From: a virus | Lineage: Duplodnaviria; Heunggongvirae; Uroviricota; Caudoviricetes | Reading direction: 5' to 3' (one strand) | Virus record (IMG/VR): IMGVR_UViG_2737471865_000001 | Span: 1-34,668 of that record | DNA length: 34,668 bases | Shown: piece after piece, positions 1-34,668 of the stretch | Position numbering within the stretch: the first letter of the stretch is position 1 | Layout: each line of letters starts with the position of its first letter | Notes under the pieces: generated by a model | What the model was told of the DNA's origin: nothing | Database searches by the model: none | What the model saw: the letters and a program-made list of their open reading frames with translations, nothing else | Translations under genes and position numbers: made by a program

Positions 1-93
1 ATAAATGGTGTCCCCTGCAGACATCTACTTGAAGCGGCAGGGGATTGATTAGAATGGTATTTTTTAGATGTGAGAAATATTTTACCCGCTATT

Positions 94-294
94 TTACCCA
101 TTGGCGCGGCTTAAGAGCTTATTTTTGAATTCACAATGGTCACGATATAACCATCTTGCTCGCCCGTGGATAACTTTGGCTTTTGGCAGGTCGCCGGACT
201 TAATCCGGTCATAGATGAAGGTTTTACCGAAGCCAGTATCAGCCATGATGAATTTCAAATCAACCAGTGAATCAGGCTGTAGTTCGTGTTGCAT
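94..294 (-). CDS. AlpA/Xis-family excisionase-like DNA-binding protein
   Basis: 66-aa ORF; the pattern L..L..I...TGF.K..IY..IK.G.LP......GR.RW is typical of AlpA/excisionase winged-helix proteins. It sits at the left end of a minus-strand early operon, where xis is expected next to int (int itself lies beyond the window start). Confidence 0.6.
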   Translation of the reverse strand: MQHELQPDSLVDLKFIMADTGFGKTFIYDRIKSGDLPKAKVIHGRARWLYRDHCEFKNKLLSRANG

Positions 295-335
295 GAGTGC
301 TATCTCCGAATAGGGAATCGAACCTGCAAATCAGG

Positions 336-360
336 CAATAAAAAACCGCCATCAGGCGGC
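336..360 (-). terminator. rho-independent terminator (minus strand)
   Basis: Hairpin CCGCC-atca-GGCGG at 346..359, followed on the minus strand by a T-run (plus-strand A-run 338..345). Confidence 0.5.
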
Positions 361-519
361 TTGGTGTTCTTTCAGTTCTTCAATTCGAATATTGGTTACG
401 TCTGCATGCGCTATCTGCGCCCATATCATCCAGTGGTTATAGCAGTCGTTGATGTCCTCTGCTTCGATAACTCTGTTGAATGGTTCTCCATTCCATTCTC
501 CTGTGACTCGGAAGTGCAT
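352..519 (-). CDS. hypothetical small protein (55 aa), not in the ORF track
   Basis: My own translation of the minus strand: MHFRVTGEWNGEPFNRVIEAEDINDCYNHWMIWAQIAHADVTNIRIEELKEHQAA. ATG at 517..519 preceded by GGAG; stop lies inside the terminator hairpin. Below the track's length cutoff. Confidence 0.35.
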   Translation of the reverse strand: MHFRVTGEWNGEPFNRVIEAEDINDCYNHWMIWAQIAHADVTNIRIEELKEHQAA

Positions 520-530
520 TTATCATCTCC

Positions 531-590
531 ATAAAACAAAACTCGCCGTAGCGAGTTCAGATAAAAGAAATCCCCGCGAATGCGAGGATT
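531..590 (-). terminator. tandem hairpins downstream of the DUF551 gene (minus strand)
   Basis: Hairpin ACTCGC-cgta-GCGAGT (541..556) followed on the minus strand by TTTGTTTTAT. A second hairpin around 572..587 (CCTCGCATTCGCGGGG on the minus strand) is followed by a T-rich tract; the same core motif recurs at 17120..17143 on the plus strand. Confidence 0.4.
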
Positions 591-693
591 GTTAGTTGCG
601 CTCTGCTGCTGCCTTAGCCATTACCATATCCACCCAATTTCACCAGACATGATTCTCGCAATCACTATCATCACCAAAGTGATAATCACGACT

Positions 694-1353
694 TTAACTG
701 ACGGCACATTCACCATCCTGCTGCGGTGGTTCAGGAATCGGCATCCATCTGATTACATCGCAATTACGTAGGCTGATGTCATCTCCAAGCCATCCTTGAC
801 CTTCAGACCAGCATTGCACGTAATACCCGTCTTCGGCGTCAACTACGCACCACTGCGCGTCGTTCGGCATTCGATCACTACAGCTTATCCAACTATCCGG
901 AGTTACCGGATAGTTGCGCATTGCGACCTTTAATGCCTCATAGAAGCAACCTTTCAGATTGCTGAACTGACGCCCATTTAGCGGGCCGTGTTCAGTCAGC
1001 ATGTTGTGTAATTTCCATGCCGCGTCGTTTACTTCGCTGGATGGCAGGGAAGGCAACTTGTAAGTTTGGCTTACAGGTTCGGCTTCCAGTTCTGCTATGC
1101 GTTTTTTTGCTGCCTCCAGCTCAACACGCAGCTTCCCTACCGTTAGCGCAATATCCTCGTTCTCCTGGTCGCGGCGTTTGATGTATTGCTGGTTTCTTTC
1201 CCGTTCATCCAGCAGTGCCAGCACAACCTGAGGTGTGACTTTCATACGAAATGCCAGCAATTTTTGAGGCGTTGCTACTGTTTCAATTGCTACTGCTGCC
1301 TCACGCAGTACCTGATAGTCAATCTTGCTCACTGGTTGCCTCCTTTGCGCCAC
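694..1353 (-). CDS. DUF551-domain phage protein with coiled-coil N-terminal half
   Basis: 219-aa ORF; C-terminal W...CSDRMP...WCVV...RWMPIPEPP matches the DUF551 signature common in enterobacterial prophage early regions. N-terminal half is charged and coiled-coil-like. Confidence 0.6.
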
Positions 1354-1492
1354 ATCGCATTCAGATATTTGTTGTCATTAACAGAACCGAAACTCTTTCT
1401 CTTAAGCAATTCCTCTCTCGATGGCATTGGCTTTACGCGTTGGCGAATAATCATTTCTGCCGGAAGAATGCCGGGATTGTATGCAAGTCCTC

Positions 1493-1783
1493 TCATGATT
1501 TACTCTCCACGAACTGGTCAATAGCCATGCTAAGTGACATACCTAAAGTCTCGATATGCTGCTGAATATCCTGTAGCGTCTGCGCCTGAGATAACAGGAT
1601 TTCACGGTTGCATAATTCTTTAACCAGATGCTCAAACTTGCTGTAATAACCGATACGGCTTAGTGTTTCTTTCCCTGCATTCTCACCTTCTTTGATAATT
1701 CCTCTTTCACTAAGAATCAGGTCGTGTTTGGTTCCGGTAATAACGTATTTGCCGAGGTCGATATTTAGCTTCATTGTTTTCAT
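1493..1783 (-). CDS. hypothetical protein (96 aa from Met52 of the track ORF)
   Basis: Track ORF 1493..1936 overlaps the upstream gene. An internal ATG at 1781..1783 is preceded by GAGGA at a good spacing, giving [17 protein letters not shown]...; I take this as the likely start. Confidence 0.45.
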
Positions 1784-1793
1784 TGTTAATTCC

Positions 1794-2090
1794 TCAGTCA
1801 TTACTGATAGCGCCATAGCGTGAGCGGTAATTACGCAGGCGCGGGTCGATATATTCAGGGAAGTGGGTATATGTGGCTTTGCGGAATGGTCGGATTGATG
1901 TCTGGTAAATGCGCTCGCGTTCTTCTTTCTCTGCAAGCCATATGCAATGGCGAAATTCCTTTTCCTCTTTCGTTTCCTGCGGTAGCGACATTATCCGATC
2001 GTAGTTTTTTCTGAATTTATCCAGCACCTCCGATACGGAATTGCCGGAACAGCGGCGCGGGTCATCCGCACCATACCGAGGCGCTGGCAT
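1794..2090 (-). CDS. hypothetical protein (98 aa)
   Basis: ORF packed directly downstream of ssb in the same operon; basic, no recognisable motif. Confidence 0.45.
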   Translation of the reverse strand: MPAPRYGADDPRRCSGNSVSEVLDKFRKNYDRIMSLPQETKEEKEFRHCIWLAEKEERERIYQTSIRPFRKATYTHFPEYIDPRLRNYRSRYGAISND

Positions 2091-2103
2091 GATTTTCTCC
2101 TGA

Positions 2104-2610
2104 TTAAATTGCGTGAATAGCGTGACGAGGGAAGGGGAGAGTTACTGGTGCAAAGGGTATATCGTCGTCAAAATCCATCGGAGGTTCGTTGTGTTGTGCT
2201 GGTGATGATTGCTGCTGTGGCTTCTGTGATTGCCTGCTGGCTGCTTGTTGTTTGCTGTCGCCAATGCCGCCAAGCATTTGCATCACGCCATTAATTCCGA
2301 CATGAACCTCGGTTGTGTAACGGTCTTGCCCTGACTGGTCTTTCCACTTTCTGGTTCTCAGCATTCCCTCGAAATAAATCTGATCACCTTTTTTCACATA
2401 CTGCCCCACGACCTCAGCCAGTTTCCCGGATACAGCAACACGATGCCATTCAGTCAATTCCTTTTGCTCGCCAGTATTTTTATCTCGCCATTGTTCTGAC
2501 GTGGCTATTGTCAGGTTAGCGAACGCTGTTCCTGATGGTGAGTATCGAACTTCCGGGTCTTGTCCTACCCGACCAAGGATAATCACCTTATTTACGCCTC
2601 TGCTTGCCAT
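2104..2610 (-). CDS. ssb: single-stranded DNA-binding protein (SSB) with a C-terminal extension past the DDDIPF tip
   Basis: OB-fold N-terminus [23 protein letters not shown]...; Gly/Gln-rich linker; acidic MDFDDDIPF motif. Unlike canonical SSB, the ORF continues for 15 more codons ([15 protein letters not shown]) before TAA at 2104..2106. Confidence 0.9.
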
Positions 2611-3318
2611 TTATGCCGCCTGTTTTAGTTCGTTAACTCTGATGTTCATTACCTGAACGCATTTAGCCTGCGCATCCTCATTGCCAGCCATTAATTGCCA
2701 GTCACGCTGATAACGCTCGATGAGTTTTTTCTTGTCAGTTTCTGTTGACGCATAATCGCTGAAGTCTTTCAGGATTTGTTCGCAGTCAACCGATGGAGAT
2801 TTCTGGTTGGTATTTTCTGGTGATGGTTTGTTATCTGATGCTGGGATTGCCCATCCCGGAAGCGATGGAGGGAGCCAGTAAAATCCTGTTCCATCCTTCA
2901 GTTTTGCCCTGTGCCACCCCTGCTTTTTATCGAGAGATGTTTGTGCGAAACCTTCCTCAAGGTTATACAGATACCGACCGATTCCCCACTGAACGGCAGC
3001 GCGCTTCATTGCACCGGAACGACCACCTTTGACGGCTTCTACCTGCGTGTTTTCAGCAGCATCCCATTTGGTTACCCATTCGGAATCAATCTTTATTGAT
3101 ATGCCGCATTCAACGCCGCCGTTGTTGGGAATATCGCGGTATTCATTGCGCCATCCTGCTTTGCCGCAAACATCGTCCAGGCGCTTCATGATTGCCCGGT
3201 TCGTGACATAAGCCAGCACCATAGCCCACACCTTGCCATCGCGTGTTTTACCGCTTTGCTGTATTCGCCATTCGATATCTTCAGGGCTGAATGGCTCATC
3301 GAATTTGTTCAAATCCAT
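2611..3318 (-). CDS. single-strand annealing recombinase, Rad52-like N-terminal domain with P22 Erf-like C-terminal tail
   Basis: N-terminal region has the Rad52/Sak-like motif KRAAVQWGIGRYLYN. The C-terminal ~60 aa (ILKDFSDYASTETDKKKLIERYQRDWQLMAGNEDAQAKCVQVMNIRVNELKQAA) closely resembles the C-terminus of P22 Erf as I recall it. Located next to ssb. Confidence 0.7.
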   Translation of the reverse strand: MDLNKFDEPFSPEDIEWRIQQSGKTRDGKVWAMVLAYVTNRAIMKRLDDVCGKAGWRNEYRDIPNNGGVECGISIKIDSEWVTKWDAAENTQVEAVKGGRSGAMKRAAVQWGIGRYLYNLEEGFAQTSLDKKQGWHRAKLKDGTGFYWLPPSLPGWAIPASDNKPSPENTNQKSPSVDCEQILKDFSDYASTETDKKKLIERYQRDWQLMAGNEDAQAKCVQVMNIRVNELKQAA

Positions 3319-3405
3319 AATTCACCTCAGAATGGACATGGCCCAAGGAAATAACGCTGATTTAATACTTCAGTCTTTGCCGCATTTAAAAATACGCGAA
3401 CACCT

Positions 3406-3576
3406 TCACGATCTCCCTTCTGGCGATACATTAACGCCTGCTGCGTGTACATGCGTCTCTGTAACTTGCTCTCCTTCACTGTGGTTGCAAGTGACATGAA
3501 TATCTCCTTCGTTACCGATTAATTCTTTCATCTGACGAATGAATTCTTCGTCTGACCAGTTATCTGTAAAACTCAT
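3406..3576 (-). CDS. hypothetical small early protein (56 aa from the ATG)
   Basis: Track ORF starts at a GTG; the ATG at 3574..3576 gives MSFTDNWSDEEF... and overlaps the upstream stop as ATGA (translational coupling). Confidence 0.4.
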   Translation of the reverse strand: MSFTDNWSDEEFIRQMKELIGNEGDIHVTCNHSEGEQVTETHVHAAGVNVSPEGRS

Positions 3577-3725
3577 TTCCTGCGATACCACGGAAGGTTG
3601 ATAGCTGATTTCATCGCTTTATTTGCTTCAAGCCACATTTTTGAATCACCAATAAATCTGGCTATTACTGCTTTGTTCTGTGCAGCACGAAGCATCTGGT
3701 GATTGATGGCTATTTCATTGCGCAT
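3573..3725 (-). CDS. Kil-like small protein (50 aa), not in the ORF track
   Basis: My translation: MRNEIAINHQMLRAAQNKAVIARFIGDSKMWLEANKAMKSAINLPWYRRK. The FIGD.KM core and position (between cIII-like and the recombination genes) resemble lambda Kil from memory. GGAGG RBS. Confidence 0.4.
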   Translation of the reverse strand: MRNEIAINHQMLRAAQNKAVIARFIGDSKMWLEANKAMKSAINLPWYRRK

Positions 3726-3844
3726 AACGCCTCCAGTTGTTTCTTTGCTGCTCTGATTAATTGTTTAACTCGGCGTGATAATTCAGATTCGTGCGGGTAG
3801 AAAGCGGACATGACGCCGCTACCCGCTAAAATATATTCATTCAT
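3710..3844 (-). CDS. cIII-like small protein (44 aa), not in the ORF track
   Basis: My translation: MNEYILAGSGVMSAFYPHESELSRRVKQLIRAAKKQLEALCAMK. Resembles the lambda cIII N-terminal and central region (M.YAIAG...ESLLERITRKLR) from memory. Start overlaps the HNH stop as TAATG. Confidence 0.4.
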   Translation of the reverse strand: MNEYILAGSGVMSAFYPHESELSRRVKQLIRAAKKQLEALCAMK

Positions 3845-4356
3845 TATTTGCTCCTGTAGAATTCGCCGTGATGCTTTCTGGCAAAGTCGCAGTAAGCTTT
3901 TTTGGCATCTTCTAATTCATTAAAGTACCCTAGATGTTTTTTCTTTCCGTTTAATTTCCCATAGGCAGCCCACTTTCTACTTTCCTTCTTCCATGTGACT
4001 CCTTTGCAACCTGATTTGTTGAGGGTGTTTATTTTACTATTCATTGAATTCTGTGAGTAAGTTGCAAGCCTCAGATTGCAAATTCTGTTATCTGTCTTAA
4101 TGCCATTTATATGGTCGATAATACCTTCAGGCTCAACACCGAAAGTGATAATCCATGCAAGTCTATGTGCAGCATAGTGTCTTCCGTTAATGAAAATCCT
4201 TAAGTAGCCGCTTGTTGTTATTGTTCCGGCAGTTCCACCTATCTTCCTTGCTCCATAAGATTTTAGCCATGTGAACTCACCAGAAATAGGGTTATATTTG
4301 ACAACATTATTAATCTCACTTAGGGAAATTAATTCAAGAATCTTTATAAATGCCAT
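3844..4356 (-). CDS. HNH homing endonuclease with AP2-type DNA-binding domain
   Basis: HNH_3-type motif GIIDHINGIKTDNRICNLRLATYSQN followed by an AP2-like GVTWKKESRKWAAYGKLNGKKKHLGYFNELEDAKKAY. AT-rich coding sequence. The track start is TTG at 4369..4371; ATG at 4354..4356 with an AGGA RBS is more likely. Confidence 0.8.
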   Translation of the reverse strand: MAFIKILELISLSEINNVVKYNPISGEFTWLKSYGARKIGGTAGTITTSGYLRIFINGRHYAAHRLAWIITFGVEPEGIIDHINGIKTDNRICNLRLATYSQNSMNSKINTLNKSGCKGVTWKKESRKWAAYGKLNGKKKHLGYFNELEDAKKAYCDFARKHHGEFYRSK

Positions 4357-4437
4357 TTTATATCCTATCAACTGCGTTCATTAATCAGCGTTTACGCTCA
4401 TGAATAAACACCTCTCGTGAAGCGTTATTGTTATGCA

Positions 4438-4466
4438 TATAAAAAAGCCCTCACATTGGAGGGCAA
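4438..4466 (-). terminator. rho-independent terminator (minus strand) upstream of the HNH gene
   Basis: Hairpin GCCCTC-acattg-GAGGGC (4447..4464), followed on the minus strand by TTTTTT. Confidence 0.6.
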
Positions 4467-4600
4467 AGAAGATTTCCAATAATCAGAACAAGTCGGCTCC
4501 TGTTTAGTTACGAGCGACATTGCTCCGTGTATTCACTCGTTGGAATGAATACACAGTGCAGTGTTTATTCTGTTGTTTATGCCAAAGATAAAGGCTACCA

Positions 4601-4801
4601 TCAGGCAGCCTTGTTGTTCTGTTTACCAAGTTCTCTGGCAATCATTGCCGTCGTTCGTATTGCCCATTTATCGACATATTTCCCATCTTCCATTACAGGA
4701 AACATTTCTTCAGGCTTAACCATGCATTCCGATTGCAGCTTGCATCCATTGCATCGCTTGAATTGTCCACACCATTGATTTTTATCAATAGTCGTAGTCA
4801 T
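4601..4801 (-). CDS. ral: restriction-alleviation protein Ral
   Basis: 66-aa Cys-rich protein MTTTIDKNQWCGQFKRCNGCKLQSEC... matching lambda Ral as I recall it, in the expected position between N and cIII. Confidence 0.6.
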   Translation of the reverse strand: MTTTIDKNQWCGQFKRCNGCKLQSECMVKPEEMFPVMEDGKYVDKWAIRTTAMIARELGKQNNKAA

Positions 4802-4983
4802 ACGGATAGTCCTGGTATTGTTCCATCACATCCTGAGGATGCTCTTCGAACTCTTCAAATTCTTCTTCCATATCTAACCTCAAATAAGTGGTTTGCTGCC
4901 TAATTTCATTTTCTGGCGACCAACACAAGTCACACCCATTTCACTGCGTGGCTTGCGGTAGTAAATTAGATTTGTTCAGACAA

Positions 4984-5006
4984 TAAAAAACCCACCGAAG
5001 TGGGCT
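4984..5006 (-). terminator. rho-independent terminator (minus strand, tL1-like)
   Basis: Hairpin CCCAC-cgaa-GTGGG (4991..5004), followed on the minus strand by TTTTTTATTG; immediately after the stop of the 114-aa gene. Confidence 0.6.
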
Positions 5007-5349
5007 ATGACCATTTTTTATTTGGATTTCGTTGGTGAGCGTGATTAACAACTCTGTGCATTACATCCTCATATTTTTCATCTTCAATTTTTTCGACATC
5101 GCGAGGAAATGGTGTTGCTAATGCTTTGTCAACTTTGTCCATTGGTTCTTCATTAATTTTATATTCAGGACCGTCATCTATAGCATTAAATCCAGGTGTT
5201 ACACCGTTTTTTAATGCATATGCTATCCTTTTTTCCCATCTCGCTATTCTCCTCCTGTCTCGAGATGTAAGACCTCTATCAGATACTTTTCTGTTTTGTC
5301 CGCGGTCAGGATTAACATAAATAGTCTTTTTCACCATAAGCATACTCAA
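5005..5349 (-). CDS. hypothetical hydrophilic protein (114 aa) between N and ral
   Basis: ORF whose stop region overlaps the N start codon as ATGA; no recognisable domain. Occupies the position where lambda carries sieB-region accessory genes. Confidence 0.5.
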   Translation of the reverse strand: MSMLMVKKTIYVNPDRGQNRKVSDRGLTSRDRRRIARWEKRIAYALKNGVTPGFNAIDDGPEYKINEEPMDKVDKALATPFPRDVEKIEDEKYEDVMHRVVNHAHQRNPNKKWS

Positions 5350-5651
5350 TAAGCACCGTACGGTAGTTTACTGTACAATTTTATTTTTTGGACTGCATGT
5401 ATTTTGTTTCCTAATGGGTTTGAATCTTTGTAATAAATACTTCTATTTTTTCGAACGACTTCTTCTTTCTTCTTGCAGCAAAGGCTTCCTAGTGATGCTG
5501 CTTTGTCTGCTCTGACGCAACCAGAGAGCTTTAGCGCAATTTTTCGCGCCAGTGCTTCATTACTGCGTCGCTCGGCAATAAGTTCTGCTCTGCGAGCTTT
5601 GTAGCGGCTTTTTGCCGTACCTTTGGATTCTTTCCAGACAATGGTTACCAT
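5346..5651 (-). CDS. N: N-like transcription antiterminator, phage-21 type
   Basis: Arginine-rich motif GTAKSRYKARRAELIAERR matches the phi21 N RNA-binding peptide from memory. ATG at 5649..5651 is preceded by AAGGAG. Sits immediately downstream of PL and nutL. Confidence 0.8.
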   Translation of the reverse strand: MVTIVWKESKGTAKSRYKARRAELIAERRSNEALARKIALKLSGCVRADKAASLGSLCCKKKEEVVRKNRSIYYKDSNPLGNKIHAVQKIKLYSKLPYGAY

Positions 5652-5761
5652 GATGGTCTCCTTTAAGTGGCTTTGGCGCATGACGCGTCGAGGTGCTTAT
5701 CTTCTCGATCGCTGTCTTGCAGCTGCAATTCGCGCCATCCCCAAAACCACTCAAGTTCTGG

Positions 5762-5801
5762 TCTCAACGGTTAGGTTGAGAGTCCGTCGATGTTAAAGAG
5801 C
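5762..5801 (-). promoter_or_regulatory. nutL: boxA plus boxB hairpin
   Basis: On the transcript strand, GCTCTTTAACA (boxA-like; plus-strand 5791..5801) is followed by the hairpin UCUCAAC-CUAACC-GUUGAGA (5762..5781). The loop CUAACC is the same as in the nutR hairpin. Confidence 0.65.
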
Positions 5802-5847
5802 CTGCCAATCTGTTCCGTTTGGCTTCCAGCGTCCTGCTGATGGCTTA

Positions 5848-5876
5848 AATTTAAGACTTCTTAATTTATTGGTCAA
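5848..5876 (-). promoter_or_regulatory. PL promoter with overlapping OL operator
   Basis: On the minus strand: TTGACC, 17-nt spacer, TAAATT. Overlaps the operator-like palindrome ATTTAAGACTTCTTAAT, which resembles the OR sites. Confidence 0.6.
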
Positions 5877-5940
5877 GTGCATTTTTGAAGAAAACTTAAT
5901 TTTATGGGCGTGAATTTAGTTTGTCTTTGATTTTTAACGG

Positions 5941-5966
5941 GAAATAAAAAAAGGGGCGAAAGCCCC
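5941..5966 (-). terminator. rho-independent terminator after c2
   Basis: Hairpin GGGGC-gaaa-GCCCC (5953..5966), followed on the minus strand by a T7 run; directly abuts the c2 stop. Confidence 0.75.
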
Positions 5967-6617
5967 TTAAGGAAGGTTTGCTAGCTTGGCATCAACGACA
6001 ACGCCAATGATTTTACAGTTCCCATTGATTTCAATCATTGGGTATTGTGGATTGAGTGGTTTCAGGAATTTTCTACCGGCATCAATAACTAACTTTTTGA
6101 ATGTCGCCTCGTTTTCTCCTTCAAGTTTGGCGACTACCAGCTTTCCATTACGTGGTTCGACTTCTGGGTCGACGAGAATAATCATCCCCTCAGGAATACT
6201 CAGTCCTGCCGGGGCAGTCATTGAATCGCCTTTAACGTCGAGCCAAAAAGAGTCTTCAGAACAATCTACCGTTGTGTCGTACCAGTTATCTATTGCACGC
6301 CTATGATATGGCTCTACAGCTTCCATCCAACATCCTGCGCTTACCCAACTAATTAGAGGATACGAACCTCTTGGATCATGCCTGCTGTGATAGGCAATGT
6401 TTGAAAGACTATCCTCTCCTTTCAACAGGTAATCAGGGGAGCACTGCAAAGCCTTGGCTAAGGCCAATAGGTTTTCGCCATTGGGCTCAGTTTCAGATCG
6501 CTCCCATTGGGAAATAGCAACATTAGACACGCCAACCATCTTGCCAAGGGCAGCCTGCCTAATCTTGAGTTCTTTTCTGCGAGCGCGAATACGCTCACCC
6601 ATCAGTTGTGTATTCAT
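5967..6617 (-). CDS. c2: prophage repressor C2 (CI-type; HTH plus LexA-like S24 peptidase domain)
   Basis: 216 aa: N-terminal HTH (QAALGKMVGVSNVAISQWER) and C-terminal autocleavage domain (GDSM...VVAKL). Essentially matches P22 C2 as I recall it. Confidence 0.93.
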   Translation of the reverse strand: MNTQLMGERIRARRKELKIRQAALGKMVGVSNVAISQWERSETEPNGENLLALAKALQCSPDYLLKGEDSLSNIAYHSRHDPRGSYPLISWVSAGCWMEAVEPYHRRAIDNWYDTTVDCSEDSFWLDVKGDSMTAPAGLSIPEGMIILVDPEVEPRNGKLVVAKLEGENEATFKKLVIDAGRKFLKPLNPQYPMIEINGNCKIIGVVVDAKLANLP

Positions 6618-6697
6618 AGTTAAGACATCTTAAATAAACTTGACTTAAGATTCCTTTGGTGGATAATTTAAGTGTTCTTTAATTTCGGAGCGAGTCT
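6618..6697. promoter_or_regulatory. OR region: PR/PRM divergent promoters with three operator-like sites
   Basis: PR has TTGACT (6640..6645) and GATAAT (6662..6667). Operator-like imperfect palindromes: AGTTAAGACATCTTAAAT (6619..6636), a TTAAGATTCCTT-containing site, and ATTTAAGTGTTCTTTAAT (6667..6684). Confidence 0.7.
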
Positions 6698-6883
6698 ATG
6701 TACAAAAAAGATGTTATTGACCACTTCGGAACCCAGCGTGCTGTTGCTAAAGCACTAGGCATTAGCGATGCAGCAGTCTCTCAGTGGAAAGAAGTTATCC
6801 CAGAGAAAGACGCCTATCGATTGGAAATCGTTACAGCTGGCGCCCTGAAGTATCAAGAAAGTGCTTACCGCCAAGCGGCATAA
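6698..6883 (+). CDS. cro: Cro repressor (P22 type)
   Basis: 61 aa MYKKDVIDHFGTQRAVAKALGISDAAVSQWK..., HTH protein directly downstream of PR; matches P22 Cro from memory. Confidence 0.92.
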   Translation: MYKKDVIDHFGTQRAVAKALGISDAAVSQWKEVIPEKDAYRLEIVTAGALKYQESAYRQAA

Positions 6884-6889
6884 GCAAAT

Positions 6890-6930
6890 TGCTCTTTAAC
6901 AGTTCTGGCCTTTCACCTCTAACCGGGTGA
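6890..6930 (+). promoter_or_regulatory. nutR: boxA plus boxB hairpin (phage-21 type)
   Basis: TGCTCTTTAACA (6890..6901) followed by the hairpin TCACC-TCTAACCG-GGTGA (6913..6930); matches the phi21 boxB sequence UCACCUCUAACCGGGUGA from memory. Confidence 0.7.
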
Positions 6931-6998
6931 GCAAACATCAGCGGCAAATCCATTGGGTGTGCCGCTATAACTCAATATCAATATAGGAAAATTAACAA

Positions 6999-7295
6999 AT
7001 GGCACAAGCAAGCTACAGCAAGCCAACACAGCGAGAAATTGATCGCGCTGAAACTGATTTACTCATCAACCTGTCAACGCTTACCCAGCGCGGTCTGGCA
7101 AAGATGATTGGCTGTCATGAATCGAAGATAAGCAGAACGGACTGGAGATTTATTGCTTCGGTCTTGTGTGCTTTCGGAATGGCATCAGACATCAGTCCGA
7201 TTAGCAGGGCTTTTAAGTATGCGCTTGATGGACTCACCAATAAAAAACGCCCGGCGGCAACCGAGCGTTCTGAACAAATCCAGATGGAATTCTGA
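6999..7295 (+). CDS. cII: CII-type transcriptional activator
   Basis: 98 aa; C-terminal [19 protein letters not shown] matches the lambda CII C-terminus; HTH in the centre ([16 protein letters not shown]). Confidence 0.85.
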
Positions 7296-7328
7296 GGTCA
7301 TTACTGGATCAATCCACAGGAGTCATTA

Positions 7329-7478
7329 TGACAAAACAACTCAGTCCTTACCAGGACAAAATTCACAAACACATACTACGTGATCGCTTCCTGTCCAGCT
7401 TCAAGCAGCCTGGTCGATTCCGGGCTGAGTTGGAAAAAGTGAAGCTGATGCAGAAGGAGAAAGGTCATGAGTAATCTT
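7329..7478 (+). CDS. hypothetical small protein (49 aa), not in the ORF track
   Basis: My translation: [55 protein letters not shown]; its stop overlaps the O start. Confidence 0.35.
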
Positions 7479-8327
7479 GCAACCGTAACACATTTAAGGC
7501 CTTCACAACGGCCTGTGGAGCGTCGTGTGGCAGAAGTTGAAGATGGTTATACCCGTCTTGCAAATGCCCTGTATGAAGAGCTTATCGGCGCAGATTTAAC
7601 GAAAAATCAGAGCAAGGTTGCCCACGCCATATGCCGTAAAACATACGGCTACGGTAAAAAGATGGATCGCATCTCTGATAGTCAGTTAGCTCAAATTACC
7701 AGGCTGCCAAGACAGAAGGTAAACAAGGCCAAGAATGAGCTTATCGCGATGAAGGTTATCCTTCGCGAAGGCCAGCAAATCGGGCCTAACAAGAACATCG
7801 AGGAATGGCAAATCGAAGGGTGTCACTACTCTGGTGATAATGTCACTGCATTGGTGACAAAAACTGTCACCAAAACGGTGACAGCGCTGTCACCAAAACA
7901 GGGACACACAAAAGAAACTATTACAAAAGAAAAAAGAAATAATAAAAACACTATGTCCGAAAGTGTTCGGACGGAGTGTGAAAAATCACATGACCGTCAC
8001 GAAGAAACCGACAAGGCATTCGAGGAAATATTCTGGTGTGCAGGCATGCGGAAAGCCGGGAAGAAAAACGCAGCTTCGGCATTCAGAACACAGTTCAGGG
8101 AATGGCGTAAAACTACCAGGGGTACGGCAAGCGAGTTTGCCACGATGCTGGCAGAAGACATCGCATGCAGGAATGGTAAGCAGTTCGGATTCGACAGGTT
8201 GTTACCATCGAGCTATCTGAACGGTCAGCGCTGGAACGACGAGAAGCCAGAAACTATTCAACCACAATCCAAACCATCATCCGCAATCACCGTATCGAAA
8301 ACTGGCTACGTGTTTTTCGACAGGTGA
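7467..8327 (+). CDS. O: replication initiator, lambda O-like N-terminal domain
   Basis: N-terminal [55 protein letters not shown] is the lambda O / Phage_rep_O DNA-binding domain. Internal linker [20 protein letters not shown] is encoded by iteron DNA. Confidence 0.85.
7819..7955. repeat. origin of replication: seven alternating GGTGACA/TGTCACC iteron motifs plus adjacent AT-rich tract, inside the O gene
   Basis: Motif copies at 7821, 7833, 7841, 7853, 7865, 7878 and 7889 at roughly 11-12 bp spacing, followed by an A/T-rich tract 7896..7955 (aaagaaactattacaaaagaaaaaagaaataataaaaac). Same architecture as ori-lambda. Confidence 0.7.
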
Positions 8328-8434
8328 ACCATGAAATCAAAAATCAAATCGCTACTGGTCGCTGGTTATAACCACGGCTGGTTAAGTATTTCGTTTGTCA
8401 ATTTCTGGTTTAAAAATCTCAATCTGAGGGAATC

Positions 8435-11341
8435 ATGACGCCAAGTGAACTTAGCGATCTGCTTTGGGTGCAGGTTGACAGGGTGGCTCCGCACCTGTTG
8501 CCAAACGGCAAGAAAGAGGGGCATGAGTGGGTTGCCGGTAACGTCAACGGTGACAAGGGAAACAGCCTTAAGGTCAACCTTAGCGGCAAGAAAAAATGGG
8601 CTGATTTCGCTGAGGGAGACGGCGGTGACATGCTTGATTTGTGGATGGCATGTCGTGGAATTAACCTGCATCAGGCGATGCATGAAGCGAAAGCATTTCT
8701 CGGAATCAAGGATGACGATCACCATTTCGATGCCAAACGTGAGAAGAAATTCTCCAGACCTGATCGCAAGAAGATCGCCCGCTACGTTACCAGAACAGAA
8801 TCCCATCTTGAGTACCTGCAATCGCGTGGTATATCGCCAGAAATCGTAAAGCGCTACGAGGTTGTCAGCGGCAAGGTGTGGAATGGAGAGCGGGAACTGG
8901 ATGCTCTGGTGATTCCGTACAAACGCGATGGTGAGTTGTTGCAGGTCAAGCGAATCAGCACTGAGCGCCCGGACGGGAAGAAAGTCATTATGGCAGAAGG
9001 TGATTGCGAACCTTGTCTGTTCGGATGGCAGGCTCTGGACGCTGGCGTGAGGGCGGTTGTGCTTTGCGAAGGCGAAATTGATTGTATGAGCTATGCGCAA
9101 TACGGCATCTCGGCGTTATCCGTGCCGTTTGGTGGCGGGAAAGGCGCTAAGCAACAGTGGATTGAGTTTGAGTATCACAACCTCGACAGGTTTGAGGAAA
9201 TATTCATCTCGATGGACGTTGATGATGTTGGTCGTGAAGCCGCAAGGGAAATCGCAAGCCGACTCGGTGAACATCGTTGCCGTCTTGTTACTCTGCCGTA
9301 CAAAGACATCAACGAATGCCTGATGAACGGTGTTACCGAGGATGAAATCTGGCAGTACATTGGCACGGCATCCTACTTCGATCCTGAAGAACTCTACAGC
9401 GCGCGAGAGTTTTACCATGACACTATCAACGCTTTCTACGGCAAGCAGCAGTATCTGTTTAATCCACCGTGGGAATCTCTGGCAGATAAATTCCAGTTCC
9501 GTGAGGCAGAATTGACGCTGGTCAATGGTGTGAACGGTCACGGAAAAGCCTGTCCACTTGATGAACCAATTCTGCTCGCTAATGGTGAATGGACTACTCA
9601 CGGGGATGTAAAAATTGGCGATCAGGTGGCATCAGTAGACGGCAATCCGTCAACTGTCACCGGGATATTCCCGCAGGGTGTTAGAGATGTTTACCGAGTC
9701 ACATTTGAAGATGGTCGTTATGTTGATTGCGCAGGCGATCACCTATGGGAGGTCACTAGTCGTGGATTCACGAAAGGCGAGAAGCGCCGCGTGATAGACA
9801 CCTTCGAGCTGAAACGGTTGAGTGAAACGAAGAGGCACAAAAATGGCGTCAGGATACCCGAAATAACTGGTGACTTTGGCGACCACTCAGAGCCATTAGC
9901 ATGGGTTATCGGCTCCCTTCTCGGGGATGGTAGTCTTAGCAATGGGAGCGTGAAGTTTTCAAACGTCGAGCCATACATGATCGAGCGTATGAAGGCTGAA
10001 CTGCCTGATTACAACTTCTCTGGAGATGGTAAGGACTGGCTGATATCAACGGCGCGTGGTCAGGTAAATCCACTCATGGAGACCCTGCGAGTTTATGGAC
10101 TAATGGGGTGCACAGCAAAAAACAAATTCATCCCTCGTGTGTTTTTTTCCGCAAACAAATCAACGCGTATAGGAATGCTGTGTGGTCTGCTTGAAACGGA
10201 TGGTTATGTCGAGAAGGATGGAACGCTTGTTTTTTCCTCAGCAAGTGAAGAACTGCGTAATGGGGTTGTTCAACTGGTTAACTCACTCGGCGGTTCATGC
10301 CGGACGCGAGTTAAAACTGGCGTGACATACACATACAAGGGCGATAAGCGGCATGGGATGGATTCATATGAGGCAAGGATACGACTGACAAGGGAAATCA
10401 GGGAGGCCATCCGTTCACCACGACTCAATGGCAGATTAACTGCGCATCGATTCGAGGGGTGTGGGGTATTCGTCAGGAATGTTGAAAAAATCGGCAATGC
10501 AGAATGCTTGTGTATCATGGTCGATCACCCTCGCCACCTGTATGTAACCAGAGGATATGTGGCAACGCATAACACCGAGGTTGTCGGGCATATGGCACTT
10601 GAGGCAATGCGTCAGGGTGTGAAGACGTGCATCGCGTCACTTGAGCTGAAGCCTGGTATTCTCCTTAAGCGCCTTACCCGTCAGGCGACGTGCTGCAAGA
10701 TGCCGCCAGTGCTGGAAATTGACTCTGCATTTAAATTTTATGACGAAAGACTTTGGGTGTTTGGTCTGACCGGAACGGCGAAAGCCGACAGGCTGATCGA
10801 AATATTCGACTACGCTCGCCGCCGATACGGCATCCAGTTATTCATCATCGACAGCCTGATGAAATGCGGCATAGGTGACGATGATTATAACGGGCAGAAG
10901 GCGTTTGTTGACTCGATTTGCGACTTCAAAAACAAAACAAACTCCCACGTCATTCTCGTTACTCACTCGCGAAAAGGAGACAGCGAAGAAAAACCAACCG
11001 GGAAAATGGACGTAAAAGGCTCTGGAGCGATAACAGACCTGACAGACAACCTTTTCATCATCTGGCGTAACAAGGCTCGCGAGAGAGCGTTACAGAGAGT
11101 TCAGAGTGGTGAAAAGATGTCAGAGAAGGACGAACAGCTACTGGCATCTCCGGCATCTGTTTTGATGCTTGAAAAACAACGTAACGGCGAAGGTTGGGAA
11201 GGTGGTGTCCCGTTGTTCCTTGACGAGCAATCGCACCAGTTCCTGCAACTTGAATCAGGGTCGCCATATAGCTACATCGCTAATATGCCGAAATCGGAAT
11301 ATGACGAGGCGTGGCGACAGGAAAACGTGACGGAGTATTAA
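8435..11341 (+). CDS. bifunctional DNA primase / SF4 (DnaB/T7 gp4-like) helicase, interrupted by an in-frame intein
   Basis: 968 aa. N-terminal primase region with TOPRIM motifs (VLCEGEIDCMS; ISMDVDDVGRE). P-loop NGVNGHGKA at residues 365..372. C-terminal helicase motifs LFIIDSLM (Walker B), HVILVTHSRKGD and KGSGAITDLTDNLFII align with T7 gp4 helicase motifs. Residues 373..713 are an intein. Confidence 0.88.
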   Translation: MTPSELSDLLWVQVDRVAPHLLPNGKKEGHEWVAGNVNGDKGNSLKVNLSGKKKWADFAEGDGGDMLDLWMACRGINLHQAMHEAKAFLGIKDDDHHFDAKREKKFSRPDRKKIARYVTRTESHLEYLQSRGISPEIVKRYEVVSGKVWNGERELDALVIPYKRDGELLQVKRISTERPDGKKVIMAEGDCEPCLFGWQALDAGVRAVVLCEGEIDCMSYAQYGISALSVPFGGGKGAKQQWIEFEYHNLDRFEEIFISMDVDDVGREAAREIASRLGEHRCRLVTLPYKDINECLMNGVTEDEIWQYIGTASYFDPEELYSAREFYHDTINAFYGKQQYLFNPPWESLADKFQFREAELTLVNGVNGHGKACPLDEPILLANGEWTTHGDVKIGDQVASVDGNPSTVTGIFPQGVRDVYRVTFEDGRYVDCAGDHLWEVTSRGFTKGEKRRVIDTFELKRLSETKRHKNGVRIPEITGDFGDHSEPLAWVIGSLLGDGSLSNGSVKFSNVEPYMIERMKAELPDYNFSGDGKDWLISTARGQVNPLMETLRVYGLMGCTAKNKFIPRVFFSANKSTRIGMLCGLLETDGYVEKDGTLVFSSASEELRNGVVQLVNSLGGSCRTRVKTGVTYTYKGDKRHGMDSYEARIRLTREIREAIRSPRLNGRLTAHRFEGCGVFVRNVEKIGNAECLCIMVDHPRHLYVTRGYVATHNTEVVGHMALEAMRQGVKTCIASLELKPGILLKRLTRQATCCKMPPVLEIDSAFKFYDERLWVFGLTGTAKADRLIEIFDYARRRYGIQLFIIDSLMKCGIGDDDYNGQKAFVDSICDFKNKTNSHVILVTHSRKGDSEEKPTGKMDVKGSGAITDLTDNLFIIWRNKARERALQRVQSGEKMSEKDEQLLASPASVLMLEKQRNGEGWEGGVPLFLDEQSHQFLQLESGSPYSYIANMPKSEYDEAWRQENVTEY
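9551..10573 (+). mobile_element. intein (341 aa) with LAGLIDADG homing-endonuclease domain, inserted in the helicase Walker A loop
   Basis: Begins with Cys immediately after GHGKA (CPLDEPILLANGEW, Hint block A). Two LAGLIDADG-type motifs (VIGSLLGDGSL and LCGLLETDGYV). Ends YVATHN followed by Thr as the +1 extein residue. Flanking exteins together form a contiguous helicase domain. Confidence 0.85.
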
Positions 11342-11370
11342 ATGACCATCTACATCACTGAGCTAATAAC

Positions 11371-11399
11371 AGGCCTGCTGGTAATCGCAGGCCTTTTTA
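11371..11399 (+). terminator. rho-independent terminator after the primase-helicase gene
   Basis: Hairpin AGGCCTGC-tggtaatc-GCAGGCCT followed by TTTTTAT. Confidence 0.75.
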
Positions 11400-11417
11400 T
11401 TTGGGGGAGAGGGAAGT

Positions 11418-11744
11418 GTGGCTGACTGGCAAATTCCAATCATCATTCTTGCCGGAGCTTCGCTGGTTGCTGGCTTTATCCTGCTGAAAAAGCATAAAGA
11501 CCGTGATCAAAAAGTCGAAGTTCTCTATGGGTATCCAGCGAACAGCACAACATGGCTGACCATTTACCACTACCGAAAATCAGGCCGCTGGGTATTCGAA
11601 TGGGATGATCTGTTCGCTGAAAAGCGACCAAAGTCATGGGGAGACATCAGCGAATGCATGATGTTTGAAGAAAGAAAATCCGGCGCAACTCGAGAAGAGT
11701 TTAACGAAGCGTGGAGGCGATTAAGTGAGAGAGGGTATCAATGA
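11418..11744 (+). CDS. hypothetical membrane-anchored protein (108 aa)
   Basis: N-terminal hydrophobic helix (IPIIILAGASLVAGFILL); track start is a GTG. Confidence 0.45.
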   Translation: MADWQIPIIILAGASLVAGFILLKKHKDRDQKVEVLYGYPANSTTWLTIYHYRKSGRWVFEWDDLFAEKRPKSWGDISECMMFEERKSGATREEFNEAWRRLSERGYQ

Positions 11745-11977
11745 GCAAAATTAAATCTGGTTATCCAGGGAATGGGGAATACCCGAAGCCATATTTACCT
11801 GTAACTGTGACCACTCAATCTAGGCATCCACATCATTTCAAGCAAAGTGGCACAGCTTATTGGAGTGGCAAGCGGTGGATAGGTATTGATGGGTTCAAAA
11901 TTGGGTATGCAAAGGTAATTAAATGGGAATTTAACATCACAAACTGGAGTTCATCCCATGAGGAAACTAACGTTTGA
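11741..11977 (+). CDS. hypothetical protein (78 aa)
   Basis: ORF overlapping neighbours by ATGA-type junctions; no recognisable motif. Confidence 0.4.
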   Translation: MSKIKSGYPGNGEYPKPYLPVTVTTQSRHPHHFKQSGTAYWSGKRWIGIDGFKIGYAKVIKWEFNITNWSSSHEETNV

Positions 11978-12398
11978 ACTAAGAAGCCCCATCCATCAGC
12001 AGAACGCCATTCAAGCTATCCAGCAAATCCTTCCAGACCCAACCAAACCAATCGTAGTAACCATTCAGGAACGCAACCGCAGCTTAGACCAGAATCGAAA
12101 GCTTTGGGCTTGCCTTGGTGACGTCTCTCGTCAGGTTGAATGGCATGGTCGCTGGCTGGATGCAGAAAGCTGGAAGTGTGTGTTTACCGCAGCATTAAAG
12201 CAGCAAGACGTTGTTCCTAACCTTGCCGGGAATGGCTTTGTGGTAATAGGCCAGTCAACCAGCAGGATGCGTGTAAGCGAATTTGCGGAGCTATTAGAGC
12301 TTATACAGGCATTCGGTGCAGAGCGTGGCGTTAAGTGGTCAGACGAAGCGCGAATGGCTCTCGAATGGAAAGCGCGATGGGGAGACAGGGCGGCATGA
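11958..12398 (+). CDS. ninB: NinB (Orf-family recombination mediator)
   Basis: 146 aa; [73 protein letters not shown] matches lambda NinB from memory almost residue for residue. Confidence 0.93.
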
Positions 12399-12571
12399 GA
12401 CGACAGCGACGAAGTATCACCGACATAATCTGCGAAAACTGCAAATACCTTCCAACGAAACGCTCCAGAAATAAACGCAAGCCAATTCCAAAAGAATCTG
12501 ACGTAAAAACCTTCAATTACACGGCTCACCTGTGGGATATCCGGTGGCTAAGAAATCGTGCGAGGAAATGA
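12395..12571 (+). CDS. ninE: NinE-family small protein
   Basis: 58 aa [58 protein letters not shown]; ATG overlaps the ninB stop as ATGA. I am unsure whether this is catalogued as NinD or NinE. Confidence 0.75.
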
Positions 12572-12975
12572 CAATGCTTTTAATTCAACCTGGATTTGGC
12601 CTTAGCATCAAAAAAGGGCACATGTTTGGCGAGAAAGAGTCTCAACGAAAAATGGTGTCGATACAGTTGCCATTTATCAGTATTTATTGGCTAAACAGGG
12701 AGGCAACAAATTATTGGTATACATGCGCCAGAGCAGCATTTAACGACCCTGACTGGTTTGTGAATAACCACCACGCAGTTCGTCAGGCAAAGAGAAAGGC
12801 CAATACGACATACATGAAGGCGTATCGAAAAGCATGGAAAGAACACCGCGATCGATACCAGCAAGACATGGAAAAGCTTGAATCAGAAAACATGGAATTA
12901 AGACGAAAGCTTGGTGAAGCAAAACGAGACATTGATGCTTACAAGCGACTTTTTAATGGTGAAAGCCATGCTTAG
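12568..12975 (+). CDS. hypothetical protein with C-terminal coiled coil (135 aa from the coupled ATG)
   Basis: ATG at 12568 overlaps the ninE stop; C-terminus [30 protein letters not shown] is coiled-coil-like. Confidence 0.45.
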
Positions 12976-13144
12976 TCCATCCCAATCTCTTCAATACCAG
13001 AAAGAAAGCGTCGAGCGGGCTTTAACGTGCGCTAACTGCGGTCAGAAGCTGCATGTGCTGGAAGTTCACGTGTGTGAGCACTGCTGCGCAGAACTGATGA
13101 GCGATCCGAATAGCTCAATGTACGAGGAAGAAGACGATGAATGA
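12968..13144 (+). CDS. ninF: NinF
   Basis: 58 aa [46 protein letters not shown]... with CxxC...CxxCC zinc-ribbon-like pattern; matches lambda NinF from memory. Confidence 0.88.
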   Translation: MLSPSQSLQYQKESVERALTCANCGQKLHVLEVHVCEHCCAELMSDPNSSMYEEEDDE

Positions 13145-13859
13145 GTTAATAAATGGCAATGCCATCAAAATGACAAGCATTGAAATCGCTGAGTTGGTTG
13201 GTAAGCGTCATGACAATGTGAAACGTACCATCGAAACGCTGGCTAAAAATGGTGTTATCCGGCTTCCTCAAATTGAGGTTTCCGAAAGAATCAATAACTT
13301 AGGGTTCAATGTTCAGTACGAGCATTACGTCTTCGAAGGCGAACAAGGTAAGCGAGACAGTATTGTCGTTGTTGCCCAGTTGTCGCCAGAGTTCACCGCT
13401 CGCCTTGTTGACCGCTGGCGAGAGCTTGAAGAAGCTGCGGTTAATATCCCCAAAACGCTACCGGAAGCGTTGCGCCTTGCTGCTGATCTTGCCGAGAAGA
13501 AAATGCAACTGGAAAACCAGCTCGCAATTGCCGCACCTAAAGTTGAGTTTGCCGATCGAGTTGGCGAGGCCAGCGGAATTTTGATTGGAAACTATGCAAA
13601 GGTTGTTGGTATTGGTCCAAACAAACTGTTTGCATGGATGCGCGATCACAAAATCCTTATTGCTTCAGGTTCCCGGCGCAATGCGCCAATGCAGGAATAT
13701 ATGGATCGCGGCTATTTCACAGTGAAAGAAACAGCTGTCAACACAAATCACGGAATACAGATATCGTTCACCACAAAAATCACCGGGCGTGGTCAACAGT
13801 GGCTGACCAGAAAGCTGCTCGATAACGGAATGCTGAAAGTAACCGGGGAGGCTGCTTAA
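13137..13859 (+). CDS. Rha / KilAC-type phage regulatory (antirepressor-like) protein
   Basis: N-terminal Rha-like winged-helix segment (MTSIEIAELVGKRHDNVKRTIETLAKNG) and C-terminal KilA-C/AntB-like region. Confidence 0.65.
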   Translation: MNELINGNAIKMTSIEIAELVGKRHDNVKRTIETLAKNGVIRLPQIEVSERINNLGFNVQYEHYVFEGEQGKRDSIVVVAQLSPEFTARLVDRWRELEEAAVNIPKTLPEALRLAADLAEKKMQLENQLAIAAPKVEFADRVGEASGILIGNYAKVVGIGPNKLFAWMRDHKILIASGSRRNAPMQEYMDRGYFTVKETAVNTNHGIQISFTTKITGRGQQWLTRKLLDNGMLKVTGEAA

Positions 13860-14149
13860 TGGCTAACCTACGCAAAGAAGCGCGCGGAAGAGAATGCCAG
13901 GTACGTATTTACGGCGTATGCAATGGCAACCCTGAAACTACAGTTCTGGCACATTACCGGATGGCTGGAATTTGCGGAACGGGAATGAAGCCTGACGACC
14001 TGATCGGCGCATGGGCTTGTAGCGACTGCCACGCGGAGATCGACCGACGCACCCATAATCTCGACAACAAAGACGCCAGACTTTACCACCTCGAAGGCGT
14101 GATCAGGACGCAGGCGATACTGCTGAAGGAGGGGAAGATTAAGCCATGA
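13859..14149 (+). CDS. YbcO-like (DUF1364) nin-region protein, putative nuclease
   Basis: 96 aa with Cys/His pattern GRECQVRIYGVCNGNPETTVLAHYR...CSDCHAEIDRRTH, resembling DLP12 YbcO. Confidence 0.65.
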   Translation: MANLRKEARGRECQVRIYGVCNGNPETTVLAHYRMAGICGTGMKPDDLIGAWACSDCHAEIDRRTHNLDNKDARLYHLEGVIRTQAILLKEGKIKP

Positions 14150-14508
14150 ACGAATATCAGTTTGTGCTTCCATACCCGCCGTCGCTGAACACCTACTGGC
14201 GAAGAAGGGGAAGCCAATACTACATCAGCGATAAAGGCCAGAAATACCGAAAAGACGTTCAGCAAATCATCCGCCAACTCAAGTTAGACATTTTCACCAA
14301 ATCACGACTCCGCATCAAAGTCATCGCAGACGTTCCAGACTCCCGCCGCCGCGACCTCGACAACATTCTTAAAGGTTTACTCGACTCCCTTATCCACGCC
14401 GGATTTGCGGAAGACGACGAGCAATTCGATGACATTCGCGTAATTCGTGGCGTGAAAGTACCAGGCGGAAGGCTTGGAATAAAAATCACCGAACTGGAGA
14501 ACGTATGA
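14146..14508 (+). CDS. rusA: Holliday-junction resolvase RusA
   Basis: 120 aa; motifs PYPPSLNTYWRR, PDSRRRDLDNILKGLLDSL and GGRLGIKITEL parallel E. coli RusA catalytic residues. Confidence 0.9.
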   Translation: MNEYQFVLPYPPSLNTYWRRRGSQYYISDKGQKYRKDVQQIIRQLKLDIFTKSRLRIKVIADVPDSRRRDLDNILKGLLDSLIHAGFAEDDEQFDDIRVIRGVKVPGGRLGIKITELENV

Positions 14509-14693
14509 ACGCCACAATTCAAACGATACCAGAGCTTCTTATCCAGACACGAGGCAATCAGACCGAAGTGGCGAGGATGCTTTCCTGCGCAAGAGGAACA
14601 GTGCTCAAGTACAACCGAGACAGCAAAGGCGAGCGTCATGTAATAGTTAACGGCGTCCTGATGGTCAAACAGGGCAAGAGGGGAAGACGATGA
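14505..14693 (+). CDS. ninH: NinH-like small DNA-binding protein
   Basis: 62 aa with TIPELLIQTRGNQTEVARMLSCARGTVLKY, resembling lambda NinH (Fis-like HTH). Confidence 0.75.
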   Translation: MNATIQTIPELLIQTRGNQTEVARMLSCARGTVLKYNRDSKGERHVIVNGVLMVKQGKRGRR

Positions 14694-15178
14694 GCATAAG
14701 AGAACTAAACCTCACCAAAGAGCAGCACGATTGGCTGAATGGCTGGCTTGAACTGTGGGGAGCATGGGTTTATTCAGGTCGTCTTGAAAAGCGCATGAGC
14801 AGCGTAATAGCGAAGTTCATGGAGAGCGTAGAGCCGGGAAGAGTTATGACAAGGCCGATGTGCAATGATGATGATGGAATGTTGATTTCTCAGGTCGTCG
14901 ATTCCGTCATGTACATTGACAAGAAAGCCTTTGGCATCCTCCTCAGCTACTACGCCCACGGTTCTTCCAAGCACGCCATTGCATCTTACTATCATCGCGT
15001 CGCAAGACCTCGCAAGATGTTATGCCGGGGCGGCGGGCGCATTCAAAAACCATCGCTCGCAACCTGTCGTCGGGAAGTTGACGAAATCCTCAATGCCTCG
15101 TTGTTTATGATTTACCCGGTTCTGGATAGTGCGTTTAAAAACCGGAAACGTGTAGAGAAAATTAAACATGTAGCGTAG
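14690..15178 (+). CDS. Q: late-gene antiterminator Q (non-lambda type, probably phage 21/82 family)
   Basis: Called mainly from position: last gene of the nin region, directly upstream of a strong -35 TTGACA and the lysis cassette. 162 aa, not lambda Q-like in sequence; the N gene and nut sites are phi21-type. Confidence 0.55.
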   Translation: MSIRELNLTKEQHDWLNGWLELWGAWVYSGRLEKRMSSVIAKFMESVEPGRVMTRPMCNDDDGMLISQVVDSVMYIDKKAFGILLSYYAHGSSKHAIASYYHRVARPRKMLCRGGGRIQKPSLATCRREVDEILNASLFMIYPVLDSAFKNRKRVEKIKHVA

Positions 15179-15334
15179 AACGTGTTGACATCATTGAGCA
15201 AATGAGCAACACTATTCGCATAAGCTGCCGTTAGTGACTCTTAAGTTGCAACGGTGGCTTTTTTTGTTTGCACAACAGGTAAGAGCATTCTCCTTTATGG
15301 GGCTTGGCTTAAATGCACCGAGTGCTCTTATCGT

Positions 15335-15464
15335 TGTGGTGAAGCTCAATGGCGAGCTAGCAGATAGGCGACAGTGAAAATACTAGTCATGTAGCTGACC
15401 GCCGCGCGTACTGCAATCGGCAGCGCACCGATGGAAGCCGGTTCGATTCCGGCCGCCACAACCC
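15335..15464 (+). ncRNA. tRNA-like element (non-canonical; possibly a degenerate or interrupted tRNA)
   Basis: Canonical T-arm GCCGG-TTCGATT-CCGGC (15437..15453) followed by CGCCACA, which can pair with TGTGGTG at 15335..15341. A D-arm-like GCTC-aatggc-GAGC at 15344..15357 and a 5-bp stem with 7-nt loop at 15416..15432. Total span ~130 nt, with ~58 nt between the D-arm and the anticodon-like arm; the loop lacks U33. Confidence 0.25.
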
Positions 15465-15553
15465 AAACTGAGCCGTAGCCACTGGCTATCCTGAATTCAT
15501 CAGTGATAGTTACGCTGCGGCCTTCTACACATGACCTTCGTGAAAGCGGGTGA

Positions 15554-15586
15554 CAGGAGGTCGCGCTAACAACCTCCTGCCGTTTT
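15554..15586 (+). terminator. hairpin plus short T-run upstream of the lysis genes
   Basis: Stem CAGGAGGT / ACCTCCTG (8 bp, 10-nt loop) followed by CCGTTTTG. Confidence 0.4.
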
Positions 15587-15706
15587 GCCCGTGCATATCG
15601 GTCACGAACAAATCTGATTACTAAACACAGTAGCCTGGATTTGTTCTATCAGTAATCGACCTTATTCCTAATTAAATAGAGCAAATCCCCTTATTGGGGG
15701 TAAGAC

Positions 15707-16030
15707 ATGAAGATGCCAGAAAAACATGACCTGTTAGCCGCCATTCTCGCGGCAAAGGAACAAGGCATCGGGGCAATCCTTGCGTTTGCAATGGCGTACC
15801 TTCGCGGCAGATATGATGGCGGTGCGTTTACAAAAACAGTAATCGACGCAACGATGTGCGCCATTATCGCCTGGTTCATTCGTGACCTTCTCGACTTCGC
15901 CGGACTAAGTAGCAATCTCGCTTATATAACGAGCGTGTTCATCGGCTACATCGGTACTGACTCGATTGGTTCGCTTATCAAACGCTTCGCTGCTAAAAAA
16001 GCCGGAGTAGAAGATGGTGGAAATCAATAA
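15707..16030 (+). CDS. S: holin S (lambda class I holin)
   Basis: 107 aa, [36 protein letters not shown]... with dual-start MKM and three TM segments; essentially lambda S. Confidence 0.96.
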
Positions 16031-16490
16031 TCAACGTAAGGCGTTCCTCGATATGCTGGCGTGGTCAGAGGGAACAGATAACGGACGTCAAAAAACCAGA
16101 AATCATGGTTATGACGTCATTGTAGGCGGAGAGCTATTCACTGATTACTCCGATCACCCTCGCAAACTTGTCACGCTAAACCCAAAACTCAAATCAACAG
16201 CCGCCGGACGTTACCAGCTTCTTTCCCGTTGGTGGGATGCCTATCGTAAGCAGCTTGGACTGAAAGACTTCTCTCCGAAAAGCCAGGACGCTGTGGCATT
16301 GCAACAGATTAAAGAGCGTGGCGCTTTACCGATGATTGATCGCGGTGATATTCGTCAGGCTATCGACCGTTGCAGCAATATCTGGGCTTCACTGCCGGGG
16401 GCTGGTTATGGTCAGTTCGAGCATAAGGCTGACAGCCTGATTGCAAAATTCAAAGAAGCTGGCGGAACGGTCAGAGAGATTGAGGTATGA
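16014..16490 (+). CDS. R: endolysin R (lambda-type lytic transglycosylase)
   Basis: 158 aa [49 protein letters not shown]... matching lambda R; start overlaps the end of S. Confidence 0.95.
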
Positions 16491-16945
16491 GCAGAGTCAC
16501 CGCGATTATCTCCGCTCTGATTATCTGCATCGTCGTCTGTCTGTCGTGGGCGGTCAATCATTACCGTGATAACGCCATTACCTACAAAGCCCAGCGCGAC
16601 AAAAATGTCAGAGAACTGAAGCTGGCGAACGCGGCAATTACTGACATGCAGAAGCGTCAACGTGATGTAGCAGAACTCGACGCCAGATACACAAAGGAGC
16701 TTGCTGATGCTAACGCGACTATCGAAAGTCTCCGTGCTGATGTTTCTGCTGGTCGTAAGCGCCTGCAAGTCGCCGCCACCTGTGCAAAGTCAAAGACCGG
16801 AGCCAGCGGCATGGGCGATGGAGAAAGCCCAAGACTTACAGCAGATGCTGAACTCAATTATTACCGTCTCCGAAGTGGAATCGACAGGATAACCGCGCAG
16901 GTTAACTACCTGCAGGAGTACATCAGGACGCAATGCCTTCGATGA
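16487..16945 (+). CDS. Rz: i-spanin Rz
   Basis: 152 aa with N-terminal TM helix and coiled-coil periplasmic domain; start overlaps the R stop. Confidence 0.9.
16701..16892 (+). CDS. Rz1: o-spanin Rz1 (lipoprotein embedded in the +1 frame of Rz)
   Basis: Lipobox LVVSAC followed by a Pro-rich mature peptide; entirely nested in Rz in a different frame. Confidence 0.8.
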
Positions 16946-17119
16946 TAGCGATAATTTTACTCATCATCCTTCACATCTGGCTCTGTAGACAGGGTGGTGA
17001 TCACTTCTGGAGTGAATCCAGATTAAACATCTCATTGCTGATGCTTGATATTGAGCATCAGGCGCGCGGTAAAGGGCTGCGTTGAGATAAGAGCCAGTCA
17101 TCACAAACACCAGGATTTA

Positions 17120-17143
17120 GCCTCGCATTCGCGGGGCTTTTTT
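17120..17143 (+). terminator. rho-independent terminator downstream of the lysis cassette
   Basis: Hairpin GCCTCGC-attc-GCGGGGC (one G-U pair) followed by TTTTTT. Confidence 0.7.
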
Positions 17144-17290
17144 ACATCTGCAGTAAACCGCGCATCGCAGCGCGTAACAATCCCGAGTCTTTCAGAAAGC
17201 TGAGCCTGAGAACTGCCGTATATGGTGGCGACCATCTCGGGGCGGCTTTTCTGTGCGAACAGGCTCATCTTTCTAAAAGGTAAAGACGCT

Positions 17291-17779
17291 ATGAACCAAT
17301 TAGAAGAAAAGCTTCAAAGAATGATTTCCTTATACAAGGAAGATAGCTGCCAAAAAGTTCCTGAAAACATCGCAGAGTTAATGGAATTGGCAAGTGAATT
17401 TTCTGGCATGCTTAAGTCGTCAGGTGTTCGGTCAGCGTTCTTTGTTGAAATGCTGATGCACGGCGGACTTATGGCAACAATGAGACGTGTAATGGAAGAC
17501 CAGAGAAAAGAACCTCCTCAGGTATACGTTTTGTCATCGAAGAAAACTGGGCTAACCAAAATTGGGTATTCATCCAACATTCCACAACGCATCAAATCGC
17601 TTGGCAACTCTGGACCAGACTGCTTGAAGCTTGAGTGCCTGATCCCTGGTGGAAGAGAAACTGAAAACATGCTTCATCGCAAATTTGCCGCAAAGAGAAA
17701 GCACGGTGAATGGTTCGCCCTGTCCAAGGATGACATTGAGGGATTGAAATCTGTAGCGATTACTTCCGATGGCTATTAA
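17291..17779 (+). CDS. T5orf172-domain (GIY-YIG-superfamily-like) protein with helical N-terminal extension
   Basis: C-terminal region VYVLSSKKTGLTKIGYSSNIPQRIKSLGN...ENMLHRKFAAKRKHGEWFAL matches the T5orf172/MUG113 signature (VYVL..G..KIG...N...R...L, then LH..F...R..GEWF). Start taken at ATG 17291 (MNQLEEK...). Confidence 0.6.
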   Translation: MNQLEEKLQRMISLYKEDSCQKVPENIAELMELASEFSGMLKSSGVRSAFFVEMLMHGGLMATMRRVMEDQRKEPPQVYVLSSKKTGLTKIGYSSNIPQRIKSLGNSGPDCLKLECLIPGGRETENMLHRKFAAKRKHGEWFALSKDDIEGLKSVAITSDGY

Positions 17780-17817
17780 TGCTTGTTTAGAGCAATTTTC
17801 ATAACAACTCTTCATTA

Positions 17818-17848
17818 CAAAGCCCATCTACTGGTGGGCTTGATAATG
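17818..17848 (+). repeat. conserved hairpin element, copy A (AAGCCCA...TGGGCTTGATAATG)
   Basis: Stem AAGCCCA / TGGGCTT followed by TGATAATG, immediately after the T5orf172 gene; a near-identical element recurs at 18726..18758. Confidence 0.5.
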
Positions 17849-18097
17849 AAACCGTGATTTACATCCCCACAATCCGGGTATGTAAAAGATAGTTCAGGCG
17901 AGAACAGATTTAACTAAATCTGTGCACCACCAGTTGCGGCAGTACAGCGAAACAACCCAAGCCAGTAAGTGGGGAAATAACACTGGCAGCCACTGAAAGA
18001 TGAACCTCCTGCCTGATGGCAAAAAAGATTCTTTGTGGTGGCGGACTGATGGAAAGACATCCGCTGAATCGATGATGAACAAGTGGAAGAGGTTGCG

Positions 18098-18268
18098 ATG
18101 GTTTCCGTGAACAAAGATCCGAAGGAAGGCGTTGAATACATCACTGGTGCTGATGGTGTGAAAAGGCCAATGGCTTATTACAAAGCGGCCGAAGAGAGGG
18201 CAAGAATGGAAAATCCCCCTAAATGCGGATCATTTTTCGACATGCTGGACCTTCAATGGAAGTTGTGA
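18098..18268 (+). CDS. hypothetical small protein (56 aa)
   Basis: ATG at 18098 preceded by GGAAGAGG; followed by a terminator. Confidence 0.4.
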   Translation: MVSVNKDPKEGVEYITGADGVKRPMAYYKAAEERARMENPPKCGSFFDMLDLQWKL

Positions 18269-18278
18269 ACAACTAACA

Positions 18279-18300
18279 GGTCGCTCAGGCGGCCTTTTTT
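18279..18300 (+). terminator. rho-independent terminator
   Basis: Stem GGTCGC / GCGGCC (one G-U pair), loop TCAG, then TTTTTT. Confidence 0.55.
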
Positions 18301-18345
18301 ATCGCCATCACAAAAACATCTTTAACAACCAACAAGGTCATAATT

Positions 18346-18717
18346 ATGAACGACCAGCAAATCGAAAAAGAAATCGTTGAGAAAGGCAAAACGGCACCGC
18401 GCGTTACGCCAGACCATATCGAAGGAATTATTGCTCAGGAGGCATATTTCACAGCAGAGGATGGTGCCTTTGGCAAAGCCATAAAAGCTAAACATACTGG
18501 CGGAGAGGTAAACTACCAGCCGCACGAATCACTTTCTCTGCTGACGTTCTGCGTCCTGGTGCTGCGCAACGGCTTCACCGTCACCGGAGAGAGTGCCTGT
18601 GCAAGTCCGGAAAATTTTGATGCAGAAATTGGTCGGAAGATTGCCCGGCAGAATGCTGTAAACAAAATCTGGATGCTCGAAGGTTACTTGCTGAAGCAGA
18701 AGCTAAGCGAACAGTAG
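18346..18717 (+). CDS. hypothetical phage protein (123 aa)
   Basis: ORF with a good start context; may belong to a small phage protein family found upstream of terminase genes, but I cannot place it confidently. Confidence 0.5.
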   Translation: MNDQQIEKEIVEKGKTAPRVTPDHIEGIIAQEAYFTAEDGAFGKAIKAKHTGGEVNYQPHESLSLLTFCVLVLRNGFTVTGESACASPENFDAEIGRKIARQNAVNKIWMLEGYLLKQKLSEQ

Positions 18718-18725
18718 TTATTACA

Positions 18726-18758
18726 AAAGCCATTCCCTACAGAGTGGCTTTGATAATG
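18726..18758 (+). repeat. conserved hairpin element, copy B (AAAGCC...GGCTTTGATAATG)
   Basis: Stem AAAGCC / GGCTTT followed by TGATAATG, immediately after the 123-aa gene; same flanking ATTACAAAGCC and TTGATAATG as copy A. Confidence 0.5.
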
Positions 18759-18820
18759 GCTTATACCCTACACGGGATAACTTAACTGATATCCCTTTTA
18801 ACGGATAAACGGAGCCAACA

Positions 18821-19063
18821 ATGGCAGAGATTATTCCCATGACTGAAGAACAGAAATTCCAGTTAGAGATTTACAAACTGGTCATGAACCAGAACGCAGC
18901 CGCAGAAGAAGCATTTCAATTCATTGGCACTGACGAACTGAAGCTTGAGCTATTCAAAATTCACTTCCAGTCAGGCGGCGCTAATTCGGATATCACGACC
19001 CGCACTATCGAAGCGGTGCGTAAATCGAAGGAAGCGTTAGACCTGTTCACCACCGGAGCATAA
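18821..19063 (+). CDS. hypothetical protein (80 aa)
   Basis: ORF immediately upstream of the terminase small subunit; no recognisable motif. Confidence 0.45.
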   Translation: MAEIIPMTEEQKFQLEIYKLVMNQNAAAEEAFQFIGTDELKLELFKIHFQSGGANSDITTRTIEAVRKSKEALDLFTTGA

Positions 19064-19065
19064 AC

Positions 19066-19506
19066 ATGGCGCGCCCAACAAAGTATCAAGAGGCGTATGC
19101 CGAACAGGCACGCAAACTGTGCTTGCTGGGCTATACAGACGCAGAACTTGCTGATTTCTTCGAAGTCAGTGAGTCAACTATTAACAAGTGGAAGCTTGAT
19201 TATCCTAAGTTTTCGGAGTCCATAAAAAAGGGTAAGGCCGTCGCTGATGCAGAAGTTAGTGACCGTCTTTATCAACGCGCTATGGGCTTCGTGGCTCCAG
19301 ACATCGATATTCGTGTTATTGAAAACAGAATTGTCGAAACTCCGCTTGAGAAGTATTACCCGCCTGATACAACCGCTGCCATCTTCTGGCTTAAGAATCG
19401 ACAGAAGGATAAATGGCGCGACAAGGTTGATCACGAGCTAACAGGCAAAGACGGCGGCGCAATCCAGATTGAAACATCACCGATGAGCACTCTATTCGGA
19501 AAATGA
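19066..19506 (+). CDS. terminase small subunit
   Basis: 146 aa with HTH-like GYTDAELADFFEVSESTINKWK; stop overlaps the TerL start as ATGA. Confidence 0.75.
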   Translation: MARPTKYQEAYAEQARKLCLLGYTDAELADFFEVSESTINKWKLDYPKFSESIKKGKAVADAEVSDRLYQRAMGFVAPDIDIRVIENRIVETPLEKYYPPDTTAAIFWLKNRQKDKWRDKVDHELTGKDGGAIQIETSPMSTLFGK

Positions 19507-20918
19507 CCTCGATTAATCCTATCTTTGAACCGTTCATTGAGGCGCATCGCTACAAAGTCGCCAAAGGCGGTCGAGGTAGCGGTAAATCATGGGCAATTGC
19601 GAGGCTGCTTGTTGAGGCGGCACGTCGGCAGCCTGTGCGTATTCTTTGCGCTCGTGAACTGCAAAACAGTATCAGCGATTCGGTAATCCGGTTGCTTGAA
19701 GACACCATCGAGCGGGAAGGGTATTCGGCCGAGTTTGAAATTCAGCGTTCCATGATTCGTCATCTCGGAACGAATGCTGAGTTCATGTTCTACGGCATCA
19801 AAAACAACCCGACGAAGATTAAATCGCTAGAAGGTATTGATATCTGCTGGGTGGAGGAAGCGGAAGCGGTAACGAAGGAATCATGGGATATCCTGATACC
19901 AACCATCCGCAAGCCGTTTTCCGAAATATGGGTGAGCTTTAACCCTAAGAACATCCTCGACGATACCTATCAGCGATTCGTCGTAAATCCTCCCGATGAT
20001 ATTTGCCTGCTGACGGTGAACTACACCGACAACCCGCATTTTCCTGAAGTTCTCCGTCTGGAGATGGAAGAGTGTAAACGCAGAAACCCGACACTGTATC
20101 GTCACATCTGGCTTGGTGAGCCAGTAAGCGCAAGTGATATGGCAATCATCAAACGTGAATGGCTTGAAGCCGCAACCGATGCGCACAAGAAACTCGGATG
20201 GAAAGCGAAAGGCGCTGTTGTCTCTGCGCATGACCCATCAGATACAGGGCCAGATGCTAAAGGTTATGCATCGCGTCACGGTTCGGTTGTTAAGCGCATT
20301 GCCGAAGGCCTGCTGATGGACATCAACGAGGGTGCTGACTGGGCTACTTCGCTGGCGATTGAAGACGGCTCTGACCACTACCTGTGGGATGGTGATGGTG
20401 TTGGTGCCGGGCTACGCAGACAGACAACGGAAGCGTTCTCCGGCAAGAAAATCACCGCCACGATGTTCAAGGGCAGCGAATCGCCATTCGATGAAGATGC
20501 GCCATATCAGGCCGGAGCATGGGCTGATGAAGTTGTACAGGGCGACAATGTTCGCACTATTGGCGATGTATTCCGCAATAAGCGAGCGCAATTCTATTAC
20601 GCGCTGGCTGACAGGCTGTATCTGACATATCGGGCGGTTGTTCACGGTGAGTATGCAGACCCAGACGACATGCTGAGTTTCGACAAAGAAGCGATAGGCG
20701 AGAAGATGCTGGAGAAGCTGTTTGCAGAACTGACGCAGATTCAGCGCAAATTCAATAATAACGGGAAGCTGGAGCTTATGACTAAGGTCGAAATGAAGCA
20801 GAAGCTCGGTATTCCATCTCCTAACCTGGCTGATGCGCTGATGATGTGTATGCATTGCCCGGAGTCGGCTGCGCAACCCGACTATTCCAGTTACTCAATT
20901 CCTTGTGGTGTAGGTTGA
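19503..20918 (+). CDS. terminase large subunit
   Basis: 471 aa; Walker A KGGRGSGKS, Walker B-like ICWVEEAE, C-terminal nuclease region. Confidence 0.93.
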   Translation: MTSINPIFEPFIEAHRYKVAKGGRGSGKSWAIARLLVEAARRQPVRILCARELQNSISDSVIRLLEDTIEREGYSAEFEIQRSMIRHLGTNAEFMFYGIKNNPTKIKSLEGIDICWVEEAEAVTKESWDILIPTIRKPFSEIWVSFNPKNILDDTYQRFVVNPPDDICLLTVNYTDNPHFPEVLRLEMEECKRRNPTLYRHIWLGEPVSASDMAIIKREWLEAATDAHKKLGWKAKGAVVSAHDPSDTGPDAKGYASRHGSVVKRIAEGLLMDINEGADWATSLAIEDGSDHYLWDGDGVGAGLRRQTTEAFSGKKITATMFKGSESPFDEDAPYQAGAWADEVVQGDNVRTIGDVFRNKRAQFYYALADRLYLTYRAVVHGEYADPDDMLSFDKEAIGEKMLEKLFAELTQIQRKFNNNGKLELMTKVEMKQKLGIPSPNLADALMMCMHCPESAAQPDYSSYSIPCGVG

Positions 20919-20919
20919 T

Positions 20920-23118
20920 ATGGCAGAAAAAAAGATGACTGACTGGCATCGCAAGGTGCTGTGCAACTTTGATAATGCCTGGTCAGCAACGCAGGATATG
21001 CGTGAGCAGATTATTGAGGCTCAACGTTTCGTCCGGGTATCCGGCGCACAGTGGGAAGGCAGTACAAACGCTGGTTACTCATTTGATGAAGGCAGGTTTG
21101 AGCATTATCCGCGTTTTGAACTGAATAAGATTGCCCGTGAATGTGATCGCATCATTGGCGAGTATCGACAGAATCGCATCAGCGTTAAATTCAGGCCGAA
21201 GGACGATAAGGCATCGGAAGCGTTAGCCGAAAAGATGAACGGCAAATTCCGCGCTGACTATCAGGAAACATCCGGTGGCGAAGCGTGTGATAACGCATTT
21301 GATGATGCTGTAACGGGCGGATTCGGTTGTTTCCGCATGTGTGCCGATTACGAAGATGAAATGGATCCGAGTAACGAGCAGCGACGCATCAGTCTTCTTC
21401 CTGTTTACGACCCAGCGACATGCGTCTTCTTTGATCAGGACAGCAAGCAATATGACCGCTCTGATGCTATGTGGGCTATGGAAATGTTCTCCATGACGCC
21501 CAAAGCGTTCGAGGCTGAATACCCTGATTCCATCGCGGCAAGTCTTTCTCGTGATGACACTGGCACTCAATATGACTGGTCAACTCCTGATGCTATCTAT
21601 GTTGGTCGCTACTACGAAGTTCGCATAGAGAAGGTGAAGCTCACAGCATGGCGTAACCCTGTTAGCGGAGAAACGGCAATCTATGATGAAGAGCAAATCA
21701 AAGATATTGTCGACGAGCTGACCGATGGTGCATTCGAACTGATTGGTGAGCGGACAGTGAAGAAACGCCGAGTTTATTGCGGTCTTCTGTCTGGCGCTGA
21801 ATGGCTGGAAGAACCGAAGCGTATTCCGGGCGAACATATTCCTCTCATCCCGGTATATGGGCGTCGTTCATTTGTTGATAATCAGGAGCGAATCGAAGGC
21901 CACGCAGCAAAAGCGATGGATGCACAGCGTCTTGAGAACCTGATGGTTTCCATGATTGCAGATAACGCTACTCAGGCTGGCGGTGATGGCATTCCTGTAG
22001 TTGATGTTGACATGATTCCTGGTCCTCTTGCCACTCATTGGGCGGAGCGCAACAAAAAGCGCCCGGCGTTCCTGCCGATGGTCAGTCTGAAAAACAAAAA
22101 CGGAGATATTACTGCGCAGGCTCAGGTCAGCAGTTATACACCTCCGACACAAATGCCTCCAGCTCTTGCCGGGCTATTGCAGTACACCGGAACGGCTATT
22201 CAGCAAATTACAGGTGCGTCGCAGCTTGAGAACATGCCGAGCAACGTCGCTACCGATACCGTTGATAGCATCTTTAATCGGATGGACACGCAGTCCTATA
22301 TCTACATGGACAACATGGCTAAATCCATGCGCCGCGCTGGCGTCGTGTGGCTTTCTATGGCGCGTGAAGTCTATGGCAGCGATACGCCAATGCGCATCGT
22401 TAATGAGGACGGCAGCGATGACGTGGCGCTGATGACTGGTGAAGTGGTTGACCGTCAGACAGGGCGGGTTATCGCGCTTAACGACCTTTCGCAGGGTAAC
22501 TATGAAGTGACTGTCGATGTCGGTCAGTCGTTCGCTACTCGCCGTGATGCAACGGTTAAGTCGTTACTTTCCATGCTGGCACTTATCCCACCAGGAACGC
22601 CGAAGCACGACCTTGTATCGTCGATGATTCTCGACAATATGGACGGCGAAGGGATGGACGACCTTAAAGAATACAACCGCAATCAGTTGCTTCTGTCTGG
22701 AGTTATCAAGCCGAGAACGCCAGAAGAACAGCAGATGGTTGAGCAGGCGAAACAACAACAGGCCAGTCAGCCAGATCCGGCTATGGTTGCTGCGCAAGGT
22801 CAGCTTCTTGCTGGTCAGGCTGAATTGCAGAAAGCGCAGAACGAACAGGCAGCCATTCAGGTTAAAGCATTCCAGGCACAGACTGATGCTCAGGTTGCAG
22901 CAGCAAACGTTGTGAAAATCCTCGCATCTGCCGATAGCCAGCAGAAATCTGATATCCGCGAGGCTCTGAAACTGCTCGGACAGTTCCAGCAACAGCAAGG
23001 AGACAATGCCCGTGCTGATGCAGAGCTTGTCCTGAAAAGTCAGGCACAGGGTCATGCGCAGCGCATGGACATCAGCAGCATCCTGCAAAAATCAACTCAG
23101 CAACAACCACAGCAGTAA
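20920..23118 (+). CDS. portal protein (P22 gp1-like)
   Basis: 732 aa; ERTVKKRRVY and the C-terminal Gln-rich barrel region (PEEQQMVEQAKQQQASQPDPAMVAAQGQLLAGQAELQKAQN) parallel P22 portal from memory. Confidence 0.93.
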   Translation: MAEKKMTDWHRKVLCNFDNAWSATQDMREQIIEAQRFVRVSGAQWEGSTNAGYSFDEGRFEHYPRFELNKIARECDRIIGEYRQNRISVKFRPKDDKASEALAEKMNGKFRADYQETSGGEACDNAFDDAVTGGFGCFRMCADYEDEMDPSNEQRRISLLPVYDPATCVFFDQDSKQYDRSDAMWAMEMFSMTPKAFEAEYPDSIAASLSRDDTGTQYDWSTPDAIYVGRYYEVRIEKVKLTAWRNPVSGETAIYDEEQIKDIVDELTDGAFELIGERTVKKRRVYCGLLSGAEWLEEPKRIPGEHIPLIPVYGRRSFVDNQERIEGHAAKAMDAQRLENLMVSMIADNATQAGGDGIPVVDVDMIPGPLATHWAERNKKRPAFLPMVSLKNKNGDITAQAQVSSYTPPTQMPPALAGLLQYTGTAIQQITGASQLENMPSNVATDTVDSIFNRMDTQSYIYMDNMAKSMRRAGVVWLSMAREVYGSDTPMRIVNEDGSDDVALMTGEVVDRQTGRVIALNDLSQGNYEVTVDVGQSFATRRDATVKSLLSMLALIPPGTPKHDLVSSMILDNMDGEGMDDLKEYNRNQLLLSGVIKPRTPEEQQMVEQAKQQQASQPDPAMVAAQGQLLAGQAELQKAQNEQAAIQVKAFQAQTDAQVAAANVVKILASADSQQKSDIREALKLLGQFQQQQGDNARADAELVLKSQAQGHAQRMDISSILQKSTQQQPQQ

Positions 23119-23208
23119 TTAACCCATAACGTGCAATGGCTGTCTTTATGAGGCCTGGCACCCTATTGCCTTCCGATGGGCTGAACATCGAGTAAACAGG
23201 GGTAACAA

Positions 23209-24102
23209 ATGGACCAGATGGCAGAAAACACACCAGAAGTTGAAATCGAAACCGACGCGTCAGAGCAGATTCCTGATGATGTCGAACTGGCTGAAGAAGT
23301 CGAAACAGAAGATGGCAGTGAGTCATCCGGCAATGATGTAGAGGAAGCTACTGAAACTGATGACGACGAATCAGAACAGGAATTCTACTTTGGTGACGAA
23401 AAGCTGGATTCGCCAACCAGCGAAGATGGCGCAGAGCATGGACTGGTAAAACACCTGCGCAAGACGATTAAAGAGAAAGACCGCGAGCTGAAAGAGCTGA
23501 TGCGTCAGTCACAGAAACCCGTCGAGCAGCAGCCGGTAATCACTCAACCACCGCGAATGCCAAAACTGGACGATGAGGACATCGGTTTCGATGAAGAAAT
23601 CTACCAGCAACGCATGGCTAAGTGGGCAGAGGATAACGGCAAGTACCAGCAACAGGAGATGGCTCGCAAGCAGAAGGAGCATGAGCTTCAGGCTGCCTAT
23701 CAAGAGCGATTATCCAAATATCAGCAACGTGTTAAGGCTCTCAAAGTTCCTGGCTATCAGGAAGCTGAGCAGGCCGTACTCGAGGAAATTCCCATCGAGA
23801 CACAAAACGCGATCCTGTTTGAGTCAGAGAAGCCGGAAATCGTTGTTCTGGCGCTCGGTCGCAACGCTGAACTGCGCAAGCAACTGGCAGAAGCTACCAA
23901 CCCCGTAGCAATTGGTCGTCTGCTGGAACGTATCGAATCGAAGGCCAGAATCATGCCAAAAGCAAAAACCACGGCAGCCACAACCCCGACAGTTAAGGGG
24001 AGCAACGGCGCAGTAATCAATAACCTCGACAAACTGAAAGCCAAGGCGCTGGAAACTGGTGACTGGACGCCGTATTTCGCCGCTAAAAAGGCAAAAAAAT
24101 AA
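23209..24102 (+). CDS. scaffolding protein (P22 gp8-like)
   Basis: 297 aa; acidic N-terminus, long charged coiled-coil, basic helix-turn-helix-like C-terminus; between portal and coat genes. Confidence 0.85.
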   Translation: MDQMAENTPEVEIETDASEQIPDDVELAEEVETEDGSESSGNDVEEATETDDDESEQEFYFGDEKLDSPTSEDGAEHGLVKHLRKTIKEKDRELKELMRQSQKPVEQQPVITQPPRMPKLDDEDIGFDEEIYQQRMAKWAEDNGKYQQQEMARKQKEHELQAAYQERLSKYQQRVKALKVPGYQEAEQAVLEEIPIETQNAILFESEKPEIVVLALGRNAELRKQLAEATNPVAIGRLLERIESKARIMPKAKTTAATTPTVKGSNGAVINNLDKLKAKALETGDWTPYFAAKKAKK

Positions 24103-24120
24103 CCTATCGGAGCATTAAGC

Positions 24121-25374
24121 ATGGCTAACCAATTAGCAAAAGACATTGAAATCATGTTCGAAAACTACGTTGAAGGCTTTGAGGCCGCCTGCGTAGTTTC
24201 CCGTAACGCTAAAAAATTCCGTCCCGGTGATACAGCAATGCAGAGAGCAGGTGATGTTCTGTATCGTCCGCAGCATTACCACATGAACATTGAGGAAGGC
24301 CTAGACCTCAGCGGAAAAACGCCAACAGCACTGGTTCAGCGCCTTGTTCCTTCTGTGTTCAAGGAGCCGAAAAACATTCTGTACACTCTGGATGCGCGTG
24401 AAATGCGTGACCCGGAACATAAAACTGAAGCTGGTCGAGCCGCAGGTATGCGCCTTGCTGCACAGATTGACTCTGACCTGATTTCCATGGTCACGCAGCG
24501 TGCTACTAACGTGATCACAATGGCTGACTCAACCACTGGTTCACAGGGCCGTGATTTGTGGAACTGTGCGGCAGGTATTGATGCCACCATGACGGCGATT
24601 GGTGTACCACAGGGTATCAACCGCCGCTCTTTCTGGAACCCCTTCAACTACAAAGACCTTGCTGGCGAGCTTGGTCACCGTGCCTATGCTCAGGGCGCAA
24701 CCCTGACAGCATACGAAAAAGCGCAGATCCCTCCGGTTGCTTCCTTTGATAGCTACAAGACCGATATTTCTGGTCGTGTTCCGAAGGGTACAGCAACTTC
24801 CATTACTCTGGCAGCAGCACCTGCGCACAAGGTTGAAGCGAAAGATGCTAACGATATGCCAGTGGATAACCGACAGGGGACCATTACGGTATCTGCTGAA
24901 GGTTTGCAGGTTGGCGATGCGTTTACCATCGCAGGGGTGAATTCCGTACACCAGATCACCAAAGATACCACCGGGCAGCCGCAGGTATTCCGCGTTCTGG
25001 CAGTTAGCGGAACGACAGTAACTATCTCCCCGAAAATTCTGCCGCCTGACAACGCGGATGTCGCCAGCCGTCCATATGCAAACGTTGATGCTAATGCGGC
25101 AAGTAGCGCAGCAATCACCATTCTCAACAAAAATGCCGCACCGGCTAACCTGTTCTGGGCTGATGGTTCTGTTGAACTGATGTACGGCAAACTGGCGTTC
25201 CCAACTGGTCAGGGGCCACAGGTAATGACGGCAACCACCGAGCAGGGCGCTACGCTGATCATGTCTTACGCCTTCGACCACATCAAAGGCGTAACCACTG
25301 CGCGTTTCACCACTCTGTACGGTTGCTCTGTACTGGTTCCTGAATATACGGGCATCGTTATTGCCGGGCAGTAA
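24121..25374 (+). CDS. major coat protein (P22 gp5-like)
   Basis: 417 aa with segments paralleling P22 coat (e.g. NLFWADGSVELM versus the P22 NVFWADD... region); followed by a terminator. Confidence 0.88.
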   Translation: MANQLAKDIEIMFENYVEGFEAACVVSRNAKKFRPGDTAMQRAGDVLYRPQHYHMNIEEGLDLSGKTPTALVQRLVPSVFKEPKNILYTLDAREMRDPEHKTEAGRAAGMRLAAQIDSDLISMVTQRATNVITMADSTTGSQGRDLWNCAAGIDATMTAIGVPQGINRRSFWNPFNYKDLAGELGHRAYAQGATLTAYEKAQIPPVASFDSYKTDISGRVPKGTATSITLAAAPAHKVEAKDANDMPVDNRQGTITVSAEGLQVGDAFTIAGVNSVHQITKDTTGQPQVFRVLAVSGTTVTISPKILPPDNADVASRPYANVDANAASSAAITILNKNAAPANLFWADGSVELMYGKLAFPTGQGPQVMTATTEQGATLIMSYAFDHIKGVTTARFTTLYGCSVLVPEYTGIVIAGQ

Positions 25375-25381
25375 TTTAGGT

Positions 25382-25403
25382 GGGGCTTCGGCCCCATTTT
25401 TAT
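25382..25403 (+). terminator. rho-independent terminator after the coat gene
   Basis: Hairpin GGGGC-ttcg-GCCCC followed by ATTTTTA. Confidence 0.8.
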
Positions 25404-25415
25404 TGGGAGAAGACA

Positions 25416-25604
25416 ATGGCACGAACAATGCTCTATAAGCCGGGCAACATGATCACCTGTGGTCAGTTTGCTGTCGATTACATCATTGTTGATGACGAAG
25501 AAGTTAAATCTCACCTGAAAAAAGGTTGGGTAAAAACTCCTGAAGAAACCGCAACGAAGCAAAAAGTGGCTAAGGCGGAAGAAGATGGCGAAAACGAAGG
25601 GTGA
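25416..25604 (+). CDS. hypothetical small protein (62 aa)
   Basis: ATG at 25416 with GGGAGA RBS, located just after the terminator hairpin; the track's upstream start would lie inside the hairpin. Confidence 0.45.
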   Translation: MARTMLYKPGNMITCGQFAVDYIIVDDEEVKSHLKKGWVKTPEETATKQKVAKAEEDGENEG

Positions 25605-26046
25605 TCTCGTTCTTAAGGCTTTACGAAAAGCCGGGCTGTATTCCAATGCCACGTTGACAGATGCTGACCCTCAGGCAATTGAAGATGCCATTAATGACCT
25701 CGAAGACATGATGGCAGCATGGCAGGCTAAAGGTATCGAGCTTGGATATCAGTTTGCTGATACAGAAAACGGCATCATGCCGTTACCTGACGATGATTCA
25801 GGTATCCCTGCATGGGCAAATGATGGCGTCGCTTTGAAACTCGCTGTGCAAGTGTGCATGGATAACGTCATTCAGCCGTCAGACGCTCTCCTTACCGCTG
25901 CTGACAGTGCATATCAGACAATCTGTATCGCTTTAACCAAAATACCACCACTTGAGCGGCGAAATGACATGCCTCGCGGTAGTGGTAACAAAAGCGCGTT
26001 TACGTGGAATCGGTTTTACATCGAGAAAGATGATCCGAGTACGTGA
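25585..26046 (+). CDS. head-completion / portal-closure protein (P22 gp4-like)
   Basis: 153 aa; [45 protein letters not shown] parallels the P22 gp4 N-terminus from memory. Confidence 0.85.
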   Translation: [153 protein letters not shown]

Positions 26047-26055
26047 GGTGAATAA

Positions 26056-26160
26056 ATGCCGATTCAGCAACTTCCGCTTATGAAAGGTGTCGGCAAAGAC
26101 TTCCGAAATGCCGACTATATCGACTATCTGCCAGTGAATATGCTGGCAATTTTGATATAA
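26056..26160 (+). pseudogene. orphaned 5' fragment of tail gene 10 (34 codons) left upstream of the HNH insertion
   Basis: MPIQQLPLMKGVGKDFRNADYIDYLPVNMLA then ILI and stop. The first 31 residues match the gp10 N-terminus, which restarts at 26729 as MAIQQLPLMKGLGKSAVNADYIDQLPVNLLATPKE. Confidence 0.75.
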
Positions 26161-26196
26161 TAAGTACATGAAAAATCGAAACTTTAAGGAGTAGAT

Positions 26197-26781
26197 ATGC
26201 TTTCTGAGAATGCTAAAGATATACCTGGATTTGAAGGTGTTTATGCCGTAACAGAAGATGGCAGGGTGTATTCTCACTCACGTGTTGTTAAGGCTGCGCA
26301 TGGCAGCACGCAACTCAGAAAGGGGCGCTGGTTAAAGCCTAAAATAAATCAGGGAAGGGTGCTTTATAATATCGGAGCAAAATGGACTTTTGCCCATCGA
26401 ATCGTTGCAATGACATTCCTGCCAAATCCTGAAAACAAGCCTCAGGTAAATCATATTGATGGCAATCCACTCAATAATAACGTCAATAATCTTGAGTGGT
26501 GCACTCAAAGCGAAAACATCAAACATGCATACGCCACAGGATTAAAGAAACCAATCAAGTTTTTCGGAACCAAGCACCCAAAACACAAGTTGAGTGATGA
26601 CGATGTTCTTGCAATCAAGTCATCAAAAGAAAGCTTGTCAGTAATTGCGGCTAAGTACGGGATATCTAAGACCTGGGCAAGTAGGCTAAAGCGTGATGCT
26701 AACTGGGTTCATATAAAGGTTGATTCCAATGGCAATACAACAACTACCACTAATGAAGGGATTAGGGAAAAGTGCGGTTAA
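26197..26781 (+). CDS. HNH homing endonuclease (NUMOD4-like N-terminus plus HNH_3 motif)
   Basis: GFEGVYAVTEDGRVYS (NUMOD4-like) and QVNHIDGNPLNNNVNNLEWCTQSEN (HNH). AAGGAG RBS. AT-rich; its 3' end overlaps the recoded start of gene 10. Confidence 0.85.
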   Translation: MLSENAKDIPGFEGVYAVTEDGRVYSHSRVVKAAHGSTQLRKGRWLKPKINQGRVLYNIGAKWTFAHRIVAMTFLPNPENKPQVNHIDGNPLNNNVNNLEWCTQSENIKHAYATGLKKPIKFFGTKHPKHKLSDDDVLAIKSSKESLSVIAAKYGISKTWASRLKRDANWVHIKVDSNGNTTTTTNEGIREKCG

Positions 26782-28147
26782 TGCTGATTATATAGACCAA
26801 CTTCCAGTCAATCTTTTAGCTACGCCCAAGGAGGTGTTGAATTCATCGGGATATCTTCGCTCATTCCCGGGCATTGCCAAACGTTCTGATGTGAACGGTA
26901 TATCGCGCGGCGTCGAGTACAACATGGCGCAGAGTGCTGTATATCGCGTGTGTGGCGGCAAGCTGTATAAGGGCGAAAGCGAGGTCGGTGATGTTGCCGG
27001 AAGTGGTCGCGTATCAATGGCACACGGTAGGACATCACAGGCAGTAGGCGTTAACGGTCAACTGGTCGAGTATCGCTATGATGGCACGGTTAAAACCGTC
27101 TCAAACTGGCCTACAGACAGCGGATTCACGCAGTATGAGTTAGGCTCAGTCCGCGATATTACGCGCTTACGTGGGCGTTATGCGTGGTCAAAAGACGGAA
27201 CTGATTCATGGTTTATCACTGACCTTGAAGACGAATCGCATCCTGACCGCTACAGCGCACAATATCGTGCCGAGTCGCAGCCGGACGGCATCATCGGTAT
27301 CGGCACATGGCGAGACTTCATCGTCTGCTTTGGTTCATCGACGATTGAATATTTCTCCCTGACTGGTGCAACCACTGTTGGTGCCGCTTTGTATGTCGCA
27401 CAGCCATCACTGATGGTGCAAAAAGGCATCGCCGGGACTTACTGCAAAACGCCGTTTGCTGATTCTTATGCATTCATCAGCAATCCGGCAACAGGTGCGC
27501 CGTCTGTATACATCATCGGCTCCGGTCAGGTATCACCAATCGCTAGCGCGAGCATTGAGAAAATCCTCCGCTCCTACACTGCTGATGAACTGGCTGATGG
27601 TGTGATGGAATCGCTGCGATTTGATGCGCATGAGCTGCTGATTATCCATCTTCCGCGCCATGTCCTCGTATACGACGCATCTTCAAGCGCCAATGGTCCG
27701 CAATGGTGTGTATTGAAAACAGGCCTGTATGACGATGTGTACCGCGCTATCGACTTCATTTACGAAGGCAATCAGATAACGTGCGGCGATAAGCTGGAAT
27801 CGGTTACTGGCAAATTGCAGTTCGATATCAGCAGCCAGTATGGGCTTCAACAGGAACACCTGCTGTTTACTCCACTGTTCAAAGCGGATAACGCCAGAGT
27901 GTTCGACCTTGAGGTTGAATCTTCAACTGGCGTTGCGCAGTACGCTGACCGCCTGTTCCTCTCTGCAACCACTGACGGAATCAATTACGGACGTGAGCAG
28001 ATGATTGAACAGAATGAACCGTTCGTTTACGACAAACGTGTTTTGTGGAAGCGAGTCGGGCGCATCAGGAAAAATGTCGGCTTCAAATTGCGCGTTATCA
28101 CGAAGTCACCAGTAACACTATCCGGGTGTCAAATTCGTCTGGAGTAA
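26720..28147 (+). CDS. tail accessory / head-completion protein (P22 gp10-like)
   Basis: 475 aa, collinear with P22 gp10 as I recall it (SGYLRSFPGIAKRSDVNGISRGVEYN...GCQIRLE). The native start is probably the ATG at 26729 (MAIQQLP...). Confidence 0.9.
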   Translation: MIPMAIQQLPLMKGLGKSAVNADYIDQLPVNLLATPKEVLNSSGYLRSFPGIAKRSDVNGISRGVEYNMAQSAVYRVCGGKLYKGESEVGDVAGSGRVSMAHGRTSQAVGVNGQLVEYRYDGTVKTVSNWPTDSGFTQYELGSVRDITRLRGRYAWSKDGTDSWFITDLEDESHPDRYSAQYRAESQPDGIIGIGTWRDFIVCFGSSTIEYFSLTGATTVGAALYVAQPSLMVQKGIAGTYCKTPFADSYAFISNPATGAPSVYIIGSGQVSPIASASIEKILRSYTADELADGVMESLRFDAHELLIIHLPRHVLVYDASSSANGPQWCVLKTGLYDDVYRAIDFIYEGNQITCGDKLESVTGKLQFDISSQYGLQQEHLLFTPLFKADNARVFDLEVESSTGVAQYADRLFLSATTDGINYGREQMIEQNEPFVYDKRVLWKRVGRIRKNVGFKLRVITKSPVTLSGCQIRLE

Positions 28148-28150
28148 AAT

Positions 28151-28789
28151 ATGGCAGACCCGTCACTTAATAAGCCTGTCGTGGTTCAGGCTACACGCAT
28201 TGATGCATCTATTCTCCCTCGCAACATATTCAGTCAGTCTTACCTTCTGTATGTCATAAATCAGGGTACTGATGTTGGCTCCATTGCAGAAAAGGCAAAT
28301 CAGGCAGGAGGCGGTGCTTATGATGCGCAGGTCAGAAATGATGAGCAGGATGTAATTCTTGATGAGCACGAAAAAAGAATTGCAAAAACAGAAGAGGATA
28401 TTTCAGGAATAAAAGTAAAGCTTCTTGAAATAGAGAATGATGTTAATGGTCTGAAAATAAAAGTTCAGGATATCGACGGTAAGGTATCAGAGATAATCGT
28501 TGATTATGTTTCACTCAGCAGAGCAGGAACTCAAACTCTTGCCTCATCCCTTAACGTATCAGGAAGTTATTCTGTTAACGGTACAAAAGTTGTTGGCGCT
28601 CGCCAGACTGGATGGACCGCGGCAACAGGTACGGCGAATAAAGGCGTATTCAATGCTGACCTGACATTCACCGTTAGCGATACTTACACGCAATCTGAAA
28701 TCCAGACTATAGCCAATGCTCTAATTGCTGAGCGTCGGCGCACTAAGGCTTTGGAAGACGCCTTGCGTGCACATGGGTTGATTGATTAA
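28151..28789 (+). CDS. tail needle protein (P22 gp26-like)
   Basis: 212 aa; N-terminus [25 protein letters not shown] and C-terminus [22 protein letters not shown]...[13 protein letters not shown] match P22 gp26 from memory; the central coiled coil is shorter. Confidence 0.9.
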
Positions 28790-29244
28790 TGATTACATTC
28801 AAACCAACGCGAAACATCGACCTGATAGAAGCAGTAGGAAATCACCCTGACATTATTGCCGGGAGCAACAACGGTGATGGATACGACTACAAACCTGATT
28901 GCCGTTACTTTGAGGTGAACGTGCACGGGCAGTTCGGCGGCATTGTTTACTATCAGGAGATTCAGCCGCTGACATTCGATTGCCACGCCATGTTCCTGTC
29001 AGAGATTCGCGGCTTCAGCAAGGAAATCGGGCTGGCGTTCTGGCGATACATTCTGACTAACACCACCGTTCAGTGCGTCACATCGTTCGCCGCACGCAAA
29101 TTCCGCCACGGGCAGATTTACTGCGCAATGATTGGCCTTAAGCGTGTCGGAACCATCAAGAAATACTTTAAAGGCGTGGATGACGTGACGTTTTACAGCG
29201 CCACACGCGAAGAACTAATCGACTTCCTGAATCACGGGAGATAG
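28789..29244 (+). CDS. P22 gp14-like virion assembly protein
   Basis: 151-aa ORF in the gp14 position between the needle and the ejection-protein genes. Confidence 0.7.
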   Translation: MITFKPTRNIDLIEAVGNHPDIIAGSNNGDGYDYKPDCRYFEVNVHGQFGGIVYYQEIQPLTFDCHAMFLSEIRGFSKEIGLAFWRYILTNTTVQCVTSFAARKFRHGQIYCAMIGLKRVGTIKKYFKGVDDVTFYSATREELIDFLNHGR

Positions 29245-29246
29245 CC

Positions 29247-29942
29247 ATGTTATATGCATTTAAGCTGGGCAGAAAACTGCGCGGCGAGGAACCTTGGTGC
29301 CCTGAAAAAGGCGGGAAAGGTGGTAGCTCTGATAAAAGCGCAAAGTATGCAGCAGAAGCTCAGAAGTATGCCGCAGACCTGCAAAATCAGCAGTGGCAGA
29401 CGATCATGAAAAACCTTGCTCCGTTCACGCCGCTAGCGGAGCAGTATGTTAACCAGCTTCAGAATCTTTCCAGTTTAGAAGGGCAAGGTCAGGCGCTTAA
29501 CCAGTATTACAACTCTCAGCAGTACAAAGACCTTGCTGGTCAGGCGCGCTATCAGAGTCTGGCGGCAGCGGAAGCAACAGGTGGATTAGGTTCCACCGCA
29601 ACCAGTAATCAGTTAGCAACAATCGCACCAACGCTTGGTCAGCAGTGGCTGTCTGGCCAGATGAACAACTACCAGAATCTGGCAAATATTGGTCTTGGCG
29701 CTCTTCAGGGGCAGGCAAACGCCGGGCAAACATATGCCAACAACATGAGCCAGATTTCACAGCAAAGCGCGGCACTGGCGGCGGCAAACGCTAATAGACC
29801 TTCCGGCCTTCAATCTGCAATAGGCGGGGCTGCCTCTGGAGCAATTGCTGGAGCACAGCTTGGCAGCATTGTTCCCGGTATTGGTACTGGTATTGGTGCC
29901 GCTGTTGGCGGCGGTCTTGGTCTTCTTGGTTCACTGTTTTAA
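29247..29942 (+). CDS. ejection (internal virion) protein, gp7-like
   Basis: 231 aa; Gln/Ala/Gly-rich with Gly-rich hydrophobic C-terminus; first of three consecutive ejection-protein genes. Confidence 0.75.
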   Translation: MLYAFKLGRKLRGEEPWCPEKGGKGGSSDKSAKYAAEAQKYAADLQNQQWQTIMKNLAPFTPLAEQYVNQLQNLSSLEGQGQALNQYYNSQQYKDLAGQARYQSLAAAEATGGLGSTATSNQLATIAPTLGQQWLSGQMNNYQNLANIGLGALQGQANAGQTYANNMSQISQQSAALAAANANRPSGLQSAIGGAASGAIAGAQLGSIVPGIGTGIGAAVGGGLGLLGSLF

Positions 29943-29952
29943 GGGTTAATCA

Positions 29953-31302
29953 ATGGCTACGTGGCAACAGGGTATTAATTCTGGTGGTTTTCTGGCTGGC
30001 ATTGGTGCGCAAAATGAGAATGCGCCAAAAGCAAGCGACATTAACGCAACGCTTGGTCTGATCCGCGAAAACAATGAACTGGCTCGATCAGGTGCAAATA
30101 ACGTTGGTCTGACCGCGTTACGTGGTCTGGCTGGAGTTGCTGATATTTACAATCAGGAACAGCAACAGAAAGCGATTAGTGCGTTCAATAAGGTTCACGC
30201 TGATGCATGGGCTTCTGGTGATCCATCGGGACTATTTAAGTTTGCCCAGGAAAATCCAGCGTTTGTTGCACAGGCACAACAGGCGTTTTCCGGTCTTAAT
30301 GATCAGCAACGCAACGATATGGGCGATTTAGCCATGAGGGCTAACGTCGCTCTTTCTCAGGGACCGGAAGCCTACAGTAAATTCATTACTGACAACAAGG
30401 ACAGGTTAAATCGCGTGGGGGCGAATGCTGACTGGATGATTCAGACAGGTATCCAGAATCCAGAGCAGCTATCACACATGCTGACTACTATGACGCTAGG
30501 GGCTGTTGGTCCGGATAAAATGCTGGATTATCAGGATAAGATGGTTGGTCGCCAACTAGAGAAAGGGCGATTGGATGAAAGCATCCGTCAGGCTGACATG
30601 GAGAACGCGAGAGGATGGGCAAATATCCAAAACGCTCAACTAGACAGGGCTCAGCGGGCACAAATGCATAATGATAACGTAGCCCTGAAGTTGCAGGAAT
30701 TAGGGATGAAACAACAGGAAAGCGGAAAGATTGACCCAAAACTTGTTCGAGATCTGAATAGTGATATTAATGGGTTCTCAAAGAATTATTCTGCAATGCG
30801 CAGTGCTTCTGACAACCTACAAGCCCTTGGGAAGCGCAACACTCCAGCCGCGCAGTTGGGAATGATTTTCAACTATATGAAATCGCTGGATCCGCAATCT
30901 GTGGTACGCGAGGGTGAGCAAGTGCAGGTAAAACGCACTGATGGAATATTCGGCACACTTGGTAACTATGTTAGCCAATTATCTAACGGCAAGATGCTGA
31001 ATAATGAGCAAGTCCAAGACTTAATCAACACCTCAAAACTGATGGCAAATACTGAAGGCGAAAAGTTTAACCAGCAAATGGATGATTATCTTTCAACTTA
31101 TGGAGATTCTCTCCCCAGCGGACTAACTAAGCAATTGCAATCCAGAAAAGCCAAGCTGTATGAAGATATTCAGCAGCCTGCGCAACAACAGACACAACAA
31201 GCAACATCTGGCGGTCAAACATTTCGAGAAGGTATGACCGCGAAAAATCCTAAAACTGGTCAGAAAATTATTTACAGGAACGGACAATGGCAACCAATGT
31301 AG
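29953..31302 (+). CDS. ejection protein, gp20-like
   Basis: 449-aa Gln-rich ORF in the gp20 position. Confidence 0.75.
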
Positions 31303-33455
31303 GTTTACCAGAGGGGTTTGTTCTGGATGAACAGCCTGATAACTCACAACTTCCTGATGGCTTTGTGCTTGATTCCCAACCAGAACAGCAGCAATCTCCT
31401 TTGGTTTCACCAGAGGAAAACTCCAGACAGGAAAATGTTGTTAATAATGCTAACGGTTTCGACCGTTTTATGTATGGCGTTCTCAGTGGATTGATGGATG
31501 TTGGTAAAGGTGTTGGCCTGTTTCAGGATATGACACCAGAAGAGCAAGCCGCAATTCAGTCTCTACAGCAGAAGTTAGCGGCAAAACCATCAACCGCACA
31601 AGATGTTGGTGAGTTTGTTGGACAAGCAGCGCCATTTGTTAGTGGTGGTGGGATTATTTCTCAGGTTCCGAAAGGGGCGGCAAGGCTGGCTGCCGCCGCA
31701 GGGCTTGGTGCGGTTGAAGGTGGTGTTGTTGCTAACGGAACCGGTGGCAATGTAACTACAGGGGCGGCTATAGGTGCTGCCGCTGGTCCAATTGCTGAAT
31801 TGGCATCTCCAGTGATTAGCAAAGCAGCCAGTGCGGTTACGAAGAGGTTTAGGCCTCCATCGGCAGAAATGTCTCAGGCATCTGAACTTAGTGGAATGGC
31901 GAGGGTTGCAACGAAAGCTACAGATGTGAATCCAATAACAGGAAACAGATCTGGTTTAAATGCTCTCGCGGAAGCTGTTTCACCAGATGATTCTGTGCTA
32001 CAGGCCGCCCGCAATCTTGGGATGGAGGATGCCTTAACTCCCGGCATGTACTCCAGCAACCCTTCTTACCGCGCGTTTGAAAATGCTTTAGCTGCAACCC
32101 CAGGGAATAAACTGTTCCACGCACAGCGAGAGGCCATTAGTAGGCTTGGAGAGCAGGCAGATAAATTTATTAATGATTTTGGTGGGAGCGTTGATAAGGA
32201 CTTTATCAATCAAAAGGTCAAAAGCTCTTATGAGGAGTTAAGATCAAACCTGAAGCGCCAAGAAGACACTCTATACAATCAAATTAGAGCAAAAATTCCA
32301 ACAAGAGCTACCGTAGATACCACCCATACCACTAACGCCATTGAGGATATTGCAGATGATGTCGGTGGGCTAGAAAAACTAAAATCGCTATATCCTCAAC
32401 TGTCAAAGACCTTGGAACAAATAGACCCAAACACCGCCCCGACTTATGGTCTTCTTGATGCAGTTCGACGGCAGGTTGGAAGGGCTCTTGGCAAAGAGAT
32501 GGATAAAGGGCCATATAGCGGCATCGACGCTCGGCACCTTGGAATTATTGAAAGCGCACTGATACAAGATCAGGGAGCCGCTGCTGCCAAATATGGTGCA
32601 GAGGATACATGGAATTTAGCTAGAGAGATCGGGAGAAAGAGATTCGCAGTGCAGGCAGCCGCTGTTCAAAATCTTGGCAGAGACTTGGATAAAGGAATAG
32701 TGCCGCAATTACAGCAAGCTATCGTCGATATGTCTCAAGGAAAGGGCGGTGATTTCCGTCGCCTAGTTTCAAATCTTCCTGATGACATGGTGCAACCAGC
32801 TGTTGCCACCGCAATGAATAGGGCTTTCACTACGTTCGCTAAATCTCCCGGGCAGTCACTTGGTGTTCCTGGATTTGTTAAGTGGTATGGAGGGCTATCA
32901 AGAAACAAATCAAATATGCAGGCATTGAGCCGGGCAATTGGCTATCAGGCTACGCGTAGGTTGAGAAACATCTATGAGGTGGCTTCTGGCATGCAAAGGG
33001 TGGGCAGCGAGAAGGTGTATTCCTCCTCTCAAATTGACCGGATGATGAATCAGTTCGCAGGAGAGAAGGGAATGCTTGGGCGTATATATGGAATAGGAAA
33101 AGACGTGGCTAAAGCAGAAGGGCTAACCACAGCCATCGGAGCGCCTGGAGCCGGTACGGCAGGGGTACTCTTTAGCCTCCTCCGTTCTGGTAAAAATTCA
33201 AGAATGGCTGCCGCTGATGAATTAATAGCATCTCCGGCTTTTAAAAATCTCTCAAAAAGGATTGCCGCAGGCCACGCCAGCACCCCAGCATCTAGGAAAT
33301 CGGTGGATGCTTCAATGCAGAAAGTGAAACCATATAGGGATTGGGTAAATACGCTATCAGCGGACGAGAAGAAAAATCTAGCCCGCGTTGGTATTGTCGC
33401 TTTTCTCAGTAGTAACGATTCTTTGCCCACAGAGCAACAAGCAGGGCAACAATAA
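31287..33455 (+). CDS. ejection / DNA-transfer protein, gp16-like
   Basis: 722-aa ORF in the gp16 position (longer than the ~600 aa I recall for P22 gp16); Ala/Gly-rich central region. Confidence 0.7.
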
Positions 33456-33500
33456 TCCAACCGACTGTTACCATATTAACCTCCAGATAGCCATGGATGG

Positions 33501-33800
33501 CTATTCTGACATCCTTTTTAATTTATTGTATGACTCTATAGAATCTGTGCACAACTTCATGAACTCTTGAAGTGACATTCCTAGGCGAGAAATTTCCGTA
33601 TTCAAAAAACGTTCAATAAATTCATCTCCGCCGGGCATCTGTGTTGCTTCTTGAAAAGCAAACATTTGTTTAAATGTTCCACACATACCAGCAACTTTAG
33701 CTGTAACTAACATGTCGTTAGCAAATTTCAGATCCTTATCTTGCGATTGTGCAAGACCACTAATTAGAAAACAGAATGCACCTATAACCCATCGCTTCAC
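33501..33800 (-). CDS. small secreted (signal-peptide) protein of unknown function at the sieA-position locus
   Basis: 99 aa; N-terminal signal peptide MKRWVIGAFCFLISGLAQS; mature ~80-aa part with two Cys; GGGAGA RBS; gene is visibly AT-rich. Confidence 0.55.
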   Translation of the reverse strand: MKRWVIGAFCFLISGLAQSQDKDLKFANDMLVTAKVAGMCGTFKQMFAFQEATQMPGGDEFIERFLNTEISRLGMSLQEFMKLCTDSIESYNKLKRMSE

Positions 33801-33825
33801 ACCAATCTCCCACTAAGGTAATAAT

Positions 33826-34011
33826 ATGACCATAGAAGAACGCCTGAACAACATTGAGTTGAATCAAACCCTGCTTGACCAGCGACTTTCAGATCTTGAG
33901 CTTAAAGATCTAGATGCGCAAATATCGGAAGCAGAAGCCAAGCTCTCCAGCCTAAACCACCGCAAGAAGCAAATCCGCAACAGAATTACTCAGGGACGCG
34001 GAAGCTGTTGA
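33826..34011 (+). CDS. hypothetical small coiled-coil protein (61 aa)
   Basis: ORF with AAGG RBS; charged, leucine-heptad-like; its start region lies within 30 bp of the divergent secreted-protein gene start, so one of the two may not be expressed as drawn. Confidence 0.3.
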   Translation: MTIEERLNNIELNQTLLDQRLSDLELKDLDAQISEAEAKLSSLNHRKKQIRNRITQGRGSC

Positions 34012-34195
34012 GGTGGGATGCAAGGTCTCTATCGTTAAAATCAAGGCTGCTAATCATTTCATTGTAAATAGCGTTTTTATCTTCCATTGGCAGTCTTGAG
34101 TAAACCAGACACAGAGCATATTTCAGGGAGTTTAGCTCTTTCTCTAGCTCTTCCTTGCTTGACGTTTTTGACTTAATAAACTGTTTTTTATTCAT
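33986..34195 (-). CDS. hypothetical small protein (69 aa) downstream of the mnt-like gene
   Basis: ORF whose start overlaps the mnt-like stop (operon-like coupling); AT-rich. Confidence 0.4.
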   Translation of the reverse strand: MNKKQFIKSKTSSKEELEKELNSLKYALCLVYSRLPMEDKNAIYNEMISSLDFNDRDLASHLNSFRVPE

Positions 34196-34443
34196 TTTGT
34201 ATCCTTACCATACATGGTTTTCAGCGTCTCAACATCGTGTTCAAGATCTATCAATCGTGATGCTATAGTTGCAAGGTCTAGTGCTTGAATGTGTTTATTT
34301 TTTTCTGTCCACGCTTCAAGTGCCGCGACCATCTCAGCATTTAATGAACGAGAATTAGCCTCAGCCAGTTCAATAAGACGTTCCTTTATCTCTACAGGAA
34401 GCCTCAGATTCACTTGAGGGTTTTTGTACTTACGATCAGACAT
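34192..34443 (-). CDS. mnt: Mnt-like ribbon-helix-helix repressor
   Basis: 83 aa from ATG at 34441..34443 (the track start is an upstream GTG). KNPQVNLRLPVEIKERLIELAEANSRSLNAEMVAAL fits the Arc/Mnt RHH fold, with a C-terminal helical oligomerisation tail; same length as P22 Mnt. Confidence 0.7.
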   Translation of the reverse strand: MSDRKYKNPQVNLRLPVEIKERLIELAEANSRSLNAEMVAALEAWTEKNKHIQALDLATIASRLIDLEHDVETLKTMYGKDTK

Positions 34444-34481
34444 CGGCACATCCTGAATAATTTTTTACCACAGGATATGTA

Positions 34482-34518
34482 GGTATCTATTGACTATCAA
34501 TGCGTACCTAAATACTAT
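34482..34518. promoter_or_regulatory. immI-like divergent promoter/operator region
   Basis: Plus-strand promoter TTGACT (34490..34495), 17-nt spacer, TACTAT (34513..34518) directed at the arc-like gene. The -35 is embedded in a 29-bp imperfect palindrome TAGGTA-tct-ATTGA-cta-TCAAT-gcg-TACCTA (34482..34510). ATGCGTACC occurs twice 22 bp apart. Confidence 0.6.
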
Positions 34519-34548
34519 GTATGCGTACCACATACAACGGAGAATGCA

Positions 34549-34668
34549 ATGAAGGTAAAAACACTGCGTATGCCAGAGAAGTTAGAAAAAATCCTTGAAG
34601 AGAAAGCAAAGGAAGAGTGTCGCTCATTTAGCGCAGAAGTAATTAAACGGTGTTCTTGCCCCCTAATT
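34549..34668 (+). CDS. arc: Arc-like RHH repressor, 5' partial (runs off the window end)
   Basis: My translation MKVKTLRMPEKLEKILEEKAKEECRSFSAEVIKR... shows the Arc-type pattern (basic beta-strand then ...RS.SAE/NSEI...); GGAG RBS; divergent from the mnt-like gene. Confidence 0.5.
   Translation, partial: MKVKTLRMPEKLEKILEEKAKEECRSFSAEVIKRCSCPLI

Follow-up and report, generated by a model that had tools for sequence, protein, structure and literature searches.

A small T5orf172-type gene and its structured RNA leader in a late-operon slot of P22-like phages

In the P22-like phage DNA analyzed here (34,668 nucleotides in length, hereafter the window), a small gene with a T5orf172 domain lies directly 3' of the lysis genes, with two or three small ORFs between it and the terminase genes and a terminator in front of it. 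This location raises the question of whether the gene is an independently transcribed moron with a role in exclusion or anti-defence, as a preliminary description had proposed, or cargo of the late operon in which it sits. Coordinates of the features discussed are collected in Table 1.

Table 1. Features of the cassette and its surroundings (positions in the window)
Feature	Position	Strand	Basis or remark
Left copy of imperfect 10-bp direct repeat (TCATCACAAA)	17098..17107	+	Insertion junction; Sf6 comparison
Intrinsic terminator, element P1 of the module	17119..17143	+	8-bp GC-rich stem, 4-nt loop, T6
Short leader hairpin P2, CGCGC-ATCGCA-GCGCG	17159..17174	+	Double changes preserve the stem
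Long irregular leader hairpin P3 (~95 nt)	17187..17281	+	RNAalifold consensus of close relatives
Near-identical tract shared with lambda-like E. coli prophage J31	17269..17905	+	1 difference in 637 bp; sequences diverge on both sides
Shine-Dalgarno AAAGG, 10 nt 5' of the ATG	17276..17280	+	CUAAAAGG nearly invariant across leader alleles
T5orf172/MUG113 (GIY-YIG superfamily) gene, 162 aa	17291..17779	+	ATG 17291, TAA 17777-17779
N-terminal three-helix bundle	aa 1-72 (17291-17506)	+	AlphaFold model
Nuclease-like domain	aa 73-162 (17507-17776)	+	Pfam and fold
Right copy of imperfect 10-bp direct repeat (TCATTACAAA)	17812..17821	+	Sf6 and HK620 comparison
Backbone hairpin, 9-bp stem, loop UACU, without U-tract	17820..17841	+	AAGCCCATC-TACT-GGTGGGCTT

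An accessory cassette in a variable slot

The limits of the insertion were defined by comparison with phage Sf6, in which the site is uninterrupted and reads ...GAGCCAGTTCATTACAAA|GCCTATC..., joining the equivalent of window position about 17107 straight to 17822 (empty-site sequence GAGCCAGTTCATTACAAAGCCTATC...). Given that Sf6 represents an exact empty site, about 714 bp of the window (17108-17821) constitute an inserted accessory cassette. An identical junction repeat flanks different cargo in HK620. The slot is empty in six phages of our collection (Sf6, SEN22, mEp213, mEp043, 611R6 and 683R2) and filled in the window phage, in HK106 and in 80 of 5426 complete E. coli genomes (about 1.5%), where the gene is accessory and prophage-borne. 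This presence/absence polymorphism at one locus agrees with the earlier proposal of a non-core gene inserted between the lysis genes and the terminase. The hairpin downstream of the gene, also pointed out in that proposal, is indeed conserved, with compensatory base changes maintaining it in Sf6, HK620 and others, including a variant (AGCCACTC/GAGTGGCT) that preserves the stem. However, because the empty-site phage Sf6 has the same hairpin, it lies outside the inserted cassette, and this backbone element without a U-tract is not the cassette's own terminator.

The same gene is present as HK106 gp64 (99.4% DNA identity; insubstantial changes S19N and M61R) and already carries the names 'GIY-YIG nuclease family protein' in RefSeq (WP_016245257) and PHROG 4284, while epsilon34 has in this slot, downstream of the same leader, an allele (gp68) that has diverged to 30% amino-acid identity. 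The one slot is found across three phage types, represented by HK106, epsilon34 and the J31 prophage. Among P22-like, HK97-like and lambda-like phages, the T5orf172 ORF is 99.4-99.8% identical with 0-1 synonymous differences, whereas in the same comparisons the terminator and leader are 85-88% identical (leaders 12-15% different) and the 3' flank 95-97%. The near-identical tract toward HK106 spans 17269-17816, again with divergence on either side. The ORF and its short flanks are thus near-identical between flanks that have diverged by 3-15%, and non-nuclease cargo likewise reassorts with leader alleles. Decay variants of the gene were also found, namely E140G, seen in a cluster of 114 members, and a fusion to hkbM that arose by deletion, and such variants are typical of selfish genes.

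Behind the same leader, 51 distinct cargo proteins were collected, among them Rha (16), KilA-N (15), Bro-N (2) and ANT (2) proteins, as well as HNH_3 endonucleases (5, one with AP2) and T5orf172 proteins (5). Most of this cargo (about 35 of 51) belongs to the DNA-binding Rha, KilA-N and Bro-N groups and not to the nucleases. One Rha allele sits behind different leader alleles, so that reassortment at the junction of leader and ORF characterizes the slot and does not prove homing.

The T5orf172 gene and its product

Both relevant Pfam profiles scored above their gathering cut-offs in the C-terminal half of the protein: MUG113 (PF13455; E=6.7e-15, aa 90-151, 55.9 bits versus 22.3) and T5orf172 (PF10544; E=2.9e-10, aa 78-150, 41.0 bits versus 20). 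The profile search against T5orf172 that had been suggested was thus significant, and the motifs on which the domain had been recognized are real, being located at VYVL 78-81, KIGYS 90-94, R100, LH 128-129 and GEWF 139-142. A direct match to Pfam GIY-YIG (PF01541) stayed below threshold (E=0.19, 12.5 bits versus a cut-off of 22.6), and such a weak score is expected for the divergent T5orf172 branch. The relationship to GIY-YIG proteins that had been put forward is borne out by the modeled fold of this half, with a beta-beta-alpha-beta-alpha core, and by intact catalytic-type residues Y79, R100 and E140 (the Tyr of strand 1, the Arg of helix 1 and the metal-binding Glu), which were matched to I-TevI residues by motif position and not by superposition. 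A profile alignment also placed the YVYVL..G..GY..R motif against the GIY-YIG protein 1zg2 (E=0.04). Across 50 diverse homologues, Y79, K90, G92, R100, E125, H129, E140, W141 and F142 are invariant, and this pattern of sequence conservation would argue that catalysis has been retained.

The N-terminal region, correctly anticipated to be helical, forms three helices (residues 3-20, 23-43 and 49-71) in an AlphaFold model of pLDDT 90.7. No Pfam or NCBIfam match to this domain was obtained, a structure search returned only generic helical-bundle matches, and longer relatives with extra N-terminal sequence carried no informative Pfam domain. The bundle is acidic and the catalytic domain basic; the bundle is probably an oligomerisation or partner-binding module. 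Searches of Pfam, NCBIfam and structures found no sequence-specific DNA-binding domain in the 162-aa protein. Two further ORFs were considered and rejected. A 185-aa ORF would start from an in-frame ATG at 17222, which lies in the leader hairpin tip and is missing from other leader alleles, including the HK106-type one; a minus-strand ORF with an HTH-like stretch (17268..17101, 55 aa) is the antisense of the covarying leader, crosses the terminator and is annotated inconsistently.

Considering the company kept by the gene, its product might mainly bind DNA or regulate, as a functional counterpart of the Rha, KilA-N and Bro-N proteins found in the same slot and behind the same leader, with a T5orf172 domain that binds rather than cuts. 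CapR, a repressor derived from T5orf172 homing endonucleases, provides a precedent (PMC10448857), and elsewhere in viruses T5orf172 is often the C-terminal partner of KilA-N or Bro-N, as in the homologue P0044, which carries Bro-N. Nevertheless, the catalytic-type residues are all invariant in the homologues examined, and we regard a mainly regulatory protein as very unlikely.

Alternatively, a late-expressed nuclease that does not home could nick or degrade DNA of the host, a co-resident prophage, a satellite or a competitor phage during lytic growth, for which T4 endonuclease II and ICP1 Odn (origin-directed nuclease) are precedents. T4 EndoII and Eco29kI are among the structural matches, and T5orf172 nucleases have reportedly been deployed as anti-satellite weapons (PMC8263062). 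A small protein with no obvious DNA-targeting domain and a basic catalytic domain would fit this role, and the strict double gating of expression proposed below would suit a toxic enzyme. However, P22-like phages package host DNA, and wholesale degradation of host DNA is therefore unlikely. The near-clonal spread of the ORF is also explained more simply by selfish mobility, leaving a non-homing nuclease an unlikely alternative.

Terminator and leader RNA upstream of the gene

In the upstream terminator, the stem GCCTCGC/GCGGGGC (17120-17137; 8 pairs including A17119-T17138) closes an ATTC loop and is followed by TTTTTT at 17138-17143. A consensus terminator scan was by itself not above chance (7 sites per 4 kb versus 4.2+/-2.4 expected). 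The HK106 and epsilon34 annotations nevertheless mark a terminator at this site. Of 32 relatives collected independently, 25 have an equivalent GC hairpin with a T-run 0-18 nt 5' of the leader and one more has it at a distance of 42 nt (26/32), as detected by folding energies with G.U-containing stems allowed. The stems of these upstream terminators differ in sequence and covary. A strong terminator at 17120..17143 is therefore upheld, but not the insulation of a moron that had been read into it, because this element is the conserved 5' part of the cassette module and lies inside the late operon.

Downstream of the terminator, the short hairpin P2 and the long irregular hairpin P3 follow in that order and fill the 147 nt between terminator and ATG. 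Stem-preserving variants of P2 include TGCGT/ACGCA, GCGCA/TGCGC and GCGCC/GGCGC. At the base of P3, GUCUUU (17187-17192) pairs with AAAGGU (17276-17281), with the Shine-Dalgarno inside, and double changes were found in 5 of the 6 pairs of this helix. When 25 leader variants were folded separately, one architecture was obtained. A covariance model, seeded from 9 close relatives and representing P2 poorly with only 2 pairs used, gave 58 matches, in which 95.9% of cells were paired versus 37-47% with the partner slid and compensatory changes were present in 30 of 33 pairs. A second sample gave 98.5% of cells paired and compensatory changes in 24 of 33 pairs; alignments from such a model lean to the modeled structure, and both sets of loci were gathered by sequence patterns. 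The excess of G.U cells (100) over A.C cells (16) places the structure on the sense RNA. MAFFT alignment with RNAalifold on 25 diverged leaders did not recover the structure because the hairpin arms were misaligned. Across about 90 prophages, which represent roughly 25 genera of Enterobacterales, the covariation is strong and strand-specific.

The predicted probability of the AAGG being unpaired had a median of 0.03 in the full leader versus 0.35 in its 3' half alone, and was below 0.15 in 20 of 25 alleles. The window allele is an outlier at 0.54, with the Shine-Dalgarno about half paired.

The leader occurs in P22-like phages, HK620, HK106 and Stx-converting phages, and neither of the K-12 prophages DLP12 and Qin has it. 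Rfam gave no gathering-level match in the whole window and only chance-level matches in 16900-18400 (E of 0.7 or more), no annotation of the leader was present in 165 phage records, and literature searches covering rha/IHF and RNA motifs in front of KilA-N or Rha genes turned up no account of it.

A consensus-type scan found no plus-strand sigma-70-like site in 17144-17290, nor in the HK620 and HK106 leaders. A T4-like promoter within the hairpin was considered at TATATG (17219-17224) and rejected, as this sequence has no acceptable -35 and is unconserved. The gene had been presented as independently transcribed, a view that does not fit three leader alleles in which the 147 nt are a conserved structured leader with no promoter-like site.

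These results also weigh on the proposal that the gene is a prophage-expressed moron with its own transcription and that its nuclease serves to exclude superinfecting phages or to counter host defence. The accessory, prophage-borne distribution suits this proposal, the upstream terminator would insulate such a gene from the late operon, the membrane-bound SNIPE shows that a GIY-YIG nuclease can serve in defence, by cutting phage DNA that has been injected (bioRxiv 10.1101/2025.11.03.685801), and the PADLOC candidate PDC-S57 matches the protein weakly, at the level of the domain (E=7e-6, aa 73-146). PDC-S57 was, however, the only PADLOC match, with no system match beyond the shared nuclease domain, and the SNIPE features are absent, with no DUF4041 found by Pfam and no transmembrane segment in the model. 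Together with the missing promoter and the backbone origin of the downstream hairpin, the orientation of the gene, which is that of the late operon between lysis and packaging genes, and the sharing of terminator and leader with cargo that is not defence-like make the proposal quite unlikely. Nothing found here favours an exclusion or anti-defence role, whose prospects we rate as poor, and the gene is probably not an independently transcribed defence moron.

Proposed explanation and relation to known systems

The lambdoid late operon is transcribed by Q-modified, terminator-resistant polymerase. P22 has only one late promoter, and the authors of the phage L study stated that what terminators inside the operon do was unknown (PMC8022706). 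Against this background, we tentatively read the cargo as a selfish, homing-like late nuclease, an explanation we hold at somewhat less than even confidence. We infer that the gene, having no consensus promoter of its own, would be reached only by the Q-modified polymerase of the late operon, and the upstream terminator would then keep it silent in the lysogen. The leader hairpin, base paired to the Shine-Dalgarno, would further damp translation. The product would be a small T5orf172-type GIY-YIG nuclease, and the ORF with about 20-125 bp of flank appears to have moved recently among P22-like, HK97-like and lambda-like phages, always into the same slot. In the lambda N leader, a long irregular stem with an RNase III site upstream of a phage gene occludes the ribosome-binding site. 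Repression might perhaps be relieved here by RNase III cleavage of the long stem in a similar way, as a mechanistic analogy only, since the window leader has no sequence similarity to that of lambda N.

The function of T5orf172 proteins had been called largely uncharacterised, a statement that is dated. A published survey places them in a family of free-standing homing endonucleases of phages that lie most often near terminase genes. T5orf172 and HNH-AP2 are the two phage homing-endonuclease families that it describes, and a terminase gene is present in 35% of the T5orf172 neighbourhoods (PMC10448857). Some observations sit less easily with homing. The protein has an N-terminal acidic bundle instead of a recognisable DNA-binding domain, and in the survey of Barth et al. 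87% of T5orf172 homing endonucleases carry Zn-finger domains (PMC10448857); most cargo of the slot is not nuclease, and the Shine-Dalgarno of the window allele is only about half paired.

The gene itself is already known and unremarkable. It is a further small T5orf172 nuclease, with existing annotations in HK106 and epsilon34, and a selfish element is its simplest reading. Of greater interest is the leader, a strongly covarying RNA in some of the best-studied temperate phages without an Rfam family. Terminator, P2 and P3 may together form an undescribed, widespread class of cis-regulatory RNA serving as a portable dock for swapping potentially toxic DNA-binding and nuclease cargo (Rha, KilA-N, Bro-N, HNH, T5orf172) into the late operon, with the terminator silencing this cargo in the lysogen and the masked Shine-Dalgarno throttling translation in lytic growth; we place this possibility only just below an even chance. 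Such a lock might open via RNase III or via a phage or host factor recognising conserved loops. If true, the module would explain an intrinsic terminator in the middle of a late operon and would show how lambdoid phages exchange toxic cargo at one position with late expression undisturbed. The leader also offers a testable handle on the roles of Rha, KilA-N and T5orf172 proteins late in infection.

Among known systems, the free-standing T5orf172 homing endonucleases of ICP1, T5-like and other phages (Barth, Dunham & Seed 2023, PMC10448857) share with the window protein a phage-encoded C-terminal T5orf172/GIY-YIG domain. In both cases the genes adjoin packaging genes, show presence/absence polymorphism and mark a boundary of genetic exchange, and HNH(-AP2) endonucleases hold equivalent positions. 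By contrast, the window protein has an acidic three-helix bundle in place of a Zn-finger (CapR, DUF723, DUF4397), is only 162 aa in length, and resides in temperate lambdoid phages behind a leader shared with non-nuclease cargo, where homing would be an extrapolation.

The T4 genes I-TevI, I-TevII, I-TevIII, segB and mobE, as well as the late genes e and soc, are controlled by hairpins that sequester the ribosome-binding site (PMC2988022). As with these homing genes, the window gene encodes a putative nuclease on a long polycistronic transcript with its Shine-Dalgarno in a stable hairpin. In T4, however, a late promoter within the hairpin gives open transcripts, whereas no internal promoter was seen in the window leader, whose hairpin is about 95 nt in length, follows a terminator and a second hairpin, and is portable across many unrelated cargo genes. 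Finally, lambdoid morons (Juhala et al. 2000; usage in PMC2629481) resemble the cassette in being extra genes between conserved late genes that are absent from close relatives. In the classical sense, a moron is preceded by a promoter and followed by a terminator, both its own, while this cassette has its terminator upstream, no detectable promoter, and a downstream hairpin that belongs to the phage backbone.

The T5orf172 gene and its insertion

The window represents an almost complete genome of a P22-like lambdoid phage whose closest relatives are CUS-3, vB_EcoP-720R6 and HK620 (over 14-22 kb). Its replication region holds a 968-aa ORF (8435-11341, +), which is unusually large for a P22-like phage. 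The T5orf172/MUG113 signature reported in the preliminary description was recovered by profile search, with MUG113 (6.7e-15) and T5orf172 (2.9e-10) both exceeding the curated Pfam cut-offs and GIY-YIG proper reaching only E=0.19; no match was found in NCBIfam. PHROG 4284, a family without known function, covers the full length of the protein (2.7e-87). Alignment of 50 diverse homologues identified Y79, K90, G92, R100, E125, H129, E140, W141 and F142 as invariant, and the AlphaFold model (pLDDT 90.7) resolved the helical N-terminal region, likewise noticed earlier, into three long helices (3-20, 23-43 and 49-71) preceding a beta-beta-alpha-beta-alpha-beta-alpha domain. A structure search with the whole model returned generic helical bundles or nothing, and the sole sequence-profile match in the PDB was a UPF0213 GIY-YIG protein over the YVYVL..G..GY..R motif (E=0.04). 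Given the profile, the residues and the predicted fold, the T5orf172/GIY-YIG assignment is solid.

The gene itself is already on record; it is an uncharacterised member of its family and modestly interesting. HK106 gp64 is the same gene (ORF DNA 99.4% identical), RefSeq labels it 'GIY-YIG nuclease family protein', and the whole gene is present in 80 of 5426 complete E. coli genomes, while epsilon34 gp68 is a divergent allele (30% amino-acid identity) with the same two-domain architecture and slot between lysis genes and terminase. At E<=1e-3 there are 11,248 cluster representatives with the T5orf172 domain, which makes it very common; the N-terminal bundle was seen only together with it, and in no more than a few enterobacterial clusters. 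Two decay variants were encountered among proteins of relatives (P0002 and P0031). A Salmonella cluster of 114 members has lost the presumed catalytic glutamate (E140G), and in one contig a deletion has left the epsilon34-type allele with its first 106 aa, joined to HkbM, a DUF2560 protein.

The gene region is an inserted cassette. Sf6 has an empty site that joins window position ~17107 directly to 17822 (...GAGCCAGTTCATTACAAA running into GCCTATCTACGGGTGGGCTT...), and the junction is also empty in the phage records SEN22, mEp213, mEp043, 611R6 and 683R2. The imperfect 10-bp repeat around the cassette reads TCAT(C/T)ACAAA, and a near-copy encloses other cargo in HK620 (the KilA-N gene hkbK plus hkbL). 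The cassette also follows the lysis genes in HK97-like HK106, before HNH/terminase, and in a lambda-like E. coli prophage (J31), where nohD/terminase come next; a similar ATCACAAA lies ahead of the terminator in both, despite their different upstream backbone. Among phages with different cargo, homology runs from the lysis genes through terminator and leader and ends only a few bases from the ATG (17295/6). The conserved hairpin earlier placed after the gene is indeed present but lies in the backbone, outside the insert. One viral contig carries the terminator followed directly by CCATTACAAAA and this hairpin, without leader or cargo.

Features of the late region around the cassette
Feature	Position	Strand	Remarks
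Q-type antiterminator	14690-15178
holin	15707-16030
endolysin	16014-16490
Rz/Rz1	16487-16945 and 16701-16892
Sf6-gp65-like small ORF	16933-17085
left direct repeat TCATCACAAA	17098-17107		imperfect 10-bp repeat bordering insert
terminator	17119-17143		GC-rich 8-bp stem, 4-nt loop, six T
P2, short hairpin	17159-17174	+
P3, long irregular hairpin	17187-17281	+	base: GUCUUU paired with AAAGGU (Shine-Dalgarno)
T5orf172/MUG113 gene	17291-17779	+	162 aa
right direct repeat TCATTACAAA	17812-17821		imperfect 10-bp repeat bordering insert
backbone hairpin	17820-17841		in empty site; compensatory changes keep stem; no U-tract
small terminase	19066-19506
large terminase, Sf6-type	19503-20918
portal	20920-23118

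The ORF has moved recently. Comparison of the window, HK106 and the J31 prophage shows 1-3 differences in its 489 positions, of which 0-1 are synonymous (~104 synonymous sites), whereas terminator plus leader are only 85-88% and the 3' flank 95-97% identical. The near-identical tract spans 17269-17905 against J31 (one difference in 637 bp) and 17269-17816 against HK106, a pattern that would be expected from homing-type gene conversion. However, one Rha allele was likewise found behind different leader alleles, so swapping of ORFs between leaders characterises the slot in general.

Farther downstream, ~220 bp (17843-18061) are 93-99% conserved in Sf6, HK620, HK106, epsilon34 and the J31 prophage and hold no ORF of 40 aa or more on the plus strand; part is labelled an ST64T orf118 remnant in the epsilon34 record, and 17928-17991 gives a sub-threshold match to the Rfam Proteo-phage-1 RNA (18.7 bits, where the gathering score is 42). 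Compared with Sf6 there is another small insertion (18062-18331), which contains a 61-aa ORF (18083-18268) and a strong terminator (18278-18295, AGGTCGC-TCAG-GCGGCCT + T5) just upstream of an Sf6-gp66-like ORF (18346-18717), again inside the late operon and ahead of an accessory gene. No leader is found at this insertion by the covariance model described below.

Terminator and structured leader

The strong terminator noted earlier is present and conserved in relatives, and the site is labelled as such in the HK106 and epsilon34 records; a consensus terminator scan alone performed at chance level (7 sites found vs 4.2+/-2.4 expected). No + strand sigma-70-like site was found in the 147 nt from terminator to ATG in the window, HK620 or HK106, and the predicted fold of these nucleotides is more stable than that of shuffled sequences (z=-3.3). 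They form a structured leader, not a promoter; the earlier reading of an inserted, independently transcribed gene is supported for the insertion but not for the transcription.

Contigs first gathered by terminator pattern showed a conserved leader architecture with obvious compensatory changes, and the same structure emerged from 25 variants folded separately. A covariance model seeded with nine close relatives has a single match in the window (17158-17293, 147 bits; E-values are rough owing to short calibration) and finds 58 copies in 56 sources, namely the window, four phage records, one E. coli prophage and 50 viral contigs. In the 58-copy alignment, 95.9% of cells are paired vs 37-47% with slid partners, 30 of 33 pairs changed on both sides, compensatory cells number 189 vs 13-24 in slid controls, and none of 500 shuffles attained such figures. 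A second sample, gathered by the P3 arms only with one genome per species, comprised 30 loci spread over some 25 genera of Enterobacterales, with Pantoea, Rahnella, Serratia, Brenneria, Buttiauxella and Enterobacter among them, and gave 32 matches, 98.5% paired, with double changes in 24 of 33 pairs. Such alignments are biased towards the modelled structure, and sequence patterns were used to find the loci of both sets. Since G.U cells outnumber A.C cells (100 vs 16) and the reverse strand scores ~22 bits, the structure belongs to the sense RNA and is no DNA feature. A minus-strand 55-aa ORF (17101-17268) with an HTH-like stretch (SQAQLSERLGI), exactly antisense to the leader, was judged spurious because RNA pairing explains its conservation and it crosses the terminator stem.

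A GC hairpin with a T-run precedes 26 of the 32 leaders in the second sample (25 at 0-18 nt, one at 42 nt), with stems as different as GCCTCGC/GCGGGGC, GCCTGAC/GTCGGGC, GCCCG/CGGGC and GGCCTGCAT/ATGCGGGCC, indicating that the terminator is the conserved first element of the leader module. By DNA similarity this module (17119-17293, +) occurs in ~36% of complete E. coli genomes (1972/5426). The leader had no match in Rfam, RNA annotation at its position in 0 of 165 phage records, and no description found in a literature search. For the Shine-Dalgarno AAGG, the median predicted accessibility is 0.03 when the leader is complete vs 0.35 without the 5' arm, with values <0.15 in 20 of 25 alleles; the window's allele, with a G.U in its base helix, is an outlier at 0.54.

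Cargo, proposed working and comparison with known systems

Cargo behind the leader is interchangeable. By Pfam family, the 51 distinct proteins encoded directly behind it include Rha (16), KilA-N (15), ORF11CD3 C-terminal domains (12), HNH_3 endonucleases (5, one with AP2), T5orf172/MUG113 (5), ANT (2) and Bro-N (2), and a few are tail-fibre-like or without assigned family. ORFs directly upstream look mostly spanin- and endolysin-like by eye. Five loci (L092, L121, L127, L144 and L147) carry two tandem leader copies in the same orientation, and an ORF of its own follows each copy. Of the four among them that were compared, three (L121, L127 and L144) have a separate terminator-like hairpin directly ahead of the second copy and L147 has none. 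These tandem copies suggest small arrays of leader-cargo units.

Lambdoid late operons have one promoter, whose Q-modified polymerase ignores intrinsic terminators. P22 uses only one late promoter, and what terminators within the operon do has been called unknown (PMC8022706). The terminator would halt any unmodified polymerase, and cargo would therefore be silent in the lysogen. Q-modified polymerase would pass the terminator, after which the leader would restrict translation. This lock may open through RNase III cutting of the long stem, a reasonable guess in view of RNase III cleavage in the lambda N leader.

The 162-aa protein has no recognisable DNA-targeting domain and non-nuclease cargo predominates in the slot, both of which speak against a homing-like role. 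A late nuclease directed at host or competitor DNA without homing, which we place second, is unlikely in our estimate. The preliminary description's moron, taken as expressed in the lysogen for exclusion or anti-defence, is rather improbable, and a mainly DNA-binding or regulatory role is less probable than any other reading considered. The part deserving follow-up is the conserved terminator-leader module, common to Rha, KilA-N and HNH cargo. For the gene, we tentatively rank first a selfish, homing-like late nuclease, because it has precedents: Barth et al. describe two families of phage homing endonuclease, T5orf172 and HNH-AP2, whose neighbours are most often terminase genes (PMC10448857), and homing endonuclease genes of T4 are controlled by RBS-sequestering hairpins, a control that is the same in spirit as that proposed for the leader here (PMC2988022).

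Follow-up and report, generated by a model that had tools for sequence, protein, structure and literature searches.

In Escherichia coli, RNase III recognizes its substrates through a helix of 11 bp with a distal box made up of a U-A pair and a U.G wobble (Pertzev and Nicholson 2006, PMC1540722). Its proximal box has G-C at the first position (pb1), A-U or U-A at pb2, where G-C and C-G are strongly inhibitory, A-U at pb3 and a weak or mismatched pair at pb4, and an internal loop in the substrate restricts cleavage to a single strand and leaves a protective 3' hairpin (PMC1540722). The sites of this kind in bacteriophage T7 are intercistronic and lie in the sense orientation of polycistronic phage mRNA, and two of them, R0.5 and R1.1, have served in engineered constructs to insulate mRNA junctions (PMC3643576). 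R1, R0.3 and R18.5 share a layout of two helices and an internal loop. The two T7 sites that come closest to the elements analysed here are R1 (CAGGUCAUC-UGCG-GGUGGCCUG) and R1.1 (AAGGUCAUUC-GCAA-GAGUGGCCUU).

Hairpins and short conserved sequences have also been described at the edges of phage or integron genes. The stem-loop after the major capsid gene of lambda, HK97 and P22 (an annotated stem_loop at 6102-6119 in P22) and REP elements resemble our hairpins in lying 3' of genes, in the late operon and without a U-tract, but they are simple stems in which neither an internal loop nor a wobble nor the flanks are conserved, and they do not recur at cassette junctions. In T4-type phages, 'promoter-early stem-loop' (PeSL) elements are repeated, hairpin-containing mobile regulatory cassettes on either side of variable small genes in hyperplastic regions, and a part in modular shuffling has been proposed for them. 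They include an early promoter, belong to virulent T4-like phages and are not known to have RNase III-like boxes, in all of which they differ from the lambdoid hairpins. The 'boundary sequences' (bsq) of HK620 and Sf6, which are reportedly treated in the HK620 paper, and the linkers of Susskind and Botstein are short sequences conserved among lambdoid phages at which homologous and non-homologous segments meet. The hairpins, too, are conserved sequences at homology transitions, but the sole bsq annotated in the corresponding Sf6 region (bsq7) lies within Rz and is not a hairpin. Finally, integron attC sites are imperfect hairpins found 3' of each cassette, with a structure that is kept more than the sequence and core repeats at the borders. 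Membership of the attC class is ruled out by core sequence and folding strand: attC cores are RYYYAAC/GTTRRRY whereas the hairpin family has CCATTAC ... GATAATGG, and attC sites fold on the bottom strand while the lambdoid hairpins fold on the sense strand and are much shorter (40-48 nt). Nor is an integrase of the integron type apparent near them.

Two stem-loops among lysis, accessory and terminase genes

The window, i.e. the whole 34,668-nt stretch of phage DNA analysed here, contains two such hairpins, surrounded by lysis, accessory and terminase genes (Table 1). Their common plan is a lower stem of 7-8 bp (CAUUA/UAAUG), a 2x2 CA/GA internal loop, an upper stem of 9-10 bp and a variable loop. 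RNA folding of hairpin 1 gave a 7-bp lower stem (UUCAUUA/UAAUGAA), the CA/GA internal loop and a 9-bp upper stem (AAGCCCAUC/GGUGGGCUU) with the loop UACU, at -22.2 kcal/mol (z = -6.7). Hairpin 2 has an 8-bp lower stem (AGUUAUUA/UAAUGGCU) that includes two U.G pairs, again the CA/GA internal loop, and a 10-bp upper stem (AAAGCCAUUC/GAGUGGCUUU) with a 6-nt loop, CCUACA, at -20.6 kcal/mol (z = -4.7). In neither case did any of 200 shuffles equal the native fold.

A sequence-only reading had reported two copies of a ~35-bp hairpin that differ in the loop, each after a stop codon and neither with a T-run. Both copies are present as quoted, the first exactly at 17814-17848; for the second, given as 18718..18758, the end is right but the start is 18720, and the size was underestimated since folding gives longer elements (Table 1). 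The loops do differ, although the difference extends to two stem pairs that change in a compensatory manner (G-C to A-U and C-G to G-C). Stop codons precede both copies as claimed: hairpin 1 starts 31 nt past the TAA (17777-79) of the T5orf172 ORF, while hairpin 2 overlaps the TAG (18715-17) of the gp49/66-family ORF. The lack of a T-run was borne out as well, by the sequence and by a terminator scan that detected 17119-17138 and 18278-18295 but listed neither hairpin. After the stems the sequence is GAUAAUGAAACC and GAUAAUGGCUUA, with no U-tract, so that neither hairpin qualifies as an intrinsic terminator.

The gapped pattern of the two hairpins has a chance expectation of 0.00 in the window, and a covariance model search of the whole window returned no third copy (next match, 12 bits). 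No Rfam 15 family matched either hairpin (15000-21000 searched, E <= 10), and a tRNA or tmRNA identity was ruled out, ARAGORN having found none. The minus strand folds worse (z of -3.8 and -1.6) than does the sense strand (-6.7 and -4.7), and this weaker fold, together with the conversion of G.U pairs into A.C, rules out a function of the antisense strand.

Table 1. Positions in the window of the two hairpins and of neighbouring features.
Feature	Position	Strand	Evidence and remarks
Orphan 5' arm, CATCACAAA	17099..17107	+	Junction comparison of related loci; left junction of cassette 1 (terminator and T5orf172 gene)
Canonical intrinsic terminator, stem and T6	17119..17138	+	Terminator scan; left end of cassette 1, just past the orphan arm
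Cassette 1 gene, T5orf172/MUG113 (GIY-YIG-like) protein	17291..17779	+	Pfam PF13455 (6.7e-15), PF10544 (2.9e-10)
Hairpin 1 (type A)	17811..17850	+	Folding, inverted repeat I23, covariance model (58.9 bits), descriptor match 17820-17841
Conserved inter-hairpin segment with homology to the body of 'P22G', a small RNA of P22	17937..18060	+	Conservation in relatives; P22G sequence from PMC13397905
Second canonical intrinsic terminator	18278..18295	+	Terminator scan; 3' of small ORF 18083-18268
Orphan 5' arm, CATCACAAA	18306..18314	+	Left junction of gp49/66 cassette; repeat partner 18720-18729
Cassette 2 gene, N4 gp49 / Sf6 gp66 family protein	18346..18717	+	Pfam PF13876 (8.6e-35)
Hairpin 2 (type B)	18716..18761	+	Folding, covariance model (58.3 bits), descriptor match 18726-18751
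DUF2560 gene	18821..19063	+	Pfam PF10834 (1.1e-43)

A conserved stem-loop family in lambdoid late operons

The hairpins belong to a conserved RNA stem-loop family that is widespread in the late operons of lambda-like prophages. The suggestion that they represent a recurring signal held up: there are ~130 copies across 83 related loci, and copies are present in P22, Sf6, HK620, epsilon34, HK106 and O157:H7 prophages. Among 5426 complete E. coli genomes, hairpin B is present in 1449 (27%) and hairpin A in 347. The carriers are lambdoid phages, P22-like, HK97-like and lambda-like, and their hosts are Escherichia, Salmonella, Shigella, Klebsiella, Atlantibacter and Serratia; when a genome collection was scanned with a strict triloop pattern, matches were found in two species only. 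Every copy has the sense orientation of the late operon, and the position is almost always between the spanin and terminase genes. Lambda itself has no copy, nor have the K-12 prophages DLP12 and Qin, because of which the published K-12 RNase III maps are uninformative for these hairpins. None of the copies, including those in the Sf6, HK620 and P22 records, carries an annotation of the hairpin, and no description of them was found in the epsilon34 and phage L papers or by full-text literature searches.

What is conserved in this family is the fold. Elements are 40-48 nt long and their 49 distinct cores comprise at least 19 distinct upper-stem sequences/5' arms. Across the family 98.5% of cells pair (30-49% in slid controls), and compensatory double changes occur at 7 of the 14 pairs. 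A pattern with N at the 14 variable stem positions retrieved 14 loci, all complementary except one (L090), and a structure-only scan retrieved this hairpin family alone, in 84 sources and always on the + strand. By comparison with the upper stem, the sequence of the lower stem and internal loop (CAUUA-CA/GA-UAAUG) is nearly invariant, and C(UACG)G is the tetraloop of most type A copies. In DUF2560-oriented loci, 124 of 124 copies are on the + strand. The strand that folds is the sense-strand RNA, since G.U outnumbers A.C by 27 to 2 in the upper stem. Both this G.U bias towards the sense strand and the compensatory changes support a role of the hairpins at the RNA level.

Placement is similarly constrained. 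In the relatives a stop codon usually lies 2-3 nt 5' of the hairpin and the next start codon 14-17 nt 3' of it, while the distance between the hairpin and the start codon of the DUF2560 gene is a constant 59 nt (83 of 83 related loci).

Likeness to RNase III processing sites

We consider that the hairpins are probably intercistronic sites of processing and stabilization by host RNase III, of the T7 R1/R1.1 type, in the Q-antiterminated lambdoid late transcript. The sequence-only reading had left the choice between a processing, stability or recombination signal; analogy supports narrowing it towards RNase III processing, and this reading could be made specific because the family matches both the determinants of RNase III and the T7 sites.

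As for the distal box, hairpin 2 has the complete arrangement (closing C-G, then U-A and U.G) and hairpin 1 has a closing C-G followed by U.G, as do T7 R1 and R0.3. In the family, 41 of 49 cores have the U.G at stem position 8, C-G closes the loop in 37 of 44, and U-A adjoins U.G in the 10-bp types. The proximal box is canonical in hairpin 1 (G-C, A-U, A-U, then an A.G mismatch), whereas hairpin 2 has A-U at pb1 (A-U, A-U, A-U, A.G). Across the family, pb1 is G-C in 27 of 48 cores, pb2 is A-U in 44 of 49 (C-G in type H), pb3 is A-U in 24 and G-C in another 24, and pb4 corresponds to the A.G mismatch within the internal loop, so that a proximal box is recognizable although some types are suboptimal. 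The upper stem plus pb4 gives the 11-bp spacing where this stem has 10 bp, as in hairpin 2 and 25 of the 49 cores; hairpin 1 and 17 of the 49 have 9 bp, like T7 R1 and R0.3. Coaxially stacked, the helix totals 17-20 bp, slightly less than 22 bp (about two turns), and was counted as a two-helix substrate. The G-C at pb3 in half of the cores, the pb2 of type H, the pb1 of hairpin 2 and the short helix nevertheless count against an optimal RNase III substrate.

A covariance model built from lambdoid copies only was run against both strands of the whole T7 genome, and R1, R1.1, R18.5 and R0.5 were within its top five matches. These matches scored low, at 10-15 bits, a range that background matches in lambda also reach (14 bits), and the argument therefore rests on the positions of the matches. 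A descriptor derived from the lambdoid copies had three matches only in T7, namely R0.3, R1 and R1.1, compared to 0.28 in shuffled T7, none in lambda and three distinct non-family matches in 1.06 Mb of other sequence. The T7 GenBank records examined contain no RNase III site features, and the sites were placed by cleavage coordinates that we take to be those of T7. R1 is closest to hairpin 1 and R1.1 to hairpin 2. The lambdoid and T7 elements are alike in having a lower stem, then an internal loop, an upper stem of 9-10 bp and a small loop, and they share the apical CAU(U)C-loop-G(A)GUG, a distal box with the U.G wobble and a proximal box formed by an A-U-rich base. There are also differences. 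The internal loop is ACUC/UAUGR (4x5) in most T7 sites and UA/AAU in R1, whereas it is a symmetric 2x2 CA/GA in the lambdoid family, and the sequence of the lower stem is not the same. Moreover, the lambdoid carriers are temperate and transcribed by Q-modified host polymerase, and RNase III cleavage is a prediction here.

In the mechanism that these comparisons suggest, RNase III would bind the 9-10 bp upper stem via the U.G/U-A distal box and the A-U-rich proximal box, and the CA/GA internal loop would restrict the cut to one strand, ~3 nt 3' of the upper stem. By analogy with T7, cuts are predicted at ~17844/17845 in hairpin 1 and ~18754/18755 in hairpin 2. The upstream cistron would then keep a protective 3' hairpin and the downstream cistron would become a separate RNA, which would uncouple the stability and translation of adjacent cassettes. 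The one experimental hint of processing comes from P22 infection, in which the 3' boundary called for a 204-nt RNA named 'P22G' falls within the P22 copy (PMC13397905). This end falls in the 5' arm of the upper stem, ~18 nt short of the predicted cut, and counts against RNase III cleavage there, although the call is imprecise because P22G was assembled from 101-nt reads.

Cassette junctions and competing explanations

The proposal that the hairpins may mark cassette boundaries was confirmed by comparison of the related loci, which has shown that they sit exactly where phages exchange accessory gene cassettes. Of 528 flank pairs, 441 lose homology no more than ~4 nt from the left edge of hairpin A. 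For the right side 861 pairs were compared, with the break at +7 nt in 339 and between +1 and +9 in 464. As many as 21 gene architectures occur among 41 anchored loci, and in all 41 the cassettes are bracketed by 9-11 nt direct repeats that correspond to the 5' arm (CATYACAAA). This happens twice in the window, where the orphan arm at 17099-17107 and its repeat at 17813-17821 bracket cassette 1. Empty and filled sites both occur: Sf6 is without the first moron and has its junction at the hairpin, GCCAGT being followed directly by hairpin A, and in L036-type loci the gp49/66 gene is absent and the orphan arm is joined straight to hairpin B. Junctions and chimeric hairpins are also found within the hairpin itself (L063, L029 and the L036 group). 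Since they are conserved islands between unrelated flanks, these near-identical ~45-nt elements would be places of recombination too, serving as joining points for cassettes.

Orphan 5' arms and the strict conservation of the lower-stem sequence are not explained by RNase III function alone. It might be envisaged that the hairpins are the working 'linkers' of lambdoid mosaicism, a phage counterpart of attC in which each cassette is bordered by an orphan 5' arm (CATYACAAA) at the left and by a complete hairpin at the right. Cassettes would be exchanged, inserted and deleted by crossover in the arm, via template switching provoked by the hairpin or a structure-specific nuclease or recombinase, and RNase III cleavage would insulate their expression, but we find this combination doubtful. 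A DNA-level recombination site pure and simple, in which ssDNA or a cruciform would be acted upon by a structure-specific nuclease or recombinase that inserts and excises morons as in integrons, is more doubtful still. The direct repeats of the 5' arm that bracket cassettes, the junctions and chimeras inside the hairpin, the empty and filled sites, and the T5orf172/GIY-YIG or HNH genes that are sometimes adjacent would all suit such a site, and the conserved lower stem, unpaired spacer and variable upper stem recall a folded attC. Yet attC cores are absent, neighbouring genes vary and no recombinase co-occurs consistently, it is the sense strand that folds, and the UNCG tetraloop of most type A copies is a feature of RNA stability. 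Short conserved islands are in any case expected to gather homologous crossovers with no dedicated machinery, and the presence of the RNase III boxes would have to be put down to chance.

Among RNA-level explanations, an element that acts independently of RNase III, as a barrier to 3'-5' exonucleases in the manner of REP elements or of the stem-loops that follow major capsid genes, as a translational insulator or as the site of a phage or host RNA-binding protein, is unlikely but the most serious competitor. It would account for the conserved sense fold in the interval from a stop codon to the following ribosome-binding site and for the P22G end at the hairpin (PMC13397905), P22 already has an annotated stem-loop after gene 5, and the near-invariant CAUUA-CA/GA-UAAUG, not obviously needed by RNase III, could be recognized by a sequence-specific binder. 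A plain stabilizer, however, needs no fixed U.G, no A-U at pb2 and no stem of 9-10 bp, all RNase III determinants, and the recovery of T7 RNase III sites by the family model would be left unexplained. It is very improbable that the hairpins are terminators or attenuators which, lacking a U-tract, act on unmodified RNA polymerase in the lysogen and close moron transcripts. They do lie at the 3' ends of accessory genes, a T8 run comes after one of the Serratia copies (L127) and in several loci the hairpin is directly 3' of a canonical terminator, but the window copies and nearly all relatives have no T-run, true T-run terminators are separately present in the region, and neither the conserved internal loop nor the wobble has a role in termination. 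That the family is a functionless relic, a hitch-hiking repeat palindromic by chance, is hardly credible: many copies are close kin, which makes identity alone weak evidence, but the stem exists in 19 variants that show compensatory changes, and geometry, orientation and placement have been kept across phages of six enterobacterial genera.

If RNase III does cut at these hairpins, P22-like phages and other lambdoid phages would have a late operon whose transcript is processed rather than a single uninterrupted message, with processing sites that, in the region studied, border the slots for accessory ('moron') genes. This would offer a rationale for how unrelated genes can enter the operon without disturbing their neighbours. 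Roughly one in four E. coli genomes, along with model phages such as P22, Sf6 and HK620, would gain an RNA element in their annotation, and synthetic biology would gain natural RNase III insulators of diverse sequence. As the hairpins coincide with mosaic joints, the old 'linker/boundary sequence' hypothesis of how phages evolve by modules can be put directly to the test at a defined element of 45 nt.

Two neighbouring features of the window have counterparts in related phages. The stretch homologous to the body of P22G is here continued at its 3' side by a different sequence and not by a hairpin, and both HK106 and epsilon34 have an annotated terminator at the place that matches 17119-17138.

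The hairpins and their folds

The window is a P22-like lambdoid prophage, and both hairpin sequences described in the sequence-only reading were found in it, the first exactly at 17814-17848 and the second starting at 18720 rather than 18718; the gapped pattern that they share has a chance expectation of 0.00 in the window. These ~35-bp copies are real, but RNA folding lengthens both, to 17811-17850 (hairpin A) and 18716-18761 (hairpin B). Hairpin A has a 7-bp lower stem, a CA/GA internal loop, a 9-bp upper stem and a UACU loop (-22.2 kcal/mol, z = -6.7), while hairpin B has an 8-bp lower stem, the same internal loop, a 10-bp upper stem and a 6-nt loop (-20.6 kcal/mol, z = -4.7). Folds of the minus strand are weaker (z = -3.8 and -1.6, respectively).

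Features of the window around the two hairpins
Feature	Position	Strand	Remark
Holin	15707-16030		
Endolysin	16014-16490		
Rz/Rz1	16487-16945		
Orphan 5' arm (CATCACAAA)	17099-17107	+	left end of first cassette
Intrinsic terminator	17119-17138		
T5orf172/MUG113 gene	17291-17779		
Conserved stretch	17937-18060		between the two hairpins; no obvious gene
Second intrinsic terminator	18278-18295		after small ORFs
Orphan 5' arm (CATCACAAA)	18306-18314	+	left end of second cassette
N4 gp49 / Sf6 gp66 family gene	18346-18717		
DUF2560	18821-19063		
Small terminase	19066-19506		then large terminase, portal

Related loci (80 viral ones fetched with DUF2560 as anchor, plus Sf6, HK106 and epsilon34) were scanned by geometry only (5-bp lower stem, CA, at least 7 bp of stem, GA), which returned 103 elements in 84 sources, every one on the plus strand and of this hairpin family. 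When 24 distinct variants are aligned, 98.5% of cells are paired, against 30-49% in slid controls, and both-sided changes occur at 7 of 14 pairs, including the lower-stem series ATTA/TAAT, ATTG/TAAT and ATTG/CAAT. New stems came from further scans. Placing N at each of the 14 variable stem positions recovered 14 loci, all complementary except one (L090). The total is 49 distinct cores, among which 19 different 5' arms occur. Since G.U pairs and A.C mismatches stand at 27:2 in the upper stem, all copies in DUF2560-oriented loci are sense (124/124) and most type A copies carry a C(UACG)G tetraloop, the folded molecule is the sense strand, most simply late mRNA.

Likeness to RNase III sites

The E. 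coli RNase III target is an 11-bp helix whose distal box, near the loop, consists of U-A and U.G pairs and whose proximal box has G-C at pb1, A-U or U-A at pb2 (where G-C/C-G is strongly inhibitory), A-U at pb3 and A-U or U-A at pb4, the latter being a U.C mismatch in R1.1; internal loops confine cutting to one strand, and the remaining 3' hairpin shields upstream RNA (Pertzev and Nicholson, PMC1540722). Among the family cores, U.G is at stem position 8 in 41/49 (adjoined by U-A in 10-bp types), pb2 is A-U in 44/49, the A.G mismatch in the CA/GA loop stands at pb4, the upper stem measures 9 or 10 bp in 42/49 and the loop is closed by C-G in 37/44.

Folding of T7 early intergenic regions yields hairpins built like the lambdoid ones. 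R1 is UAUCU-UA-CAGGUCAUC-UGCG-GGUGGCCUG-AAU-AGGUA and R1.1 is AAGGUCAUUC-GCAA-GAGUGGCCUU, then UAUGAUUG, with similar folds for R0.3, R0.5 and R18.5. For R1.1, both the GCAA loop and the distal box have been confirmed (PMC1540722), and R0.5 and R1.1 are T7 early-region RNase III sites (PMC3643576). A covariance model whose only input was lambdoid copies was searched against the whole T7 genome, on both strands. Its top five matches include 3115-3134, 5861-5884, 36831-36852 and 1441-1465, at low scores (10-15 bits) that overlap with noise in lambda, so that the weight of this argument is in the location of the matches. An RNase III-like descriptor drawn from the lambdoid family matched T7 at three positions only (866-887, 3114-3135 and 5861-5884), against 0.28 matches in shuffled T7 and 3 distinct non-family matches in 1.06 Mb of other sequence; it had no match in lambda. 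The positions thus found are the intergenic hairpins of R0.3, R0.5, R1, R1.1 and R18.5, and all five stop 3-4 nt short of the reported cleavage coordinates (890, 1468, 3138, 5887 and 36856, respectively; Dunn and Studier 1983).

The descriptor also matches a hairpin on the minus strand of P22 (NC_002371) at 28288-28309, GAAGCGCUC-GCAU-GGGCGUUUC, in the 5' part of gene c3 and sense to the early-left operon. The lambda cIII mRNA is an RNase III target.

Distribution, cassette boundaries and mosaic joints

Recurrence in related phages was borne out: every related DUF2560-anchored locus has a copy ending 59 nt 5' of the DUF2560 start codon, and most have a second 200-650 nt upstream. P22 has one (40307-40351), HK620 two, and copies are present in O157:H7 prophages with lambda-like or HK97-like terminases; none was found in lambda or in the K-12 cryptic prophages DLP12 and Qin. 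Of 5426 complete E. coli genomes, 1449 carry hairpin B and 347 carry hairpin A, with no annotated feature describing the element itself at these matches. Neither Rfam (no matching family) nor the GenBank records of P22, Sf6 and HK620 (no annotation) include the hairpins, and the papers and literature searches consulted contained no description of them. Almost all copies lie in the gap that separates the spanin genes from the small terminase gene. The stop codon upstream precedes the hairpin by 2-3 nt, and the next start codon follows after 14-17 nt.

One copy outside this gap (locus L102, 7611-7650; stem GAGGGGC/GCCCCUC, 10-nt loop) is flanked by a major-tail-protein-like gene and a tail-chaperone-like gene. 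A family member on the minus strand of a Serratia sp. MAG (L127, 1805-1843; stem GGUGGCG/CGCCACC) comes after a gp49/66-like gene and is itself followed by a T8 run, and could double as an intrinsic terminator. In P22, the annotated 'orf25' (40329-40406) has its ATG start inside the hairpin loop and is probably not a real gene.

The proposal that the elements may mark cassette boundaries is upheld by flank comparison, gene architectures and the Sf6 junction. The 2-kb region has matches in 320 phage records, none reaching 80% coverage, and 21 gene architectures were seen among 41 loci with a common left anchor, with Rha, two T5orf172 types, KilA-N-like genes or others in slot 1, and gp66, other small ORFs or nothing in slot 2. 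In pairwise flank comparisons, 441/528 pairs lose homology within ~4 nt of hairpin A's left edge; on its right side the break falls between +1 and +9 in 464/861, at +7 nt in 339 of these 861. Hairpin A matches in E. coli often cover 17813-17848 alone, and Sf6, which is without cassette 1 (terminator and T5orf172 gene), has its junction at the hairpin. Some hairpins are chimeric: L063 2899-2942 joins a type A arm and loop to a type C 3' flank (giving an A.G mismatch), L029 2899-2942 joins the right flank of hairpin B to hairpin A, and five loci (L036, L045, L049, L061 and L068), laid out as the window without its gp66 gene, join an orphan ATCA arm to hairpin B (giving a lower-stem C.A mismatch). 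Each is a direct record of a crossover within the element.

The 5' arm, CATYACAAA, follows the anchor in 41/41 loci and is continued either by hairpin A or by a terminator and variable genes. After these genes there is a complete hairpin A in most loci; the remainder have no complete hairpin until the B or C copy that precedes DUF2560. In the whole window the motif occurs four times on the plus strand and never on the minus strand, and each orphan arm recurs in direct orientation as the arm of the complete hairpin to its right. This pairing of orphan arm and complete hairpin occurs twice in the window. The cassettes thus have a direct repeat of the 5' arm, 9-11 nt long, on either side, with the joint inside the hairpin. 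We cannot account for this arrangement by RNA function alone.

A probable processing site and its rivals

The element thus unites a conserved sense-strand fold, RNase III boxes, similarity to T7 sites, intercistronic placement and co-location with mosaic joints. The general idea of a recurring RNA processing, stability or recombination signal at cassette boundaries is supported, and can be sharpened to an RNase III-type candidate: on balance, we favour reading both hairpins as RNase III sites that lie between cistrons and are of the same kind as T7 R1/R1.1. RNase III would bind them and cut once, near 17844/5 and 18754/5, which would protect the upstream cistron and insulate neighbouring cassettes from each other, while recombination would occur at the hairpin because the element is a conserved island. 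The element is widespread and previously unannotated, and would be a new case of a kind already known, the phage RNase III processing hairpin.

Given the invariant lower stem and the CA/GA loop, the hairpin could instead be a stabiliser, an insulator or a protein-binding site that works independently of RNase III, a reading that we regard as unlikely. The orphan arms and the joints within the hairpin speak for a DNA-level site of cassette recombination, but the bias towards the sense strand, the UNCG loop and the RNase III boxes, together with the lack of a recombinase, make it improbable. Neither hairpin has a T-run, as had been seen from the outset; a terminator working without a U-tract is a highly improbable reading, and an inert relic scarcely a credible one.

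A 2026 small-RNA study of P22 infection described P22G, a 204-nt sense RNA that takes in the last part of ORF201 together with the conserved stretch and whose called 3' boundary (...GGUUAUUGCAGAGGCCAU) falls within the P22 hairpin (PMC13397905). Since this boundary was assembled from 101-nt reads and falls ~18 nt short of the cut expected by analogy with T7 (upper-stem end + 3 nt), it is only suggestive of an RNA with its 3' end set at the hairpin. The conserved stretch of the window is homologous to the body of P22G (PMC13397905), and Rfam Proteo-phage-1 matches weakly at 17928-17991 (18.7 bits vs gathering score 42, E = 7.4).

Two small ORFs overlap here (18000-18110 and 18083-18268). The opening ~20 codons of the first are conserved in Sf6, epsilon34 and HK106, the remainder differing in each phage, and it resembles the remnant of a truncated or chimeric gene; its epsilon34 and HK106 counterparts enter the hairpin and stop inside its loop, and the epsilon34 record notes similarity to the ST64T orf118 N-terminus. 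Further upstream, between a Q-like ORF (14690-15178) and the holin gene, the Rfam tmRNA model matches partially at 15406-15464 (20.2 bits vs gathering score 47, E = 3.4e-5); ARAGORN found no tRNA or tmRNA in the window, and this is possibly a late-promoter leader and terminator hairpin. Finally, a 20-nt inverted repeat (17189-17208 / 17260-17279; 90% complementary, 51 nt between arms) just 5' of the T5orf172 ORF start (17291) may be a regulatory structure or operator for this moron.

Follow-up and report, generated by a model that had tools for sequence, protein, structure and literature searches.

How can an endonuclease gene occupy an essential phage virion gene without destroying it? This question is raised by gene 10 in the 34,668-nt tailed-phage sequence IMGVR_UViG_2737471865_000001 (Caudoviricetes), the whole of which is referred to here as the window. 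The original prediction for this locus was that an HNH homing endonuclease splits gene 10 and carries with it a recoded, cleavage-resistant copy of the gene's 5' end, so that the target gene stays functional without splicing. The elements on which it was built, namely an orphaned gp10 start, an HNH gene with its own ribosome-binding site (RBS), a full-length gp10 restart, and a 53-nt out-of-frame overlap between the last two, all lie where it placed them. The gene is not split, however; its 5' end is duplicated (codons 1-31) and codons 32-41 are replaced. The features of the locus are the following:

25585..26046, + strand: gp4, the P22 tail accessory factor or head-tail adaptor (Pfam P22_Tail-4, E=7e-41)
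26056..26160, + strand: orphan native-type gp10 5' fragment, 31 native codons followed by ILI-stop
26129..26148, + strand: imperfect palindrome or hairpin, TGCCAGTG-AATA-TGCTGGCA, then ATTTTGATAT (terminator-like)
26149..26196, + strand: AT-rich cassette leader, GC 0.23
26197..26781, + strand: free-standing, predicted I-HmuI-like HNH homing endonuclease gene (NUMOD4 + HNH_3), 194 aa
26729..26850, + strand: cassette-borne diverged gp10 5' end, codons 1-41, 63% nucleotide identity to native
26729..28147, + strand: functional full-length gp10, 472 aa (Pfam Phage_stabilise, E=4.6e-296, profile positions 1-469/469)
about 26148-26850, + strand: whole mobile cassette, consisting of leader, HNH gene, and diverged gp10 5' end, as delimited by nucleotide diversity

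The left neighbor of the cassette, gp4, lies outside it. The orphan ORF, 34 codons in length, encodes MPIQQLPLMKGVGKDFRNADYIDYLPVNMLA and then ILI-stop, with the native-derived portion stopping at 26147/26148, and it retains the native GAGGTG RBS. The 3' edge of the hairpin is the exact insertion junction; native gp10 also has this palindrome, in a less perfect form. Within the leader, TGATATAAT at 26153-26161 is followed by a conserved AATCGAAAC...AAGGAG, where the AAGGAG (26186-26191) is an RBS placed 5 nt ahead of the HNH ATG. Both TTTG(A/C)TATAATAA and AATCGAAAC..GGAGTAGATATG are kept in 4 diverged lineages, and a sister clade (clade B) has the leader in common with the cassette described here (clade A). 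TGATATAAT can be read either as an extended -10-like motif, which would suggest a promoter, or as a TAA-TAA stop cluster, and a consensus scan called no promoter upstream of the HNH gene because a -35 element is absent. The restart ATG of gp10 is at 26729 (the ORF lister extends the start to a TTG at 26720). The GC content is 0.23 in the spacer, 0.42 in the HNH gene, 0.41 in the restart tract, 0.51 in the remaining gp10, and 0.475 in the entire window. In E. coli carriers PGAP labels the orphan as a gp10 pseudogene, and gp10 of Salmonella phage UPF_BP1 is annotated with a late start; recognizing the cassette architecture puts both of these pipeline calls right.

The HNH protein has the modules of an I-HmuI-type homing endonuclease and is predicted to be one. 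Pfam NUMOD4 (E=1.3e-8, aa 7-53) and HNH_3 (E=1.9e-10) both score above their gathering thresholds, and the protein is homologous over aa 7-116 to I-HmuI (PDB 1U3E, E=1e-8), with a conserved His/Asn core in which VNHIDGNPLNN..NLEWCTQSEN aligns to VDHKDGNKDNN..NLRWVTQKIN of 1U3E. A match to PHROG_59 spans aa 1-176, and the final 18 codons read through into gp10 and are not conserved. The body of the gene is under purifying selection in comparison with the L011 homolog (pN 0.083, pS 0.595). A role as a packaging cofactor was rejected because of the sporadic distribution of the gene among matching genomes (about 2%), its I-HmuI-type architecture, and its position away from the terminase gene; P22-like phages, moreover, use headful packaging.

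Alignment of the orphan with the restart copy shows 60/93 nt shared, and among codons 1-31 there are 9 identical, 15 synonymous, and 7 non-synonymous, so that 24/31 amino acids are identical. Since 7/31 amino acids differ, the restart copy is a diverged allele rather than a purely synonymous recoding of the gp10 start. The orphan, in comparison, differs from the native gene of Sf101 by only 4 synonymous and 0 non-synonymous changes over the same codons. Divergence of the restart tract reaches past the 31 duplicated codons, to about codon 41 (26850). Read in the gp10 frame, the restart copy has a pN of 0.064 and a pS of 0.52, while the overlapping HNH frame has a pN of 0.27 and a pS of 0.09, and a Shine-Dalgarno-like motif precedes the restart ATG in every lineage. 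This purifying selection, which the overlapping HNH tail does not show, supports the restart copy as the selected and probably functional start of gp10, in agreement with the claim that the target gene stays functional.

The Nei-Gojobori pS between restart copy and native gene is 0.96, a value that the very small count of synonymous sites has probably pushed up, and by hand count about 71% of the conserved degenerate codons differ between the two. We found no evidence for designed recoding, and the differences were judged, by estimate rather than against a computed null, to be compatible with plain saturation and an AT shift. In searches for the source of the restart-type 5' end, "distant" blastn against phages matched only UPF_BP1, blastn against E. 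coli genomes matched only carriers and the chimeric gene of one prophage (AVS0578, below), and an exact-tract scan of IMG/VR gave carriers only. A protein search with the 61 N-terminal amino acids yielded nothing but short fragments of the native type, with identities of up to 87%, which are uninformative on the source.

The cassette is rare and widely scattered. It is carried by E. coli prophages in 18/5,426 complete genomes, by 27 IMG/VR contigs, and by UPF_BP1, which is the only carrier among phage records (two records, GenBank and RefSeq). This corresponds to about 2% of the E. coli genomes that match the gp4/gp10 region (18/~915), and a leader scan of the species-representative genome collection gave 0 matches. 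HNH-free P22-like relatives (Sf101, Sf6, HK620, P22, and Emek) define the empty site, with the insertion point after codon 31. Nucleotide diversity among 29 carriers is 0.0059 for the cassette, compared with 0.088 for the gp10 body and 0.045 for the 5' part of the orphan, with 0-3 segregating sites per 50 nt within the cassette and 7-32 outside it. In these carriers the edges are sharp at about 26150 and 26856, placing the right boundary at about 26850-26866, and the diverged gp10 5' tract is 98-100% identical among carriers.

What surrounds the cassette is far less uniform. The 3' region of gp4 is hypervariable, falling in 36 carriers into at least 4 allele groups that are mutually unalignable or <78% identical, and near-identical cassettes (98-100%) follow gp4 alleles of at least 4 unrelated kinds and occur in two host genera. 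In one pair of carriers (L007 and L008), the HNH gene and restart copy are 100% identical and the gp10 body 99%, against 46% for gp4 and 25% for the coat gene. The 38 cassettes contain 12 distinct orphan sequences, and this variation is background-specific. The orphan of UPF_BP1 is of the Salmonella type to about 26113 and of the cassette type after, therefore placing a crossover inside the orphan; crossovers overall fall within the orphan and just past 26850. The gp10 body of UPF_BP1 shares 93-98% identity with the window, with P22 and Emek at 83-85%, and long 3' co-conversion in this phage is not separable from ordinary mosaicism. Even between HNH lineages with only 69-83% identity the order is unchanged: orphan, leader, HNH gene, overlapping restart. 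The orphan and restart tract are constant in every carrier with the site covered and in 4 HNH lineages. These comparisons support the view that the HNH gene, the leader, and the diverged gp10 5' end behave as one sharply bounded mobile unit, present in many unrelated backgrounds. Together with the empty sites and the lack of a detectable intron, they make intronless homing, as originally proposed, the right frame.

Nearly all carriers have an intact HNH ORF, and some alleles depart from this form. In ES5 the HNH gene is frameshifted and gp10 is intact. The E. coli prophage AVS0578 has no HNH gene and possesses an orphan/restart chimeric gp10 with a single switch, 22 native-type followed by 22 restart-type informative sites. 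We first considered it as a natural ancestral allele, which is excluded by the clean two-part structure of the chimera. It is instead the scar allele to be expected of such an element and may be a pop-out deletion. Two gp10 copies without an HNH gene, an arrangement that would have spoken against the endonuclease as the cause of the duplication, were seen in none of the relatives searched (E. coli genomes by blastn and IMG/VR). Carriers, ES5, and AVS0578 can be seen as probable stages in the life cycle of the element.

We consider it likely, on the strength of these comparisons, that this is a free-standing I-HmuI-type HNH cassette residing in essential virion gene 10, one that spares gp10 without an intron or intein. 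Homing would take place in a cell also holding an HNH-less relative, either during co-infection or when a phage enters a lysogen. The HNH enzyme would nick or cut native gp10 near codons 20-41, and the carrier would template repair of the break, with recipient codons 1-31 pairing with the carrier's orphan as the left arm and gp10 downstream of codon 41 providing the pairing on the right. The cassette would thus be copied in and the recipient's former 5' end would become the new orphan, after which gp10 would be expressed from the cassette-borne start codon with its Shine-Dalgarno-like sequence.

Divergence of the cassette copy would have two effects in this scheme: it would remove the target sequence, providing immunity, and it would suppress recombination between the direct repeats, which would delete the HNH gene. 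The diverged tract continues for 10 codons past the duplicated part, which is not required for protection from repeat recombination alone and fits a target site spanning the junction. That the cassette copy is cleavage-resistant is something we infer, and immunity should not be assumed because I-HmuI, the nearest characterized relative, nicks both intron-plus and intron-minus DNA; nickases of this kind can cut their own allele. The orphan as a possible left homology arm and repeat divergence as an additional guard against pop-out deletion are points beyond the original prediction.

The same arrangement might be reached without any homing. P22-like phages recombine rampantly, their virion modules are highly mosaic, and general recombination could move a passive passenger flanked by conserved gp10. 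If the HNH gene were inactive or irrelevant, a single illegitimate insertion that duplicated the gp10 start could have been shuffled by ordinary homologous recombination through the conserved gp10 flanks, and the rarity of the cassette (~2%), which is itself a counterpoint to homing, fits such a passenger. We regard this as improbable. Against it stand an HNH ORF that is unbroken in almost every carrier and evolves under purifying selection, and an arrangement that was kept while the HNH gene diverged to 69% identity. Cassette diversity is moreover about 15-fold below that of the adjacent gp10, a sign of recent over-representation and not of neutral hitch-hiking, and in AVS0578 the conversion-like scar spans precisely the region presumed to be the target. 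An RNA-level solution is far less plausible still, to the point that we give it almost no weight. Many I-HmuI-type HNH genes sit in group I introns, and joining 26148 to 26822 is in frame, so that 26149-26821 could in principle be spliced out and gp10 made from the orphan start, with the restart copy being incidental. The restart copy nevertheless has an ATG and a Shine-Dalgarno sequence of its own, and purifying selection acts on its gp10 frame even within the HNH overlap; group I and II introns do not bring an exon duplication with them, and the AVS0578 chimera shows restart-type sequence working as coding sequence. An Rfam scan of 25500-27500 matched no family at all at E<=1, and so no known intron family, in keeping with the earlier expectation that splicing is not needed, and a group I or II intron was rejected on this basis and on the small space available, only 48 nt upstream of the HNH ORF and about 40 nt downstream.

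A further alternative keeps the mechanism identical and changes the beneficiary. SegF, SegG, and I-HmuI are established examples of phage homing endonucleases that cause marker exclusion, and an HNH enzyme expressed in the lysogen from its own promoter could cut gp10 of superinfecting or co-infecting relatives while the resident gp10 is shielded by its diverged 5' end, mainly to the benefit of the host phage or prophage. Carriers are mostly prophages, clade A alone has a conserved TGnTATAAT-like motif ahead of the HNH gene, and the decayed prophage remnant of STEC308 retains an intact cassette, identical to that of a second, intact prophage. The motif, however, has no -35 element, was not called by the scan, and is equally readable as a stop cluster, and the rarity of the cassette speaks against a strong benefit. 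We therefore think it doubtful that exclusion is the main benefit, to about the same degree as for the passive passenger; exclusion and homing are not mutually exclusive.

Homing of a free-standing cassette into gene 10 has its closest phage precedents in T4, where SegF, SegG, SegB, and mobE carry out intronless homing as free-standing endonucleases (PMC2330249; PMC2790892; PMC2988022; for intronless homing see also Belle et al. 2002 and Liu et al. 2003, as cited in PMC12724721). In both cases a free-standing endonuclease gene lies among phage genes, is presumed to spread by break repair with co-conversion of its flanks, and is presumed to be protected in the carrier by divergence of the target gene. 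The T4 elements, however, sit between intact genes with nothing duplicated, whereas the present cassette lies inside an ORF, after codon 31, and brings an entire substitute 5' end, start codon included, leaving the old 5' end as an orphan. The Seg proteins are also GIY-YIG enzymes, in contrast to the I-HmuI-type HNH enzyme here. I-HmuI itself, representing the intron-encoded HNH nickases of Bacillus phages (PDB 1U3E), has a NUMOD4-like N-terminus and HNH_3 core in common with this protein but is encoded within a self-splicing group I intron, while no intron is detectable around the HNH gene here.

A nearer parallel in logic comes from yeasts. The WHO elements of Torulaspora and Lachancea home into FBA1, with resistant and sensitive FBA1 ends of ~85% nucleotide identity (Coughlan et al. 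2020, PMC7282813). Their logic is a mirror image of what we propose: an endonuclease gene travels together with an end of its essential target gene that confers resistance, and the displaced, non-expressed old end then serves as a recombination arm. WHO elements replace the 3' end, use an intein-derived LAGLIDADG-type nuclease (with a zinc finger), and act in a eukaryotic nuclear genome in meiosis, in contrast to a 5' end, an HNH enzyme, and a phage; they also build tandem clusters of old elements, and no clusters of old fragments were seen here. WHO cleavage has been demonstrated by experiment (PMC7282813), whereas the present cassette is known from sequence. With its NUMOD4 and HNH_3 nuclease, the cassette would work like a WHO element but stand outside the WHO family, an analogy rather than shared ancestry. 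Free-standing homing endonuclease genes (HEGs) associated with partial duplications of atp6, atp9, or cox1 are described in fungal mitochondria (PMC7487136). They resemble the cassette in their insertion at a gene end, the duplicated gene piece, and the leftover pseudogene fragment, and differ in being GIY-YIG or LAGLIDADG enzymes of organelle genomes, mostly at 3' ends, with no comparable population-level mapping of boundaries. The Allomyces atp6 case, credited to Paquin et al. 1994, is reportedly another fungal mitochondrial HEG with a partial gene duplication. There is also a likeness of design, not of ancestry, to engineered recoded-rescue homing drives such as HomeR (bioRxiv 10.1101/2020.08.21.261610) and drives at haplolethal loci (PMC11908198). 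These too direct a nuclease against an essential gene and carry a recoded, uncuttable replacement (uncuttability being presumed for the phage cassette), and loss-of-function repair products are eliminated; they are synthetic CRISPR systems in diploid insects, as opposed to a natural protein-only endonuclease in a phage.

The sister clade raises the possibility of a more general strategy. Clade B sits at the gp10|needle boundary and is associated with a diverged gp10 3' end in 22/22 versus 0/31, a count that is partly circular, since the clade-B loci were gathered by way of a motif adjacent to the stop codon of gp10. We tentatively propose, at somewhat less than even confidence, a natural "home-and-rescue" drive in P22-like phages, in which one HNH family would target gene 10 at both ends, clade A with a replacement 5' end and a portable left arm (the orphan) and clade B with a diverged 3' end. 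If this is true, the orphan is a working part of the element rather than debris, permitting homing into any phage whatever its hypervariable gp4; the yeast WHO mechanism would have its first described counterpart in prokaryotes or viruses, and programmed hypervariability of the gp10 termini would have a source in such elements. In the literature searched we found no earlier phage example of a replacement-end homing cassette, the nearest described being WHO at FBA1 (PMC7282813).

Because the nuclease brings the rescue copy along and its target is essential, error-prone repair would mostly yield dead phages, the same principle by which engineered recoded-rescue drives suppress resistance alleles. 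The system lends itself to experiment: P22, Sf6, and HK620 are relatives with the empty site, and UPF_BP1 and E. coli MS 115-1 carry the cassette. It could be used to study how HEGs behave in populations of temperate phages, how mosaicism is localized at the ends of genes, and possible exclusion encoded by prophages. Supplying a replacement gene end would be a third route, besides introns and inteins, by which a homing endonuclease may occupy the essential coding sequence of a virus.

The window is a segment of a P22-like (Lederbergvirus-type) genome, with genes in the order terminase, portal, scaffold, coat, gp4, the region in question, gp10, needle gp26, and ejection proteins. An orphaned gp10 start, a ribosome-binding site (RBS), an HNH open reading frame (ORF), a gp10 restart, and an out-of-frame overlap between the last two, which made up the original prediction, were all recovered:

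24121-25374, coat
25585-26046, gp4
26056-26160, orphan, a 34-codon ORF with a gp10-like beginning
26186-26191, RBS AAGGAG, upstream of the HNH ORF
26197-26781, HNH ORF, 194 aa
26729-28147, complete gp10 from an ATG, 472 aa, matching Pfam Phage_stabilise over the full length (E=4.6e-296)
28151-28789, needle gp26

Over 53 nt, the start of gp10 overlaps the 3' end of HNH in a different frame, and GC content is 0.23 in the spacer, ~0.41-0.42 in HNH and the restart tract, and 0.51 in the remaining gp10. The last 20 nt of the orphan, 26129-26148, consist of an 8-bp hairpin (TGCCAGTG/AATA/TGCTGGCA) followed by ATTTTGATAT; this region was scored as terminator-like in a scan, and native gp10 has the same palindrome in weaker form at the insertion point. 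The hairpin may belong to the recognition site or act as a transcription attenuator. Farther downstream, GC content within gp26 drops to 0.37-0.38 at 28300-28600 with a strongly positive GC skew, which resembles a mosaic central segment of low GC.

The insert is absent from many P22-like phages, among them Sf101, Sf6, CUS-3, HK620, P22, and Emek, whose sequences align to the flanks as 2 separate pieces, and it is present in Salmonella phage UPF_BP1. Alignment with relatives shows native gp10 interrupted past codon 31 (...GAATATGCTGGC|A ATTTTGATATAATAAG), while the diverged restart tract spans 26729 to ~26850 (codon 41), and from GGATATCTTCGC on gp10 is of the ordinary E. coli/Shigella type. 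Relative to the empty site, codons 1-31 are thus duplicated and codons 32-41 replaced, so that gp10 is not split by HNH as had been proposed. The 2 starts share 60 of 93 nt with identical runs of 5 nt at most, and codon by codon, 9 of the 31 pairs are identical and 15 synonymous, the other 7 being non-synonymous; the start described as a recoded copy carries amino acid changes as well. In the UPF_BP1 record (L001, NC_047875.1), gp10 is annotated at 2283-3593, beginning 3' of the HNH stop; the true overlapping start ~108 nt upstream was missed, and the orphan is unannotated. PGAP labels the orphan in E. coli genomes as a gp10 pseudogene.

The HNH protein contains NUMOD4 (aa 7-53) and HNH_3 (aa 65-107) domains, is akin in sequence to I-HmuI (PDB 1U3E, E=1e-8), and keeps the catalytic His/Asn core. 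Its PHROG_59 match covers aa 1-176 and ends at nt 26724, just ahead of the gp10 restart, and the last 18 residues are an unconserved read-through into gp10. Compared with the 82%-identical homolog in L011, the body of HNH shows purifying selection (pN 0.083, pS 0.595); in the overlap, pN and pS are 0.27 and 0.09 in the HNH frame and 0.10 and 0.60 in the gp10 frame. In E. coli ES5 (L021 3152-3735), an A-run corresponding to window position 26432 has lost 1 nt, so that HNH is frameshifted into 2 ORFs while gp10 is intact, an instance of HEG decay following fixation. A further annotated "HNH endonuclease signature motif containing protein" occurs in a carrier prophage of E. coli 19451123 (L022 1-504, minus strand), immediately 5' of the coat gene on the opposite strand, at the expected scaffold position.

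The cassette was found in 18 of 5,426 complete E. coli genomes, ~915 of which match the gp4/gp10 region. In IMG/VR, scanning for the conserved leader returned 49 contigs, ~26 holding the gp10-5' cassette, and scanning for the restart tract returned 27 carrier contigs. Aligning 29 carriers gave these nucleotide diversities:

26149-26850, cassette, 0.0059
26056-26112, orphan 5' part, 0.045
26851-28147, gp10 body, 0.088

Segregating sites per 50 nt rise from 0-3 inside the cassette to 7-32 outside it, with steps at ~26150 and 26856. Upstream of 36 cassettes, gp4 belongs to at least 4 allele families (sizes 16, 9-10, 7, and 2) that are mutually unalignable or <78% identical, and 38 cassettes carry 12 distinct orphan sequences. 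The HNH insert is a discrete mobile cassette. The UPF_BP1 orphan is of the Salmonella/Emek type to ~26113 and of the cassette type beyond, which places a crossover within the orphan. E. coli STEC308 (NZ_CP091020.1; L026, L027) has 2 cassettes, one in an intact P22-like prophage and one in a decayed remnant with truncated gp4 and needle genes and an adjoining sugar-transporter pseudogene; the 2 copies share 99-100% identity over the cassette and the 3' part of gp4, and their HNH proteins are identical, with gp10 bodies at 86-98%. STEC306, STEC307, and ET729 also have the cassette at 2 places.

HNH homologs P0003, P0004, and P0006 (82%, 72%, and 69% identity) occupy the same site in much more divergent P22-like genomes, the coat proteins of the latter 2 lineages being 22-29% identical to that of the window. 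Each has a native-type gp10 start cut short near ...LPVNML, the motif TTTG(A/C)TATAATAA, and AATCGAAAC...GGAGTAGATATG followed by the HNH gene, whose tail the gp10 restart overlaps by ~47-53 nt. All restart copies encode NLLATPKEVLN, where native genes encode NMLATPKE(I/V)LN, and every lineage has a Shine-Dalgarno-like motif (AAAGG, GAGGTG, or GGAG) upstream of the restart ATG. Between L007 and L008, HNH and the restart copy are 100% identical and the gp10 body 99%, while gp4 and coat fall to 46% and 25%, so the left edge of the cassette is a recombination boundary there too. By these comparisons the architecture is old and conserved.

A two-copy arrangement without HNH was found in neither the E. 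coli genomes nor IMG/VR, in keeping with the tie between duplication and endonuclease in the original prediction. The sole HNH-less chimera in the 5,426 E. coli genomes and IMG/VR is AVS0578 (NZ_CP124374.1; L025 3501-3623), which has neither HNH nor orphan and in which gp10 directly adjoins gp4. This gp10 follows the native type over its first 57 nt and matches the restart type at 100% over nt 60-123; the informative sites (22, then 22) show one switch, inside the NADYID-coding stretch. This is the expected product of pop-out by recombination between orphan and restart copy, or of HNH-less repair of a cut from the restart copy; by either route it is a scar allele keeping the presumably resistant sequence of codons 20-41.

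We propose that the cassette-encoded nuclease would attack native gp10 around codons 20-41, and that the break would be repaired from the carrier, with the orphan as left arm and gp10 past codon 41 as right arm, the recipient's previous gp10 start turning into the new orphan. Immunity would come from the divergence of the cassette-borne start, which would also suppress deletion between direct repeats. Since the diverged tract continues 10 codons past the duplication, it argues for a predicted target site spanning the insertion junction, rather than for repeat stability alone. I-HmuI nicks both alleles, so immunity of the carrier cannot be assumed. That the insert is a passive passenger is disfavored: HNH is under purifying selection, the architecture has been conserved over the long term, and diversity dips across the cassette. 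A role as an exclusion weapon is compatible with homing; a conserved TGnTATAAT motif is suggestive of it, but the motif has no -35 element and may be a mere stop-codon cluster. Splicing, which the original prediction had discounted, is likewise disfavored, as an Rfam scan of the region gave no hit at all and the restart copy is under selection.

I-HmuI-type HNH enzymes and free-standing phage HEGs mobile by intronless homing form a known family (PMC2988022, PMC2330249, PMC2790892, PMC12724721). In yeast, WHO elements supplant the end of their target gene, FBA1, with the displaced end kept as an arm (PMC7282813), partial target-gene duplications have been noted for fungal mitochondrial HEGs (PMC7487136), and engineered recoded-rescue homing drives parallel the cassette in design (10.1101/2020.08.21.261610, PMC11908198). 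A report on P22-like phage epsilon34 possibly describes another HEG insertion in the 5' part of a gene (PMC2629481). Within the literature searched, whose coverage is incomplete, no phage case of end replacement with an orphan arm was found.

A sister clade (clade B: HZ41, P0008, P0012, and P0014), 47-58% identical to the window HNH, lies between gp10 and the needle gene without an orphan, and shares the leader of clade A, the window type (AATCGAAAC..GGAGTAGATATG). Its HNH genes are at:

L005 (phage HZ41), 2524-3069
L012, L014, and L016, 3501-4049
L019, 5170-5703
L023, 5124-5657

A distinct, AT-rich gp10 C-terminal allele of ~110 aa accompanies clade-B HNH in 22 of 22 loci and in 0 of 31 loci without it (84-100% versus 61-70% identity to the HZ41 type), a linkage test that is partly circular owing to the way the loci were collected. 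Clade B looks like a mirror-image arrangement of clade A, and some phages hold both elements. The leader and first 47 HNH codons of HZ41 (L005 2501-2663) are 86.6% identical in nucleotide sequence to window 26173-26336; past codon 47 HZ41 HNH diverges, to an overall 58% amino acid identity with clade-A HNH, which suggests that the 5' leader and NUMOD4 start may have been swapped as a module between the 2 HEG clades. A diverged 3' end beside a downstream HEG would need no duplication, nor would a diverged 5' end beside an upstream HEG, provided that gp4 gives left homology. Since gp4 is hypervariable, we infer that the orphan supplies the left arm from the conserved target gene itself.

Follow-up and report, generated by a model that had tools for sequence, protein, structure and literature searches.

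Towards the end of the 34,668-nucleotide stretch of viral DNA analysed here (IMG/VR record IMGVR_UViG_2737471865_000001, referred to as the window), two small repressor genes diverge from a 105-bp spacer (34444-34548), one encoding a Mnt-like protein on the minus strand and the other an Arc-like protein on the plus strand. The DNA spanning the mnt-like gene, the spacer and the arc-like gene (34208-34650) is 96.8% identical to that of coliphage CUS-3, a Lederbergvirus, and this block was recovered from 198 of 5426 complete E. coli genomes (~4%). The copy in E. coli strain 165 is 99.8% identical, with the gene order mnt-like, arc-like (46 aa), a 73-aa ORF, the antirepressor gene ant and tailspike. 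Upstream in the window lies a gene-16-type ejection protein gene, a 722-aa ORF whose position matches the CUS-3 'DNA transfer protein', whilst the tailspike gene lies downstream in both CUS-3 and E. coli 165, the window stopping short of it. The spacer therefore occupies the immI-type position between the gene-16-type ejection gene and the tailspike of a P22-like phage, with the tailspike side taken from relatives, and it is bordered, as immI is, by divergent Mnt-family and Arc-family ribbon-helix-helix genes, identified through Pfam and their best PDB relatives. In the 99.8% identical relative (L003), the sar antisense RNA (Rfam RF00262, 82.6 bits) lies between the small ORF and ant and adjoins the latter, at a position outside the window.

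This region corresponds to the "ant moron", or immunity I, of P22-like phages, for which the CUS-3 and HS-1 types were described as apparently lacking arc (Villafane et al. 2008, PMC2629481). CUS-3 does have a 46-aa Arc-family ORF, which lies unannotated within the feature 'bsq2 boundary sequence'. Within the literature searched, we found no study of the operators of this variant (binding, footprint, start-site or reporter). PDB entry 9PIO contains Arc merely as a ClpXP substrate. The features discussed below, in window coordinates, are as follows.

34192..34443, minus strand: Mnt-like ribbon-helix-helix repressor gene (83 aa, from the ORF list), with ribbon PQVNLRLP and a predicted C-terminal helix at residues 57-79
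34450..34476, minus strand: inverted repeat ATCCTG / CAGGAT (arms 34450-55 and 34471-76), from a repeat search
Complement of 34451-54, minus strand: Mnt-like ribosome-binding site AGGA, 7 nt before the ATG at 34443
34472..34477, minus strand (34477->34472): putative P(-) -10 TATCCT, the Pmnt equivalent, from the promoter scan, with a 17-bp spacer
34480..34510, no strand: 31-bp imperfect palindrome TAGGTA-tct-ATTGA-cta-TCAAT-gcg-TACCTA, 11/15 pairs, taking in box A, both -35 hexamers and box B
34480..34489, no strand: box A, TAGGTATCTA, in the P(-) spacer, consensus T-R-S-R-T-A-Y-C-T-A, 0.90 conserved
34490..34495, plus strand: putative P(+) -35 TTGACT, the Pant equivalent, from the promoter scan
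34495..34500, minus strand (34500->34495): putative P(-) -35 TTGATA, from the promoter scan, with base 34495 common to the P(+) -35
34501..34510, no strand: box B, TGCGTACCTA, in the P(+) spacer, consensus T-R-C-G-T-A-C-C-T-A, five positions invariant in 28 lineages
34513..34518, plus strand: putative P(+) -10 TACTAT, from the scan, with a 17-bp spacer, 0.93 conserved, TAATAT in several lineages
34518..34536, no strand: second palindrome TGTATG-cgtacca-CATACA (TGTATGcgtaccaCATACA), 7/9 pairs, enclosing box C
34522..34531, no strand: box C, TGCGTACCAC, over the inferred P(+) start, consensus T-G-C-R-T-A-C-C-W-M
34539..34542, plus strand: Arc-like Shine-Dalgarno GGAG, read from the sequence, 6 nt before the ATG at 34549
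34549..34650, plus strand: Arc-like ribbon-helix-helix gene, first 34 codons only, with ribbon KVKTLRMP, identified by Pfam Arc on the fragment

All relatives match the window only as far as 34650. The terminal 18 nt (34651-68, TGTTCTTGCCCCCTAATT) are unlike every relative, the reading frame continuing from ...KR into CSCPLI, so that the match to arc-like genes is lost from 34651 onwards and the ORF runs off the window, whose last base is 34668. Both CUS-3 and the 99.8% relative have ant. A junction between arc and these 18 nt was not found in the complete E. coli genomes, the GTDB genomes or IMG/VR, and the bare terminal 18-mer gave three matches, which is chance level. This leaves two readings: a disrupted arc-like gene in this element, or a junction, from assembly or rearrangement, at which the sequence stops. 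With the arc-like gene truncated behind codon 34 and no ant within the window, the immI module of this particular element may be non-functional.

The flanking repressors

The Mnt-like protein matched the Pfam family PF03869 (Arc) at 40.1 bits (E = 3e-10), above the cut-off of 20.4, and among solved structures it is nearest to P22 Mnt (1mnt, E = 3e-5). The gene of identical length in a relative is named 'Arc family DNA-binding protein' in RefSeq, where the Mnt-like protein has the accession WP_001283827.1 and the full-length Arc-like protein WP_001386205.1. Residues P9, Q10, N12, L13, R14 and L15 are invariant among 36 relatives from many Enterobacterales genera, at identities down to 49%. The ribbon PQVNLRLP has the Gln/Asn/Arg triad of P22 Arc, and over PQVNLR it is identical to the Arc F10V variant. 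The Mnt-type recognition residues (Arg2, His6, Asn8 and Arg10) were not found in the protein.

An AF2 monomer model of the Mnt-like protein (mean pLDDT 77.8) predicted helices at residues 17-29, 34-48 and 57-79. The last of these, 23 residues long, had a block-mean pLDDT of ~83-92 over most of its length and carries a heptad-like leucine pattern (LDLAxxAxRLxxLExEVxxLK). Beyond residue 52, the protein showed no sequence similarity to the C-terminus of Mnt. On the strength of this model, the Mnt-like protein probably oligomerises through its C-terminal helix, as in tetrameric Mnt.

For the Arc-like protein, the 40-aa fragment in the window scored 18.8 bits against Pfam Arc, slightly below the cut-off of 20.4, whilst the full-length 46-aa protein of CUS-3 and E. 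coli 165 matched P22 Arc as its best solved relative (E ~1e-3), and full-length relatives carry the RefSeq annotation 'Arc family'. The naming of the flanking pair as Mnt-like and Arc-like in the initial annotation, made from the sequence alone, is thus borne out by the Pfam Arc match and by closest solved relatives that are P22 Mnt and P22 Arc, respectively. Its inference of a distinct repressor specificity is not supported: it was drawn from the DNA only, and the Mnt-like protein carries the same triad as P22 Arc. Arc-like ribbons differ among lineages (KVKTLRMP, KKVKTIRMP, SPSSVRFP and EPVSVRMP), and the boxes are essentially unchanged across them.

Promoters, boxes and the conserved core

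Two IMG/VR scans, one with the Mnt-like and one with the Arc-like protein as query, yielded 160 loci. From these, conservation was expressed as identity to the window across 16 diverged lineages, and the anatomy of the region was read from 28 distinct cores. A 60-bp core (34478-34537, GTAGGTATCTATTGACTATCAATGCGTACCTAAATACTATGTATGCGTACCACATACA) retained 0.90 identity across the 16 lineages, compared with 0.51 and 0.46 for the third codon positions of the two flanking genes and with 0.57 (34444-71) and 0.36 (34538-48) for the flanking parts of the spacer. Constraint on the core is on a par with that on codon positions 1 and 2 in the N-terminal part of the Mnt-like gene (0.92), and the core persists where the Mnt-like protein is only ~49-60% identical and the sequences to either side have been replaced. 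Within it, the promoter spacers that bear boxes and the start-site region are 0.87-0.90 conserved. At the level of sequence comparison, this establishes that the 60-bp core is under purifying selection, and we take the conservation as the decisive evidence for the reality of the features within it.

The promoter scan identified TTGACT-17-TACTAT reading towards the Arc-like gene and TTGATA-17-TATCCT reading towards the Mnt-like gene. Both had been proposed in the initial annotation, the first with a palindrome overlapping its -35 and the second as a divergent promoter accompanied by AGGA, and both are found here, with AGGA on the complement of 34451-54. The scan returned 3 sites in total over a 1.27-kb region against 3.1 expected from shuffles, a yield not above chance. 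The two promoters stand back-to-back, their -35 hexamers abutting with one base pair in common, and the -35 block TTGACTATCAA (34490-34500), which reads TTGACT rightward and TTGATA leftward, is nearly invariant (0.98 conserved). At the P(-) -10, the register TANNNT fits 27 of the 28 diverged lineages, in versions that include TATCCT, TATTCT, TAATCT, TAATAT and TACTAT among others. Comparative evidence for a true -10 at 34477->72 is good, because the T-A-N-N-N-T positions alone are invariant across lineages. By position, P(+) would start near 34525 and P(-) near 34465. A P22-style overlapping P(-), with a -10 of GATAGT at 34498->93, seems less likely, given a poor -35 and the loss of the -10 match in two lineages (GCTAGT in L084 and GAATGT in L071, read by eye from the aligned cores). 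Such an overlapping promoter would put the hairpin at 34450-76 into the mnt leader.

Boxes A, B and C share the consensus T-R-C-R-T-A-C-C-T-A with a GTAC core and lie in an exact 21-bp register; being exactly 21 bp apart, they would all face the same side of the helix. Two copies of ATGCGTACC, at 34500-34508 and 34521-34529, are the only ones in the window on either strand. The initial annotation had noted this repeat, two helical turns apart, and it is present, with a start-to-start distance of 21 bp in place of the 22 bp given there. Similarly, the palindrome that it described is present in sequence but spans 34480..34510 (31 bp), not 34482..34510 (29 bp). The second palindrome at 34518-34536, the third box at 34480-89 and the inverted repeat ATCCTG/CAGGAT were absent from that annotation. 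Across the whole window, the box consensus is matched only at 34501 and 34522, and the box motif was not found elsewhere in the prophage, the immC region included. In other lineages, box A reads TGCGTACCTA, TACATACCTA or TGCATACCTA, whilst in four lineages (L061-L064) box C is lost or replaced, GTATGCATAC remains and the Mnt-like ribbon is unchanged.

By chance, 105 bp should contain 0.012 31-mers in which 11/15 or more of the pairs are symmetric, and 11 such 31-mers occur in the 34.7-kb window against ~4 expected. Extended to a 39-mer (34476-34514), the palindrome keeps 14/19 pairs, with one other equal in the window, and the repeat finder reported the same symmetry as an inverted repeat (34476-93 / 34497-514, 78% complementary) alongside a tandem 21-nt direct repeat (34483-503 / 34504-524, 71% identical). 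Across the 28 lineages, the 31-bp palindrome averages 10.1/15 pairs. Its inner arms (TTGA/TCAA) require no operator as explanation, because they are the two back-to-back -35 hexamers. Boxes A and B can be read about equally well as inverted or direct copies, because they are nearly self-complementary around GTAC: the mean match is 6.5/10 inverted vs 7.0/10 direct, and the direct reading scores higher in 8 lineages and lower in 4, with 16 ties. The direct reading wins in more distant lineages, for example in those with TGCGTACCTA at both A and B. The second palindrome is retained as an exact 19-mer in 11 of the 28 lineages and with 7/9 pairs in 14, and a by-eye reading of the 19-mers indicates that its outer arms TGTAT/ATACA are kept in most; taken alone it is not rare, having 61 equals in the window.

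On the mnt side, the inverted repeat at 34450-76 would form a hairpin in mnt-sense RNA that would bury the Mnt-like Shine-Dalgarno AGGA. The leader of the window lineage folds at -13.1 kcal/mol (z = -3.6). Across 13 lineages, z-scores ranged from -3.65 to +0.42, and RNAalifold found zero consensus pairs for the leader hairpin across lineages. Its 5' arm overlaps the proposed P(-) -10, so that only read-through RNA, or a transcript begun further upstream, would contain the hairpin. Comparable leader pairings, of different sequence, occur in several diverged lineages. We dropped the hairpin as a component of the mechanism on account of the lack of consensus structure and the mixed z-scores, and retain it as unexplained, with the note that a translation-blocking mnt leader hairpin might add a further layer of control.

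A putative three-site switch and its alternatives

In the reading that we consider likely, 34444-34548 serves a secondary immunity module of the immI type (mnt / arc-ant) as its bidirectional promoter-operator region, within a P22-like (Lederbergvirus) prophage of the coliphage CUS-3 type. The 105-bp spacer is a conserved, widespread variant of the classic P22-type immI system and not a new kind of system. The initial annotation was therefore right in outline in placing an immI-type control region with non-P22 operators here. The sequence comparisons show the gene identities, the synteny, the anatomy, the conservation and the dissimilarity to the P22 operators, whereas promoter activity, start sites, every protein-DNA contact and the pairing of protein with site are inferred. 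P(+), the strong promoter, would read into the Arc-like gene and, in intact relatives, onwards into the small ORF and ant, whilst P(-), the weak one, would read into the Mnt-like gene. Ribbon-helix-helix dimers would put their beta-ribbons into the boxes, such that occupation of boxes B and C would turn off the ant promoter P(+) and occupation of box A would turn off the mnt promoter P(-). Silencing of P(+) should also free P(-) and so favour it, because the promoters abut and their -35 hexamers share a base pair. In the assignment that we prefer, the Mnt-like protein would read the boxes, holding B and C in the prophage and filling box A at higher levels to give autoregulation, and the Arc-like protein, which P(+) would supply once infection has begun, would exert feedback on this region too.

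The boxes are assigned to the Mnt-like protein on circumstantial grounds, because its invariant ribbon goes with invariant boxes while Arc-like ribbons vary, and because it has a predicted C-terminal helix like that of tetrameric Mnt. Two further routes to an assignment were set aside. A partner-swap analysis was rejected when the IMG/VR scan with the Arc-like protein gave only loci that also carry a PQVNLR Mnt-like gene, and covariation of Arc-like ribbon type with operator columns yielded no type-specific column. Ribbon-to-site prediction is unreliable at this locus, because the Arc triad is present in the Mnt-like protein, yet nothing like the Arc operator is there. Also against the preferred reading, a 21-bp centre-to-centre spacing is unusual for ribbon-helix-helix sites, whose half-sites lie ~11 bp apart in Arc and Mnt, 8 bp apart in MetJ and 7 bp apart in omega. 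Inverted sites would suit a tetramer of two-fold symmetry better than the asymmetric direct repeats that the boxes form, and L061-L064 are without box C though their Mnt-like ribbon is unchanged. We offer only as a tentative and still doubtful proposal that one invariant Mnt-like repressor, with an Arc ribbon on a different scaffold, reads three asymmetric, direct GTAC boxes exactly two helical turns apart as a graded three-site switch across the back-to-back promoters, in which B and C would silence ant and A would autoregulate mnt. If true, the proposal would set the geometry of binding apart from the inverted half-sites, 11 bp apart, of Arc and Mnt, and one contact triad would be seen to specify sites unrelated to each other.

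An assignment by position, as in P22, would make the 31-bp palindrome the operator of the Arc-like protein, acting on both promoters, and 34518-36 the operator of the Mnt-like protein, acting on P(+) only, with the shared 9-mer a by-product of a 21-bp duplication. We judge this unlikely. The positions do correspond to those in P22, where Oarc lies in the Pant spacer and Omnt on the Pant start; both elements have the palindromic form that symmetric dimers of dimers would lead one to expect, and the 71% identity of the 21-nt tandem repeat fits a duplication. L061-L064, which have the Arc-like variant KKVKTIRMP, change the second palindrome, indicating that the sites can evolve separately, albeit in a correlation opposite to the one that this assignment would give. 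Boxes B and C, however, share not only an exact 9-mer but a family-wide consensus, and it is unlikely that two proteins with ribbons so different (QVNLRL and VKTLRM) would require one and the same site. Moreover, Arc-like ribbons vary where boxes A and B do not, and the outer arm TAGGTA of the larger palindrome is present in only 12 of 28 lineages (counted manually from the box A sequences).

It is very improbable that the 31-bp palindrome holds no operator, its symmetry being a by-product of back-to-back promoters and the repressors acting elsewhere or being inactive. The inner arms do coincide exactly with the two -35 hexamers, and the AT-rich, nearly self-complementary box cores would provide some symmetry for free, but sigma-70 promoters need no constraint of the kind seen in the box A and B spacers and the region of the box C start (0.87-0.90, level with first and second codon positions), the boxes recur in an exact 21-bp phase, and both flanking genes encode DNA-binding repressors that need sites. 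Least credible of all is that another regulator (LexA, the main phage repressor or a host factor) binds the core or that the core acts as RNA: several phage antirepressors are LexA-controlled and a stable leader hairpin lies at 34450-76, but no LexA box (CTGT-N8-ACAG, up to 1 mismatch) is present in 34444-34548, a search of Rfam families in 33400-34668 gave nothing credible, the hairpin has no consensus across lineages and lies outside the conserved core, and the remainder of the prophage, immC included, has no copy of the box motif.

An immI module decides whether a superinfecting relative can switch on a P22-like prophage, or whether that phage can itself switch on a resident one, and operator specificity at immI thereby defines immunity groups among common E. 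coli and Salmonella prophages. The variant described here is widespread, present in ~4% of complete E. coli genomes and in relatives across Enterobacterales, and its arc gene is recorded as missing in the literature. It also offers a natural test of ribbon residues as predictors of DNA targets, pairing the triad of Arc with an unrelated site, and shows the same regulatory logic rebuilt on a different promoter geometry. Current understanding is not overturned by it.

Relation to P22 immI and other operators

The likeness to P22 immI extends over the divergent Mnt-family and Arc-family ribbon-helix-helix genes around a short spacer (90 bp in P22, 105 bp here), the location after a gene-16-type ejection protein gene, a strong promoter towards arc (TTGAC.-17-TA.TAT) with a weak promoter towards mnt, and, in close relatives of the window, the succession of sar RNA, ant and tailspike. 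In P22, Mnt represses arc and ant, whilst Arc represses mnt and moderates ant (PMC11016777). Homology and synteny make it plausible that this general logic applies here too, with two ribbon-helix-helix repressors acting on a strong promoter on the ant side and a weak one on the mnt side. The initial annotation had likewise matched the locus to P22 immI logic, which is sound for the gene pair and synteny but not for the promoter geometry or for the number of sites, three boxes here vs two operators in P22.

In P22, Pant (TTGACA-17-TATATT) and Pmnt overlap fully, the -10 of one lying over the -35 of the other, with starts ~37 bp apart (annotated as Pant 2794-2822 (+) and Pmnt 2827-2799 (-) of L004), whereas the promoters of the variant are back-to-back. 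Oarc (ATGATAGAAGCACTCTACTAT) fills the shared promoter spacer of P22 and Omnt (core AGGTCCACGGTGGACCT) lies over the Pant start, giving two unlike palindromic operators in place of the three similar boxes in 21-bp phase and the palindrome found here. When Oarc, Omnt and the Arc half-sites were slid over both strands of the region, the best matches were 12/21 and 9/17, which is shuffle level, and no TAGA-N5-TCTA or GGTCCAC motif was present. The region thus contains neither the P22 operators, Oarc (21 bp, TAGA boxes) and Omnt (17-bp palindrome AGGTCCACGGTGGACCT), nor fully overlapping promoters, and the earlier statement that the operator sequences are unlike those of P22 is confirmed. The proteins differ as well, the Mnt-like ribbon being of the Arc type (PQVNLR) where P22 Mnt has HFNFRM, and the Arc-like protein, at 46-48 aa with ribbon VKTLRM, being unlike its P22 counterpart. 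Relatives of the window further have an extra small ORF between arc and ant, unlike P22.

Closest to the window is the CUS-3 'ant moron' (CP000711), which is essentially the same DNA across mnt-like gene, spacer and arc-like gene (the 96.8% identity given above). CUS-3 additionally carries a P22-type mnt in tandem, whilst the window copy is broken after arc codon 34. More broadly, ribbon-helix-helix dimers read boxes with a core tetramer, in direct or inverted orientation, with a spacing set by contacts between dimers (PMC3413123). ParG, omega, MetJ and CopG resemble the scheme proposed here in that short boxes are read by beta-ribbons, cooperatively across a promoter (PMC3413123), but their arrays are spaced at 7-9 bp and the well-conserved boxes here at 21 bp; the comparison is one of fold. 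Ultimately, the arrangement invites comparison, as an analogy only, with lambda OR, in which three related sites over two divergent promoters are bound by a protein of a different fold (helix-turn-helix), and where, as could be the case here, such a layout could allow graded repression and autoregulation.

Right end of the Arc-like gene

All E. coli matches to the window ended at 34650, the last base of the 34 codons present of the Arc-like gene (34549..34650, plus strand), and in no relative does the arc-like gene continue with the window's final 18 nt (34651-34668, TGTTCTTGCCCCCTAATT). The 34650/34651 junction was absent from every collection searched (E. coli complete genomes, GTDB genomes and IMG/VR), whilst the 18-mer searched alone returned only three chance-level matches, one within an Enterobacter membrane-protein gene. 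Either the arc-like ORF of this copy is therefore cut after codon 34, or the sequence end represents a rearrangement or assembly junction.

Hairpins and repeats within the window

The following structures were located around the Mnt-like gene (34192..34443, minus strand):

34450-34476: inverted repeat ATCCTG/CAGGAT, predicted RNA hairpin (z = -3.6)
34402-34419, plus strand: terminator-like hairpin with T-run (CCTCAGattcacTTGAGG GTTTTT), antisense to the Mnt-like codons for PQVNLR

The ATCCTG/CAGGAT hairpin would bury the Mnt-like Shine-Dalgarno sequence. Several diverged lineages carried analogous pairings, but out of register, and RNAalifold found no consensus structure across lineages. The terminator-like hairpin was not conserved in relatives and is probably fortuitous.

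Elsewhere, TGTCACC/GGTGACA repeats cluster in both orientations at 7820-7900, within a 286-aa ORF (7467-8327), and resemble the iterons of a replication origin embedded in a gene for an O-type initiator. Besides 34476-34514 in the Mnt-like/Arc-like spacer, this cluster contains the only 39-mer of the window with 14/19 symmetric pairs. At the window start (1-60), TGGTGTCCCCTGCAG looks like the 3'-terminal part of a tRNA gene, as in an att core; the tRNA gene used by CUS-3 is argW. No complete tRNA was detected by ARAGORN in positions 1-400.

The immI locus in related phages

Two of the relatives carry these features:

E. coli 165 (L003), 4254-4320, minus strand: sar antisense RNA (Rfam RF00262, 82.6 bits)
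Coliphage CUS-3 (L001, CP000711), 4342-4482: unannotated Arc-family ORF, 46 aa
CUS-3, 4479-4682: CxxC...CxxC ORF, 67 aa

In the 99.8% identical copy of E. coli 165, sar lies directly upstream of ant, which argues that the present variant has probably retained the RNA layer of immI. A 73-aa ORF between arc and sar is unrelated to the Cys-rich ORF of CUS-3. The CUS-3 locus (3707-4682) encodes tandem mnt genes, one P22-type (MARDDPHFNFRMP) and one of the PQVNLRLP type, and both of its ORFs listed here fall within a feature labelled only 'bsq2 boundary sequence'; arc was considered missing from this phage in 2008 (PMC2629481). The genes left of the locus recur in phage Kapi1 at 98.5% identity, but its Mnt/Arc pair is another one, with just 32 bp between the two genes (5042-5475 of L002), a pattern indicating that immI cassettes are swapped as whole units among otherwise near-identical phages.
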